64,000 nucleotides of DNA. It comes from Geosiphon pyriformis uo1 (taxonomy: Eukaryota; Fungi; Glomeromycota). Shown here one piece after another: positions 1 through 64,000 of the stretch. The stretch spans positions 328,763-392,762 of the forward strand of contig JAAOMT010000057.1 in the NCBI GenBank assembly GCA_016748015.1, written 5' to 3'. The position numbers and the translations under genes were made by a program. The notes beneath the pieces are model-generated. The model saw only the letters and a program-made list of their open reading frames with translations, was not told the origin of the DNA and did no database searches. Position 1 is the stretch's first letter. Every line of letters begins with the position of its first letter.

Positions 1-1320
1 TTAGAAAGAAGATTAATCAACTTGGCTTTAAACTTATCACGAGACAAAATAGTCTCATTTTGATTCATCAGAAGAAGAATTCTAACACTATTTTTGTCTA
101 TCAAAACTGACCAATGATTCAAAACAGACATAACAGAGTCCAACTTCTCAAAATAAACCACCACATATTGCCAAATACTAACAGACTTTAGCACAACATA
201 AGTAACACTACCAAACACACTGAGAGCTGTCTTAATATCAGCAACAGACACAACCAAGAGCATATTATGCAGCACAACAGCAGTAGAAAAGGAACCAAAC
301 TCAGAAACTACCAAAGACTTGGCAATTTTGAGAGTGGTCAAATGTACAGAGCTTGTAAGCTCAACCAAAAACACAGCTTCCAAAGACACAGCTTCCAAAG
401 ACACAGCTTTTAAAAACACTTAAGAAGCAAACTCCATACAAAACAGCTTCACATTGTTCTTTAATACTGACTTTGCACCCAAGAAACCATGTATTGACTG
501 AAAAACAGCCTTAACATAAGTCAATTTGAACTTAAAAGTAGCACCAGACACCAGAGTAGAGGCCACCCACCCAGCAAATCTTTGATGACTAGTAATAGTT
601 TTCCAAGCACCATCAGAAGTAGCATCAGAAACTAAAGGAGGAGATGATTTAGTTTTCATTTGATCAGCCCAGTTCTCAAGAACAGGTAACCCAACAAGAA
701 GAGATTGTTTTGCTTCTAAAACCAGTGATGATCTACTGGAAGACATTACATTTGGCAATACAGCCAATGGTTGATCTAGACTCATCTTGGACAATGTGCT
801 GGATGATGCTATGGAGATCTTATCTAAGATCTCATTGGGAACCACAAAGAAATTCGGTGTAACAATAGCAAAGACAAGTGACTGCTTCCACTTTTCTGAA
901 CTTTTGGTCTTTTTGACCATTTTTTTTGAAAATGTGATGCTAGCAGCATCAGGTGTTGAATCTATGGAGGGGAAGACCAGCTTATTTACTGGTCTATTAT
1001 TAAAAACTTTTGGGCACTTAGTTGAGGTGGAGGCAACATTGGGACTAATCCAAGTGTGTCTCTTTAAGAGAACTTTAACTGGTAAAAAACCAGCCAAAGA
1101 TGAAAAAGTTGTTTCAATGGCTACCAAAGACAGCTTATCATAATTACTGGGTAAAGAGAAGGCTTCTAAAACGTTTTGCCTAGTTGCTTCTACAACAGAG
1201 AGAGCTCCTCTGGTTGAAATTTTATTAAATATCTCAGGACAGATATCAAGTATAGCCTTTTTACTCTTTGCTCTAGTTGTGGTTATAAAATTAAAGAGAC
1301 AAAGAGTTTTTTGTAATATT
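1..1320 (-). mobile_element. 5' end and degenerate ORF1 of a divergent LINE family; continues off the left edge
   Basis: The minus-strand translation near 60-280 (..DIKTALSVFGSVTYVVLKSVSIWQYVVVYFEKLDSVMSVLNHWSVLIDKNSVRIL) aligns by eye with the RRM-like segment of ORF1 at 33715 (..AVRAALSEFGVIRAIKIQLIRLWQKAVVEF..WSILIGKDAIRV). The 420..1127 ORF is its N-terminal part. The former start is probably the ATA at ~1286. Confidence 0.75.
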
Positions 1321-3007
1321 TATTTTTACTGATTTATAATAATATATTATTATTATTTTAAAAACTTTTTTTGTTGCTATTGTTTTTAATTATTAATCTG
1401 TTTTAAAAAAAAACAGTATTAAATTTTTTTTTATTTAACTAAAAAGAAATTATTATTTTAAAAAATATTTTTAAAACCAAAATTAGTCAATTTTTTTTTA
1501 ATTATATTGTTTTTAAAATTGGTAATTTAAATTTTTAAGTTAATAATTATATATGTTTTATCTTTTGCTTTTTTAATTTTTATTATTATTAATGCTTTGC
1601 TATTGTAATTTTTGAGTTTTTAAAATTTTTAAATCTTATTGTATTAAAAACTGGTATTTTATGTAATTGTTATATCTAATAAAAACTTTTAAATATTATT
1701 ATTATTTTTTTAGTTTTTTTTAAGTCTGCTAATAGCTTTAAGACTTTTGTTTTATTTTTTATTAATACAAAGTTTTATGTTAAAATTTTTGTTTTTTTTG
1801 TTTTTTTTATTGTTATATTTTTAATTGTTTTTGTTTTTAGGTTTGTAATTAATTTTAGATTAAATTTTTTGAAATTTTTAATTTTTAATTTAACTATTTT
1901 ATTTAAGTCTGTTATTTTTTTTTTATTAATATTTAATGAATGAAGCCCAAATATTACTTAACACAATACATCAAACTAAGTAATCTAAACTAGACATAAA
2001 TTATGCATTTTTTATACATGACCAGCCACTTGGACTAATCAAAGCAACACTACAAATTTATTATAACAGACACTATATTACCAATACCAGAAAAAAAACA
2101 ACAGAGTTTATGAAAACCAAAACAGACACCAAGTGCCTCAGCAATCCCAAGCAACTTAATTACTCCAGCCAAAAGCAAAGACAACAGACCTCAGACCACA
2201 GAAAACACAGAACTATTATAATGAATTAAACCACTTTTCTCTATAAAAGTCTTATATTTGGCCCTAATCAATCATATGTCAGCATAGTAAGCAGCACCAA
2301 AACTCTGAACAAAGTTAATGATAACTTTTCCTGCAATCTTAATATTACTCAAAACAAATGCAGTCTCCAGATACCAATTCTTGAACAAGAAGCCTTTGCT
2401 CAAAGTGGTGTATAGCACATTATTAATAGTGCACAAAGAAAGCACCTATGAGATCTGAAACAAAAAGAGACCCAAACTAGACATGGCATGCTACTTAGCC
2501 AAATGGGAAGCATGCAGATTCCTATGAATTTCAGAGTCAAATGCACACACAAAAGAGTGATTAAAACTTTTCACCTTTTTATAATGAAAACACAAAACAC
2601 TTAGATAATCTCTATTATACAAATGCTTCTGCATAATAACTGGTAGGCAGTAGTATAAAGCCTTTAAAAAATATGAGCACAGACCAGTGATAAACTTGCT
2701 GGTAAATCCAGCCACTATGTATAAGTCAGGGTGTTAGACCAAAACAATACGAATTCAATCCACATCACCAATTATATCTTTGTTAATAATAGCAGAACCA
2801 GACCCAATCTCTCAACAAGCACAATTCACAGTCCTAAAAACATCCTAAGCAAAATGCTGAACATTACCAGACATTATCACCCCACTAGTCTTAATGAACA
2901 TTTCTTTAACCAAAACAGAAAACACCAAATTTGAATTTGCAGCTGAATTGGCCAACTCATCAGCATGCTTATTACCCAAAACACCCAAATGTCTTTTAAC
3001 CTTATGC

Positions 3008-3989
3008 TGTTACCGGAGGTTTTTGGTCTCTTTTCTGTAATGTTGTTGATACTTATTTGTTGTGAATTCACGTTTTCTGGATGTGGTTGAATCTCCAATA
3101 ACTGAATTTATCTTCAAATTATCTCCTATAATTTGAACTTGCTGGGCTTATGAATGGAATGGCCAATTCCATGCCAGTTGCTTTATGTAGTTACATTGTA
3201 GTAAATGTCAACTCTTTCCCAGGAATTGCTCGTTTGGAAGCTCACTAAAAATGTGTAGTTACTTTGCTGTGAAAGTCAACTCTTCTACAGGAATCTTGTT
3301 TGTAGGCTACCCTGATGATTGTAATAAGAAAAGAAAAAAAAAATAAAAGAAATGTAAAAGAAATAGAATTTTTGTCAAGAGAAACGTTTTCTATCCAGGC
3401 CTGGAGTCACTAACAGTTTACTGAAATTGGTAGCTAATCAATTTCGAAATGTTGGTTGGTTTTTGGGGATTTTCTAAGAGCAATAATTAAAGAATTTGGT
3501 TTTTTAAATTATTTGGTATTTATTTCTTTTTGTGTGTGTAGAATTGGTTCTAAGTAATAAATCTAAAGTAAGATACATTTTCTCGAAGAGAGAAGCTCTT
3601 CTTTTATACAACTTGTCATAACATTATTTTATGAACTTGAACTTTGCTATTTTCTATGATTTCGCTGAACTAAAGATACATTTCGGCGAACTACAAGTTA
3701 TTTCTGCGAACTATTAGATATTTTGGTGAACTATCAATTATTTTGGCAAATTTCTATAAATTTCGGCAAACTTTTGAATGTTACATAGTTTGGGGTATTG
3801 CATGATTGATTATCACAATTAGGTTATATTTGTGTTGTGTACAATTTGGGTTATTAATTAAATGATAATTTCGGACATTCTTTGCTAATGTAATAAGTGA
3901 TAATTTGAAACGATAATATATGCTAATTAATAATAAGAATTATGAGATAATTTCATGCTAAATGATATCTCTAATTTTGTCTGATAACA
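3008..3989 (-). repeat. 3' LTR of the Gypsy-dUTPase element
   Basis: Runs TGTTACCGGAGG...CTGATAACA; direct repeat of 11643-12624. Confidence 0.97.
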
Positions 3990-3992
3990 TAA

Positions 3993-4002
3993 CCTCCTCC
4001 TC
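3993..4002 (-). promoter_or_regulatory. Polypurine tract GAGGAGGAGG
   Basis: Lies 3 nt before the 3' LTR on the minus strand. Confidence 0.9.
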
Positions 4003-4447
4003 AAGACTGAGCTCCGTCGAAGTCCAAGTACTNNNNNNNNNNNNNNNNNNNNNNNNNNNNNNNNNNNNNNNNNNNNNNNNNNNNNNNNNNNNNNNTTTTT
4101 CCAATGTGAAAATATCTATAGATTGGAGGATATTCAGTGTTTTCCTTATTGAGACACAGTTGAAGTTTTTGTTGAATTGTAGCATTTGGTGAAATACTAA
4201 TTGGAGTGAGCATTAGGTTTTCTCTTAAAGCAAGCTTTAAAAGTTCTGGCAGGTGAATTCCAGTATAACTTCTTGTGTTCTTTTTATACGGGTGATATTT
4301 TTGTGAATTTGGGGCTAAATTTGTAACTACTTCTGTTTGGGTATAATTTATGTGGTTTCTAGTAACAGTAATGGATAATTCGGGTATTGTTTTTAAAGCT
4401 AACATTAGTTTTTGGGATAATTGTTGAATGTTTTGAGAAATAGTCAT
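4001..4447 (-). CDS. ORF3 of unknown function in the env position of the Gypsy element; spans an assembly gap
   Basis: ATG at 4447, open for ~117 codons up to the N run. After the gap it reads YLDFDGAQS-stop, abutting the PPT. Confidence 0.5.
   Translation of the reverse strand: MTISQNIQQLSQKLMLALKTIPELSITVTRNHINYTQTEVVTNLAPNSQKYHPYKKNTRSYTGIHLPELLKLALRENLMLTPISISPNATIQQKLQLCLNKENTEYPPIYRYFHIGKXXXXXXXXXXXXXXXXXXXXXXYLDFDGAQS
4033..4095. other. Assembly gap (63 N)
   Basis: Run of N in the sequence. Confidence 1.
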
Positions 4448-4561
4448 TATAAGCAATTGAAAAATAAAAAATTATTTTTGGTGTATGGGTTTTTATGTTA
4501 TTTTTGTTTTGTTTTTGTGAGATTGTTTCTAAATTATAAGAGAATAACTAGTAAAATTAAA

Positions 4562-5947
4562 TTAAGTGTTCAGGTTGGAAGGTTGTTCAATGACAACTAT
4601 TGGTTCTAAGTTTTGGGGAATATTTTCAGGACTGACCAAAGAGGAATGTATACCAATTTGTGGAATTAATGGTTCAGGATTGTTTCTGGAATGATAGTGT
4701 TTCAAATGATCTCCATGTGCAACTTTTGCTAGGATTTTGTCATCAAGTCTTAGCTTGTATAATCCATTGCCTAGGACTTCATGGATAAAGAATGGTCTAT
4801 CCCATTTATTTTCAAATTTTCCACTCCATTGTTTTTCAGCTTTAGTTCTGTGTAAGAGAACTTTGTTTCCAATTTTGAATTTATTGGTGACTGAAGGCAA
4901 TTTGTCATTATGCCATTCTTTTTGTTGAGCTTGGAAGTGTTCAATATGGGTGGCTGCTATTCGTCGTTTTCCTTCTAATGTGCTAAGCAGAGTGTAGGCT
5001 CTTCGCTGAAATGTTTCTTAGAAATTGTTTTCATTGATCAGTTGTGCTGGGTATGTTTCCACTGTGAAACTAATTGGTAACGTTGCCATCCTTCCATAAA
5101 TTAAATCAAATAGTGTGTGTTTCGTAGTATCTTGTTTTAATGTCCTATATGCTAGTAACACTGATGAAATAAAGAGATCCTATTCTTGCTCAAAATCAGT
5201 TGAGACTTTGGCTAATGACTCACACAATGTTCTGTTAAAACGTTCCACAAGTCCGTTTGTTTGTAGATGGTAGGGCAAAGACAGAGGTCTTTTGACATTG
5301 AATTGTTCACAAATTTTTTGTATCAGGTTGTTTACAAAGTGTGTTCCCTGATTGGATAAAAGTTCAATTGGACATCCATGTCTACAAATGATGTCTTCGT
5401 AGATGAAATTTGCTACTGATTTTGCATCTGCTTATTGAATGGCTCTGGCTTCAGGCCATTTAGTAAGATAGTCTACAGCTACTGCAATATAATGGTTTTC
5501 TTGAGTGGTGATAGATAGTGGTCCGACTAAATCGATACCAACTCTGTCAAAAGGCTGTCCAACTTTGATTGGATTTAAAGGTTCTGTAGGGCAAGTTCCT
5601 CCTTTTCTTTGACAACTATCACAAGATTCAACATATTCGTGAATGTCTTTTCTCATTCGAGGCCAAAAGTAGTATTCTAGTGTTCTTTGGGTGGTGCTAT
5701 CTTTTCCGAAGTGTGCTGATAAAGGATCTGAGTGCATATTGTATAAAATGGTCTCTTTTTCCTGTTTTTGTATTAATCTGAGTGGTTTGGTTGGGTTTTT
5801 GAAATTTCGATGATAGATAATGTTGTTGTGTAAAAAATATTGTTTGGCTTGTTGTTGTAACCAATTTTTTTCATCTGGGAACCAATTTGTTGGGATTGTT
5901 AATGTCTCCAAATATTGTTTGAGATTGTTGTAGTTTTTGGGGTTCAT
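4562..5947 (-). pseudogene. Integrase (HHCC, DDE core, GPY/F-like tail; no chromodomain seen)
   Basis: Zinc-binding H..H..CDSC; core GIDLVGPL, VDYLTKW, SNQGTHF, QTNGLVERFN; tail KFENKWDRPF. Internal stops are present. Confidence 0.93.
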
Positions 5948-5996
5948 TGTTTGTTGTTTTAATGCTGTTAATTCAAATGGGTGTTGGTTTTGTTTT

Positions 5997-7330
5997 TTAA
6001 TCTTGCTTTATTCTTGAAAGACAATCAACATTGGTGTGGAGTTTTCCTGGTTTGTGGTGTACGATGTATTGGTAATTAGCTAAAAATCCTGTCCATCGGG
6101 TTTGTTTTGTGTTCAGCTGGGTGTTTTTGTTTTGAAGCCATTTAAGTCCAATATTATCAGTGATAATATCGAATTCTTTGGGTCTGAGGTAAAGGTTGAA
6201 GTGATGTAGGGCCCAGATTACTGCTGCAGTTTCTAATTCTGTTGTGGAGTAGTTTTTTTCGGCTGGCTTTAATGTTCTACTAGCATAAGCAATTACTTGC
6301 TCATTTCCATTGTCATCTAACTGTGATAGGATGGCATCAAAGGCAGTATAAGAGGTGTCAGTTGCTAACCAGAATTGGTTGCTGAAATCTGAGTAGGCAA
6401 GGATTGGAGCTGTTGTGAGTTTTTCCTTAAGTATTTCGAAGACATTTTGGTGTTCTTCTGTCCATTTGTATTCAACATTTTTAGTAGTGAGCTGGTTGAG
6501 GGGTTTTGCAATTTCTGAGAATCTTTTGATGAATTTTCAGTAATAGAATGCTAATCCAATAAATCCTCTTAATTCTGTGGTATTTCATGGGGTCTTGAAA
6601 TTCTTGACAGTACTGATTTTTCCAGGGTCTGGTTTAATTCCATCTTTGCTAACAATGTGACCAAGAAAAGCTAAACTTGTTTTTCCAAAGTAGCATTTTT
6701 CAATGTTCAGTTTCAATCCTGCTTTCTGTAATCATTGAAAAACTTCTTGCAGGTAAATTAAATGTAGCTTGAAAGATGGTGAATAAACATCAGTGTCATC
6801 AAGATAAACTACTACTGATTTCCAAAGGAGGTCTTTGTAAACAACATCCATGAGTCTTTGGAATGTTGCTGGTGCATTGCATAATCTAAAAGACATTATA
6901 TTGAACTCATAATTTCCTCCTTGAGTGGTGAATGCTGTTTTGGGGCAGTTTTTAGGATCCATAGCAACTTGCCAGTATCCACTCTCTAAATCTAATGTTG
7001 AAAAGTATTTGGACTTTCTAAGGACATCCAACATGTTATTAATTCGGGGAAGAGGGTAGGCATCCCCAATGGTGACACTGTTGAGTTGTCGGTAATCAAC
7101 ATAAAATCGTATCTTTCCATTTTTCTTTTTAACTAGGACCACAGGTGAGGCCCATGGGCTTATTGATGGTTGAATAAGCCCATTGTTAAGCATCCGTTGT
7201 ACTTCTTCTCAGATAAATTGGTGACTTTCTGGGGCAACTCGGTAGACTTGTTGTTGCCTTGGTTTGGCATCTCCTGTATAGATTTGGTGTTGAACCAAAT
7301 CAGTTCTTTCTAAGTCATTGTTGTTTTTGG
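5997..7330 (-). pseudogene. pol: Gypsy reverse transcriptase and RNase H
   Basis: RT motifs: SPWASPVVLVKKK, VDYRQLN, LDLESGYWQ, YLDD. RNH motifs: ATDTS, IAYASRTLKPAEKNYSTTELE, IITDN, ending PGKLHTNVDCLSRIKQD-stop. Confidence 0.95.
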
Positions 7331-7839
7331 TGAAGATATCAGCAAATTCTGCAATTAGCTCTTTGAGCTGGGTCTATTGTTGTGGTTCAAGTTGTCCCAT
7401 GTTGATTCGAGATAGTTTTTCCATGACAACATAATAGTTTTCAGAGCTAGGGTTTGGGTTGGTTTTTGGTATTGAATGTCCAATAATTTCAGAGAAATCG
7501 GGAACTATTTGGGGTAGTTCTTGTTGAAATATATTACTGTGAATAACTCCAATTTTTAAATTATTTAATAAAATTATGGGGTAATTATTGGGGTTGTAAA
7601 AAGTAACTCGGACTTTTTTTGTTCCTTCTGGAATATAAATGTTTGGGATCAAAATATTATGTTCCAAGCAGACTTGTTCATTGGACTCAAAAATTTGTTG
7701 TGTGGTTGTTGACTTTGGGCAGGTGTAGATTTCCGGATGTTCTCCAAAGGGTGAGATAGTTATTGATTGTGGAAGTCTGAGAATCTGGTGGGATTCGTTC
7801 TGTGTATTAAAAGCTATATTAACTGAAACTGTGAATCGT

Positions 7840-8270
7840 CCAGTTGAACCAAAACCTTGGGTTTCTCTATCACTTTTTCCTAATTGTTCTCTTTGATTGA
7901 CTAGTTGCAAACCCGAAATGTTGATTAAGAGTAGGTAAATAGCTTGGGCAATTTTTTCAGCATGTTTGATCTTGAATGGTTTGTCAGTTTTATTTTGAAG
8001 CATCACTGTTATGTCTCCAGTATATCCAGCATCGATTATTCCTCCTCTGACATTGATTCCTTTGCTTGCCAAAGAGGACCGGGAGGTAATTTGAATCATT
8101 GCTCCTGGCAGGATTTTGAGTGCAATTTTGAGGTTGATTTTTGTGAGAGATTTGGGTTTGAGAACAAAAGTATCCTTGCCTGGATATCTTAGGTCATATC
8201 CAGCATCAATTTCATGTGCTTTTTCAGGTTGTATTCTTTGTCCATTGTTGTTGAAGTATTTAAGTTGTAA
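7840..8270 (-). pseudogene. dut: Trimeric-type dUTPase domain within the Gypsy polyprotein
   Basis: All five motifs occur in order: AGYDL, SRSSLA, GIIDAGYTG, KIAQAI, RETQGFGSTG (ORF 7374-8372). Confidence 0.95.
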
Positions 8271-8402
8271 GGCAGGCTGATTTTTGATAAGGTAGATGGG
8301 TGTTGTTTCAATTTTTTTCGTTTCTTCAGGTTCTTCGAATTCAATTTCATTCTCATTATTTTCACTGGGCAAGGGGATACTAAGAGCATAGCATTCAGGA
8401 CA

Positions 8403-9623
8403 CTATTGTTCATCGCAAGGCATAATGTATTCTTCACATAGCCTAATGTTCATTTGCTCTAATCGTTGAATTTGAGCTTCTTGGGTCAGGTAGGTGTAAC
8501 TTGCAATTTGGTGGTAGACTTCTACTTCATCTTTGTAATCGAATCCAGCTAATTCTATAGTGTATTCAATGTATTCTGCTTCCTTCATTTGACGAACATC
8601 TTCTTTGGTAGCTCCATTAATTAATGTTATTGCTAAGTCAAAAATCATCTTGGCATTATGAGGGTAGTGATAAAGTTTGTTGAAAGCACTATTGTATGCT
8701 GCATTAAAGGGTGTTCCTCTTTTTACTTTTTCTGAAATTGATAAAGCATATTGGCAGGTCTGATCGCAGATGCCTCCTCTCATTGCTACATCAATCTAAT
8801 TGCATTCTTCTGGTAGCATATCTCCACAAGTTAAACAAGGAGTGTTGTCCCATTTTCTGCTCCTTTTTATTAGATGGCCCCATCGCTCTCTGTGGCAAGC
8901 CTTGCAGTAATAACAAGTATGATTTTCATATTCTTCTTCAGGTGAAATGCAGGCTCCCATTGACAATAGTTTCTTGTGGCAGTCCTTACATTTAAGGGGA
9001 ATATAGGGGCGTTGTTTCCTTGGTTCAGGTTTTGAGTAAGGTATATTCCATCCAGAGGTTTCGGGTTTAGTGTGTGGGGTAAAATGTTCTTGTTCTGTTT
9101 CATCGGCCCAGTTGGACGTTGATTCAAGAGCCATGAATGTTTCAATTATTGGTTTTTCTTCTTCTGGTTTAAATTCAAAAGCCGGGGCTTTTTCAGAGCG
9201 TTTGTTGAATGTACCACAAATGGCAAGTACCCAGACGTGTTGTCCTTGGTAGGAGATTGTTAACTTTTGTGTTTCCCAATTCAGATTAGCATTGGCTTTT
9301 TGAAGCCAATCATTTCTGACAAGAGCTTGGTACTGGGGTGCGTCCATTACAAGAACTTTAACTGAAATGGTGATTCTATTAAGAGTGAATAGAAAATTGT
9401 CAATTTCTCCTACTGGGGTCTTTTTCATGCCATCGGCAGTGACGATTACTGTTTGAGCTGGTTGGTCGACATTTCTTTTCAATTGTTGTATTAACTGATA
9501 GGTAATAATGCTTCCAGTGGATCTACTGTTTAGGATCAAGTAAATTGGCTTTCCTTCTACTTCAGCTTCTGTGTATATTGCAGTGATGGCTTTTTGGTCA
9601 TTAGCCACTGCATTGCTAAGCAA
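8403..9623 (-). pseudogene. Aspartic protease (degenerate LILNSRS for LxDSGS) followed by a Cys-rich insert
   Basis: AEVEGKPIYLILNSRST and ALVRNDWL give a retropepsin pattern, followed by CKDC..CYYCKAC..CLTC..C..CDQTC. Confidence 0.82.
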
Positions 9624-9629
9624 GAATGG

Positions 9630-11600
9630 TAATTCATTTGCTTCAAATTCAAAAGGAAAAATATCAGAGAGATTGGCATTTTCAGCAATTTGGGCTGGTG
9701 GAATAGTGGTGTGGTTATGAGAAGGGTTTCATTGTTGTTGTGCTGCAGCTCTACCTTCCAAGAGTGCAGTATGGTGAAAATCCTGTTCTTTTGGCATTGT
9801 TAAATAACTGGGTTGAGTGTGGTAGTGGTTGGGTCTTGGTTGAGTGATATTTCGAGGAATCAATTGGTTGTTCGAACTGATTCTACTGTTGTTTACTTGG
9901 TATCGGTTTTGTGGTGTGAATTGATTTTGTGTAATCAGTTTTTGAGCAGGTACTTGATAATGTTGGGTGGGTGGTTGTTGGTATTGCTGTTGGATTGGTT
10001 GTGGGGTGGGCGGATAATAGTTATTTTGGTATTGGGATCTTGGTGAATAGTAAGCTGGTGGTGATGATTAATAATAAGATTGCTGTGGTGGAGAGTAACG
10101 TTAATTACCCCTATTTTGTTGGTCTCGTTGCAGCTTTCTGCAATCTCTTTTCCAGTGGCCAGAGATTCCACAGTAATGGCAATTCTAGAGCTGGTTATTG
10201 AAAAGTGATGCAAAGTTATTTTGATTTCATCTTTGGGGTGGTTGATATCTTTGTTGTTGTTGGTTGGTAAAATAGTTTTTGACCTTCTTTGTGAGTTGGT
10301 CAATTTTTTCCTCAGCTGCTGAGCTGGTTTCTCCAATTGCCAAATTTACAAGTTTTGTATGATTGGCCTCTTTCATGGCCATTTCGTATCTTTTTGCATG
10401 CTGTATGGCAGAGTTTAAATCTTTTGGTACATGTGGGCGAACCTTTTTAATTAGTTTATCTTTTAGACCAGCAATAAATTGATCCAAGATTTGAGCATCA
10501 GAATAATAATCATTTGTCTCGAGTTGGCCAATCCATCTGAAAAGTTTGTTGAATTTCTCAATATAAGTCATAATGGATTCGGAGGGTTCTTGTTTGATAT
10601 TTCGAAAATGATTGCAAAGAGTGATAGAGGTATTATTGTCGGTAAACTGTTCAAGGAAGGCTGCTTTGAAAGCATTCCAATCATTGAATGGGGCAGCCAG
10701 GTTTTTAAACCATTCTTCTGCTGTTCCTTTAAGAAAGTATGGAATTGTTCTTAACATTCTGGTGGCATTCCATCCATTTGCATCTCCAGCTTTAGTAACT
10801 TGGTCGAGCCATTCTTGAGGACTGGTCTCAATGTCTTCTTCATTAAAGTCAGGGATTTTTGCGATGTATGTTGTCATTTTGTCTTCTTTGTTTTCACTGT
10901 CTATTGATTTTTCTTCAGTTATTTCAGAGTTGTTTTCTTCATTTGCTGCTGTCTCAGAGTGTTCACTTTGATTTTCAGCTAGAAAATCAAGGAGATTGGA
11001 ACTAGTTTGAAGGGGTTCTTGTTGTCTGGTGGAACTTCTGAGTGATGTAAAATTTTCTGGTCATGTAAATCAATTCAAGGGTGAATTAGGTGTTTGTGCT
11101 TGTGCAAGTAAAGCTAGAAAAGGTGTGATAGTAAGTGGAAGTTTTAAGCTGGTTCTTTGTTCAGGTGTTTGTAGATGTTTGAATGATATTTTGGGAGTAT
11201 TGGGTGTTGTGTGAACAGGTCAGTTATCTTTATGTCTTTTGTTGCTACTGGTTTCAGGTTCAGATTCAAGTTCAAAGGCAAATTGTGTGTTTGCAGGATA
11301 TTTTTCTTCACAGAATCAAATGATATTATAATCGAGTTCCTCAAAATAAGTAGCACAAGCTTCAGCACTAATGTTTTCTGATTCAGTGTTGGAATAGTGT
11401 AGTATGTTCTCAAGAAGATCTCTTTTAACTGTTGTAATATTATAGTTCCCAAAGAGGTAGTCATTGATTCGATTTTTGATGTATTGAAAAAGTGTTTTCT
11501 TGAAAGCTATAATTCCGTCGCGTATTTCAAATTGTTGTTTGCAGTGTGTGTAAATCAATTGATAGTACTCTAAGGTTGTGATGTCTGAGGCGGTCGCCAC
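9630..11600 (-). pseudogene. gag: Gypsy gag (capsid-like retrotransposon gag domain plus CCHC knuckle), frameshifted
   Basis: ORF 10227-10877 reads WLDQVTKAGDANGW..FLKGTAEEWF..FIAGL. The knuckle CHYCGISGHWKRDC is at 10140-10181, in Q/N/P-rich surroundings. Confidence 0.9.
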
Positions 11601-11630
11601 TTTGAATTTGTTGCTGTGTTATTTTCGTGG

Positions 11631-11640
11631 GAGAGCACCA
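11631..11640 (-). promoter_or_regulatory. Primer-binding site TGGTGCTCTC
   Basis: Begins with TGG 2 nt after the 5' LTR. The same core follows the LTRs at 46295, 61146 and 62198. Confidence 0.9.
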
Positions 11641-11642
11641 AA

Positions 11643-12624
11643 TGTTACCAGAGGTTTTTGGTCTCTTTTCTGTAATGTTGTTGATACTTATTTGTTGTGA
11701 ATTCACGTTTTCTGGATGTGGTTGAATCTCTAATAACTGAATTTATCTTCAAATTATCTCCTATAATTTGAACTTGCTGGGCTTATAAGTGGAATGGCCA
11801 ATTCCATGCCAGTTGCTTTATGTAGTTACGTTGTAGTAAACGTCAACTCTTTCCCAGGAATTGCTTGTCTGGAAGCTCACTAAAAATGTGTAGTTACTTT
11901 GCTGTGAAAGTCAACTCTTCTACAGAAATCTCATCTGTAGGCTATCCTGATGATTGTAATAAGAAAAGAAAAGAAAAATAAAAGAAATGTAAAAAAAATA
12001 GAATTTTTGTCAAAAAAAATGTTTTCTATCCAGGCCTGGAGTCACTAACAGTTTACTGAAATTGGTAGCTAATCAATTTCGAAATGTTAGTTGGTTTTTG
12101 GGGATTTTCCAAGGGCAATAATTAAAGAATTTGGTTTTTCAAATTATTTGGTATTTATTTCTTTTTGTGTGTATAGAATTGGTTCTAAGTAATAAATCTA
12201 AAATAAGATACATTTTCTCGAAAAGAGAAGCTTTTCTTTTATACAACTTGTCATAACATTATTTTATGAACTTGAACTTTGCTATTTTCTATGATTTTGC
12301 TGAACTAAAGATACATTTCGGCAAACTACAAGTTATTTCTGCGAACTATTAGATATTTTGGTGAACTATCAATTATTTTGGTGAATTTCTATAAATTTCG
12401 GCGAACTTTTGAATGTTACATAGTTCAGGGTATTGCATGATTGATCATCGCAATTAGGTTATATTTGTGTTGTGTACAATTTGGGTTATTAATTAAATGA
12501 TAATTTTAGACATTCTTTGCTAATGTAATAAGTAATAATTTGAAACGATAATATATGCTAATTAATAATAAGAATTATGAAATAATTTCATGCTAAATGA
12601 TATCTCTAATTTTGTCTGGTAACA
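11643..12624 (-). repeat. 5' LTR of the Gypsy-dUTPase element
   Basis: Runs TGTTACCAGAGG...CTGGTAACA. Contains a ~20-bp tandem motif TTTCGGCGAACTA at ~12295-12410. Confidence 0.97.
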
Positions 12625-15600
12625 ATGCCAAGAAACACCAAGCTTTTTTTTCCTAATCAGATTTATAACACCATGCCACTCTATTCAGCAATAGTTGTGA
12701 AAATCTGAAGAAGCCAAAACTGATTCAGCAGCACAAGCATTTAAGACAGTCTGACTGTCTGAATAAACCACAACAGAACTGCAAGAAAGAACACACTTTA
12801 AAGCTAAAACAATCGCCTGCAATTCAGCCAAAGTGGAAAAAACCAACTCACTAACCCTAATGCCAATACCTAGATTCACATCTGAGAAGTAAGCAACTGC
12901 ACCACATTCCATCTTCTGCATACCAAAATTTTTTAAAGATCCATCCATATAAATCTTAATAATACTTAAATCAGAAATAAAAAGACATTGTTTCAGTCAT
13001 AAAACACCATCTGAACCACCAACATCTAGTGATCAGAGTTTGACAACAGGTAGACTATCATGAGGAGAGAAGTAAGCCAGGAAGTCACATATTAAATTGA
13101 ACCAATAAGGGACTAGGCCTTTTGGGTCAAGCCTTTTCCAATGACAGAAGCTTTTCCAATTAAAAATCAAATCTTTTTTGGTATACAGCTGTTTAACAAA
13201 AGCCACTCCAAATCTTTTGAGTGAGCATAAAACTTCATAAAACAAATAATCCTCCAGAACTGAAGACATTGGTGTTTCATCAGAAAAATAGAACACTGTA
13301 TGAAAAAAGTTCCTAAGAAACATATCACAATTCAAAAAAATTCTAACAACACCAGCCAAAAAATTGCTGACAAGACTAATACACAACCTGACCAGATAAC
13401 ATAAAAAATGAACAGGTGACCAACTTAAAACCTGTAGGTTAAGAGATCTATGAATAAACAAGCAACCCAGAAGTCTACCAATATTCAAGAAATTCAGCAT
13501 AGAAGCCACTTTGCATTCAGTCTGCAACTGTTTAAAAGACTTCAGACCATACAAAGATGGATAATGAAGAGCCTCATTAAGAAAATTTTTTGGTAGTCTA
13601 GCCTTAAGCCTCAAATCTTTTCTAATTAATATGTTCCACTTAATACACACACTTTTAGAAAGAAAACTAAACTGAGATCTATAACTGATAATGAGTTGTA
13701 ATACAGCTGACACCAGATAGAGAAACTGTTTGTCAGAAATAGCCTTCCTCAAAACCAAATTAACAAAGAATCTAACATCTAAATAAGCTTTTGCCAAACT
13801 GGGTTTGGACAAACCCTTAGACAACAAATAAATCCTAAAATACCTATAAAACTCTCTTCTATGAGCAATTAAAATTAGCAGACCACTTATTGACAATGAT
13901 GCTTCCCCTACTCTTCTGTTAATAGAAATAGCCACAGTCTTTTCATTATTAATGGAGATGTCATTTATACTAAAAAACTCACTAGCAATATTCAGAATGT
14001 ACTAAGTAGCTGCCTGGCTACTTCTCACTCATATTGTGTCATTAACAAAAACACTAGCTACCAAAAATGAAATTAAACCACCTTGTTTTTTCAATCTGCC
14101 AGTTTTAGCAACAAATCTGGAGTCAATACAGTATTTACACAAACTCTTTTGTCTTTTAACTTTACATAAAAAAGGATCATAGAAGATCCTCCACAGTAAA
14201 GAAAAAAACATCTCACTCTGGTCAAGACCATTATGCACCTAGTACTTATTAGTCAGGCCAAAATCAGTCATAACATAATTAACACGATCATTGTGAATAT
14301 TCTCAAAGAATCTAATGAAATGATCACACATCTTAACTCGAACCAAACTATTTTGTAAGTGGTGCCAACTCATAAAATCATAGGTCTTCCACATATTCTG
14401 TAAAACAAGCCAAAGCTCACGATTTTTTTCTAAAGCATCTTTAACAACCAAACCAATGACAAAAATAGAAGACTAGATAGTAGTGCCCTTAAGCACAGAA
14501 AAATTGTCATTGCAAAAAACATTGAACATACTGCATGCCAATGAAATCTTATCAAAAAGTATCTTAGAGAGAACCTTATGAACAGTCTCAATTAAAGCTA
14601 TTGGTTTAGTATTGGTCAGAATGTCTTTTTATTTATAAGGCTTAGGAATCATAGACATCCAAGCTTCTTTCCAAAGTTGGGGTACAGATTCATGAACCAA
14701 ACAGAGATTCAAGAGATCCAACAGCATACCAAGCACAAAATTATCACAATGTTTCTAAAGTTTATTCGTAATATCAGACAAACCAGCCACTTTGCCATCT
14801 AACAGATCTTTAATCATATGCACCAAATCTTTATAGCTAATAGCATCTATTACTTCAGAAAAAGCATTATTATTAACATAATCCAACAGCAGATATTGAC
14901 ATTGCCACAAATCAGGAATGTTATATGGCACTATTCTCTTTCTTGTCCAACCTTTCATAATCTTGTCAATATTATTCTTAACATCAACCAGATCCACAAT
15001 TAAACTACTATCAGAAATCAAGTGGTCCAGCACCACTTTTCAAAAAGAATGTTCCAAAACACTATGGATCATAAAGCCTTTGTCAACTGCAAAACTTTCC
15101 ATTTATTTTTCAATAGCAGATCTGATGCCTGACTCTTTAACATGTAAAGATTCAGCCAGCTTAGATGCATGATAAAATTTTCTCACATTAAAAAGAACAG
15201 AATGTATACAATTAGAATCTGCATTAGAGTTAACAAGAAACTAAATGATAGATGTCTTGTCAGTATCCAAAAAGTCTCAATGTTTCAAAAGAGAGACAAA
15301 CCTGTCAGACCCCACCTTATGAAAAGCCTTAACCAACTTTAAACCAAAACTTTCAGTTTGTAAAACCTGAACAATTCTTTGGTGAACATCTTATCATAGC
15401 CCTTAAACCATTTTTTTTTGAAAACACCATTAGCCAAAAGAGACATTACTCTGCAAACAGTATCCCACATAGTATCCAAATACGAATACTTCTTAGATAT
15501 AACAAACTCATCAGAGAACATAGCAGCATTGGCCACTATAGCATCATTAAACTCACTTTATGTTACCTTATTAGCACTTTTGATGTCAAACTTCCAACAA

Positions 15601-16348
15601 TCTTTGTTTGCCTGTTTGCAAAAAGAGTTTAACTGCACATCCAAAAGTCCACCCAAACTTATGGACATAGAGACAGCACAATAATCAGTGTCAAAGTGCT
15701 CACCAATACTTAGAACATTATAGCATAGAATCACATTGACCAGATTCAAAGAAACAAAGATGTAGTCAATTGTTTTAGCAATACTTCTAGAGTTTTTCCA
15801 TGTAGGCATTTTGGCCACTGAGCTTCCAACTAAGAAATTAACTAGACCCAAACTGAAATATTTTTTAAAACTTGCACACTTGTGGAAACTGTTTTCATTA
15901 AAATTACTGCCAAAGATAATGAAAGAGAACTTATTTGTAGCTTTGGCAATAAGAGAGTTGACATTACCAGCTTAAGAGAATTGAACTACAGAAAAAACAC
16001 CAGCATAAAACCCCAGAATTAAAACAGAAAGTTTATTTTTAAAGAGTAACTTGATAGAAAAGAGCCAACCAGATACCTCAGAAACCTTGCACACATGTTT
16101 TGCCAAAAAATTGTCCATGATAATCACAACACCAGAATTCATATGACTAGAATCCAAACCAGAAGTGAAAACTTGGACACCACTAAACTTGTTTATAATT
16201 CATGAACAGACTCTACCTTTTAGCTTAGTCTTAGTGACAATAGAAACCAAATTGTTTATATCCTTATGCCAATGAACAATATTATCCTGCTTTACCAGAT
16301 TATTCATACTCCGAATATTACACATAGCAAATTTCCAAATTAAACTGA

Positions 16349-18241
16349 TCATTGAGTTAAGAAAAAATCCAAACTTGTATCACAATCATTTACTTTGGCT
16401 GAAAGGCCCAGAACTGTTTCCATTAAACATTTCATGCTGTCTTCTAACTTAGACACCAGAGACATATTGAAAGACACCACTTCCATAACAATCTTATCAC
16501 TAGTGGCTGCACCCAAACCCTCACTTATTATTATATCCACTTTTTAATTCTATGATAAAGGGGTTACCAATGGCTAACATCTAGGGCTAGGCTGGAAAAC
16601 TGTTGGCCCAAATACATCTAACCTCTTAGCCAGCTTACTAACTTGCTCCATAAGACTGATGAAACTGCACTCAAAAGCAGCAAACCTATCATTGATCTTA
16701 TTCACAACTGATAGAGACAGCTTCAACTTTGAAGAAGAGCCAACATTTGCTGAAACATTTTGACTAGAGAGAAGGGAAAAAAGACTTACCAACAACTTTT
16801 GCTCATGAAAAACCACCAAAAGAAACTGGATGAGCAATGGGTGTCTGTTTTTTCTTATATATATTGGCCAAATAAATCCAATTTTGAGAAGTCATTACCT
16901 ATTTCTCATAAATACCAGAAAACTTACCCAATAAACAAAAATCAGAAATATAACCAAATTGTTTACACTTGGCACAACAGACCAGAAAGAGACTAGTCCA
17001 ATGTAAATTCATACTCTTAAAAATAGACAAAGAGTCAACAGCAGCCAATTTGGATGTCTTATTATTAAAACAAATTACAGCACACCTATTACAAACATAT
17101 ATAACCAGATTATGGCCAATAAAACAAGTTTTTCCACCATAGGATGCCAACAAACCAGAAAGATCATAGACAGTAGTGCCAACTGGTAATATGTACAGCA
17201 ACATCTAATGTTGATTTCTTAATACCCATGTTTGTTTGTCATCAACTGTCTTTGCTACATGAACAGAGTTCTTTTCCATAAGAACAAACCATTCAGCTAT
17301 AACCAAATTAGCTATTTCAGATGATTCAAACTCCACTAAAGTCTTTTGCCACAGGCCAATCAGTTGTATTTTGATTAATACAATCTTACCAAACTTAGAA
17401 AAAACAGATTCCACAGCCAATTTGGGAAGATTGACTGAAATCTCCTTGACAACAATTTTCTAATCTGAATGTTTATTTATCTGCTTGACATTATTATTAA
17501 CTAAAATTTTTTTATTAACAGCCAATTCTTTTGCCTTTTTCAAACTTATTTTAGAAATAAATGAAGATCTGATAATTCCTGGAAATTTTGAGGAAGTGGA
17601 AGTCTCCCCAAAACCATTAATTTGATAAAAAATTTTTTTGATTGCAATTAACTTATCACTATTCATTTTTCCAGGTACAGCAGACAACTCAACATCTAAT
17701 GCAAATAATTTGACTGGTTCAAAACTATGTTTCTCTAGGACATGTAACTTAACATATGGCAGCTAATTGAAACCATCAAACTTTGAAAACAAAAGACTCA
17801 GCACATTATTATCATTACTTACAATATCAAATATTGGAGCCTTCAGAAGGTTGTCTAATACATATGTTTGAGTGCAAGTTTTTTTTGGTATAGCATCATT
17901 CATATTGTCATCCTCACCTGATTTAGCATAGCTTGTTTTCTTGGCAATCATGTTCACCATATTTTCAACATCCAAGAGACTACACATACTGTTAGCAATA
18001 CTGCCAACTTTGTTTCCTCAGACACAATAGGCTTATTGCCAAAAATGTCAATATTCTCCAATGTCAAAGAGCCAATAGACAAGTTAACCAAAACACCACC
18101 AGCATCAGGTTTTTTCGGCTTCTTATATGACACAATGCAAAAGTAGATGCTTTCTATATGCTTCTTTTTAGTGTTTGGGCAGGTCTCTAAACCATCTGAA
18201 CCCAAATTAGAGCCACTAGCAGAAGAGCCTACCAGTTTTAT
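16349..18241 (-). pseudogene. LINE A ORF1 (RRM-like, degenerate zinc knuckle, coiled coil)
   Basis: Fragments 17954-18205, 17460-17687, 17205-17420, 16899-17204 (CAKCKQFGYISDFC), 16574-16837 and 16349-16540 are collinear with ORF1 at 33040-34830. Confidence 0.85.
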
Positions 18242-18489
18242 AATAACAAAAACAGATATATTAAAAGGAATAACTACAAAAAAATGAAAGGGAAAGGAAA
18301 AAAGGGATGTTAATTCTTTAATAAATCTTTGCTTTTGTTATGGTCAGGGAATCGACAAGAAAAAGATAATATTAATTAATTTTATTGATTGTTATTAAGC
18401 TAATTAGTTTTTTAGTTATTTTAATTACATTTTTTCTGGTTGAAAATATGCACAAAAATTTTAATAATTAAATAAATATTATTAAAGTT

Positions 18490-20810
18490 TTATTGGTTTT
18501 TTGGTTAGTTTATTTAAAAACTTTATTAGTCTTAAAACTAAAATAGAATTTAATAATATAAGTTCAGATGTCCAGTTTTTTGCCAATTCTGTTTTAAGAA
18601 AAGCTATTTCAAATAAGCAGTTTTCATATTTGGTGTTGGCAGTTCTTTATTTTATTATTAGCTATAGAATGCAATTTAGTTTTATTCCTGTTGGTGTGTA
18701 TAATAAATAAGATGCTTTGATTCTTAAGAGCTTAAAATTGAAGTCTGGTCTGCTTTTTGATTTTTCCAGTAATACACTTTATTATCTGTCTTTGTATGGT
18801 TTAAAAGCTTTTGAGCAAATTCAAACTAAGAGCAAAATGGCTTTCATTGTGTGTTTTATGAACTCTATTAAAATTCTGAGTCATTTGTTTTCACACAGGT
18901 TTCATGACTTGCAAGTTTTGTTTTGGTGTTTGCTTAATCTTTGGTTTTTCCAGTCTGTATTAGGGTCAGTCCTTCTAATAATTTTTTGGTAAGTGTGATT
19001 TGTATTTTTTTTGAGTGTAATTTGTCTTTAGGTGATCCAATGAACAATTTTTTCTGTCTTTATAGTGGTATTCTTATGTTAATTGTTCTTGGTAAATCAA
19101 AGTTTTTTAAGTTTCTTTTTTTATTTTGGTGATATGGTATTGCTTTTATAGACCAGCTTTGCAGTAAAAATGGTGCTATTTTTAATTGGAAAACCTTTAA
19201 ATGGTAAAAGAGATTGGATCTTTATGGCCCTATTTTTGAATAATTTAAACTTTCTGTTGACTTTCTTAGTAACATGGCTTCTTTTTCTATCTATTTCTCT
19301 TTTTTGAATAATGTTAGATCCTTTAATATTCTTAAATCTAGTAAGTTTAAGTTGGTTTGTGATCATTTATCAAATATTAATATTAATAGCCTGTTTATTT
19401 ACATAGATGGATCTCTAAAGAACTTGGAAACAATCCATATAAGAACTGGTACTACAGTTTTTTTTGAGAACATTAATTTGGGTCTGAGTGTTAAGATTTT
19501 TGGTTTGATGTCTTCTATATTAGTAAAGTTGCAGGCTATTGCTTTGGTTCTTAAGTGTGTTTCTTTTCACAGCACAGTTTAATTATTTATGGACAGTCAA
19601 GTGGCTCTGGATACATGCCAATCTGAATTGAGTTTGGTGTATCTGAATTTTTAGAATTGGTGCTGAGTTAAATAATAACATATTATAAATATTGTTTGTG
19701 GAAAAAATTTAAATATTAGCTAACACAAAGTAAGGAATCATTCAAGTATTTTGGAAAACAAGTACATTGACTTGTTTGCTAATGTTGTATCTCTTTCTAA
19801 ATAGTGTTTTCTCCCTTAATTGAAGAAACATTGTATTATGGCTAGTGGTGATATTATTTTTAGTAATTCTTGACATTTTGTTTATAATATTTTTTGGTCT
19901 GTTTATCATGCATATTGGGAAGTTGGCTTTGGTTTTAGGGTTTTGGCTAGTAGTTTGCTTTTGGACATTGATTAACTGAGTTTGTTCTTGGTATGGCATC
20001 CAAATTTGCATATGACTGCTGGTTTTACTAATAGACTTACTGCTAACATTTTGCACTTATTTTATAAAAGCTTTGCATTATTGGCTATCCATTATTATTT
20101 AAAAGCATCTGTATAACAAGTGTTATTTCAGTGTAACATATTTGTATTGTGATGATGTTAAGATTTTAAACCATGTTTTTTATTGCTCATTTAACATTTC
20201 TGTTTATCATCATTTATTGAATACATATGTAAATGCTTGGAAAGTGTTTTCTGGTTTTTTTCATTCTTTTTTATTTGTATTTTAGCTAATATTCTTCTGC
20301 ATCTCAGATGCTGTAGTGTGTACAGTTCTCTACAAAAGCTTCATTTTTAGTGGTTGGCATCAGAAAGCTGTTTCTGTTTTCAGTAATTCCAAAATGACAA
20401 GTTTAAAGATTATAAGCTTTGTATATGATTTTTGTTTTGCTTTTAGAGAAAAAGTTTGGTTGGTTTGTGCTAAGCATTATTTTTTTATAAAAAAAAATGA
20501 GCTGATTTTTTATGATGATTTAGTTTTTGTTTTTATGTTTGGGCTATTCATAATGTTTTCAGCTGGTGTAATTAGGTTGTTTAAAATTACTGAAACATTT
20601 GGTATTAATTTTGGCTTGTGTAAGTCTTATTTGTTTTTTTAGACATTAGTGATCTGGTTTTGGTTTATATAGATACATAGTATTGTTTTAATTAACTTAA
20701 ATAACTGGTCATATGTAGAAAGAGCATGATTTATTCCTAGTTTAGATTATTTATATAATATATAATATTAGGCAGTATATAGATTTTATTTATTAAAGAA
20801 AATAAAAAAA
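18490..20810 (+). mobile_element. 5'-truncated, heavily mutated LINE (post-RT region, RNase H, CCHC, 3'UTR, A tail)
   Basis: Translations include DVQFFANSVLRKAISNKQ, YIDGSL and KLQAIAL. A 3'UTR remnant lies at 20680-20795, followed by an A-rich tail. Confidence 0.9.
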
Positions 20811-21660
20811 AATAACATAAATAAAAATAAAATTAATATTATTAAAACATTTTTTTTAAATAATAATAATAATAATAATTATTTAATTATTTTTTGACAA
20901 ATAAGTAAGTTTAATATTAAGAATAATATTAAAAAAATTAGATTGTTTTTTAATAAGTTTATTTTTGATATTTGAAATTTAAATAGTATTATAAAAAGAT
21001 TTAATAAATTATATTTATTCTTAATTTAGCTTAATTGGTGTTTTAACTAATTTAAATAGTTAGTTATATATAAAAAATACATAAAACACATATAATTTAA
21101 ATTATTTACTTTAATATATTATATTAAATAGTATTTAAACATATTTTATTAAAATTTAATAAAAAAACAATATAATTAAAATACAATTTTAATATAATAT
21201 ATTATAATTTTAAAACATTAAATATTAAAATTAAAATTATTTAAATAAAAATTTATAATTTTTTTAAAATATTATCAAAATTAATAATATTTTTTAAAAA
21301 ATTTTAGTTTTCGATTATTAATTTAGTTTTTTAAATAAATAATATTATAAATTAATTAAAAAAATACATATTAAAATAAACATAGTTTATTTTTATCATG
21401 AAAAATAATTGTATTAAGCAATATAGTCAAATATTAATTTATATTAATTTAATAAATATTATTATTGCTATTGTTATTTAAATTAAAAAAAAACATTATT
21501 TCTTACAATTAGATTAAAAACTTTTTAAAAAACAGATATAATAAATTTAAAATTTTAAAAAACATAATTTTAAATAATTTCAAAAAAATATTTAAAATTA
21601 CAAATAAATTGGCTATTATTGTTATTTTTGGCTGTTTTGTTAACCATTTAAAAAACAATT
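20810..21660. other. Near GC-free AT tract bounding the gene island (similar tracts at 1320-1915, 31900-32896 and 49972-50716)
   Basis: Almost only A/T, not periodic, no ORFs. Confidence 0.9.
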
Positions 21661-21709
21661 TATTTTACTGTAATATCAAGCTTGATTAGATAGATTAGAT
21701 AGTTACAAA

Positions 21710-21836
21710 GCACATGATGATGAGTTTTCATACAATAACTTTGCAATTTCTATCTTTAAAATATTGGCGGATTCCGGATCCTTTATCACTAAAAGATAAA
21801 GGACATGACGAATTCAAACTTAGCCAAATCTGAAAC
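21710..21836 (+). ncRNA. Box C/D guide RNA candidate; D guide complementary to U2 snRNA, predicting Gm19
   Basis: C box ATGATGA 21714; D' CGGA 21775; perfect 9-bp stem TCCTTTATC/GATAAAGGA; C' ATGACGA 21805; guide CTTAGCCAAA 21819-21828; D box CTGA 21830. Confidence 0.75.
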
Positions 21837-22020
21837 GCACTTGTTTAATGTTTCACTGTGTGAATGTCTTTTTATGAGTTCGCTAAAAGAAACACTTGGT
21901 GTTTCTTGGACTTTTTAAAGAGAAATCATACTTGAAATATGAACATAACAAACTTGCGGTTGTGATAAAAAGTTTTGAATCCTCCAGAGGATTATTTTGT
22001 TTTATTTTCTATTTTCTTTG

Positions 22021-22089
22021 TTGGGCAATGATGAATACGTAAAAGGTTTGAAGGGGTCTTTGATGTGTGTGTCATGTTGTTCTGATCAA
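22021..22089 (+). ncRNA. Box C/D guide RNA candidate; D' guide complementary to U5 loop 1 (Um41), D guide possibly to U6 (Am70)
   Basis: Terminal stem TTGG/TCAA; C box ATGATGA 22028; guide GTAAAAGGT 22039-22047; D' TTGA; C' TGATGT; D box CTGA 22082. Confidence 0.7.
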
Positions 22090-22208
22090 GGTCTTACCCA
22101 GAACCTTTCATCAAAGTTTCAGCGTTGACACTTTGAGTGTTAATGTGTAAGGATGATTGGGCTTGTGTTAATCATATTATTAGAAGCCAACTGTCGCCGC
22201 ATTTTAGA

Positions 22209-22381
22209 TTCATGATTACAAAACAAAAGACTTTCTTGGAAGGTCTCGGAGCCCGTATTTCAAGTAATGAATAATAAATTTTGGTTGTGGGATGATTTAG
22301 AGGAAAGCAAAGACTTTTGTTGTTTATCATATTTATTCGGTTCCCTTTCATTGATTCATCCCCATTTTGAGATTAACATAG
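22209..22381 (+). ncRNA. Possible H/ACA-like RNA (hairpin, ANANNA, hairpin, ACA)
   Basis: First hairpin ATTAC/GTAAT with AGACTTTC/GAAGGTCT; H-like ATAATA at ~22272; second hairpin TGGGATGA/TCATCCCCA; ACA at ~22376. Pocket spacing is non-canonical. Confidence 0.3.
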
Positions 22382-22866
22382 TTTGGGTGTATTTTGGCTC
22401 AGAAGAAGGATTTAATTTAATTTAAAGATTAAATAATGTTCGGAATTTCTAGCTTTACAGAAAGCAAATTAGAATATTAACTTTTAGTGCTGCTGATACT
22501 TCTTATATTGCCTTGATAATTAATAACAATTCCTTTAGAAATACTTTTTCCGTGAAGCTTGGAATTTTGACTGGTCGAAGAAATCAAATTTATTTTGAGC
22601 GGCATATACGACTCAGTTCCTAAGAACAACGTGGTTTCTGCAGGATGCATCATGCAAAATTACTATATCGTACGCAATATATGAAAATCAGATGTTATCT
22701 AATTTTATAATGGTATTCCCATTCCGTACCTCAGTAACATAGCAACAGCCTGATACCTTCCAAGATTACCTTTAGCTGATTTCTTGTTAACTTTGGACAT
22801 ATAATCTTTATCTTCGTCTACTGTGCCTTTTTAAGTTTCTCCGTTTTCAAACTTTCCACCAAGCTA

Positions 22867-24402
22867 ATGTCCTCCGCAGCCACTCCCAACAGACAAACCA
22901 ATCAAGTTCCTGGCAAACTGTATCAATTTAAACTTGTTTTACTAGGTAACGTAGTAACAGATCTTGGTTGACGTAATTATTGTTTTGGGGTTTTAAGCTG
23001 CACATTTACCCATTTTGAAAAGAAACCTTTGTCGAAAACAGCTCCAGATTTTTTACTCTTACTTACTGCTCGTTCTCACTTTTCAAACTTTTGATCCCAT
23101 CGATAATTAGGAGAATCGGCAGTTGGTAAATCAAGGTCAGTTGAAAGTTTTGCATTGAGCTTAAAGAAAAGCCTCATTTATGACAGGAAATTGCACTACT
23201 GGTGGGGTTGGTGAGGGGAAAAATTCCAAATGATGTTTATGGGGCTAACTTTCTTCATATAGGTATTCATGGAGGATTTAAGCAACCTTGTCAATTTAAG
23301 GCATTGCTGCTGAAATTTGAAACTAATCTTCTCCTTTTTAGTTTAGTATTGCGTTTCGTGAAGGATCTTTTTGACGATTACAGAGAAAGTACTATCGGAG
23401 GTTAATATAAAATTTTCTAATCTTTGTAACTAGGTGCGACATAGAAGTAAATAGATCTACTCACATCTCATTTTTATTTGAACTATTAAGCTGCCTTCTT
23501 GACCCAGACAGTGTGCCTTGATGACAATACTACAGTCAAATTTGAGATTTGGTAAAATTGATATTTAAATTATTTAATTTTCGCTACTTGAAACGATATG
23601 AATATATTATTAATAGATAATTTTTTTTGATTAAAAGGGATACAGCTGGTCAAGAACGCTACAAGGTATTGTATTGCTATTATTATCATTAAATCATTTG
23701 ATTTGATTTTAATATATTGTTCACTTATTATTTCTCCAACTTTTAATAAACAGAGCTTGGCTCCGATGTACTATAGGAATGCCAATTGCGCTGTCGTCGT
23801 TTATGATATAACTCAAGCGGTAATATAAACATGAGCTTTTTCTTCAAATCTCTTCTATTAGATATTTCACTGACCCATTAAAACTTGAAACAAGTCCTCC
23901 CTTGAAAAAGCCAAATCATGGGTGAAAGAGTTGCAAAGGCAGGCAGACCCCAATATTGTGATTGCACTCGCTGGAAACAAAAGTGATCTTAGTCCACGTC
24001 GGGCAATCGAAACCGAGGTAAGGATATATCAACTAGGTTAGTGAAAATCACAGTGTAATTATCTTATGACTCATTTCTAGACTATTATCCTTGCACAATA
24101 TGCACTAATCAAGGAGGCCCAAGCTTATGCACATGATAGTGGTTTATTGTTTTTTGAAACCTCTGCCAAGACGGCGACAAACGTGAATGATTTATTTACC
24201 TCAATAGGTATGATGAATATTCAGTTTTTTATCCAACTTTAGTAATTATTAAAATTATCACATTTATCGCTTTAAATGATTAGCGAAGAAAATGCCTCTC
24301 GATCAGTTAGCTGCAAATTCACGCGCACGAGGAACTGCATTGAATACTAGAGGCGTTGATCTTACGCGCCCTCCTCAAGATAACAATGGATGTGCATGCT
24401 GA
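22867..24402 (+). CDS. RAB5: Rab5/Vps21-family small GTPase, 9 exons
   Basis: Exons 22867-22945, 23111-23135, 23342-23400, 23491-23551, 23638-23665, 23754-23819, 23895-24017, 24114-24207 and 24284-24402, all with GT-AG introns. The spliced product reads [59 protein letters not shown]-stop (CXC prenylation motif). Confidence 0.96.
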
Positions 24403-25103
24403 GATAGAAATAAATCCGAGTACGATATTTTAATTGGTGTTTTTAGAATATTATTATTGTGTTCATCTCATTGGCTTTTTATTTCTTGGTTTCTCTCTTC
24501 TAAACAATTTTGATCACTGATCGAATCTTGCCAGAAATTTTTTATTACATATTTGCAATAGATTTATTTTCCTGGACTTTCGCATTTGTCACAAAAACAC
24601 AATGTTCGTCGAGAATAATGCGCGACAGCTCCAATTATTGCAAGATGTTCAAGCAAATTTGATAGTAACTTTTATTTACAGCATTTTCAACAAGCATGTT
24701 AATGATTTTAGTATTCAAAAAAATAGCCACTTTATGGACAAAATTTTCAAAATGTTAGTTTTAGTGACCCTGCCGAAAAGTCGCATTATACTCTACTCAG
24801 TTTTTATTAAAATCTAGGATTCTTTTGCTAATTAAGCTTTCTCTATTCACAGTGAAAGTTGGAAAGAAATTAAGCCTTGTATTGTGAGAAGAAAATCGTG
24901 CGATTCTTTACTTATGTAACATGTTTCTTGCGATTTTGGATTAAAGAATTTCGAGACAGATGTAAAAATTTCCAAGCATGCTGATCCTAGTAGCTTTTTC
25001 CCCAATTCTTGTCAATCTTTTTTTGGGTTTGAGTTGATATATCACTGCTCTTTGATCTGCACGAGATTTCGAAATTAAAATTACAATTCTACTTCGAAAA
25101 TCA

Positions 25104-28100
25104 TTAGCGCTTGCTACGCTTTCCGTTGGGGGCACCGTTGGTGAATTCAGCTTGTCTCTTCTAATTATGTACGATTTTTACATTTGAGAAGAATCCATTT
25201 ATAGTAAGAATCTCAATACACCAGGGGTTGCCATCAAATTTGAGGTAGCCCAAATTCAAATTTTGAACTGGGGCTTTCAAAGATGCACCAGGGGTTAAAA
25301 TCAACTCGCATCACTTAGATAAGACGCCAAGATGAACGCTTTCACGTAACAGCCATTTTTTGCCTTAGCACGAAAACGGGCCAAGAAAAGAGGCAGAGCT
25401 ATCAGAATTTGATGTTTGGATTTCTGATTGGCTGCAAAATCACTTGGGTGGCCGTTAGTCCAAAACTTTCATGGCGATCCCGGTGATTTTGTCATTGAAT
25501 ATTGAAAACCCCTGGTGGCCGATACCGGTCGCGTTCCCTTATAATGCAAAATTATGGTATGAAAGAATTACCTTGGCGGCAGCTTTTTTCCGCTGTTCCT
25601 CTCTACGTTGTTCCTGTTCTTCTTCAATCTCGCTTTGTTCTTTTTGAATTAGGCTAATGAGGGTAGCACAGCGTCGTGCAAGTTCGGCTGATGTTCTGGA
25701 TTTGATGTACCAATTGAACCGAAACAAAGGTGATTGTTCGATTTCATGGCGTATCTTATCAAATACTTCTTCTGTGCCATAACCATGTTTGGCCAATGTG
25801 ACCACCATAAAGCGATCTTCTTCCTCAGTATAATTTTTTCCCTTTGTTTGGTTATAAGGAATTTCCAATTGGCTCAGTGGAGACCGGTATTTGGATATTT
25901 TTTCTTCAAGTAACTGTTGAATTTCCTGCGTTTGTTGTAGTTTGGCTTCCCCCCGTTCTATTTTTGCCTGAATTTCCTCGTGATCTTTTCGAAAGAATAA
26001 GGATAAGACCTTTTAATCACATTAGAAAAGAAAGAAATATGAAGTCAATGTAGCTTGAACTCACTAGGCAATTCTTGATACCGATTCCAGAAAACTTTGG
26101 CGTATTCTTGAACTTCTTTGAAACTTTTCCCTTCGATTTCTTCTGCTATATTATACATATCATTCCTGCGAAAATCAATAGAAAATTTAAGGGAAATTTT
26201 CGTTCGGAAAGTGCCAATAAAAGGAATTAATTTAATATACATACCGCCCATATTTTGCTGCGGCAGTTACAAAATTGTTAAAGTCACGTTTACTCCAATC
26301 ATGAAAAGCCTGAGGAAAAATAATTAGAAAAAACAGCAACACTCTACCATTTATGCGAGAAATTAGCTTAGAGAGGATATACTGACCTCCTTGTATAATT
26401 CATCTTTTTCATCCATTTCTTCCTCGGTGAGAGGTATCGCTATAGAAAGAGACAATAAGTAGAGGAAACAAAGAGTTTAAGATTTGAAAGTTAAGACTCA
26501 CCATTGTCAATTTTTCTTTGTTCTTCTTGTCTCTCTCTCTCTCGTTCTTGTTTCTCTGCTTCGCGCATTGCTGTATCATCTCCATTCTCTTGTTCAGGCG
26601 ATTCTCTTGTAGGGACTATGTAACCTGCAGATTTCTTCGTATTGTAAAAGAGAGTATGGGTTATGTGAATTTGCCATTGTTATACCATGACGCGTCTGCT
26701 CACTTGTTGGTAATACATCTCCCTCTTCAACAATTCAACCAATCGTTGAGGAAAGAATTGGTATTCAGCCCTAAGAAAAGATTAATAGATCATAATGACA
26801 TTAAACCTATTATTAAAAAAGATCACAGGCATGTATACCAACACATTGATTTGCTTTGCAACTCGTGGTACTCTTGGCGCAGTCGGTTTATTTCCGACTC
26901 GCAATGCTTCTTTGAAATAATTGTCGACCGTGTAATTTGCTTTACGTTCCCTCTTGGGAGGTTCTATCCAACTGAAGCCTGAGACTACTTCCTTTCGCTG
27001 TGAAATGGCATTTAGTTAAATTTAACTTTCCGGAAAATATTATAGCAATATATTTAGAGCACCTTGTGACTCCAATTCTCTCCTTGCCATTCATAGGCGG
27101 ATTCTGAGCTAAATTTCTGAAGATCTTCTAATCCAAGACCCTCATATCTACGGTTAAGCTCAACTGTTTTCTCCTCGCCTTTGAGCAGAATTTGATCTAT
27201 GTCATCTTTCGTAACAGTGCTATAAAAGATTAAAAAAGTTAGAGCTGCTTGAATTATACATGTTATATATGTAAAATGCAAAATTAAAAATTCTTACCTG
27301 TCACTCGAGGTAAAAATACTGTTTGCACCGTGTTGAATCATCGTTAATAGTTCTTCTTTACTTGTGGCTATTATTCAGATATATTGGAAATTTTGATATT
27401 AAATGAGACGATAATAGCAATTTATTCAATATACAAATATTGCTGCACCTTTTTGCGTTTGGCTAGCCCTTCCTTGTTGAATTACGAGCTGATCAAGGCG
27501 TAATTTTTGTGCAGCTCTTTCAAGAACTTTCTCTTCAATTGCATTCTGTCCGAATTATCAAGTAGACGAATGTGATAGATGTTTTTAGTTTCGATTTATT
27601 GATATGAAAACATCGATAGTCACCTACCTCAGTAACAAATCTGAAAACATAAACTTGTTTTGTCTGGCCAATACGATGTGCACGATCTTGAGCTTGGAGG
27701 TCAACTTGTGGATTCCTACGTTAGATATTTATTCAAATTTGCTTTTGAGCATGCCCTAAACGAGATCAAGAAACAAGGTACTTACCAATCACTGTCATAT
27801 AATATTACAATATCAGCTGCTGTTAGATTTATACCGAGACCCCCAGCCCGCGTCGTAAGAAGGAAAATGAATTTTTCGCTTTCTGGTCTATTATACTCAT
27901 CAATCGCTGATACACGATCTTCTTGTTTTGTCTGGCCATCGATGCGACAATAAGCTGCAGGGAAACATTTCAATATATCAAAATTTTTATATAGAGATGA
28001 TTTTAAACTTGATTTTTGCAATTTACGAACCAAAACCACGGAAAAGACAATAATCTTCCAATATATCAAGTACGCGACTCATTTGGCTGAAAAGCAGAAT

Positions 28101-30982
28101 TCGAGAGCCTTGAGCTTTCATTCGTTTCAAAAGTTTATCAAGGACAACCATTTTTCCTATAATCGACATTATTGAAGATGGAAAAGAGGGTTTTGACGAA
28201 AATGATCAAAAGCAAAAATTGAGCATACCAGCATTGTCAATGAGATGTTCATCTGTTGTATAAGGAGGACCAGGTTCCTGTTTGATATTTTTTCGAGGTA
28301 TAGCTTAAGCTTTTGAATTTCATATTCAAAAAATTGAAAGATTTTTCAAGTTACTTTAAATATCTACTCACCGCACCGTCAAACAAATAAGGATGATTAC
28401 AACATTTTCTAAGCTGCATTACAATATTCAACAACCGAGTCTTGGTCTCACCTTTACCCAGGGCACCTATTAAAAATATTCTTAGTCTACAGTGAATTTC
28501 TTCAAGCATACAATCACAATGAATCGACTTACCATTCACAGCGGCAATATCTTTTTCTAGTATCTTTTGATACCATTTTCGTTGCATTGTCGACATCCCG
28601 ACATATAAATTTATTTCCTTTTTTGGTGGTAATGACTTTTCAACGTCAGATTTTATTCGTCTAAGAAGGAAAGGTTGAAGAACCTGTTGGTGCGTAGGAT
28701 GATATAGTTTTATAACAAGGGAGAAATGTATCAACAATTTTTATTGCTAGAGATGGAAAAGGTAACATCGACGAAAGTATATTCAGAAAAGGCCTTGAAA
28801 AGGCCGAGAGGATATACAACATAATGCAATGATAAAAGTTGAGAAAAACTACCATACCTTATGTAGCTGTTGGATCACCCAGTCTTGATTGCCACCTTGT
28901 GCCTCAAACCATGAGTCGAAGTCGTCAGAAGAAGTGAATACATCCGGTAAAAGAAAATTCAATAAAGCCCAAAGTTCATGAAGGTTATTTTGTAACGGGG
29001 TTCCGGTGATAAGCAAGCGATTCCGTGATTGAAATAGTCTCACAATTTGCGAGAGCAAGGAATTTTCGTTCTTTATGCGATGTGCTTCATCAATGATAAT
29101 GTACTGAAAGGCAAACTTTTTGAGATGTGCTTTTTCTATGAGACACATCTCGTATGATGTAATGCAAACTTCAAAATTCTGAGGAAGCAGACAATCCTCT
29201 ATAATTTGTGCCTAATGAAATTAACAAAATAAATGAAAAAAGCTCATCAAAAGAAGATGTAGAAGACTGGAAAGCTGATCCCAAAGATAATCACCCTTTC
29301 TTGTTTGTTACCCTGTAGGAGTACAACATGAAAATCGGGAGTCCACATATTGAATTCCTTCTGCCAATTGTGAAGAGTCGATTTTGGTGCGACCACAAGA
29401 TGAGGTCCAAAGATATGAAGATAGTGTTTGAGGTATCCCAGAAAAGAAATGGTTTGTAAGGTTTTCCCTAAACCCTTTGAACAAATAAAAGTGTTGAAAG
29501 ATAACAGTTAGTAAATCGGGTCTTTTGATAAATAGACCCAGATAATAATGAGAAATTTACCATTTCATCAGCAAGGATCCCATTGATGCCGTTGTTAAAT
29601 AGAGAAATCATCCAATTCAGCCCTTGAAGCTGATAATCGCGCATTGTTCCATTATGAATGTCTAAACGATTAGAGAAATTATTTAAGATTCCTTAGAATA
29701 AAAGGAATGCCAAGCAATCAAAATATATGAAGGTACATTTTGGTGATTCGTTGAAAACTGTAGTGATATTGTTAGAATCATCTTCCTCATCTTTTAAGAG
29801 TTCCTGTAATATGAAAATATTTTTTATTAAAAAACTTCATGGTCATTCATTAGGAATATCCATATATATCCATATTATAGACCGAAATGATGTAAAAGAT
29901 ACCTCATCTTCTTGTTTTTCTGTTTTACGATGTCTACGTGAGCTTTTAAATTTTGTTTTGTATTTGATAAAATATTATCAAGTTAGTGTAACGATGAAGA
30001 TTTTTATCAATATTAGAGGCTAGAATTAAACTCTTACCCTAAAACTTGAGGATTCTGTTTACTCATTCTGTCCGTCTCTTCAATGAGCATCTTAAATTCT
30101 TCATCTTTCGATTTCTAGATGATAATAAGAAATATCATTAGAACAGCAGGTTGAATAAAAGTTAATAAAACAGAGATCAATAATGTAATAATCTTATTCA
30201 CTTTAAGATCAATAAAATGAGAAAAGAGCTCTAAGAAAATAAAGCAAAAAATTAATAAATGTCAAATATAATTATATCAATGGGCTTATTAAACTGACAG
30301 AAATACCTGAATGTCCCAGCAAAAATTGGAATCGTCGAGCAGTATCTTTGATCTTAAAATGAAATTTCCGAATATTGGTATTAATAAATGAAGAAAAGTT
30401 GACTATGAAGAAATAAGTTTATTAAATTACTTTATGATTTTTCAATTTGGTAATATCTTTAGCAAATGTTTTCCTTTGAGCTCTTGCACGAGCCCACTTC
30501 CGATGATTTTTGTTTATGGTGTCTTTTGTCAAAAGTTTGGGAATTTTTTGGTGCACCTTTGAAAATAATAGAGGGGTGAGAGAAAATAAAAGGGAAAGAA
30601 TGAGGAGCAATTCCAAAGTAGTTCAATACCTTTTGAGATATTTCCGCAGCTGTGCTCTTTGCTTGGGAATTATCACCTTAAATGAAAGGCGTTGGGGGTG
30701 AAGCAAAATCAAAAAGCCAGGCTTTGAGATGTTTGAAAAAACTTACTTGAATCAGTGATTTCACGCTCGTCCTTGTTCATGTCAACACCTTCATTACCAG
30801 AGTGTTCAAGTGAAGCCTAAATGCAAATAAAAATTCCTAAGCAGGTGAGTGGACATGAATTATATGAAGAAAAGAAGACGTTGAAGCAAGTTCTATACTT
30901 CGGTTTCTGAAACGGCAACATCATCTTCCGAGACATCTGAGTTGTCTGATCGTACAGGATCTGAAGGACCAAGATCAAGCAT
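25104..30982 (-). CDS. ISWI: ISWI/SNF2-family chromatin-remodelling ATPase (helicase plus HAND-SANT-SLIDE), more than 20 exons
   Basis: Motifs: [18 protein letters not shown]|[59 protein letters not shown], and the SLIDE segment [21 protein letters not shown]. Start (MLDLGP, 30982) and last exon (25160-25104, [18 protein letters not shown]-stop) were inferred from splice sites. Confidence 0.95.
25219..25517. mobile_element. Putative MITE remnant in the last ISWI intron
   Basis: CACCAGGGGTT at 25219 and 25286, with the inverted copy AACCCCTGGTG at 25507-25517. The intron (25161-25571) is ~4x longer than its neighbours. No TSD found. Confidence 0.5.
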
Positions 30983-33039
30983 GTTGAGGTGAAATTCCGT
31001 GTTTGGAGAAGAAGCTCGGGGAAAAACGCGTTTTCAAAGTAAGATATGATGGTAAAATGGTAAATTATCGTAAGAAATTTGTCCTTTCTCACAGTAATAA
31101 AGTGAAACAGCTAGGGTAGTTTTTCTAGCTTGAATTTTGGAAAATGCAAAATTCGTGAGGAATTATTGATTTATAAACAATAATCTTGTCTAACAAGTGG
31201 GTAATACTAAACTAAAGTACAGGCACAAAATTCGATGTGCACCGCGTGCTCAAACTCTGATTATTCATTAAAGCTCACGTATAATATCGCGGTATAAAAG
31301 CTCAAGTCAAAAATGAAGGAATTCGATTTTTCTTTGCATCAATCCATTCCCTTTTTTTTTGGGGACAAAAGTATCGTTTTAACTCACCAAGTGTATCTCT
31401 TTGACCAATAGCGTATTAGTGATCGGGGATATGTGCTATACAATATCTAAAGTGATTAAAATCGACCAAAAATAAGAATCAATTCAATTGGCATAGTTAT
31501 TTTACATATGAAGTCAATGATTATGACGTATAGAATTACTATTTTTTTTTTAATATGCTTTATTGAGTATTGAGTGTAGTCCAACCACTATCTACTAAAA
31601 TTACTAGTCATATACATAGCGCTTTTTATGTAGCTCACATCATTACACAAATTAGACCCATAAGATCCAATATCTTCCTAGAACTTGCTAAAAAAATTTT
31701 CTTTTATCATGCCAATAAATGGTTGCCATATTTATTTTATAAGCAATGTGTTCACCATTTTGTTCAATACAGAAGCTTGCACTATTAACTTTTTACTTTC
31801 ATTAATGCAAATCATAAATAAAAGCACAAACTAGGCTTTTTGCAACAATTTACCTTTTCTACTTTTTTAAGTATTAAAATATGTAATCAAAAAACGATTA
31901 ATATAATTAAATAAAATTATTATTTTGAAATTAATTAAAACCAATTTTTTAATGGTATTTTTTATAATAATATGATGAATTGTAACAATTCCAATCTTTT
32001 CATAAAATAATTAACAAATCTTGACATTAAAACCAGACTTTGGACTTGAATTTTCAAGAAAATTAAACTTTTTCAGCTTTACTATTATAAAGCCAAAAGC
32101 AGCACAGTTATTTAAACAACAGTTTAAACATATAATATTAATTAATTAAACATTTAAACTTTGATAAATTTATGTTTAAGACCAAATAAAATAGTGTTAA
32201 AATTTGTAAACCAAATAAACAAAGTCTTAATACTTATAATTATGTCTATAATTTAAAGTTTTTTATTAAATTTAATTTTTTTTAAGTATTTATTTTGATA
32301 AATACAATATTAAAAGCTTTTTAAATTTTAAAAATTACAATAACATATTTTTAACAACAATAAAAATCCAACATAAAATTATTTTATTAATTTAATATAT
32401 ATTATTATTTTATATTTAATATTAATTATTTGAATTATTTATAATAATATAATAAAAATTACATGTATTAATAATAGTTTTAATTTTAAATTTTTTTATT
32501 GCTTTAATTTTATGTATTTTTAATATTTAATATACTTTTTTAAACTTAATTAATATTTATTTTAAAATTGCTTTAAACTTTTTATTTAGTATTATATTTT
32601 AAATTTTTATAATCTATTTAATTAAACAGTTTTAAAATTTTAAATATCAATAATTTTAAAACTTAAAAGACAATTTGTTAACTTTATAATTAAACTTATT
32701 AAATTTAGTTTTAAAAAAATATTATTAATTTAATTTTTTAAACTTAAATAAAATAATTATTATAATACCTAATATAATATTATTAAATTTAATTTATATA
32801 TTAATATTTATATGTTTAATTATATTTTTAATAATTTGTTTTTAAGTAATATTGAATTAAAAATCAAACAAATTTTTTAAATTTAATAAAACAAAAAAAA
32901 AAAGTTCTTTCTCTCTTTCATCCAAAATTCCCAAAAAAGAGTCAAAAGTTTTTTTTAAAAGAAGTTTTTTACCATTCAGTACAATAAATCAAAACTGTTT
33001 TTTGATTACGAGACCACTGTTGGCTCTGTTATTGCTGTT

Positions 33040-34830
33040 ATGAAAGAGACTGCTAAAGTTTCTGGTTCTAAGAGTGGTTTTAAAGTGGTTGTATCAAGGA
33101 AAAAGAGGAAGGGAGGTGTGTTGGCAGAGGGTGTTGATAATAGAAAGGTTGCTGCTGAAGTTCCTGGTGTTTGTTCATGGAGTTCGGAGACTGGGGACAC
33201 TACTGAGTCTGAAAGTGTTGATATGGAAGAGGAGTGTCTGGTGGAGGAAACCAGCTTTGATTATGGTGAAGATGGAACTCTGGCTGGTGGAGATTATGAT
33301 CAGACACCCACAAGTTCGAAGGTTAAAACCAAAAAGGCGTTGGGCAAGCCATTGGGGAAAATTGATTTCTCAAAAGATGGTAGTGATAATGGTGTTCTCT
33401 CAGATGCTCCTCTTGAGCTCCCTCCTTCTGTGAGAAATTTGGTTAATGTTTCAGTCAGGAAATCATTCGCATTGGATATTGGTTTGGATAAAGTGGCCAG
33501 CAAATCTTCTCAGGAAAAACTTGTGGTGGTAAGGAAGCTGTTTTCTGGAATCAATGGTTTTGGGGGGGCATCTACCCCCTCAAAATTTTCAGGGATCATT
33601 AGGGCGATGTTCACTTCCGAATCGAGTCTAATGAAAGCTACTGATAAAGCTGCGAATGCAAAGATCTTAGTAAACGCCGATCTCAAAAATGCATCTGGGT
33701 GATCAGATTGAACTGTGGTCGTGAAAAAAATTCCAGTTAGAACATCAGCTGAGGCTGTGCGTGCTGCGCTATCTGAGTTTGGAGTTATTAGGGCGATCAA
33801 GATACAGTTAATCAGGCTGTGGCAGAAGGCAGTGGTGGAATTCAAACGATCGGATCAGGCTGATTTGGTCGCAGCTGAGTGGTCCATCTTAATCGGGAAA
33901 GATGCTATACGTGTGGCTAAGGCTGATTCAGACAAGGAGGCATGGGATGTAAGGGACCAACATAGGGCACTGCTCTATATGTTGCTGATGGGAACCAATA
34001 CTTATGATATCTGGGACTTTGTTAGATCTGTGGGTGGGAAAACGTGCATCATTGATCATCATTCTATTATGTATGCTCGAGCCAGGTGTGCTGTTGTTTG
34101 TTTCGACTCTGCTGAATCATTGGATACTGCTGTGGGAACCACGCCAGTACTCAAGAACACCAATTTCTGCTGGTCTTATCTTATTTCTGCTAGATGCGCC
34201 AAGTGTGAGAAATTGGGTCACACGTCATTGGGTTGTGCAGTTGGTGAGAAATTGTCTTCTAGTAGTTTACTGCGTAGGGTTTTTTCGGATACAGATAAAA
34301 GCAGGCTGGCAACCATCTATGCCAAACGCTCGGCTCCAGTTGCCCATCCAGTCTTTTTTGGTGGTCTCTCTTGGACAAAGGTTGCTCGCGGGTCTTTTTC
34401 GCTCCCCCTCTCTGGTCAGAATATTGTGATAACAAATGGCTCCTCTTCAGAGATGAAGCCATCCCAACTGGTTACAATAGAAGTCAACGATAAGTTCGCC
34501 GCTCTTGAGCGCAGTCTTGCCAGCCTCGCAGAGCAAGTTGGTAAGCTGGCTAAGAGGTTGGATGCACTCGGGCCAACGGTTTCTCAGCCTAGCCCTGGAT
34601 GTCAGCCATTGGTGACCCCTTCATCACAGGATCAAGAGGCAGATGTAGTGATGAGTGAGGGTTCGAGTGTGTCTACTAGTGGTGGGAATGTCGCAGGAGC
34701 GGTGTCTTTTGATATGTCTTCAGTGTCTAAGCTGGAAGACAGCATGAAGTGTCTAATGGAAACGGTTCTGGGCCTTTCGGCCAAAGTGGACAGTTTAGGT
34801 ATGCTTTCAGTATCTCTACCTCTTACTTAA
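33040..34830 (+). pseudogene. LINE B ORF1 (basic NLS-like patch, RRM-like, CCHC, coiled coil); one premature TGA at 33700
   Basis: SRKKRK patch; knuckle CAKCEKLGHTSLGC; heptads LERSLASLAEQVGKLAKRL. LINE D has CGA at the stop position. Confidence 0.93.
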
Positions 34831-37800
34831 TGAGCAGTTTAGTCTGGAAAGTTGCTACATGCAATGTTAGGGGCATGAACAATCCCGCTAAGCAAGAAGA
34901 CATTATTAGGTGGCATAAGAAAATGAACAATTTAGTTTCTATTGTTACTGAAACGAAATTAAAGAGTAGGGTTCGTCCGTGGATTGCAGACAAGTTTGAT
35001 GGTATCCAAGTGTTCTCTTCTGGTTTGGACTCTGGTCACTTGGGTGCGGGTGTTACTATTATCATGGATGTTTCTTTGGCTCGTCATGTGTGCAAGATTT
35101 CTGAGATGCCTGGTCGGCTCCTTTCCATTAAATTACTTTTTAAGAGTAAACTTTCTGTGTCGATTTTGGGGCTTTATGATGGTGCTTCTTTGGTGGTTCG
35201 GTTTTCTCAAGCTGGTGAAATCAATTCTCTCATTGCAAAGACTGTTAATAAATCTTCTTTCATCATTCTCAGTGGCGATTTTAATGAAGACGGCTCTCAT
35301 AAAAGTACAAGTTTCAAAAGATGCTTTGATTTGGGTCTGGTCAATTCTTTAGTTGGCAGCCCGACTGTAAAAATGCCCACTTGGAAAAATTCTAGGGGTG
35401 TTAAAAAAACAATTGATTACATGTTTGTCTCCTCAAGTCTTGTTAATGCGATAGTGCGTTGTGAAGTTTTAAATGTCAATGAGCATTTTGACATGGACCA
35501 TCAAGCTGTTTCAGTGGATTTGGGTCTGAGTGGGCTCTTGAATACGTGTTTGAATTCTCTTCACAAGCAAGTGAATAAAGATCATTGGAAGTTTGATGTC
35601 AAAAGTGCCAATAAAGCTAAGTGGTTGGAGTTCAAGGATGCCTCAGCTGCTAATGTCTCTATGTTCTTGAATGCTTTTGGTGTAACAGTAAAATTTTCAG
35701 ATGTGGACGCTATATGGGACATTGTTCGCAAGATTATGGTTCTTTCAGCAGGTAGTACATTTAAGAAAAAATGGTTCAAAGGTTTTGATGGCGTGTCCAC
35801 TAAGACTTCTTCTAAGTTTCACAAGCTGGAGCTGCTGGTTTCTAAGTTGGTCAAGGCTTCGCATTTGGCTTCTAGTGATGGTTTTGCTTCTTTGTTGGAG
35901 ATGTGGCACAGACTCGACTCTCCTGGTACATTGGTGGTTAAGTCTCTGTTTCTTTCAGGTTCTAATTTTGATCTTATTTGTTCTGTGCTGGCCAAAGCAA
36001 GAAAATCATACCGCTCCTTCAAATTAGTGGAATCCAAGCGCGCTGAGGAATCTTCGATCAAGCAAGCTATTGGTAAGAAGATGGAGAGTTTTGAGCTGAA
36101 CAAGGGTCACACCATTAGGAGTGTTTTGGAGCGTCCTTTTCACAAAGTGGTCCTGGATCATTTGGTTGTAGAAGATGAGTTGATTTTAGAGCCTGATTTG
36201 GTTAAGTCTAAGGTGGATGAAATTATGGAGGGATGGACCAGAAAACATGAGGTGGTGTCTGACTTATCTGAGGATTGGGCTCATCAATATCAGCCTCTGG
36301 ATTACGTATTCAATGGTGCTTTCTTTGATGTTATGTGTTCGATTAGTTTTGATGAGTTGTTAGCTGTTGTTAAGGATCTTTCTGATGGAAAAGTGGTTGG
36401 TCTTTCTGGTATCTCCAACGAATTATGGAAACATTGTGACAAATCTGTTTTGGATATGCTTTTGGTGCTCTTGAATTTCTGTTTAGTTGACGAGTTGGTC
36501 CCTGGGCCTTGGAGAGAAGCTTGGGTTTTGATGATTCCTAAACCATATGAATGGGAGGGAGTTCTCACAAACACCCATCCTATAGCTTTAATTGAAACGG
36601 CCTGCAAGATTCTCTCCAAGATCCTTTCAGATAGGATCTCTCTGGCTTGCAGCACTTTTGATGTTCTTCATGGGGACAATTTTTCGGTTTTGAAGGGTAT
36701 AATGACTCAATCTCCCATTTTTGCTATCAGTTCTGTGGTTGAGGATGCCTTGGAAAAAAACCGTGAACTTTGGCTGGTTTTACAGGACATGCGCAAGGCT
36801 TATGACTCGGTTGGTTGGGAACATCTTAGGAAGAGTCTAGTCAGAATCAAAATGTGTGACAGGTTTATTAGATTTTTTGGCAGTATTCACAATAGTTGCG
36901 TCAACAAAGTGATGACTGACTTTGGCTTAACTGATGGGTATTGTGTCCATGATGGACTGGATCAAGGAGAAGTTTTCTCGCCTCTTCTCTGGCGTATTTT
37001 TTATGATTCACTTTTGTGTGAGGTCAAGAGACAGGATAGTGTGTATGGCTACAGGTTGAATTCTCATTTCATATCAAGAACTGGCCGGGTGGATCCTCGA
37101 GCTGGGCTGTCTTCATTTTTTGCTGCCGGCACTTTTGTCGATGATACTATCTGGGTTGGTAGCAGCCAGGCTGCTACACAACGCATCCTTGATGTTGCTA
37201 GTGAGTTTTTTAGGTTTAACGATATTTCTGTAAACAATGACAAAACGGTGGCCATCCCCATCAATTGCCGGGTGCTGGATTCTTATTTGACTATCAGTGG
37301 TGCACCTATTTCCATTGCCAAGAGAAAGGAATCTCATCGCTATTTGGGTATTTTTTTGTTTTCTGAGGGTCTTTCGAAGCCCAGCTTGGCTAAGGCCCAG
37401 GCTGATGTACAGTTCTTTGCGAATCTTGTTTTAAGAAAGGCAATTTCGGACAAACAGTGTGCATATTTGGTGTCTGTAGTTCTTTTCCCTATTATCAGCT
37501 ACAGGACTCAGTTTAGTTTTGTTTCTGTTGGTGTTTGTAGTAAATGGGATGCTTTGGTTCGCAAGGTCTTAAAGTCCAAGTCTGGGTTGCCATGTGATTT
37601 TCCCAGTGACACACTTCATCACTCCTCTTTGTACAATTTAAAAACTTTTGAACAGATACAGGCTGAGAGTAAATCGGCCTCCATTGTTGCTTTTGCAAAT
37701 TCTACTGGTGTCTTGGGTCGCTTGTTTTCTCATAAGTCTTATGACCTCCAGGTTTTCAGCTGGCATCCTCGTCATCCTTTGCTATTTCCAGTTCGTGTTA

Positions 37801-39518
37801 GTATCAGTCCCTTGGATAATTTTTTGGTGGGTGTGGTTCACATTTTTTCTGGGTGTGATTTGTCTTTGGGAGGCCCTCTGGATTGTGCTTTTCGTTGTCA
37901 GTGTGGTACTCCTATGTCTTTGGTTCTTGGTGAATTCTGTTTTTTCAAGTGCATCTCTTCACTTAGGCATTATGGAATTGCTTTCATAGAACAGCTTCGT
38001 GACTGTAATGGTGATGTTTTCAGTTGGGGTACCTTCAAGTGCTGGAAGAGGCTAGACCCTCGTGGCCCAGTCTCTTTCTGGTTTGATCTTTCTGTTCGCT
38101 TTCTTGGTAGTGTTGTTCCTCTTTCCTCAAGTTCTTCTTTAGTAGATGGTCAAGCTGTGTCTGATATTCGTCTTTCTCATAATTTTGGTGTGATTTATGA
38201 CACTTTGCCAACCATTGATGCTGCCCGCCTTTCTGTGTATATGGATGAGTCTCTTTCTGGTCTGAGCACTGCTGACATGAGAGCAGGTGCTACCGTTTTT
38301 TTTGAGAACATTAACTTGGATTTGGGTGTTGGGGTGTTTGGTTTGGTTTCTTCTACTCTAACAAAACTGCAGGCCATAGCTTTGGCCCTTGAGTGTGTTC
38401 CTTTTTCTCATTTGATTGACTTGTTCTTGGATAGCCAGGCTGCTTTAGATGCATGTAGGTCAGAGTTTTTGCTGGTTTGTTCGGATTTCAGGAACCGCTG
38501 TTGGATCGAGCGTCGTCACATTGCCACTGTCATTCGTCAAAAGAATTTGGATGTGAATTGGGTTAAGGTGAAAGGTCATTCAGATGTCTCAGGCAACGAG
38601 CATGCTGATGCACTTGCCAAGGGTGCTGCTCGCTCTGCTTGGCGCCTATCTCATTTAGTCAGTGAACGTTTTCTATGTGCTGGTGGCACGGCGGTTTCTG
38701 GTAATTCTAGACACTTTGTTTGTGATGTTTTCTGGTTGTTTCACCAAGCTCGTTGGGAGATTGGAGTGGGTTCTCGTGTTATGGATAATAGTTTGCGTGC
38801 TGATATCAATTGGTCTATGTTTTCTATGGTGTGGCACCCCAATTCTCACTTGGCATCCAGTTTTACCAGCATGCACACGGCGGGATGTTGTACTTACTTT
38901 ATGAAGACTCTCTATCATCGGCTTCCTGTTGCTGTGCGCAAGTGTTTATATGATAGGAGTTACCCCAGTGTGGTTTGTCTGTTTTGTGGTGATGTTGAGA
39001 CCTCGGATCATGTCTTTTCATGTCCTCAGAATGCCGTTGGCCGTGCTCGTTTGTTGGGCGCACATGCTTTAACTTGGGAGGCTCTTTCTGGCCTTTCTCG
39101 CTCTTCTTCATGTGTCTTACAGGCCTTAGCTTCTTGTGTTTCTGAGGTTGGAGTTAGTGTTGCTCTGTGTAAGGGTTTTGTTTTTGATGAATGGTTTCAT
39201 GAGTCTATCTCGGTCTTTAAAGATTCTAGGGAGGGTGCTAAGAGGATTGTGAGCTTTGTGTGTGAGTTTTGTTTGGCATTTCGGAATGATGTTTAGTTGG
39301 TCTGGGCCAGACACCGAGCGTTTATGGAGAAGCATGGTTTGATTCCACGTGATGGCTCCACTTCTGCTTCGGTTTCTGGTTTGTCTAAGGTGTTTTCGGC
39401 TGGTATAGTCAGATTGCTGGGAGTGGCTGAGGCATTTGGTGTTGGTTTTGGGTTTCGTAAGTTTTGTCCATTTTTTTCAGGTATTGGAGATTCAATTTCT
39501 GTGCATATAAGTGTATAG
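34830..39518 (+). CDS. LINE B ORF2: APE-RT-RNase H-CCHC; open to a late TGG>TAG at 39294
   Basis: APE: TCNVRG, ETKL, GDFNE, IDY, DH. RT: QDMRKAYD, GLDQGEVFSP, FVDD. RNH: DSQ, VKGHSDVSGNEHADALA. Zinc finger: CLFCGDVETSDHVFSC. Confidence 0.95.
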
Positions 39519-42500
39519 TGTAGTCCTGACTGGCCCGAGTGGCTGGTCACGTGTAGAAAGCACATGATTCGCACCTAGTCTAGATCATTTGTATGACGTA
39601 TAGCACTAGGTTGCGTTTGGACCTCACTCATTAAAATATAAAAAAAAAAAAAAAATTAATAAAACAAAACTATTTAATAATATATATTAAAAAAATTCTA
39701 ATATTATAAATACAAGAAAACTTCTTTTTCTCATTCATCTCAAATTTCCAAAAAAGAACCAAAAATTTTTTCTGAAAGAAGTTTTTCATCATTCAGCATG
39801 CTAAATTCAAACTGTTTTTGCTTGATTATGAGGCCACCATTGGCTCTAATATTGCTGTTCTGAACAAGTTTATTATGGAACCTAGTTTTAACATTAGTGT
39901 TAAGTCAACTGAACTTAGAAAAAAAAGAAAAGGTGGTGCTTTAGAAGATAACATTGGTAATTGGAAATTTGTTACTGCTAAGATGTCAAGTAGTTGTTCT
40001 TAAGGTTCTGAGACCAATAATACTACTGAGTCTAATAGTGTGGACATAGAGGAGGAGTGTTTGGTTGAAAAAACCAGTTTTGATCATGAAGATAGTGGAG
40101 TTTTCACTGGAAAAAATTCGAAACAAACACCTAAAAGTTTAAAAACTATTACCAAAAAAGTGTTGGGAAAGCCACTGGGGAAAATTGACTTCTTGGGTGA
40201 TAATAATGATGACATACTATTAGACAAATCTGTAGTTCTTCCTTCCTCTTTAAAGAACTTGGTCAATGTTTCTGTTAAGAAATCTTTTGCTTTGAACATC
40301 AGTTTGGACAATATTGTTGAGAAATCTGCTCAAAAAAAACTTGTGATAGTCAGGAAGTTGTTTTCAAAAATCAATGGTTTTGGGAGGGCTTCTACCTCCT
40401 CAAAATTTGTTGAGATAATTAAGACGACATTTACTTCTGAATTGAGTTTGGCGCAGACTTCTAAAAAGGCTGAAGAGGCAAAGATCTTGGTAAACTCCAA
40501 TCTCAAAAAATTATCTGGGCATTCAGATTGGGCTGTGGTATTAAAGAAAATTCCTGTTGAAACATCAACTGAGGCTGTGCATACTGTGCTATTTAGTTTT
40601 GGTGTGGTGGTGTCAATTAAAATGCAGTTGGTGGATTTGTGGTAGAAGGCTATAGTTGAATTTAATAAGAGTAAACAGGTTGATTTAGTTACAGCTTGTT
40701 GGTCTATCCTGATTAGAAAAGATGCTGTGTGTGTGGCCAGAGCTGATCAAGACAAGGAATTGTGGAACACAAGAGATCAACATAGGGCTTTGCTCTATAC
40801 TTTGCCAATAAAAATAACTGCTTATGACATCTGAGATTATATTGGCTTTGTGAGTGAAAAAACATGTATAATAGATTGTTATCCTGTTATGTATACTCAG
40901 GCCAAATATACTGTTGTTTGTTTTGAATCAGCCAATTCCTTGAATGCTGTCATGAAAACTACTCCAGTTTTAAGAGGTGTGAATATGTATTGGTTTTTTT
41001 TGGGTTTTCTAAATATGCTGAGTGTAGAAAATTGGGTCATATATCCTTGAACTGTGCTGTAGGTGAGAATTTTTCCTTTAAGAAACCTTTTTGCAGACCT
41101 TTTTCAGACATGAATAAATGCAGGTTGGCAACCATCTATGTCAAGTGTTTGACTTTGATTGTTCATTCTATTGCTTTTGGTGGGGTTTTTTGGGTGAAAA
41201 TTGCTGGTAGAAATGTTTTTCCTCTTCTTTCTGTGTGAAAAGTATCGGTCAATTCTGGCTCCTCTTTAGAGATAAAGCCTATCCTTCCTGATATGAGTGA
41301 TGTCGAAAAAAGGTTTGTTGTTTTGGAAAGCAGTCTTGCCAGTCTCGTGGAACAAATTGGTAAGTTGGTTAAGAGGTTGGACTCATTCATGTCAGCAGTT
41401 TCCCAGCCTAGTCCTGAATGTCAGCTACCAGTGACTCTCTCTCCCATCACAGAATTGGGTGAGTGATGTAGTAATGGAAGAGGATTTGAGTGAGGTCATA
41501 AGTGGTAAGACTGCTACAACTTTAGACTTTTTTGTTTCTCCTGAAGTAAAAAGATTGGAAAACATGTTGGAAGGACTTTCTGCTTCAGTTCTAAGTCTTA
41601 CAATAAGATTTAATGATTCAATTTTGGCTGGCAGTGCATTTTCCAAACCTCTTTTTCAATGACCAGTCTAGTTTGGAAGATTGCCATGTGTAATGTTAGG
41701 AGTATAAATAATTTTGTGAAACAGGATGATGTAATTTGTTGGCATAAAGAGATGAACAATTTGATTTCTATTGTTACTGAGACTAAGTTGAGGGGCAAGA
41801 TCCACCCATAGATCATGAATAAATTTGATGGTGTCCAGGTTTTCACTTCTGGTTTGGACTCTGGTTACTTGGGTTCTGGTGTTGTGATTATTATGAACAA
41901 TTCTTTGGCAAGACATGTATGTAAGGTTTTCAAGATTTCCGGTTGACTCCTTTCCTTCAAATTACTCTTCAAGAATAATCTTTCTGTGTTGATTTTGGAA
42001 TTCTATGCTGGTGCTTTGTTAGTGGTTTGGTTTTCTCAAGCTGATAAAATCAACTCTCTCATTGCAAAGGCAGTAAATAAGTCCTCTTTCATTATTTTGG
42101 GTGGTGATTTCAATGAAGACGGAGCCTGAAAGTGTGCTAGTTTCAAGAAGTGCTTTGATTTGGGTTTAGTTGATTCTCTAAGGGGAAGTTTGTTTGCCAA
42201 GATGCTTATGTAGACCAATTCTCATGGTGTTGCTAAAGCTCTTGATTACATTTTTGTTTCTTTAAGTTTAGTCAATGCTGTAATAGATGGTAGTGTGGCC
42301 AATGTTGAGAACTATTTTAATACCAATCACAAAGCTGTTTTTGCTTCCATGGGTTTGGGTGGTTTGCTCAATATTCATTTGAGTTTAATATGTAAGCAGG
42401 CAAATAAAAATCATTGGAAGTTTGATGTTAAAAGTGTAGATGAAGCAAAATGAAGTGAATTTAAGAATACTACTACAGCCAATGCTATTATGTTCTTGGA

Positions 42501-45500
42501 CAAGTTTGAGATAGCCAAGAAGTTCTCTGATCTGGATGCTATGTGGAATATTGTTTACAAAGTGATGATTTTTTTAGCTAATGATACTTTCAAGAAGAAA
42601 TGGTTTAAGGGTTATGATGGGGTGTTTACCAAAGAGTCTTCTAAGTTGCATAAATTGGAGATTTTGGTTTTGAAAATTGTCAAGGCTTCTTGTGAGATAG
42701 ACTCTAACAGGTTTGAGTCTTTGTTAAGATGCTGGATTTCTATGAATAGTAACAAAACTTCTGTTGTTTGGGATCTTGTGAGTTCTGGTGTAAGTTTGAA
42801 TCATGTTTGTTCTGTTCTTTGTGGTGTGAGGAGGTCCTATCATGCCTCTAAGTTTGCTGAGTCTTTGCAAACCAAGGAGTCAAGCATTAGATCAACAAAG
42901 ACTACACAATCCATAGTGTTTTGGAATGTTCATTCCGCAAAGTGGCATTGGATCATTTGGTTTCTGATAATGATTTGATTTTGGACCCAGTAGAAGTTAA
43001 GAATAAGGTGGATGATATAATGGAGGGCTGAACAAGGAAGAAGGCTGTGCTAAAAAGTGTTCCTGATTTGTGGCAGCATCAATACCTGCCATTGGGTTAT
43101 GTCAACAATAATGCCTTTTTTAGTGTGATAAATGCTATCAGTTTGAATGACTTGACGCATGTGATTAAGAATTTACCAGATAGTAAAGCTGTTGGCTTGT
43201 TTGGCATTTCAAATGAACTTTGAAAACATTGTGATGGTTTTGTGCTAGGCTTGCTTCTAGATCTTTTGAATATTTGTTTGGTGTGTGAGTCAGTTCCCCA
43301 TTGTTGGAAGGAAGCTTAGGTGTCAATGATTCCCAAGCCCTATAAGTGGGAGAGTGTCTTAACAAATACTAGACCAATCACTTTAATTGAGACTGCTCAT
43401 AAGATTTTTTCTAAGTTGCTGTCTGACAGGGTTTTGTTAGTGTGTAGTCTATTAAATGTACTTTGTGGGGACAATTTTTCTGTGCTTAAAGACACTACTA
43501 CTCAGTCTCCTATTTTTGCCATTGGTTTGGTTGTTAAAGACACTTTGGAGAAGAATTGTGAACTTTGGCTTGTGCTACAAGATATGTGTAAAGCCTATGA
43601 CTCTATGAGTTGGCATCACTTGTATAATAGTTTGGTTCAAATCAAAATGTGCAGATGTTTTATTAGATTTTTTGGTTCTATTCACAATAACTGTGTTAAT
43701 CAGATTATGACTAATTTTGGTTTAACTAATGAGTACTGAATATATAATAGTCTTGATTAGAGTAAGGTTTTCTTTTCTTTGCTATTGAAGATCTTTTATG
43801 ACCCCCTTTTGTGTAAGATCAAGAAACAGAAAAGTTTGTGTGGATACCAAATTAATACTAAATTTGTAGCCAAGACAGATAAGATAGAAGACAGTTTGAC
43901 TTTGTTTCTGGCTGCTGGTGCATTTGTAGATAATACTATTTGAGTGGGTTGCAGTCAGGCTGCCATTCAGTATATCTTGGACACAGTGAGTGAATTTTTC
44001 AGAGTGAATGACATTTCTATCAATAACGAGAAAACTGTAGCTATTTTTATTAATCAGAGGGTTAGTAATGCATTATTGTCAATTAGTGGTCTGCCAATTT
44101 CAATTGCTCACAGAAAGAAGTCTCATTGATACCTTGGCATTTATTTGTCATCTAAGGATTTGTCCAAACCCAGTTTGGCTAAGACACATATGAACATCAA
44201 GTTTTTTGTCAATTTGGTTCTTAAAAAAGCTATTTCGGACAAGTAGTTTCTTTATCTAGTATTAGCTGTATTGCAACCCATTGTCAGTTATAGGACTCAA
44301 TTCAGCTTTGTTTCTAAGAATGTGTATGCAAAGTGGAATACATTGATTAGGAAGAGGTTAAGACTTAAGGCTGGTCTTCTGAAAAACTTTCCCAATGAGG
44401 CTCTTCATTATTCTTCTTTGTATGGCTTGAAATCTTTTAAGCAGTTGCAGACTGAATGCAAAGTGACTTTTGTGTTGTGTTTCTCAAATGCTGGTGGTGT
44501 TTTTGGTCGTTTGTTCAATCATAGATCTCTGGATCTTCAAGTTTTGAGTTGGTCATCTATTTACTTTCTATGTCATTTGATTAGGTTGCGTATTAGTCTG
44601 GTCAATAATTTTTTGGCAGGTGTCATTAAGATTTTTTTGGACTATAACATGTCTTTCAACAATCTCTCTGTTTTTGCATTCCGCTTTTCTGGTGGGACAT
44701 TAATATTTACAGTTTTGGGAGCTTCTTTGTTTTATAATGTTTCTTCTTCTCTCAAAAAGTTTGGGGTCATCTTTGTCAAGCAGTTATATACCAAAAAAGA
44801 TTTGATTTTCGATTAGAAAACCTTTCGTTGTTAGAAGAGACTTGATCCAAAAGGCTCTGTCTTTTGTTGGTTTATTCTGATTTATGACTTTTTGGATCAA
44901 TTTTCTATTTCTGATGATTTGCACATTGAAGATTTATGGACTATGAATGTTTGCAGCTTGGATGCGGTTTTCAGATTGGGCCAGTGCCTTTCTTCTGTAA
45001 ATATGGAGGTTGTTAGTGTTTACACTAATGGATCATTAAGGGATTTAGGTTTATGTAAAATGAAGTATAGTGCTACTGCTTACTTCTCAGATCTGGATCT
45101 GAGTATTAGTGCTAAGGTTGGTGGATTGGTATCTTCGACTATGGCAGAACTGCAAACAATTGCTTTGGCTTTGGAATGTGTTTCCCTTGGCAGTTCAATA
45201 ATGGTTTATTCAGACAGTCAGACTGCTTTGGATGTATGTGTAGTTGAATCTGCTCTGGTGTTTTCGGATTTCCACAACTGTTACTGGATGGAGCGGCATG
45301 GTATTATCAATTTAATTAAGAGAAAGCAGCTTGATGTTTCTTGGCATAAGGTAAAAAGACATTCGGATATTATAGGTAATAAGCATTATTACTCATAGAA
45401 AAAGAATACAAGAAAATAGTAGGAAAAAACAGATAGGGAAAATAGACCAATAAGAAAATAGTATTTAGCATATAAGCACATTGCTCAGCAATGTGAAGCA

Positions 45501-46427
45501 TTGTTAGAGAATCATGGCACATTGTTTAGCAATGTGAGCATTGCTTGAAAAATTATAGAACATTGCTCAAGAATATGAGCAATCTCATAAAACTCAAATT
45601 ATGTATATATAGCAGTAGTATCAGAAGTCAAAAAATTAGTCAAGGAGACAAAAAGTTAAAAAGACTAAAAGTCAGTAGAACTCTCAGAGTCAATTAGACT
45701 TGCAGATCATAATGATTAAATACTCTTCCTTCAAAAGATAGAATACTATAACTTGAAAAAAAATTACTTCCATATTAATGAAATTATCTATTATCCATAA
45801 ATCTATGTTATTATTCACTACTTAACCTGCTGGCACAATAGCTCTTGATCACAGCTATTAACAGGATATTTATTTCTTATTTTATTTTCTTTATTTCTTT
45901 ATTTTCTTTTATTTTCTTTTGTTATTTACTAAATTGATTAAAAAGTTAAGTGCTAAGTTATTGATGTCAAAGATAGCCTGGTAAAAAACCCCAAAGGAAG
46001 GATATCGGAATTGAGAATTTAAGGATAGTTTACCAAAAGAGCATCTTTGTCAAGATTACTGGCCACTATGCTGAGAAAAAAATTCGACAGAATTGCGATT
46101 CTGGGAGGCTACAAGGAAGACAACAATTAAATCTCTGTTTATTATATAAAAGACTTCACAACAAAACCTTCAGATCCACCAAATCTTCAGATAAAACAAC
46201 ATTTTCAAAGATACCAACACCAATTATATCAATTGAGCACCAAGTTACAGGTTTGTTATTTGATTTGAGATCCCAAATAATCACCTATAACATTTGGTGC
46301 TCCCTGTGAAGTATAATCCAACAGAGAACCAGCACCAGCAACAACCATGCAGGAAAGTGGCAGACCAAGAGAAAACAAGAGAAAATTACTTAGGATTTGT
46401 GAAATTTTTATTTTACTATTATCTTTG

Positions 46428-47175
46428 AAAAACTCGTTAAATTAAAACTCCAATTATTCAAGACCCAATCATTAAAACCCTGACCATTTGAAACGTACCA
46501 TTGATAAATTTGTTAAAAACTTGTTAAAATTAAAACTCCGATTATTCAAGACCTGATCATTAAAACCCTGAACATTCGAAAATTACCATTGAGAAATTCG
46601 TTAAAACTTGTTAAATTAAAACTCCGATTATTCAAAACCCAATTGTTAAAACTCTGAACATTCGAAACTTACTGTTGATAAATTTGTTAAAAACTTGTTA
46701 AAATTAAAACTCCAATTATTCAAGACTCAATCATTAAAACCCCAAACATTCGAAAATTACCATTGATAAATTTGTTAAAAACTCGTTAAATTAAAACTCT
46801 GTTTATTCAAAATCTGATCATTAAAACCCCGAACATTCAAAACTTACCTTTGATAAATTCATTAAAAAACTTGTTAAATTAAAACTCTGATTATTTAAGA
46901 CCCAATTGTTAAAACCCCAAACATTTGAAAATTACTGTTGATAAATTTGTTAAAAACTCGTTAAATTAAAACTCTATTTATTCAAAACCCAATCATTAAA
47001 AACCCCAAACATTCAAAAATTACCATTGATAAACTTGTTAAAACTTGTTAAATTAAAACTCTGACCTGATCGTTAAAACTCTGAACATTCAAAACTTACC
47101 TTTGATAAACTCATTAAAACTTGTTAAAACTCCAATTATTCAAGACCCAATCGTTAAAAAACCCAAACATTTGAA
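46428..47175 (+). repeat. ~87-bp tandem repeat, about 9 copies
   Basis: AAAACT(C/T)GTTAAATTAAAACTCC recurs at ~46428, 46515, 46603, 46689, 46777, 46865, 46952, 47040 and 47117. Confidence 0.9.
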
Positions 47176-47483
47176 ACCTGATAATTCTAACCCCACTATC
47201 ATACAAAGAAACTTACCATCAATAAAACTCATTAAACCTCTCGCAATTCAAACTCTGGGAATTATTTAAAAACCCAAACATTTGAAGTCTGATAAATTTC
47301 AAACACTGCTATCATACAAAGAAACTTACCTAATTCCCACAGTACTAATAAATCAGAAAAACCCACCTGACAGCCCTAAGTCAGAATATTGGAATGTAGT
47401 CACAATCTACTTCCATGTGTCATATATTCAAAGAAGAGCCAATCAGCGAGAACAAATAGGAATCAGAATCAGAACTTAATCCT

Positions 47484-47710
47484 AATTCAAACTCTGCTAA
47501 TGACAACAACAATTCAAATGCCACTAATGATAGCAATGATTCAAACTCTGCTGATGACAACAATGATTCAAACTCTGCTAATGACAACAATGATTCAAAC
47601 TTTGCTAATGACAATGATGATTCAAACTCTGTTAATGACAACAACAATTCAAATTCTACTAATAACAATGACGATTCAAACTCCACCAACAACAAATTCA
47701 AACTCTACTT
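47484..47710 (+). repeat. 24-bp tandem repeat (ATTCAAACTCTGCTAATGACAACA-like), about 9 copies
   Basis: Visible directly; produces the periodic ORFs IQTLLMTT and FESLLSLA. Confidence 0.92.
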
Positions 47711-50700
47711 CAAACACCAAACAATATATCATGCTTCTAGATCTTACAATAGAACAGGAATTAACTAAATTCAGTGATAATAATGAGGGCATTATGTCTG
47801 AATATGCACATAATACAGATGCAAGATTTAAAATTGATATTCTGAACAGACTGCTATAGTTAAAAACTCCAGTCACATATAAAATTAGATTTACAAATAG
47901 CAATAGAAATTACAGCAACAACATTGATACAAAAGAGAAATTTAGAAGATTTTGCAGAAGCTCAATATTAAAAGAGGGAATAATGTTACTCATAGAAAAA
48001 GAATACAAGAAAATAGTAGAAAAAAACAGATAGGGAAAATAGACCAATAAGAGAATAGTATTTAGTATGTGAGCACATTGCTCAGCAATGTAAAGCATTA
48101 TCAAAGAATTATGGCACATTGCTCAGCAATATGAACATTGTTTGAGAAATTATAGAACATTGCTCGAGAATGTGAGCAATCTCGTAAAACTCAAATTATG
48201 TATATATAGCAGTAATATCAGAAGTCAAAAAATTAGTCAAGAAGACAAAAAGTTAAAAAGACTGAGAGTCAGTAGGACTCTTAGAGTCAATTAGACTTGC
48301 AGGTCATAATGATTAAATATTTTTTCTTCAAAAAATAGAATATTATAACTTAAAAAAAAATCACTTCCATATTAATGAAATTATCTATTATCCATAAATC
48401 CATGTTATTATCTATTACTTAATCTGCTGGCACAATAGTTTTTGATCACAGCTATTAACAAGATACTTATTTCTTATTTTATTTTCTTTATTTCTTTATT
48501 TTCTTTTATTTTCTTTATTTTATTTTATTTTCTTTTGTTATTCACTAAATTGATTAAAGAGTTAAGTGCTAAGTTATTGACGTCAAGGATAGCCTGATAA
48601 AAAACCCCAAAGGAAGGGTATCAGAATTAAGAATTTAAGAATAGCTTACCAGAAGGGCATCTCTGCTAAGATTACTGGCCACTACACTGAGAAAAAAATT
48701 TGATGGAATTGCAATTTTGGAAGGCTATGGAGAAGACAATAATTAAATCTCTGTCCATTATACAAAGAACTTCACAACAAAACCTTCAGATCCACCAAAC
48801 CTTTAGATAAAACAATATCTTCAAAGATACCAACACTAATTATATCAATTGAGCACCAAGTTATGGGTTTGTTATTTGATTTGAGACCCCAAATAATCAC
48901 CTATAATAGCATGCTGATGAGTTAGCCAGTTTGGCTGCAAACTTTTCTTTGGCACTTTCTGTTTTAGTTAAGGAGAGATTTATCAAGGCTAGTGGGATGG
49001 CAGTATCTAAGAACGTTTGTCATTTTGCTCATGAGATTTTCAGGTCTGTTAATTGTGCTTGTTGGGAGGTTGGTCTTGGTTTTGATGTTATTAATGACAG
49101 TTTACTTGGTGATGTAAACTGGTTTTGTACTGCTTTGGTATGACACCCTGACTTCTATATGGCAACTGGCTTTACTAGTAAATCTATGGCTAGTTTGTAC
49201 TTTTATTTTTTAAAAGCCCTCCACCACTGTTTTCCAGTTGCTGTACAGAAGCGTTTATATAGTAAGGTCTACTCAAATGTCTTATGTCTACATTGTAGTG
49301 AAGTAGAAAGTTCCGACTACTTCTTTGTTTGTACGTTTGACTCTAATGCTCGTAAAAGTATTCTTAGATCTTATCTGGCCAAGTGGCATTGTGTTTTTGG
49401 ATTGAGCTTACATTTATCTTATGTTTCACAAGTGCTCTCTCTGTACACATCTGATAATGTGTTATATATCACTATAGGCAAAGGCTTTGTGTTCAGAGAT
49501 TGGGTTCAGAAAGCTTTGTCCATTCTGAGTGATGCTAAGGTTGTGGGAAGATTTATTGTTGATTTTGTTCAAGATTTGGGTGCTGCTTACTACATAGATA
49601 TTTGGTTGGTTAGAGCTAAATATAAGGCTTTAATGGAAAAAGATGGTTTAATTCTATTTGATGGTTTTGTATATTCTGTGACTCATGGTTTATCATGTAT
49701 GTTTTCTGCTGGAGTGATTAGGTTGCTTGGGATTGCTAAGACAGTTGGTGTCTGCTTTGGTTTTCATAAACATTGCTGCTTTTTTTCTGGTATAGATGAT
49801 ATGGTTTCTGTTTTAATAGATTTGTAGTGTTGCTCTGATCAGTCCGAGTGGCTGGTCACATATAGAAAGTGCATGATTAGCACTTAGTTTAGATTACTTA
49901 GTTTGATGTATTGCACTAGATGGCTTTTGGACTTTACTTATTAAAAGTTAATAAAAAAAAAATTATAAATATTTTAATTAATAATTAAATTAATTAAAAC
50001 TTTGTTAATAAAAATAATAATTAATAATTATTTAATATTTTTAAAGTTATTTTAAGAAAAAAAACTTTTTTTTTTCTTTATTTTAAATTTTTTAAAAAGA
50101 AAAAATTTTTATTTTTATTAAAATTTTATAAAATAATTTTTAACAATTACTATTAATAATAATATAATTAAAAACAATTGACAAAAAAAATTATTTATAA
50201 TTTTATTAATAATATTTTTATAAAACCAAAACTTTAATTAAAAATATTAAAAATTTAAATATTAAAGTAAATTTATTTTTAAAAATACTTTTAAATAATA
50301 TTAATCCTAAATAGTTTAATAATATAATAATTAATTCTAAAAAAAAAATTTTTTTTAATAATTAATAATAATTATAAAATAGATAATAAAAGTAAAAATA
50401 CAAACAAAATAATAATATTTTTACATAATATTAAAATTATTATATATATTTATAATTCTATAAAAAAACATATTTTTTTTAATATTTTAATATAATATTT
50501 ATTATTATTATATTATAATATTTATTTTCAATATTATTTAGTAATTATTATTTTTTTAAGATTATTATTATATTATATTATGATTAAATAATTTATATTA
50601 TTTTATAATTTTTACTAAATTCTTAAACTATAATAATATATAATTAAAACTATTAAAAATTAAATTACTTAAAAACAAAAAAATAAATTTAAAACTATTT

Positions 50701-50731
50701 TATTTATTTTTTCTATAAATATTATAATATA

Positions 50732-53700
50732 AAAAAACTTCTTTCTCTCCTTCGTCCAAAATTCCCAAAAAAGAGTCAAAAGTTTTTTTGAAAGAAGTTT
50801 TTTACCATTTAGTACGATAAATCAAAACCGTTCTTCGATTACAAGGCCACTGTTGGCTTTGTTATTGCTGTTATGAAAAAGACTGCTAAAGTTTCTGGTT
50901 CTGAGAGTGGTTTTAAAGTGGTTGCATCAAGGAAAAAGAGAAAGGGAGGTGTGTTGGCAGAGGGTGTTGATAACAGAAGGGTTGCTGCTGAAGTTCCTGG
51001 TGTTTGTTCATGGAGTTCGGAGACTGGGGACACTACTGAGTCTGAAAGTGTTGATATGGAAGAGGAGTGTCTGGTGGAGGAAACCAGCTTTGATTATGGT
51101 GAAAGTAGAGCTCTGGCTGGTGGAGATTATGATCAGATGCCCACAAGTTTGAAGGTTAAAACCAAAAAGACATTGGGCAAGCCATTGGGGAAAATTGACT
51201 TCTCAAAAGATGGTAGTGATGATGGTGTTCTCTCAGATGTTCTTCTTGAGCTCCCTCCTTCTGTGAGAAATTTGGTCAATGTTTCAGTCAGGAAATCATT
51301 CGCATTGGATATTGGCTTGGATAAAGTGGTTGGCAAATCTTCTCAGAAAAAACTTGTAGTGGTGAGGAAGTTGTTTTCTGGAATCAATGGTTTTGAGAGG
51401 GCATCTACCCCCTCAAAATTCTCAGGGATCATCAGGGCGACATTTATTTCCGAATCGAGTCTAATGAAAGCTACTGATAAAGCTGCAAATGCGAAGATCT
51501 TAGTAAACGCCAATCTCAAAAAAGCATCTGGGCGATCAGATCGGGCTGTGGTCATGAAAGAAATTCCGGTTGGAACATTGTCTGAGGCTGTGCATGCTGC
51601 ACTATCCAAGTTTGGAGTTATTAGGACGATCAAGATGCAGTTAATCGGGCTGTGGCAGAAGGCAGTGGTGGAATTTAAATGATCGGATCAGACTGATTTG
51701 GCTGCAGCTGAGTGGTCCATCTTAATCGGGAAAGATGCTGTGTGTGTGGCTAAGACTGATTCAGACAAGGAAGCATGGGATGTTAGGGACCAACATAGGA
51801 CGCTGCTCTATACATTGCTGATGGGAACCAATGCTTATGATATCTGGGACTTTGTTAGATCTGTGGGTGGGAAAATGTGCGTCATTGATCATCATTCTGT
51901 TACATATGCTCGGGCCAGGTGTGCTGTTGTTTGTTTCGACTCTGCTGAATTATTGGATGCTGCTGTGGGAACCATGCCAGTACTCAGGAACACCAATATC
52001 CGCTGGTCTTGCCTCATTTCTGCTAAATGCGCCAAGTGTGAGAAATTGGGTCACACGTCATTGGATTGTGCAGTTGGTGAGAAATTGTCTTCTAGTAGTT
52101 TACTGCGTAGGGTTTTCTCGGATACGGATAAAAGCAGGCTGGCAACTATCTATGCCAAACACTTGGCTCCAGTTGCCCGTCCAGTCTCTTTTGGTGGTCT
52201 CTCTTGGGCAAAGGTTGCTCACGGGTCTTTTTCACTCCCCCTCTCTGGTCAAAATGTTGTGGTAACAAATGGCTTCTCTTCAGAGATGAAGCCGTCCCAA
52301 CTGGTTACGATGGAAGTCAACAATAGGTTTGCCGCTCTTGAGCGCAGTCTCGCCAGCCTCGCGGAGCAAGTTAGTAAGCTGGCTAAGAGGTTGGATGCAC
52401 TCGGGCCAATGGTTTCCCAGCCTAGCCCTGGATGTCAGCCATTGGTGACCCCTTCATCACAGGATCAAGGGGCAGATGTAGTGATGAGTGAGGGTTCGAG
52501 TGTGTCCACTAGTGGTGGGAATGTCGCGGGAGTGGTGTCTTTTGATATGTCTTCGGTGTCTAAGCTAGAAGACAGCATGAAGTGTCTAATGGAAACGGTT
52601 TTGGGTCTTTTGGCCAAAGTGGACAGTTTAGGTATGCTTTCAGTATCTCTACCTCTTACTTAATGAGCAGTTTAGTCTGGAAAGTTGCTACGTGCAATGT
52701 TAGGGGCATGAACAATCCCGCTAAGCAAGAAGACATTATTAGGTGGCATAAGGAAATGAACAATTTAGTCTCTATCATTACTGAAACGAAATTAAAGAGT
52801 AGAGTTCGTCCGTGGATTGCAGACAAGTTCGACAGTGTCCGAGTGTTCACTTCTGGTTTGGACTCTGGTCACTTGGGTGTGGGTGTTGCTGTTATCATGG
52901 ACGTTTCTTTGGCTCATTATGTGTGCAAAGTTTCTGAGGTGCCTGGTCAGCTTCTTTCCATTAAATTACTTTTTAAGAGTAAACTTTCTGTGTCGATTTT
53001 GGGGCTTTATGTTGGTGCTTCTTCGGTGGTTCGGTTTTTTCAAGCTGGTGAAATCAATTCTCTCATTGCAAAGACTGTTAACGAATCTTCTTTCATCATT
53101 CTCAGTGGCGATTTTAATGAAGACGGCTCTCATAAAAGTGCAAGTTTCAAAAGATGCTTTGATTTGGGTCTGGTCAATTCTTTAGTTGACAGCCCAACTG
53201 CAAAAATGCCCACTTGGGAAAATTCTAGGGGCGTTAAGAAAACAATTGATTATGTGTTTGTCTCCTCAAGTCTTGTCAATGCGATAGTGCGTCATGAGGT
53301 TTTGAATGTTAGTGAGCATTTTGATACAGACCATCAAGCTGTTTCAGTGGATTTGGGTCTGGGTGGGCTCTTGGATACGTGTTTGAATTCTCTTCACAAG
53401 CAAGCGAATAAAGATTGTTGGAAGATTGATGTCAAAAGTGTCAATGAAGCTAAGTGGTTGGAGTTCAGAGATGCCTCAGCTGCTAATGTCTCTATGTTCT
53501 CGGATGCTTTCGGTGTGGTAGTAAAATTTTCAGATGTGGATGCTATATGGGACATTGTTTGCAAGATTATGGTTCTTTCAGCAGGTAGTACATTTAAGAA
53601 AAAATGGTTCAAAGGTTTTGATGGCGTGTCCACTAAGACTTCTTCTAAGTTTCACAAGCTGGAGCTGCTGGTTTCTAAGTTGGTTGAGGCTTTACGTTTG

Positions 53701-56700
53701 GCTTCTAGTGATGGTTTTGCTTCTTTGTTGGAGGTGTGGCACAGACTCGACTCCCCTGATGCATCGGTGGTTAAGTCTCTGTTTCTTTCAGGTTCTAATT
53801 TTGATCTTATTTGTTCTGCGCTGGCCAAAGCAAGAAAATCATACCGCTCCTTCAAATTAGTGGAATCCAAGCGCGCTGAGGAATCTTCGATCAAGCAAGC
53901 TATTGGTAAGAAAATGGAGAATTTTGAGCTGAACAAGGGTCACACCATTAGAAGTGTTTTGGAGCGTCCTCTTCGCAAGGTGATCCTGGATTATTTGGTT
54001 GTAGAAGATGAGTTGATTTTAGAGCCTGATTTGGTTAAATCTAAGATGGACGAAATTATGGAAAGATGGACCAAAAAACGTGAGGTGGTGTCTGACTTAT
54101 CTGAGGATTGGGCTCATCAATATTGGCCTCTGGATTACGTATTCGATGGTGCTTTCTCTGATGTCATGTGTTTGATTAGTTTTGATGAGTTGTTAGCTGT
54201 TGTTAAGGATCTTCCTGATAGAAAAGCGGCTGGTCTTTCTGGTATCTCCAATGAAGTATAGAAACATTGTGACAAATCTGTTTTGGATATGCTTTTGGTG
54301 CTCTTGAATTTCTGTTTGGTAGGCAAGTTGGTCCCTGGGTCTTGGAGAGAAGCTTGGGTTTTGATGATTCCTAAACCATATGAATGGGAGGGAGTTCTCA
54401 CAAACACCCATCCTATAGCTTTAATTGAAACGGCCTGCAAGATTCTCTTCAAGATCCTTTCGGATAGGATCTCTCTGGCTTGCAGCACTTTTGATGTTTT
54501 TTGTGGGGACAATTTTTTGGTTTTGAAGGGTACGATGACTCAATTTCCCATTTTTGCTATCAGTTTTGTGGTTGAGGATGCCTTGGAAAAGAACCGTGAA
54601 CTTTGGCTGGTTTTACAGGACATGCGCAAGGCTTATGACTCGGTTGGTTGGGAACATCTTAGGAAGAGTCTAGTCAGGATCAAAATGTGTGACAGGTTTA
54701 TTAGATTTTTTGGCAGTATTCACAATGGTCACGTCAACAAAGTGATGACCAACTTTTGCTTGACTGATGGGTATTGTGTCCACAATGGGCTGAATCAAGG
54801 GGAAGTTTTCTCGTCTCTTCTCTGGCGTATTTTTTATGATTCACTTTTGTGTGAAGTCAAGAGACAGGATAGTGTGTATGGCTACAGATTGAATTCTTAT
54901 TTCATATCAAGGACTGGCCAGGTGGATCCTCAAGCTGGGCTGTTTTCGTTTCTTACTGCTGGCGCTTTTGTCAATAATACTATCTGGATTGGTAGCAGCC
55001 AGGCTGCTACACAATGCATCCTTGATGTTGCTAGCAAGTTTTTTAGGTTTAATGATATTTTTATAAACAATGACAAAACGGTGGCCATCCCCATCAATTG
55101 CCGGGTGCTGGATCCTCATTTGACTATCAGTGGTGCACCTATTTCCATTGTCAAGAGAGGGGAATCTCATCGCTATTTGGGTATTTTTTTGTCTTCTGAG
55201 GGTCTTTCGAAGCCCAGCTTGGCTAAGACCCAGGCTGATATATGGTTCTTTGCGAATCTTGTTTTAAGAAAGGCAATTTCGGACAAACAGTGTGCATATT
55301 TGGTGTCTGCAGTTCTTTTCCTTATCATCAGCTACAGGACTCAGTTCAGTTTTGTTTCTGTTAGTGTTTGTAGTAAATGGGATGCTTTGGTTCGCAAGGT
55401 CTTAAAGTCTAAGTCTGGGTTGCCATGTGATTTCCCCAGTGACGCACTTCATCACTCCTCTTTGTACAATTTAAAAACTTTTGAACAGATACAGGCTGAG
55501 AGTAAATCGGCCTCCGTTGTTGCTTTTGCGAATTCTACTGGTGTCTTGGGTCACTTGTTTTTTCATAGGTCTTATGACCTCCAGGTTTTCAGCTGGCATC
55601 CTCATTATTCTTTGCTGTTTCCAGTTCGTGTTGGTATCAGTCCCTCGGATAATTTTTTGGTGGGTGTGGTTCGCATTTTTTCTGGGTGTGATTTGTCTTT
55701 GGGAGGCCCTCTGGATTGTGCTTTTCGTCATCGGTGTAATACTCCTATGTTTTTGGTCTTGGTGAATCCTGTTTTTTCAAGTGCATCTCTTCACTCAGAC
55801 GTTATAGAATTGCTTTCGTGGAACAGCTTCGTGACCGTAATGGTGATGTTTTCAGTTGGGGTACCTTCAAACGCTGGAAGAGGCTAGACCCTCGTGGCCC
55901 AGTCCCTTTTTGGTTTAATCTTTCTGTTCGCTTTCTTGGTGGTGTTGTTCCTCTCTCCTCAAGTTCTTTTTTGGTAGATGATCAAGCTGTGTCTGATATT
56001 CGTCTTTCTCATAATTTTGGTGTGATTCATGACACTTTGCCAACCATTGATGCTGCCCACCTTTCTGTGTATACGGATGGGTCTCTTTTTGGTCTGGGCA
56101 CTGCTGACATGAGAGCAGGTGCTGCCATTTTTTTTGAGGACATTAACTTGGGTTTGGGTGTTGGGGTGTCTGGTTTGGTTTCTTCTACTCTGACAGAACT
56201 GCAGGCCATAATTTTGGCCCTTGAGTGTGTTCTTTTTTCTCATTCGATTGACTTGTTCTCAGATAGCCAGGCTGCTTTAGATGCATGTAGGTCGGAGTCT
56301 TCGCTGGTTCATCCGGATTTCAGGAACTGCTGTTGGATCAAGCGTCGTCACATTGCCACCGTCATTCGTCAAAAAAATTTGGATGTGAATTGGGTTAAGG
56401 TGAAAGGTCATTCAGGTGTCTCAGACAACGAGCATGCTGATGCGCTTGCCAAGGGTGCTGCTCGCTCTGCTTGGCGCTTACCTCATTTAGTCAGTGAACG
56501 TTTTCTATGTGCTGGTGGCACGGCGGTTTCTGGTAATTCTAGACACTTTGTTCATGATGTTTTCCGGTCGTTTCACCGAGTTTGTTGGGAGATTGGAGTG
56601 AGTTCTCGTGTTATGGATGTTAGTTTGTGTGCTGATGTCAATTGGTCTATGTCTTCTATGGTGTGGCACCCCAATTCTTACTTGGCATCCAGTTTTACCA

Positions 56701-57482
56701 GCATGCACATGGTGGGATGTCGTACTTACTTTATGAAGGCTCTCTATCATCGGCTTCCTGTTGCTGTGCGCAAGCGTTTATATGATAGGAGTTACCCCAG
56801 TGTGATCTGTCTGTTTTGTGGTGATGTTGAGACCTCGGATCATGTCTTTTTGTGTCCTCAGGATGCCATTGGCTGTGCTCGTTTGTTGGGCGCACATGCT
56901 TCAACTTGGGAGGCTCTTTCTGGCCTTTCTCGCTCTTCTTCATGTGTCTTACAGGCCTTAGCTTCTTGTGTTTCTGAGGTTGGAGTTAGTGTTGCTTTGT
57001 GTAAGGGTTTTGTTTTCGATGAATGGTTTTGTGAGTCTATCTTGGTCTTTAAAGATTCTAGGGAGGGTGCTAAGAGGATTGTGAGCTTTGTGCGTGAGTT
57101 TTGTTTAGCATTTCGGGATGATGTTTGGTTGGTCCAGGCCAGACACTGAGTATTTATGGAGAAGCATGGTTTGATTCCAAGTGATGGCTCCATTCCTGCT
57201 TCGGTTTCTGGTTTGCCTAAGGTGCTTTCGGCTGGTGTGGTCAGATTGCTGGGAGTGGCTGAGGCATTTGGTGTTGGTTTTGGGTTTTGTAAATTTTGTC
57301 CATTTTTTTCAGGTATTAGAGATTTGGTTTCTGTGCATATAAGTGTATAGTGTAGTCCTGACTGGCCCGAGTGGCTGGTCACATGTAGAATGCACATGAT
57401 TCGCACCTAGTTTAGATCATTTGTATGATGTATAGCACTAGGTCGCGTTTGGACCTCACTTGTTAAAATATAAAAAAAAAAA
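50732..57482 (+). mobile_element. LINE D: full-length sister of LINE B, inactivated
   Basis: TSD AAATATTAT(A/T)ATATA (50717-50731, 57483-57497). ORF1 50873-52663 has a TGA at 51680. ORF2 52663-57350 has TAG 54259, a frameshift at ~55768, TGA 57147, and RT FVDD>FVNN. Confidence 0.97.
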
Positions 57483-57499
57483 AAATATTATTATATATA

Positions 57500-59688
57500 A
57501 TTTTTATATATATATTTAATAAGTAAAGTTTAAATATTGTTTAATATAATATATCAAACTAAATAATCTAATCTAAATGTGAATTATGTATTTAATTATA
57601 CATGACCAGTCACTCAAATTAATTAGAACAATACTATATATTTATATATACAGAGATTATGTTTTTAATACTTTAAAAAATAAACACAACTTATATATTT
57701 TAAAACTAATTCCAAAGATCTTTGTAATTTTAAGCAATTTAACTATACTATCAAATAAATCAGATAACAGATTAATAACAACTACAAGAATTGTTTTATT
57801 ATAAAATAAGATTATTTTTTTCTATAAAAATCCAATGCTTGGAATAAATAATTCAGATATCATTTTTATAATTCAATCCAAAATTATATACAAAGTTTAC
57901 AATTTTTTTACTGGCAATTTTAGTATTTTTGAAAACTAAAAAAATTTTTTGAAATCAGTCTTTGTAAACAAAGTTTTTACATAAAACAAAATACATTAAA
58001 ACATTAAAAAAACACAAAGTAAATTATTGTAAAACACATAAAAAAATTTGGATAAATTAAAAACTATCTCTTAAATAATTACATAAGTTCTTTATAAAAC
58101 TTATTATTTAATCTGCAAAAAAAACATAATCTAAAAACTCAATATCTTTACAGAATAAACACAAATACTATAATAATATTTATTATATAAATACTTATAA
58201 ACAGCTTGTAATATAAAGTTTTTGTAAAATAAAATTGTGTTCTAGCTGTAATTCTGCTTGTAAACTCTATTAACATGTAAAAATTAGTATGTTATATTAA
58301 CAATAATTTGACTTAATTCATATTTTCAAATAAGTTGGTATTTAAAACATAAGTATTAGATCCAATCTTCCAATAAACATAATGTATTATCTAAAAAATT
58401 TCACAAACAAAACATTTTGCATTTTTTAAATAACTATATTATTAGTTTTAATAAAACATTTTTATATATAAACTAAAAGCATTATATCTAAGAATAGGAT
58501 TGTATTAACCAAAACATTAGCTAATTTATTGTCCAATATACTCTAATAGTTTCTAATTTTGTGTTAATTAATACTTAAATCTTTTTTTTTATTAATATTT
58601 ACAATATATTAATGCTTAATCCAATAATAATTATGAAAATTTGGTAAAATTAAAACTAATTCTAAACAATATATATTCAAAACTATTTGGTTGTTAGAAA
58701 ATAACTCAATCATACAAGAAAAAAAAACATATTCCAAAACAAACACAATAGTCTATAACTCAGTCATAATAAAAAAAATCAATCCAAATATTTTAATATT
58801 TAAGTTTAGATTAATGTTTTTAATAAATATTATTGTATTAGCTTTTATCATAAAAGTACTTAAATTGTTAAGAAAATTATTAGTATAAACAAAAAAACAA
58901 GCTGTATTAAAATTTAACAATTGATTACAAACTATATTAAACTTATATATACCAAAAATATTTAGAAACTAAAAGTTAATAATTAAAAAAACAAAAAATT
59001 AATCTATTTTAAAAACTTAATAGCAGATTTAAATCAAACTAAAACAGAATTCTAAGAGTTCAACTTTTTCTAATGTTTAAAAGTCTTTTAATTAAAAAAA
59101 TCACATTTTTTATTATGTAATTGTTTAATAAAAACATCATTAAATTATTTAAGCAAGTAAAACACTTTAAAGAAAACAGAACTTTTTAAAACAATTAATA
59201 TTGAAATTTTATTTTGAAAGTAAAAAGCCAAATACAAAAAATTAACCAAAAACAAATTATAATTATAAAAAATATGAACTACATTAGTTAAAAAATTGTT
59301 TAATAAGCTGATTTTAAAATAAATCAAATAGCAAAAAGAGTAATAAAAGACTAACTCAACACTTGTAAGTTTAAGGACTTATAAGTAAACAAATAACTCA
59401 GAATATCATATGTATTAAAAAAATTCAACATAAAAAATAACTTGTTTTTAATTTGTATTTGTTCAAAAATTTTTAGGCCATATAATAAAAAATAATAAAT
59501 TACATTATTTAAAAAATCTAAAGGCAAATAAAATTTAAATTTCAAGTCTTTACAAATTATAATATCTCATTTATTGTATATTCTATTAAAAATAAAACTA
59601 AATTGAATCTTATAGCTAATGATTAAGTAAAATACTGTTAAGATTAAATATAAAAACTGTTTGTTAGAAATAGTTTTCTTTAAATTTT
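57500..59688 (-). mobile_element. Extremely AT-eroded 3' half of a LINE
   Basis: 3'UTR remnant ACATGACCAGTCACTC at ~57600. Translations KKTISNKQFLYLILTVFYLIISYKIQFSF and LYGLKIFEQIQ match ORF2. Confidence 0.85.
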
Positions 59689-60274
59689 TGTTAGTATTAT
59701 TTATATAAAAAAACCAATTCAAAATTGTTAAAAAAAACGTAATTAATATATAATAATATAAAAAAACAGAATAATATAAAATAATACAAAATAATATAAA
59801 ATAATTCAAGATAATATAAGATAATACACAATAATGTAAAATAGCACAGAATAATTAATTATAACATAAAATAACTAGTTATAGTGTAAAAAAAACAAAG
59901 CAAGAATAAAAATAGTAAATAATAATTAGTAATAATAAACAATTAGAAACAATTTTATAAAACTAGAAATATATATAAAAATAAGTAGTTTTAGCAAAAA
60001 AAAAATACAGATAGCAAATAAAAATTATTTTTCTTTTTATATCTTAACTTTAATCTAAATTAATTTTATTTAATATATATATTTGTAAACCAATTTAATA
60101 AAAAACCTTATTATTTAATTTATTTATTTATAATCTCTATATTTTAAATAATAAAATCAAATTAATTGTCTTCTTTACTTTTGTTTTAAACCAGATACTA
60201 TTAATATAAACAGTTTTAGAATTCTAATAATTTGAATTAATTGCTCTTAATTATAATAATTAATAATACTAATT

Positions 60275-60318
<44 letters not shown>

Positions 60319-60383
60319 CTGTTTTTTTTTATTTTTGTTTTTCTTTTTTTATCTTGATTTTTTTTTTCTTTTTTACAGAATGA
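59689..60383 (+). repeat. Eroded partial LTR of an older element, containing a long poly(T)
   Basis: Starts TGTTAG where LINE homology stops. Has 10-bp tandem repeats and a TATATAAA motif. 60239-60280 resembles LTR segment 60720-60760. Confidence 0.55.
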
Positions 60384-61334
60384 TGTTACTCATAGAAAAA
60401 GCATACAAGAAAATAGTAGGAAAAAACAGATAAACCAATAAGAGAATAGTAGTTAATATGTGAGCACATTGCTTAGCAATATAGAGCATTATAAAAAATT
60501 ACAGCACATTGCTTGAAAATGTGAATGATCTCATAGAAATCAAATTATGTATATATAGCAAGAGCATTAGAAGCAGAAAAGAAAAAATCAATATCCAAAA
60601 CATTCTATTAAGACATTTTAGTTAAAATTATCAATAAAATAATTATTTACTATCTAAATCACTTTCCTTATTATTAACACTTCATGTTAATAGTATCTAA
60701 TACTTAACTACACTAGAACAATAGCTCTTGATCATGGTTATTGATGAGATACTAACTCTTTTTTGCCTTGGCTTATTTTTTTTATTTTCTTTTATTTTTT
60801 TTCTTTCTTTTGTTGATTTACTAAATTGATTAAGAATTAATGCATGGAGTTATTAACATCAAAGTAATTGGTAAAAGATTCAGGAATAAGGGTAGAATAC
60901 TCAAAAATTGAGGATAGCTTACTAAAAAAATTACTGGCCATTACACTAAAAAAGAAATTTGACAGAATTGTAATTCCAAGAAGCAATAAATAAAACCATT
61001 ATTAAATCTCTGTCTATTATACAAAAGACTTCACAAAACCTTGAGATCATCAAAATCTTTAGATATTACCAACACCATCAGCTATTGAGCATCAAAATAT
61101 GAGTTTGTTAATTGGTTCAAGACCCTAAATATTATTTGTAACATTTGGTGCTCTCTGTAAATATAATCCTATAGAGAACCAGCATCAGTAATCATTATCC
61201 AAAACAATGACAGAATCAGAAAAAATAGAAACAAACCACTTGGGATTTGTGAAATTCTTATTCCAGTATTACAAAAGTCATATTAGATCAACAAATAATA
61301 ATTGGTCAGCAGAATTAGCTTTTAATTGTTACAT
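60384..61334 (+). mobile_element. 5' LTR (60384-61143), PBS and gag start of a Gypsy-family element, interrupted at 61335
   Basis: TGTTACTCATAG..TGTAACA; PBS TGGTGCTCTCTGT at 61146; MTESEKIETNHLGFVK at 61207. Confidence 0.9.
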
Positions 61335-64000
61335 TGTTATTCATAGAATATAAGAAGTATATTAGCATATAAATTAGCCAATCAGAGATAACCATAGTAA
61401 ATATGGAATTTCAGAATTTTTCTTAGAAAAATTGCAGGATTTTAGGAATTTCAAGATTCTTGTACAAGGAATTGCAGGATTCCAGAATTCCAGAATTCTT
61501 CTTAAAGGAATTGCAGGATTTCAGAAATTCCAGGATTCCTGGTGTAATGAATTAAGGAATCTCAATTATGTATATATAGTGATAGCATTAGAAGTAGAAA
61601 AGACAGACCTCTCAGTTTAGATTTGATCTAAGCAACCTTCCATTCACAAATATCAATAAATAATTATTCTTTATCTCCAATCTACTCTCTACTATCAACA
61701 TGAAGTGTTGATAATAATTAATACTTAACTACACTGAAATAATAGCTCTTGATTATGGCTATTAACAGAATACTAATCTGCAATTGCTTTTGATTATTTT
61801 TTTATTTTCTTTTATTTTCTTTTATTTCTTTTGTATTTCTTTTTTTTTGGTTGACTAATTAATTAAGGATTAAAGTGCTAAGTTACAAACGTCATAAAGA
61901 CTAGTAAAAAACCTGTAAAACAAGGGTAAAACACTCATAGATTTAAGGATAGCTTACCAGAAGGATTACTGGTCACCATATTGAGAAAAAAATTTGATGG
62001 AATTGCGATTCTGGAAGGCTACTGAAACAACTATTGAATCTTTGTCCATTATACAAAGAACTCCACAATCAAATCTTCAGATCAACAAAATCTTTGGATC
62101 CATAACACTTCTAACAACCGATATCAAGCAAGACATTGAGCACCAAGTTATGGGTTTGTTATTTGATTTGAGACCCCAAATAATTATCTGTAACATTTGG
62201 TGCTCTTTGTAAGATATAATCCTACAAAGAACTGGCACCAACAACAATTATCCAAAAGTGGCAGAATCAGAAATTATAAGAACAAACCATTTAGAATTTG
62301 CCAAATCCTTATTTCAACAGTACAGCCAACAATTGGGCTTAATCAACAACCATTATCCAACAGAATCAGCCTTCAACTTTTACATCAATGAAAGAATCAC
62401 GAATTTGCTAGGAAGACCAGTTGATATTGAATCAGTAAGAAAAAATTTTTATACAGAATTAATCCAACACACCAGCTTACCACAGAATTACAGTTTTGCA
62501 CCAATTATTAAAGAAATTAATCAAGAAATTGAAAGATATATGCAATAACAATTTCCCATTACCTACACAGATAAGAATAAAAAAAAATTACAAATACCAG
62601 CAGTAACACCAAGAGGAATAGAATTACTGATGTGAAAAAAACAAAGAATTGAATTCCCACTATATCTATTATACTATCACACATCCAGTAGTATTATCAA
62701 CATTACATCAACAGGCACATTTACATTAAATGCGACATCAACATTTAGATGACTCCTATTTCAAAGTAAACAAAAAAAAGTAGAATTATTAAAAACTTAT
62801 GGCAATTATTTTGAAAAATTTAAATCACAATCCCCAATACTATCAGAATTCCAATCACTACCACTTCAACCAGATTTTGGAAACACAAGTCCCTGAGAGA
62901 TAACAGCATCAAAAGAAAAAGAAAAAGAGAATCAAAAATTTAATTATCAAAATCTGATCACAGAAAATCCAGAAGTTGAAACTCCAAATATTCAAATCTA
63001 GCAAATTCCGAATAATCCAAACTCTGAGCTAATTAATCAAAAAAACTTATCTCCAGAAATTGTTATCAATCAGCAACCAATTGATCTGATTGCTGAACAA
63101 TCTCAACAGCCATCAATATTACCTCAACCACTATTTTTTCAACCACCACAACAACCAAACATAGATCCAATGGCCTATGCCTCAATAGCAAAACTTGAAA
63201 AATTCACAGATGAAGAAGATGACACACAAGTGTGGCTGAATAATGTGAAAAAAGCTATCACAGCCAATGGATGGAATGATGCCAGAGTACTTTAAGCCAT
63301 CCTCTATTTCTTACAAGATACTGCCAACTCGTGGTATCAAAGTTTAGTCACTAAATCTTAAACATTCTAGGAATTTAAAGTTGCATTCTTGGGATATTTC
63401 AGTAATAATAACAGTATTAATTGTCTAGCCAACATCTTCACCATCATCAAACAAGGAGAAACTGAAGCAGTTACTATTTACTTGGGATGTTTTTACAGAA
63501 ACTTGTGCCAAATTCAAGCAATCCAAGCTGACTATTTTATGGCACCACAGATTCTAAACCAGTTCATTCATAGACTGCACAGTAGCATCCTTCAATGCAT
63601 ATGTCCAATGTACCCACAAACACTCCAAGATGCAGTTATCAATACATGAGATTTTGAAACTGCCAAACTCAAAGCTAACCACATTCAAGCTGTTAACTTA
63701 GTGATGAATGAATCATCTGAATTAAATTTTAAGTTAAAACAATTCAGTGATTTCATTAATCAAAAATTAGAGAGATACTTAGTTAACAATCAAGTCATCT
63801 ATCAACCTTCACAATGACACAATAATCAAAGAAACTCAAATTGGTTCCAAAATTAATCACATTTCTTATCATTAACCAATCAACTATGACAGCCAAAAAC
63901 ACATACCTGCCATAATTGTAGTAAACAAAATCACATAGGAATTAACTGCTATTATAATAGTAACTTATGATCAGAAAATCAATATTGAAATCCTGATTAC
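61335..64000 (+). mobile_element. Nested Gypsy-family element: 5' LTR 61335-62195, PBS, degenerate gag from 62258; continues off the right edge
   Basis: TGTTATTC..TGTAACA; PBS at 62198; AKLEKFTDEEDDTQVWL..ANGWND..YFLQDTANSWY; knuckle CHNCSKQNHIGINC at ~63908. Confidence 0.93.

Follow-up and report, generated by a model that had tools for sequence, protein, structure and literature searches.

In human, ribose methylation of U2 snRNA at Gm19 is guided by scaRNA9 and that of U5 at Um41 by scaRNA5 and scaRNA6 (PMC7960923). The equivalent nucleotides of Arabidopsis, U2 Gm20 and U5 Um44, have been detected by RiboMeth-seq, with U5 Um44 having no assigned guide (PMC8053127). Because they are methylated in human and Arabidopsis, both sites are old and have plausibly been kept in fungi. 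Guide RNAs for fungal snRNAs are a kind already known. CD29 of Neurospora crassa, which has been called SCARNA9-like, guides U2-Am31 and was verified by primer extension, while CD11 of the same species guides U6-Am47 and Schizosaccharomyces pombe has mgU6-47 (PMC2780460). In a survey of 147 fungal genomes, U6 is the sole snRNA target discussed (PMC5824354), and the targets of published guides for fungal snRNA methylation are limited to U6 and U2-A31, besides a few predictions that await testing (PMC5824354, PMC2780460). Budding yeast snRNAs carry few modifications (PMC7960923). A report of a fungal guide for U2-G19 or U5-U41 was not found in the open-access full-text literature. The original prediction had taken loci of the present type to be undescribed in fungi, which stands for these two positions and not for snRNA guides in general, given the published CD29 and mgU6-47. 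The two candidates presented here would add fungal members to this group.

Judged from its sequence, the locus in Geosiphon pyriformis probably encodes two box C/D guide RNAs that direct 2'-O-methylation of U2-G19 and U5-U41. The window, i.e., the whole stretch of 64,000 nucleotides that was analysed, has a GC content of 33%. Both units lie head to tail on the + strand within a GC-richer island (21650-22460; about 26-37% GC and ~33% at the units) which, according to the composition profile, is preceded by ~900 nt of only 4-15% GC and extends toward a Rab5-like gene. Such a rise in GC would be the expected look of functional transcribed sequence in this genome. The island is single copy in a search of the 128-Mb genome. 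Unit 1 spans ~120 nt from C box to D box (21714-21833), unit 2 is more compact with 58 nt (22028-22085), and 194 nt separate the D box of the former from the C box of the latter. The ORF list holds no ORF of at least 50 aa over 21700-22089. The claim of two C/D units ~190 nt apart in ORF-free sequence was thus borne out, with the boxes in place and a 194-nt gap; the units as observed are confirmed, and their interpretation as snRNA guides is supported by the pairing and register described below.

Both units display a C box of the form RUGAUGA near the 5' end and a CUGA near the 3' end, preceded by a U that could form a pair with the final A of the C box. The class typically has an antisense element of ~10 nt or more that ends 1-2 nt before the D or D' box and places the target at position 5; such an element is present in both units, with 10 bp in unit 1 and 9 bp in unit 2. 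Internal C'/D' elements consist of UUGA and UGAUGU in unit 2, and of AUGACGA in unit 1, where a D' is not recognisable.

Pairing was evaluated against the organism's own RNAs. The U1, U2, U4, U5 and U6 genes were located with Rfam models in the same 128-Mb assembly, and a full rDNA unit was located through its 5.8S gene. Over the stretches that matter here, neither the 5' part of U2 nor loop I of U5 differs from the human sequence; the host snRNAs could have lacked the proposed complements, and both the U2 and the U5 of this genome carry them.

The C box of unit 1 consists of two overlapping RUGAUGA motifs, AUGAUGAUGA (21714-21723, with AUGAUGA copies at 21714-21720 and 21717-21723). Further downstream follow an internal hairpin of 9 bp in the minimum free energy fold (21780-21802), located just 5' of the C'-like box AUGACGA (21805-21811), the D guide CUUAGCCAAA (21819-21828) and, after a single U, the D box CUGA (21830-21833). 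Sequence inspection of unit 1 yielded no convincing candidate for a D' box. The guide forms 10 consecutive Watson-Crick pairs with the genome's own U2, at positions 2-11 upstream of the D box, and the duplex amounts to -14.3 kcal/mol. Position 5 (21825) pairs with the first G of the GG in U2 that corresponds to human G19, in agreement with the target and the D+5 register predicted for this unit.

Unit 1 is the sole D-type snRNA match within the window. Its 10-bp duplex is toward the short end of guide lengths, and a permissive Rfam scan of 3 kb returned no family match for it at E values up to 10. A 15-mer of the unit has ten other copies in the genome, located in two transposon families and lacking a C box. 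The support for unit 1 is thinner than that for unit 2; its weight derives from the exact register at a canonical D box, the canonical C box 110 nt upstream, and the presence of unit 2 195 nt away in the same GC island. A guide for A30 of U2 was not seen in unit 1, and a scan of the genome with two strict patterns for such a guide gave nothing or only retrotransposon reverse-transcriptase sequence. The word CTACACTTGACTTGA is found in at least 17 genomic copies (L162-L171 and others), in the region of the FxxLDLxSGYWQ motif of a retrotransposon reverse transcriptase, and we conclude from this copy number that the family is abundant in the genome.

Unit 1 could also be a real C/D RNA whose main or second target is 28S rRNA, namely G2871 (= E. 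coli G2246), with the pairing to U2 being secondary or accidental. The in-register duplex with 28S comprises 11 bp (8 Watson-Crick and 3 G-U) at -15.0 kcal/mol, compared with -14.3 for U2, and guides of double specificity have been documented in fungi, e.g., CD11 and CD29 of N. crassa (PMC2780460). However, alignment with E. coli 23S rRNA puts G2871 in the strand that immediately precedes the P loop, at a distance of 5 nt on the 5' side of a conserved methylated nucleotide (Gm2251, yeast Gm2619, human Gm4196). To our knowledge, G2871 itself has not been reported as a methylation site. Moreover, both guide positions at which U2 and 28S can be told apart are occupied by U, forming A-U pairs with U2 but only G-U pairs with 28S, and matches of 10-11 bp with wobbles are expected by chance, even in register, across 5.6 kb of rRNA. 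We consider an rRNA target unlikely on these grounds and retain U2 G19 as the predicted target of unit 1.

The rDNA units of this genome do not form one tandem array. They are dispersed over contigs C633, C413, C659, C656 and C534, with two copies on C659 that lie ~46 kb apart in opposite orientation. One copy (L012; loci L012-L015) is without 18S and has a truncated 28S. Two full 28S copies differ in sequence, e.g., in the P-loop strand. Heterogeneous rDNA that is scattered in this way, together with a genome of 128 Mb, is in keeping with an arbuscular mycorrhizal fungus.

In unit 2, four nucleotides separate the C box AUGAUGA (22028-22034) from the D' guide GUAAAAGGU (22039-22047), which is directly followed by the D' box UUGA (22048-22051). 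The unit continues with a C'-like box UGAUGU (22061-22066), a UG run (22064-22072), the D guide region (22067-22081) and the D box CUGA (22082-22085). With loop I of the genome's own U5, the D' guide forms 8 Watson-Crick pairs and one terminal G-U pair at positions 1-9, and, counted back from UUGA, guide position 5 (22043) lies opposite the U that is the counterpart of human U41. The predicted U5 target and its D'+5 register hence hold on the organism's own U5, except that one of the nine pairs is a G-U wobble, and the D' box, which had been given as CUGA, reads UUGA in the sequence.

A comparison with Rfam, which had been proposed as a check, further supports this assignment. The only match in the permissive scan of 3 kb was the SCARNA6 model, whose alignment (22023-22059; E value 0.016, 18.7 bits) takes in the C box of unit 2 together with its guide and D' box. 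No more than the initial 29 and the final 4 positions of the model are covered, and the score lies far below the cut-off of 68; at gathering thresholds Rfam gave no match anywhere in the window. The guide is the same as the SCARNA6 consensus. Across the 128-Mb genome, a search for the module TGATGA-N2-6-GTAAAAGGTYTGA gave a single occurrence, and a reversed control gave 0. A paralogue that would show conservation of the guides was not found in the genome.

For the D guide of unit 2, a pairing search against the genome's own snRNAs and rRNA revealed no credible in-register target. The UG-rich stretch UGUGUGUGUCAU (22064-22075) pairs over 12 bp, including a G-U, with a U6 copy of this genome, in a stretch that holds the nucleotide of human Cm77. 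With respect to the D box, the match is shifted by 6 nt from the register, and part of it falls within the C' box; it is probably a coincidence. UG repeats are described as Cajal-body signals of some vertebrate C/D scaRNAs (PMC6412121); the 9-nt UG run of unit 2 appears far too weak for such an element.

In order to estimate chance expectation, 300 composition-preserving block shuffles of the window were searched for in-register perfect 10-mers to any of the five snRNAs (D-type hits) and for D'-type hits, with register and boxes (C plus D or D') required. D-type hits averaged 0.01 and D'-type hits 0.04 per shuffled window. The real window, in which 14 C-to-D box pairs exist in total, contains one of each, 195 nt apart. 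Chance is very unlikely in view of this difference, as had been argued in the original prediction for two independent matches.

That the locus is nevertheless a pure coincidence, made up of short motifs and complementarities in AT-rich sequence picked out by a very large scan, strikes us as highly improbable. Complementarities of the island to snRNAs and rRNA do occur at about chance level for 9-mers and some 10-mers when register and C box are ignored, and the 15-mer of unit 1 is also found in the two transposon families. With C box, D or D' box and register all required, however, the shuffles give only the low rates stated above. Even over 250,000 windows, coincidence is not credible for two matches that lie 195 nt apart, fall on known modified positions and include, in unit 2, the SCARNA6 module that is unique in 128 Mb. 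Two guides, one for each snRNA, remain the preferred explanation.

Further units were not evident in the island: in-register matches of 10-11 bp beside NUGA boxes were found at about chance rate and without C boxes, which includes a TTGA at 22351 that was considered and discarded. Two boxes that resemble a C/D pair (20512-20593) and accompany a 10-bp match to 28S are part of a transposon ORF and are probably due to chance.

As a correction to the original prediction of well-formed units, a canonical terminal stem (at least 4 bp, directly beside the boxes) is absent in both, and only short offset helices were found. In unit 1, ACAA(A)G may pair with CUUGU at an offset of 3-6 nt from the boxes; in unit 2, CUUUG may pair with CAAGG, 7 and 1 nt away from the boxes. 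Some eukaryotic C/D RNAs depend on external stems. The spacer between the units is occupied by a long, near-perfect hairpin of 89 nt (21850-21938, + strand), which is unique in the genome. The 150 nt that hold it (21850-21999) fold at -38.2 kcal/mol with a z score of -3.65, and 0 of 200 shuffles were as stable. Based on the predicted fold, this hairpin may represent a processing element. Yeast Rnt1 uses an AGNN tetraloop, which the loop of the spacer hairpin is not. The stretch 3' of unit 2 (22100-22249) also folds more stably than its shuffles (z -2.46) with a long-range outer helix; neither box motifs nor an Rfam match were found in it, and according to the fold it could be part of the precursor or of the Rab5 leader.

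The flanks of the snRNA genes were compared over 130 nt upstream and 50 nt downstream per gene (loci L001-L006, L144-L147, L009). All Pol II snRNA genes of this genome (U1, U2, U4, U5) have the element (A/T)TCCCACAATT in common, located ~65-85 nt upstream, together with a TATA-like box ~30 nt upstream; in most of them, a motif resembling AGTGGGG follows 10-25 nt beyond the 3' end. The upstream element and the AGTGGGG-like motif look like the snRNA promoter and 3' box of this lineage. One U6 copy carries an element related to the TCCCACAATT type. The U6 copy L008 (G000:C202:5227-5336) is flanked on both sides by tRNA-like sequence and therefore seems to lie within a tRNA cluster; the snRNA-type upstream element belongs to the other U6 copy. 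The promoter element of the snRNA genes (TCCCACAATT plus a TATA box ~30 nt upstream) was not found anywhere in the window.

Downstream of the units, on the same strand, lies a small-GTPase gene of several exons (22867-24402), visible as ORF pieces, whose exons match collinear parts of Pfam Ras. We take it to belong to the Rab5 subfamily, based on its motifs. Its start at 22867 is ~780 nt downstream of unit 2. The arrangement makes the Rab5-like gene a possible host or co-transcribed partner of the units. An ISWI-type chromatin remodeller, represented by its SLIDE domain exon (25539-25868 of the window, - strand), is located tail to tail with Rab5. Transposon-derived ORFs are found on both sides of the locus (16899-20642 and 33040-39296), among them one of 1515 aa (34749-39296).

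Synteny was assessed in public sequence data via the terminal exon of ISWI. In Logan contigs L148-L150 (42% GC), ISWI and Rab5 are arranged tail to tail as in the window. Conservation of the cluster upstream of Rab5, a check proposed with the original prediction, was not seen in the one syntenic relative recovered, L148, which is a distant one and carries neither guide at this place. A gene with an AMPK carbohydrate-binding module lies upstream of Rab5 in this relative, in place of the guide RNAs. No Ras-family gene was found beside the ISWI exon in contigs L152-L159.

These results have a bearing on whether the units are functional at all. They might be decayed or silent copies, or the box-like motifs might belong to the 5' untranslated region or promoter of Rab5, in which case no stable small RNA would be made. 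Such a reading would fit the absence of canonical terminal stems, of an snRNA-type promoter element upstream of unit 1, and of conservation at the syntenic position in L148. It fits poorly with boxes that are intact, with two guides whose register falls exactly on nucleotides that animals and plants methylate, and with a distinct GC island in extremely AT-rich DNA, a combination whose joint occurrence by chance is very unlikely. We regard non-functional units as improbable and favour the interpretation as two active guide RNAs.

The U5 guide module is not limited to this genome. In public metagenome contigs it has at least 120 matches, some of which are coding sequence by chance, and one contig (L022, L035) carries a true vertebrate SCARNA6 with the same module. 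Among the matches (L017-L136) we recognised at least four conserved, mutually unrelated eukaryotic RNA families with the module that are absent from Rfam, each made up of diverged homologues: family A (L019, L030, L047), family B (L033, L044), family C (L034, L040, L104) and family D (L020, L045, L067). Within each family the flanks vary, whereas no variation is seen in the guide or in the C and D' boxes. Family A, with at least 16 distinct members, represents a composite RNA, ~230 nt long and with an ACA-like box at its end, and family D is a C/D RNA of ~95 nt; the D' box of both is UUGA. Since UUGA is the invariant D' box of families A and D, the same variant in unit 2 looks functional and not like a defect. 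The pattern of conservation suggests that the module of C box, GUAAAAGGU and D' box is a widespread, selected device. A search of the metagenomes for both guides with their native spacing gave no match.

With the preferred interpretation of two functional guides, the following mode of action can be proposed. By analogy with box C/D RNPs in general, the C and D boxes of each RNA would fold into a kink-turn and bind Snu13, Nop56, Nop58 and fibrillarin. Once paired with the snRNA, the resulting RNP would methylate the ribose that faces the fifth guide nucleotide upstream of D or D'. Unit 1 would thereby modify the equivalent of G19 in the 5' region of U2 that is required for spliceosome assembly, and unit 2 the equivalent of U41 in loop I of U5, the loop that holds the exons. 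Transcription would probably yield one precursor for both units, or proceed with the 5' part of the Rab5 transcript, followed by processing around the spacer hairpin. We infer the methylations, the assembly of the RNPs and the nuclear site of action, and likewise whatever the terms 'scaRNA-like', in its Cajal-body sense, and 'polycistronic' imply.

Both predicted sites are of functional interest. While catalysis proceeds, the exons are held by loop I of U5. In human extracts, splicing depends on ribose methylation at U2 G19 (PMC7960923). If our interpretation is true, an early-diverging fungus keeps two methylations that are common to animals and plants, and unit 2 would be the simplest known form of a U5-U41 guide. 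Because U5 Um44 of Arabidopsis lacks an assigned guide, the module could act as a probe for it, and it could also be used as a search query in other eukaryotes.

A broader evolutionary scenario is conceivable, which we put forward tentatively and hold to be somewhat more doubtful than not. The module of C box, GUAAAAGGU and YUGA may be an ancient guide for U5 loop I, dating from the ancestor of animals, plants and fungi. In this genome it would survive as a C/D RNA of minimal size that stands alone, and would share a dedicated snRNA-modification locus of two genes with a guide for U2-G19. Early-diverging fungi might then retain an animal- and plant-like ribose methylation of snRNAs that was lost in budding yeast, and the composite scaRNAs of vertebrates might be later elaborations.

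Compared with described guides, unit 1 is predicted to target the nucleotide served by the G19 guide of SCARNA9 and by Arabidopsis SnoR127, which acts on U2 Gm20. SCARNA9 (mgU2-19/30) combines guides for G19 and A30, whereas unit 1 has only that for G19 and is without a match to an Rfam family. CD29 of N. crassa acts on the 5' part of U2 like unit 1, but on A31 instead of G19; it demonstrates that fungi have functioning C/D guides directed at U2. With respect to their genomic arrangement, the units resemble the clustered or polycistronic snoRNA genes of plants and yeast in being placed head to tail on one strand, here with a strongly folded spacer, and differ from them in that both units are predicted to target snRNAs rather than rRNA.

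The closest correspondence is seen for unit 2. Human SCARNA5 and SCARNA6 (U87/U88, RF00478) share with it the order of C box, 3-4 nt, the guide GUAAAAGGU and a D' box directly after, aimed at the same nucleotide of U5 loop I, and the guide duplex of human SCARNA6 also has 9 bp including one G-U. The vertebrate RNAs are, however, composites of C/D and H/ACA domains with ~265 nt and a CUGA as D' box, while unit 2 spans 58 nt from C box to D box and has UUGA, shows no H/ACA domain, and does not reach the gathering cut-off of RF00478, which is set over the full composite model (18.7 vs 68). Metagenomic families A and D have the UUGA of unit 2, and family D together with a few singletons consists of short C/D RNAs of similar build; outside the module, none of families A-D is similar to unit 2. 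On the basis of these comparisons, the two units are best described as putative functional equivalents, unit 2 of the C/D half of SCARNA5/6 and unit 1 of the G19 function of SCARNA9, and not as members of these families by sequence.
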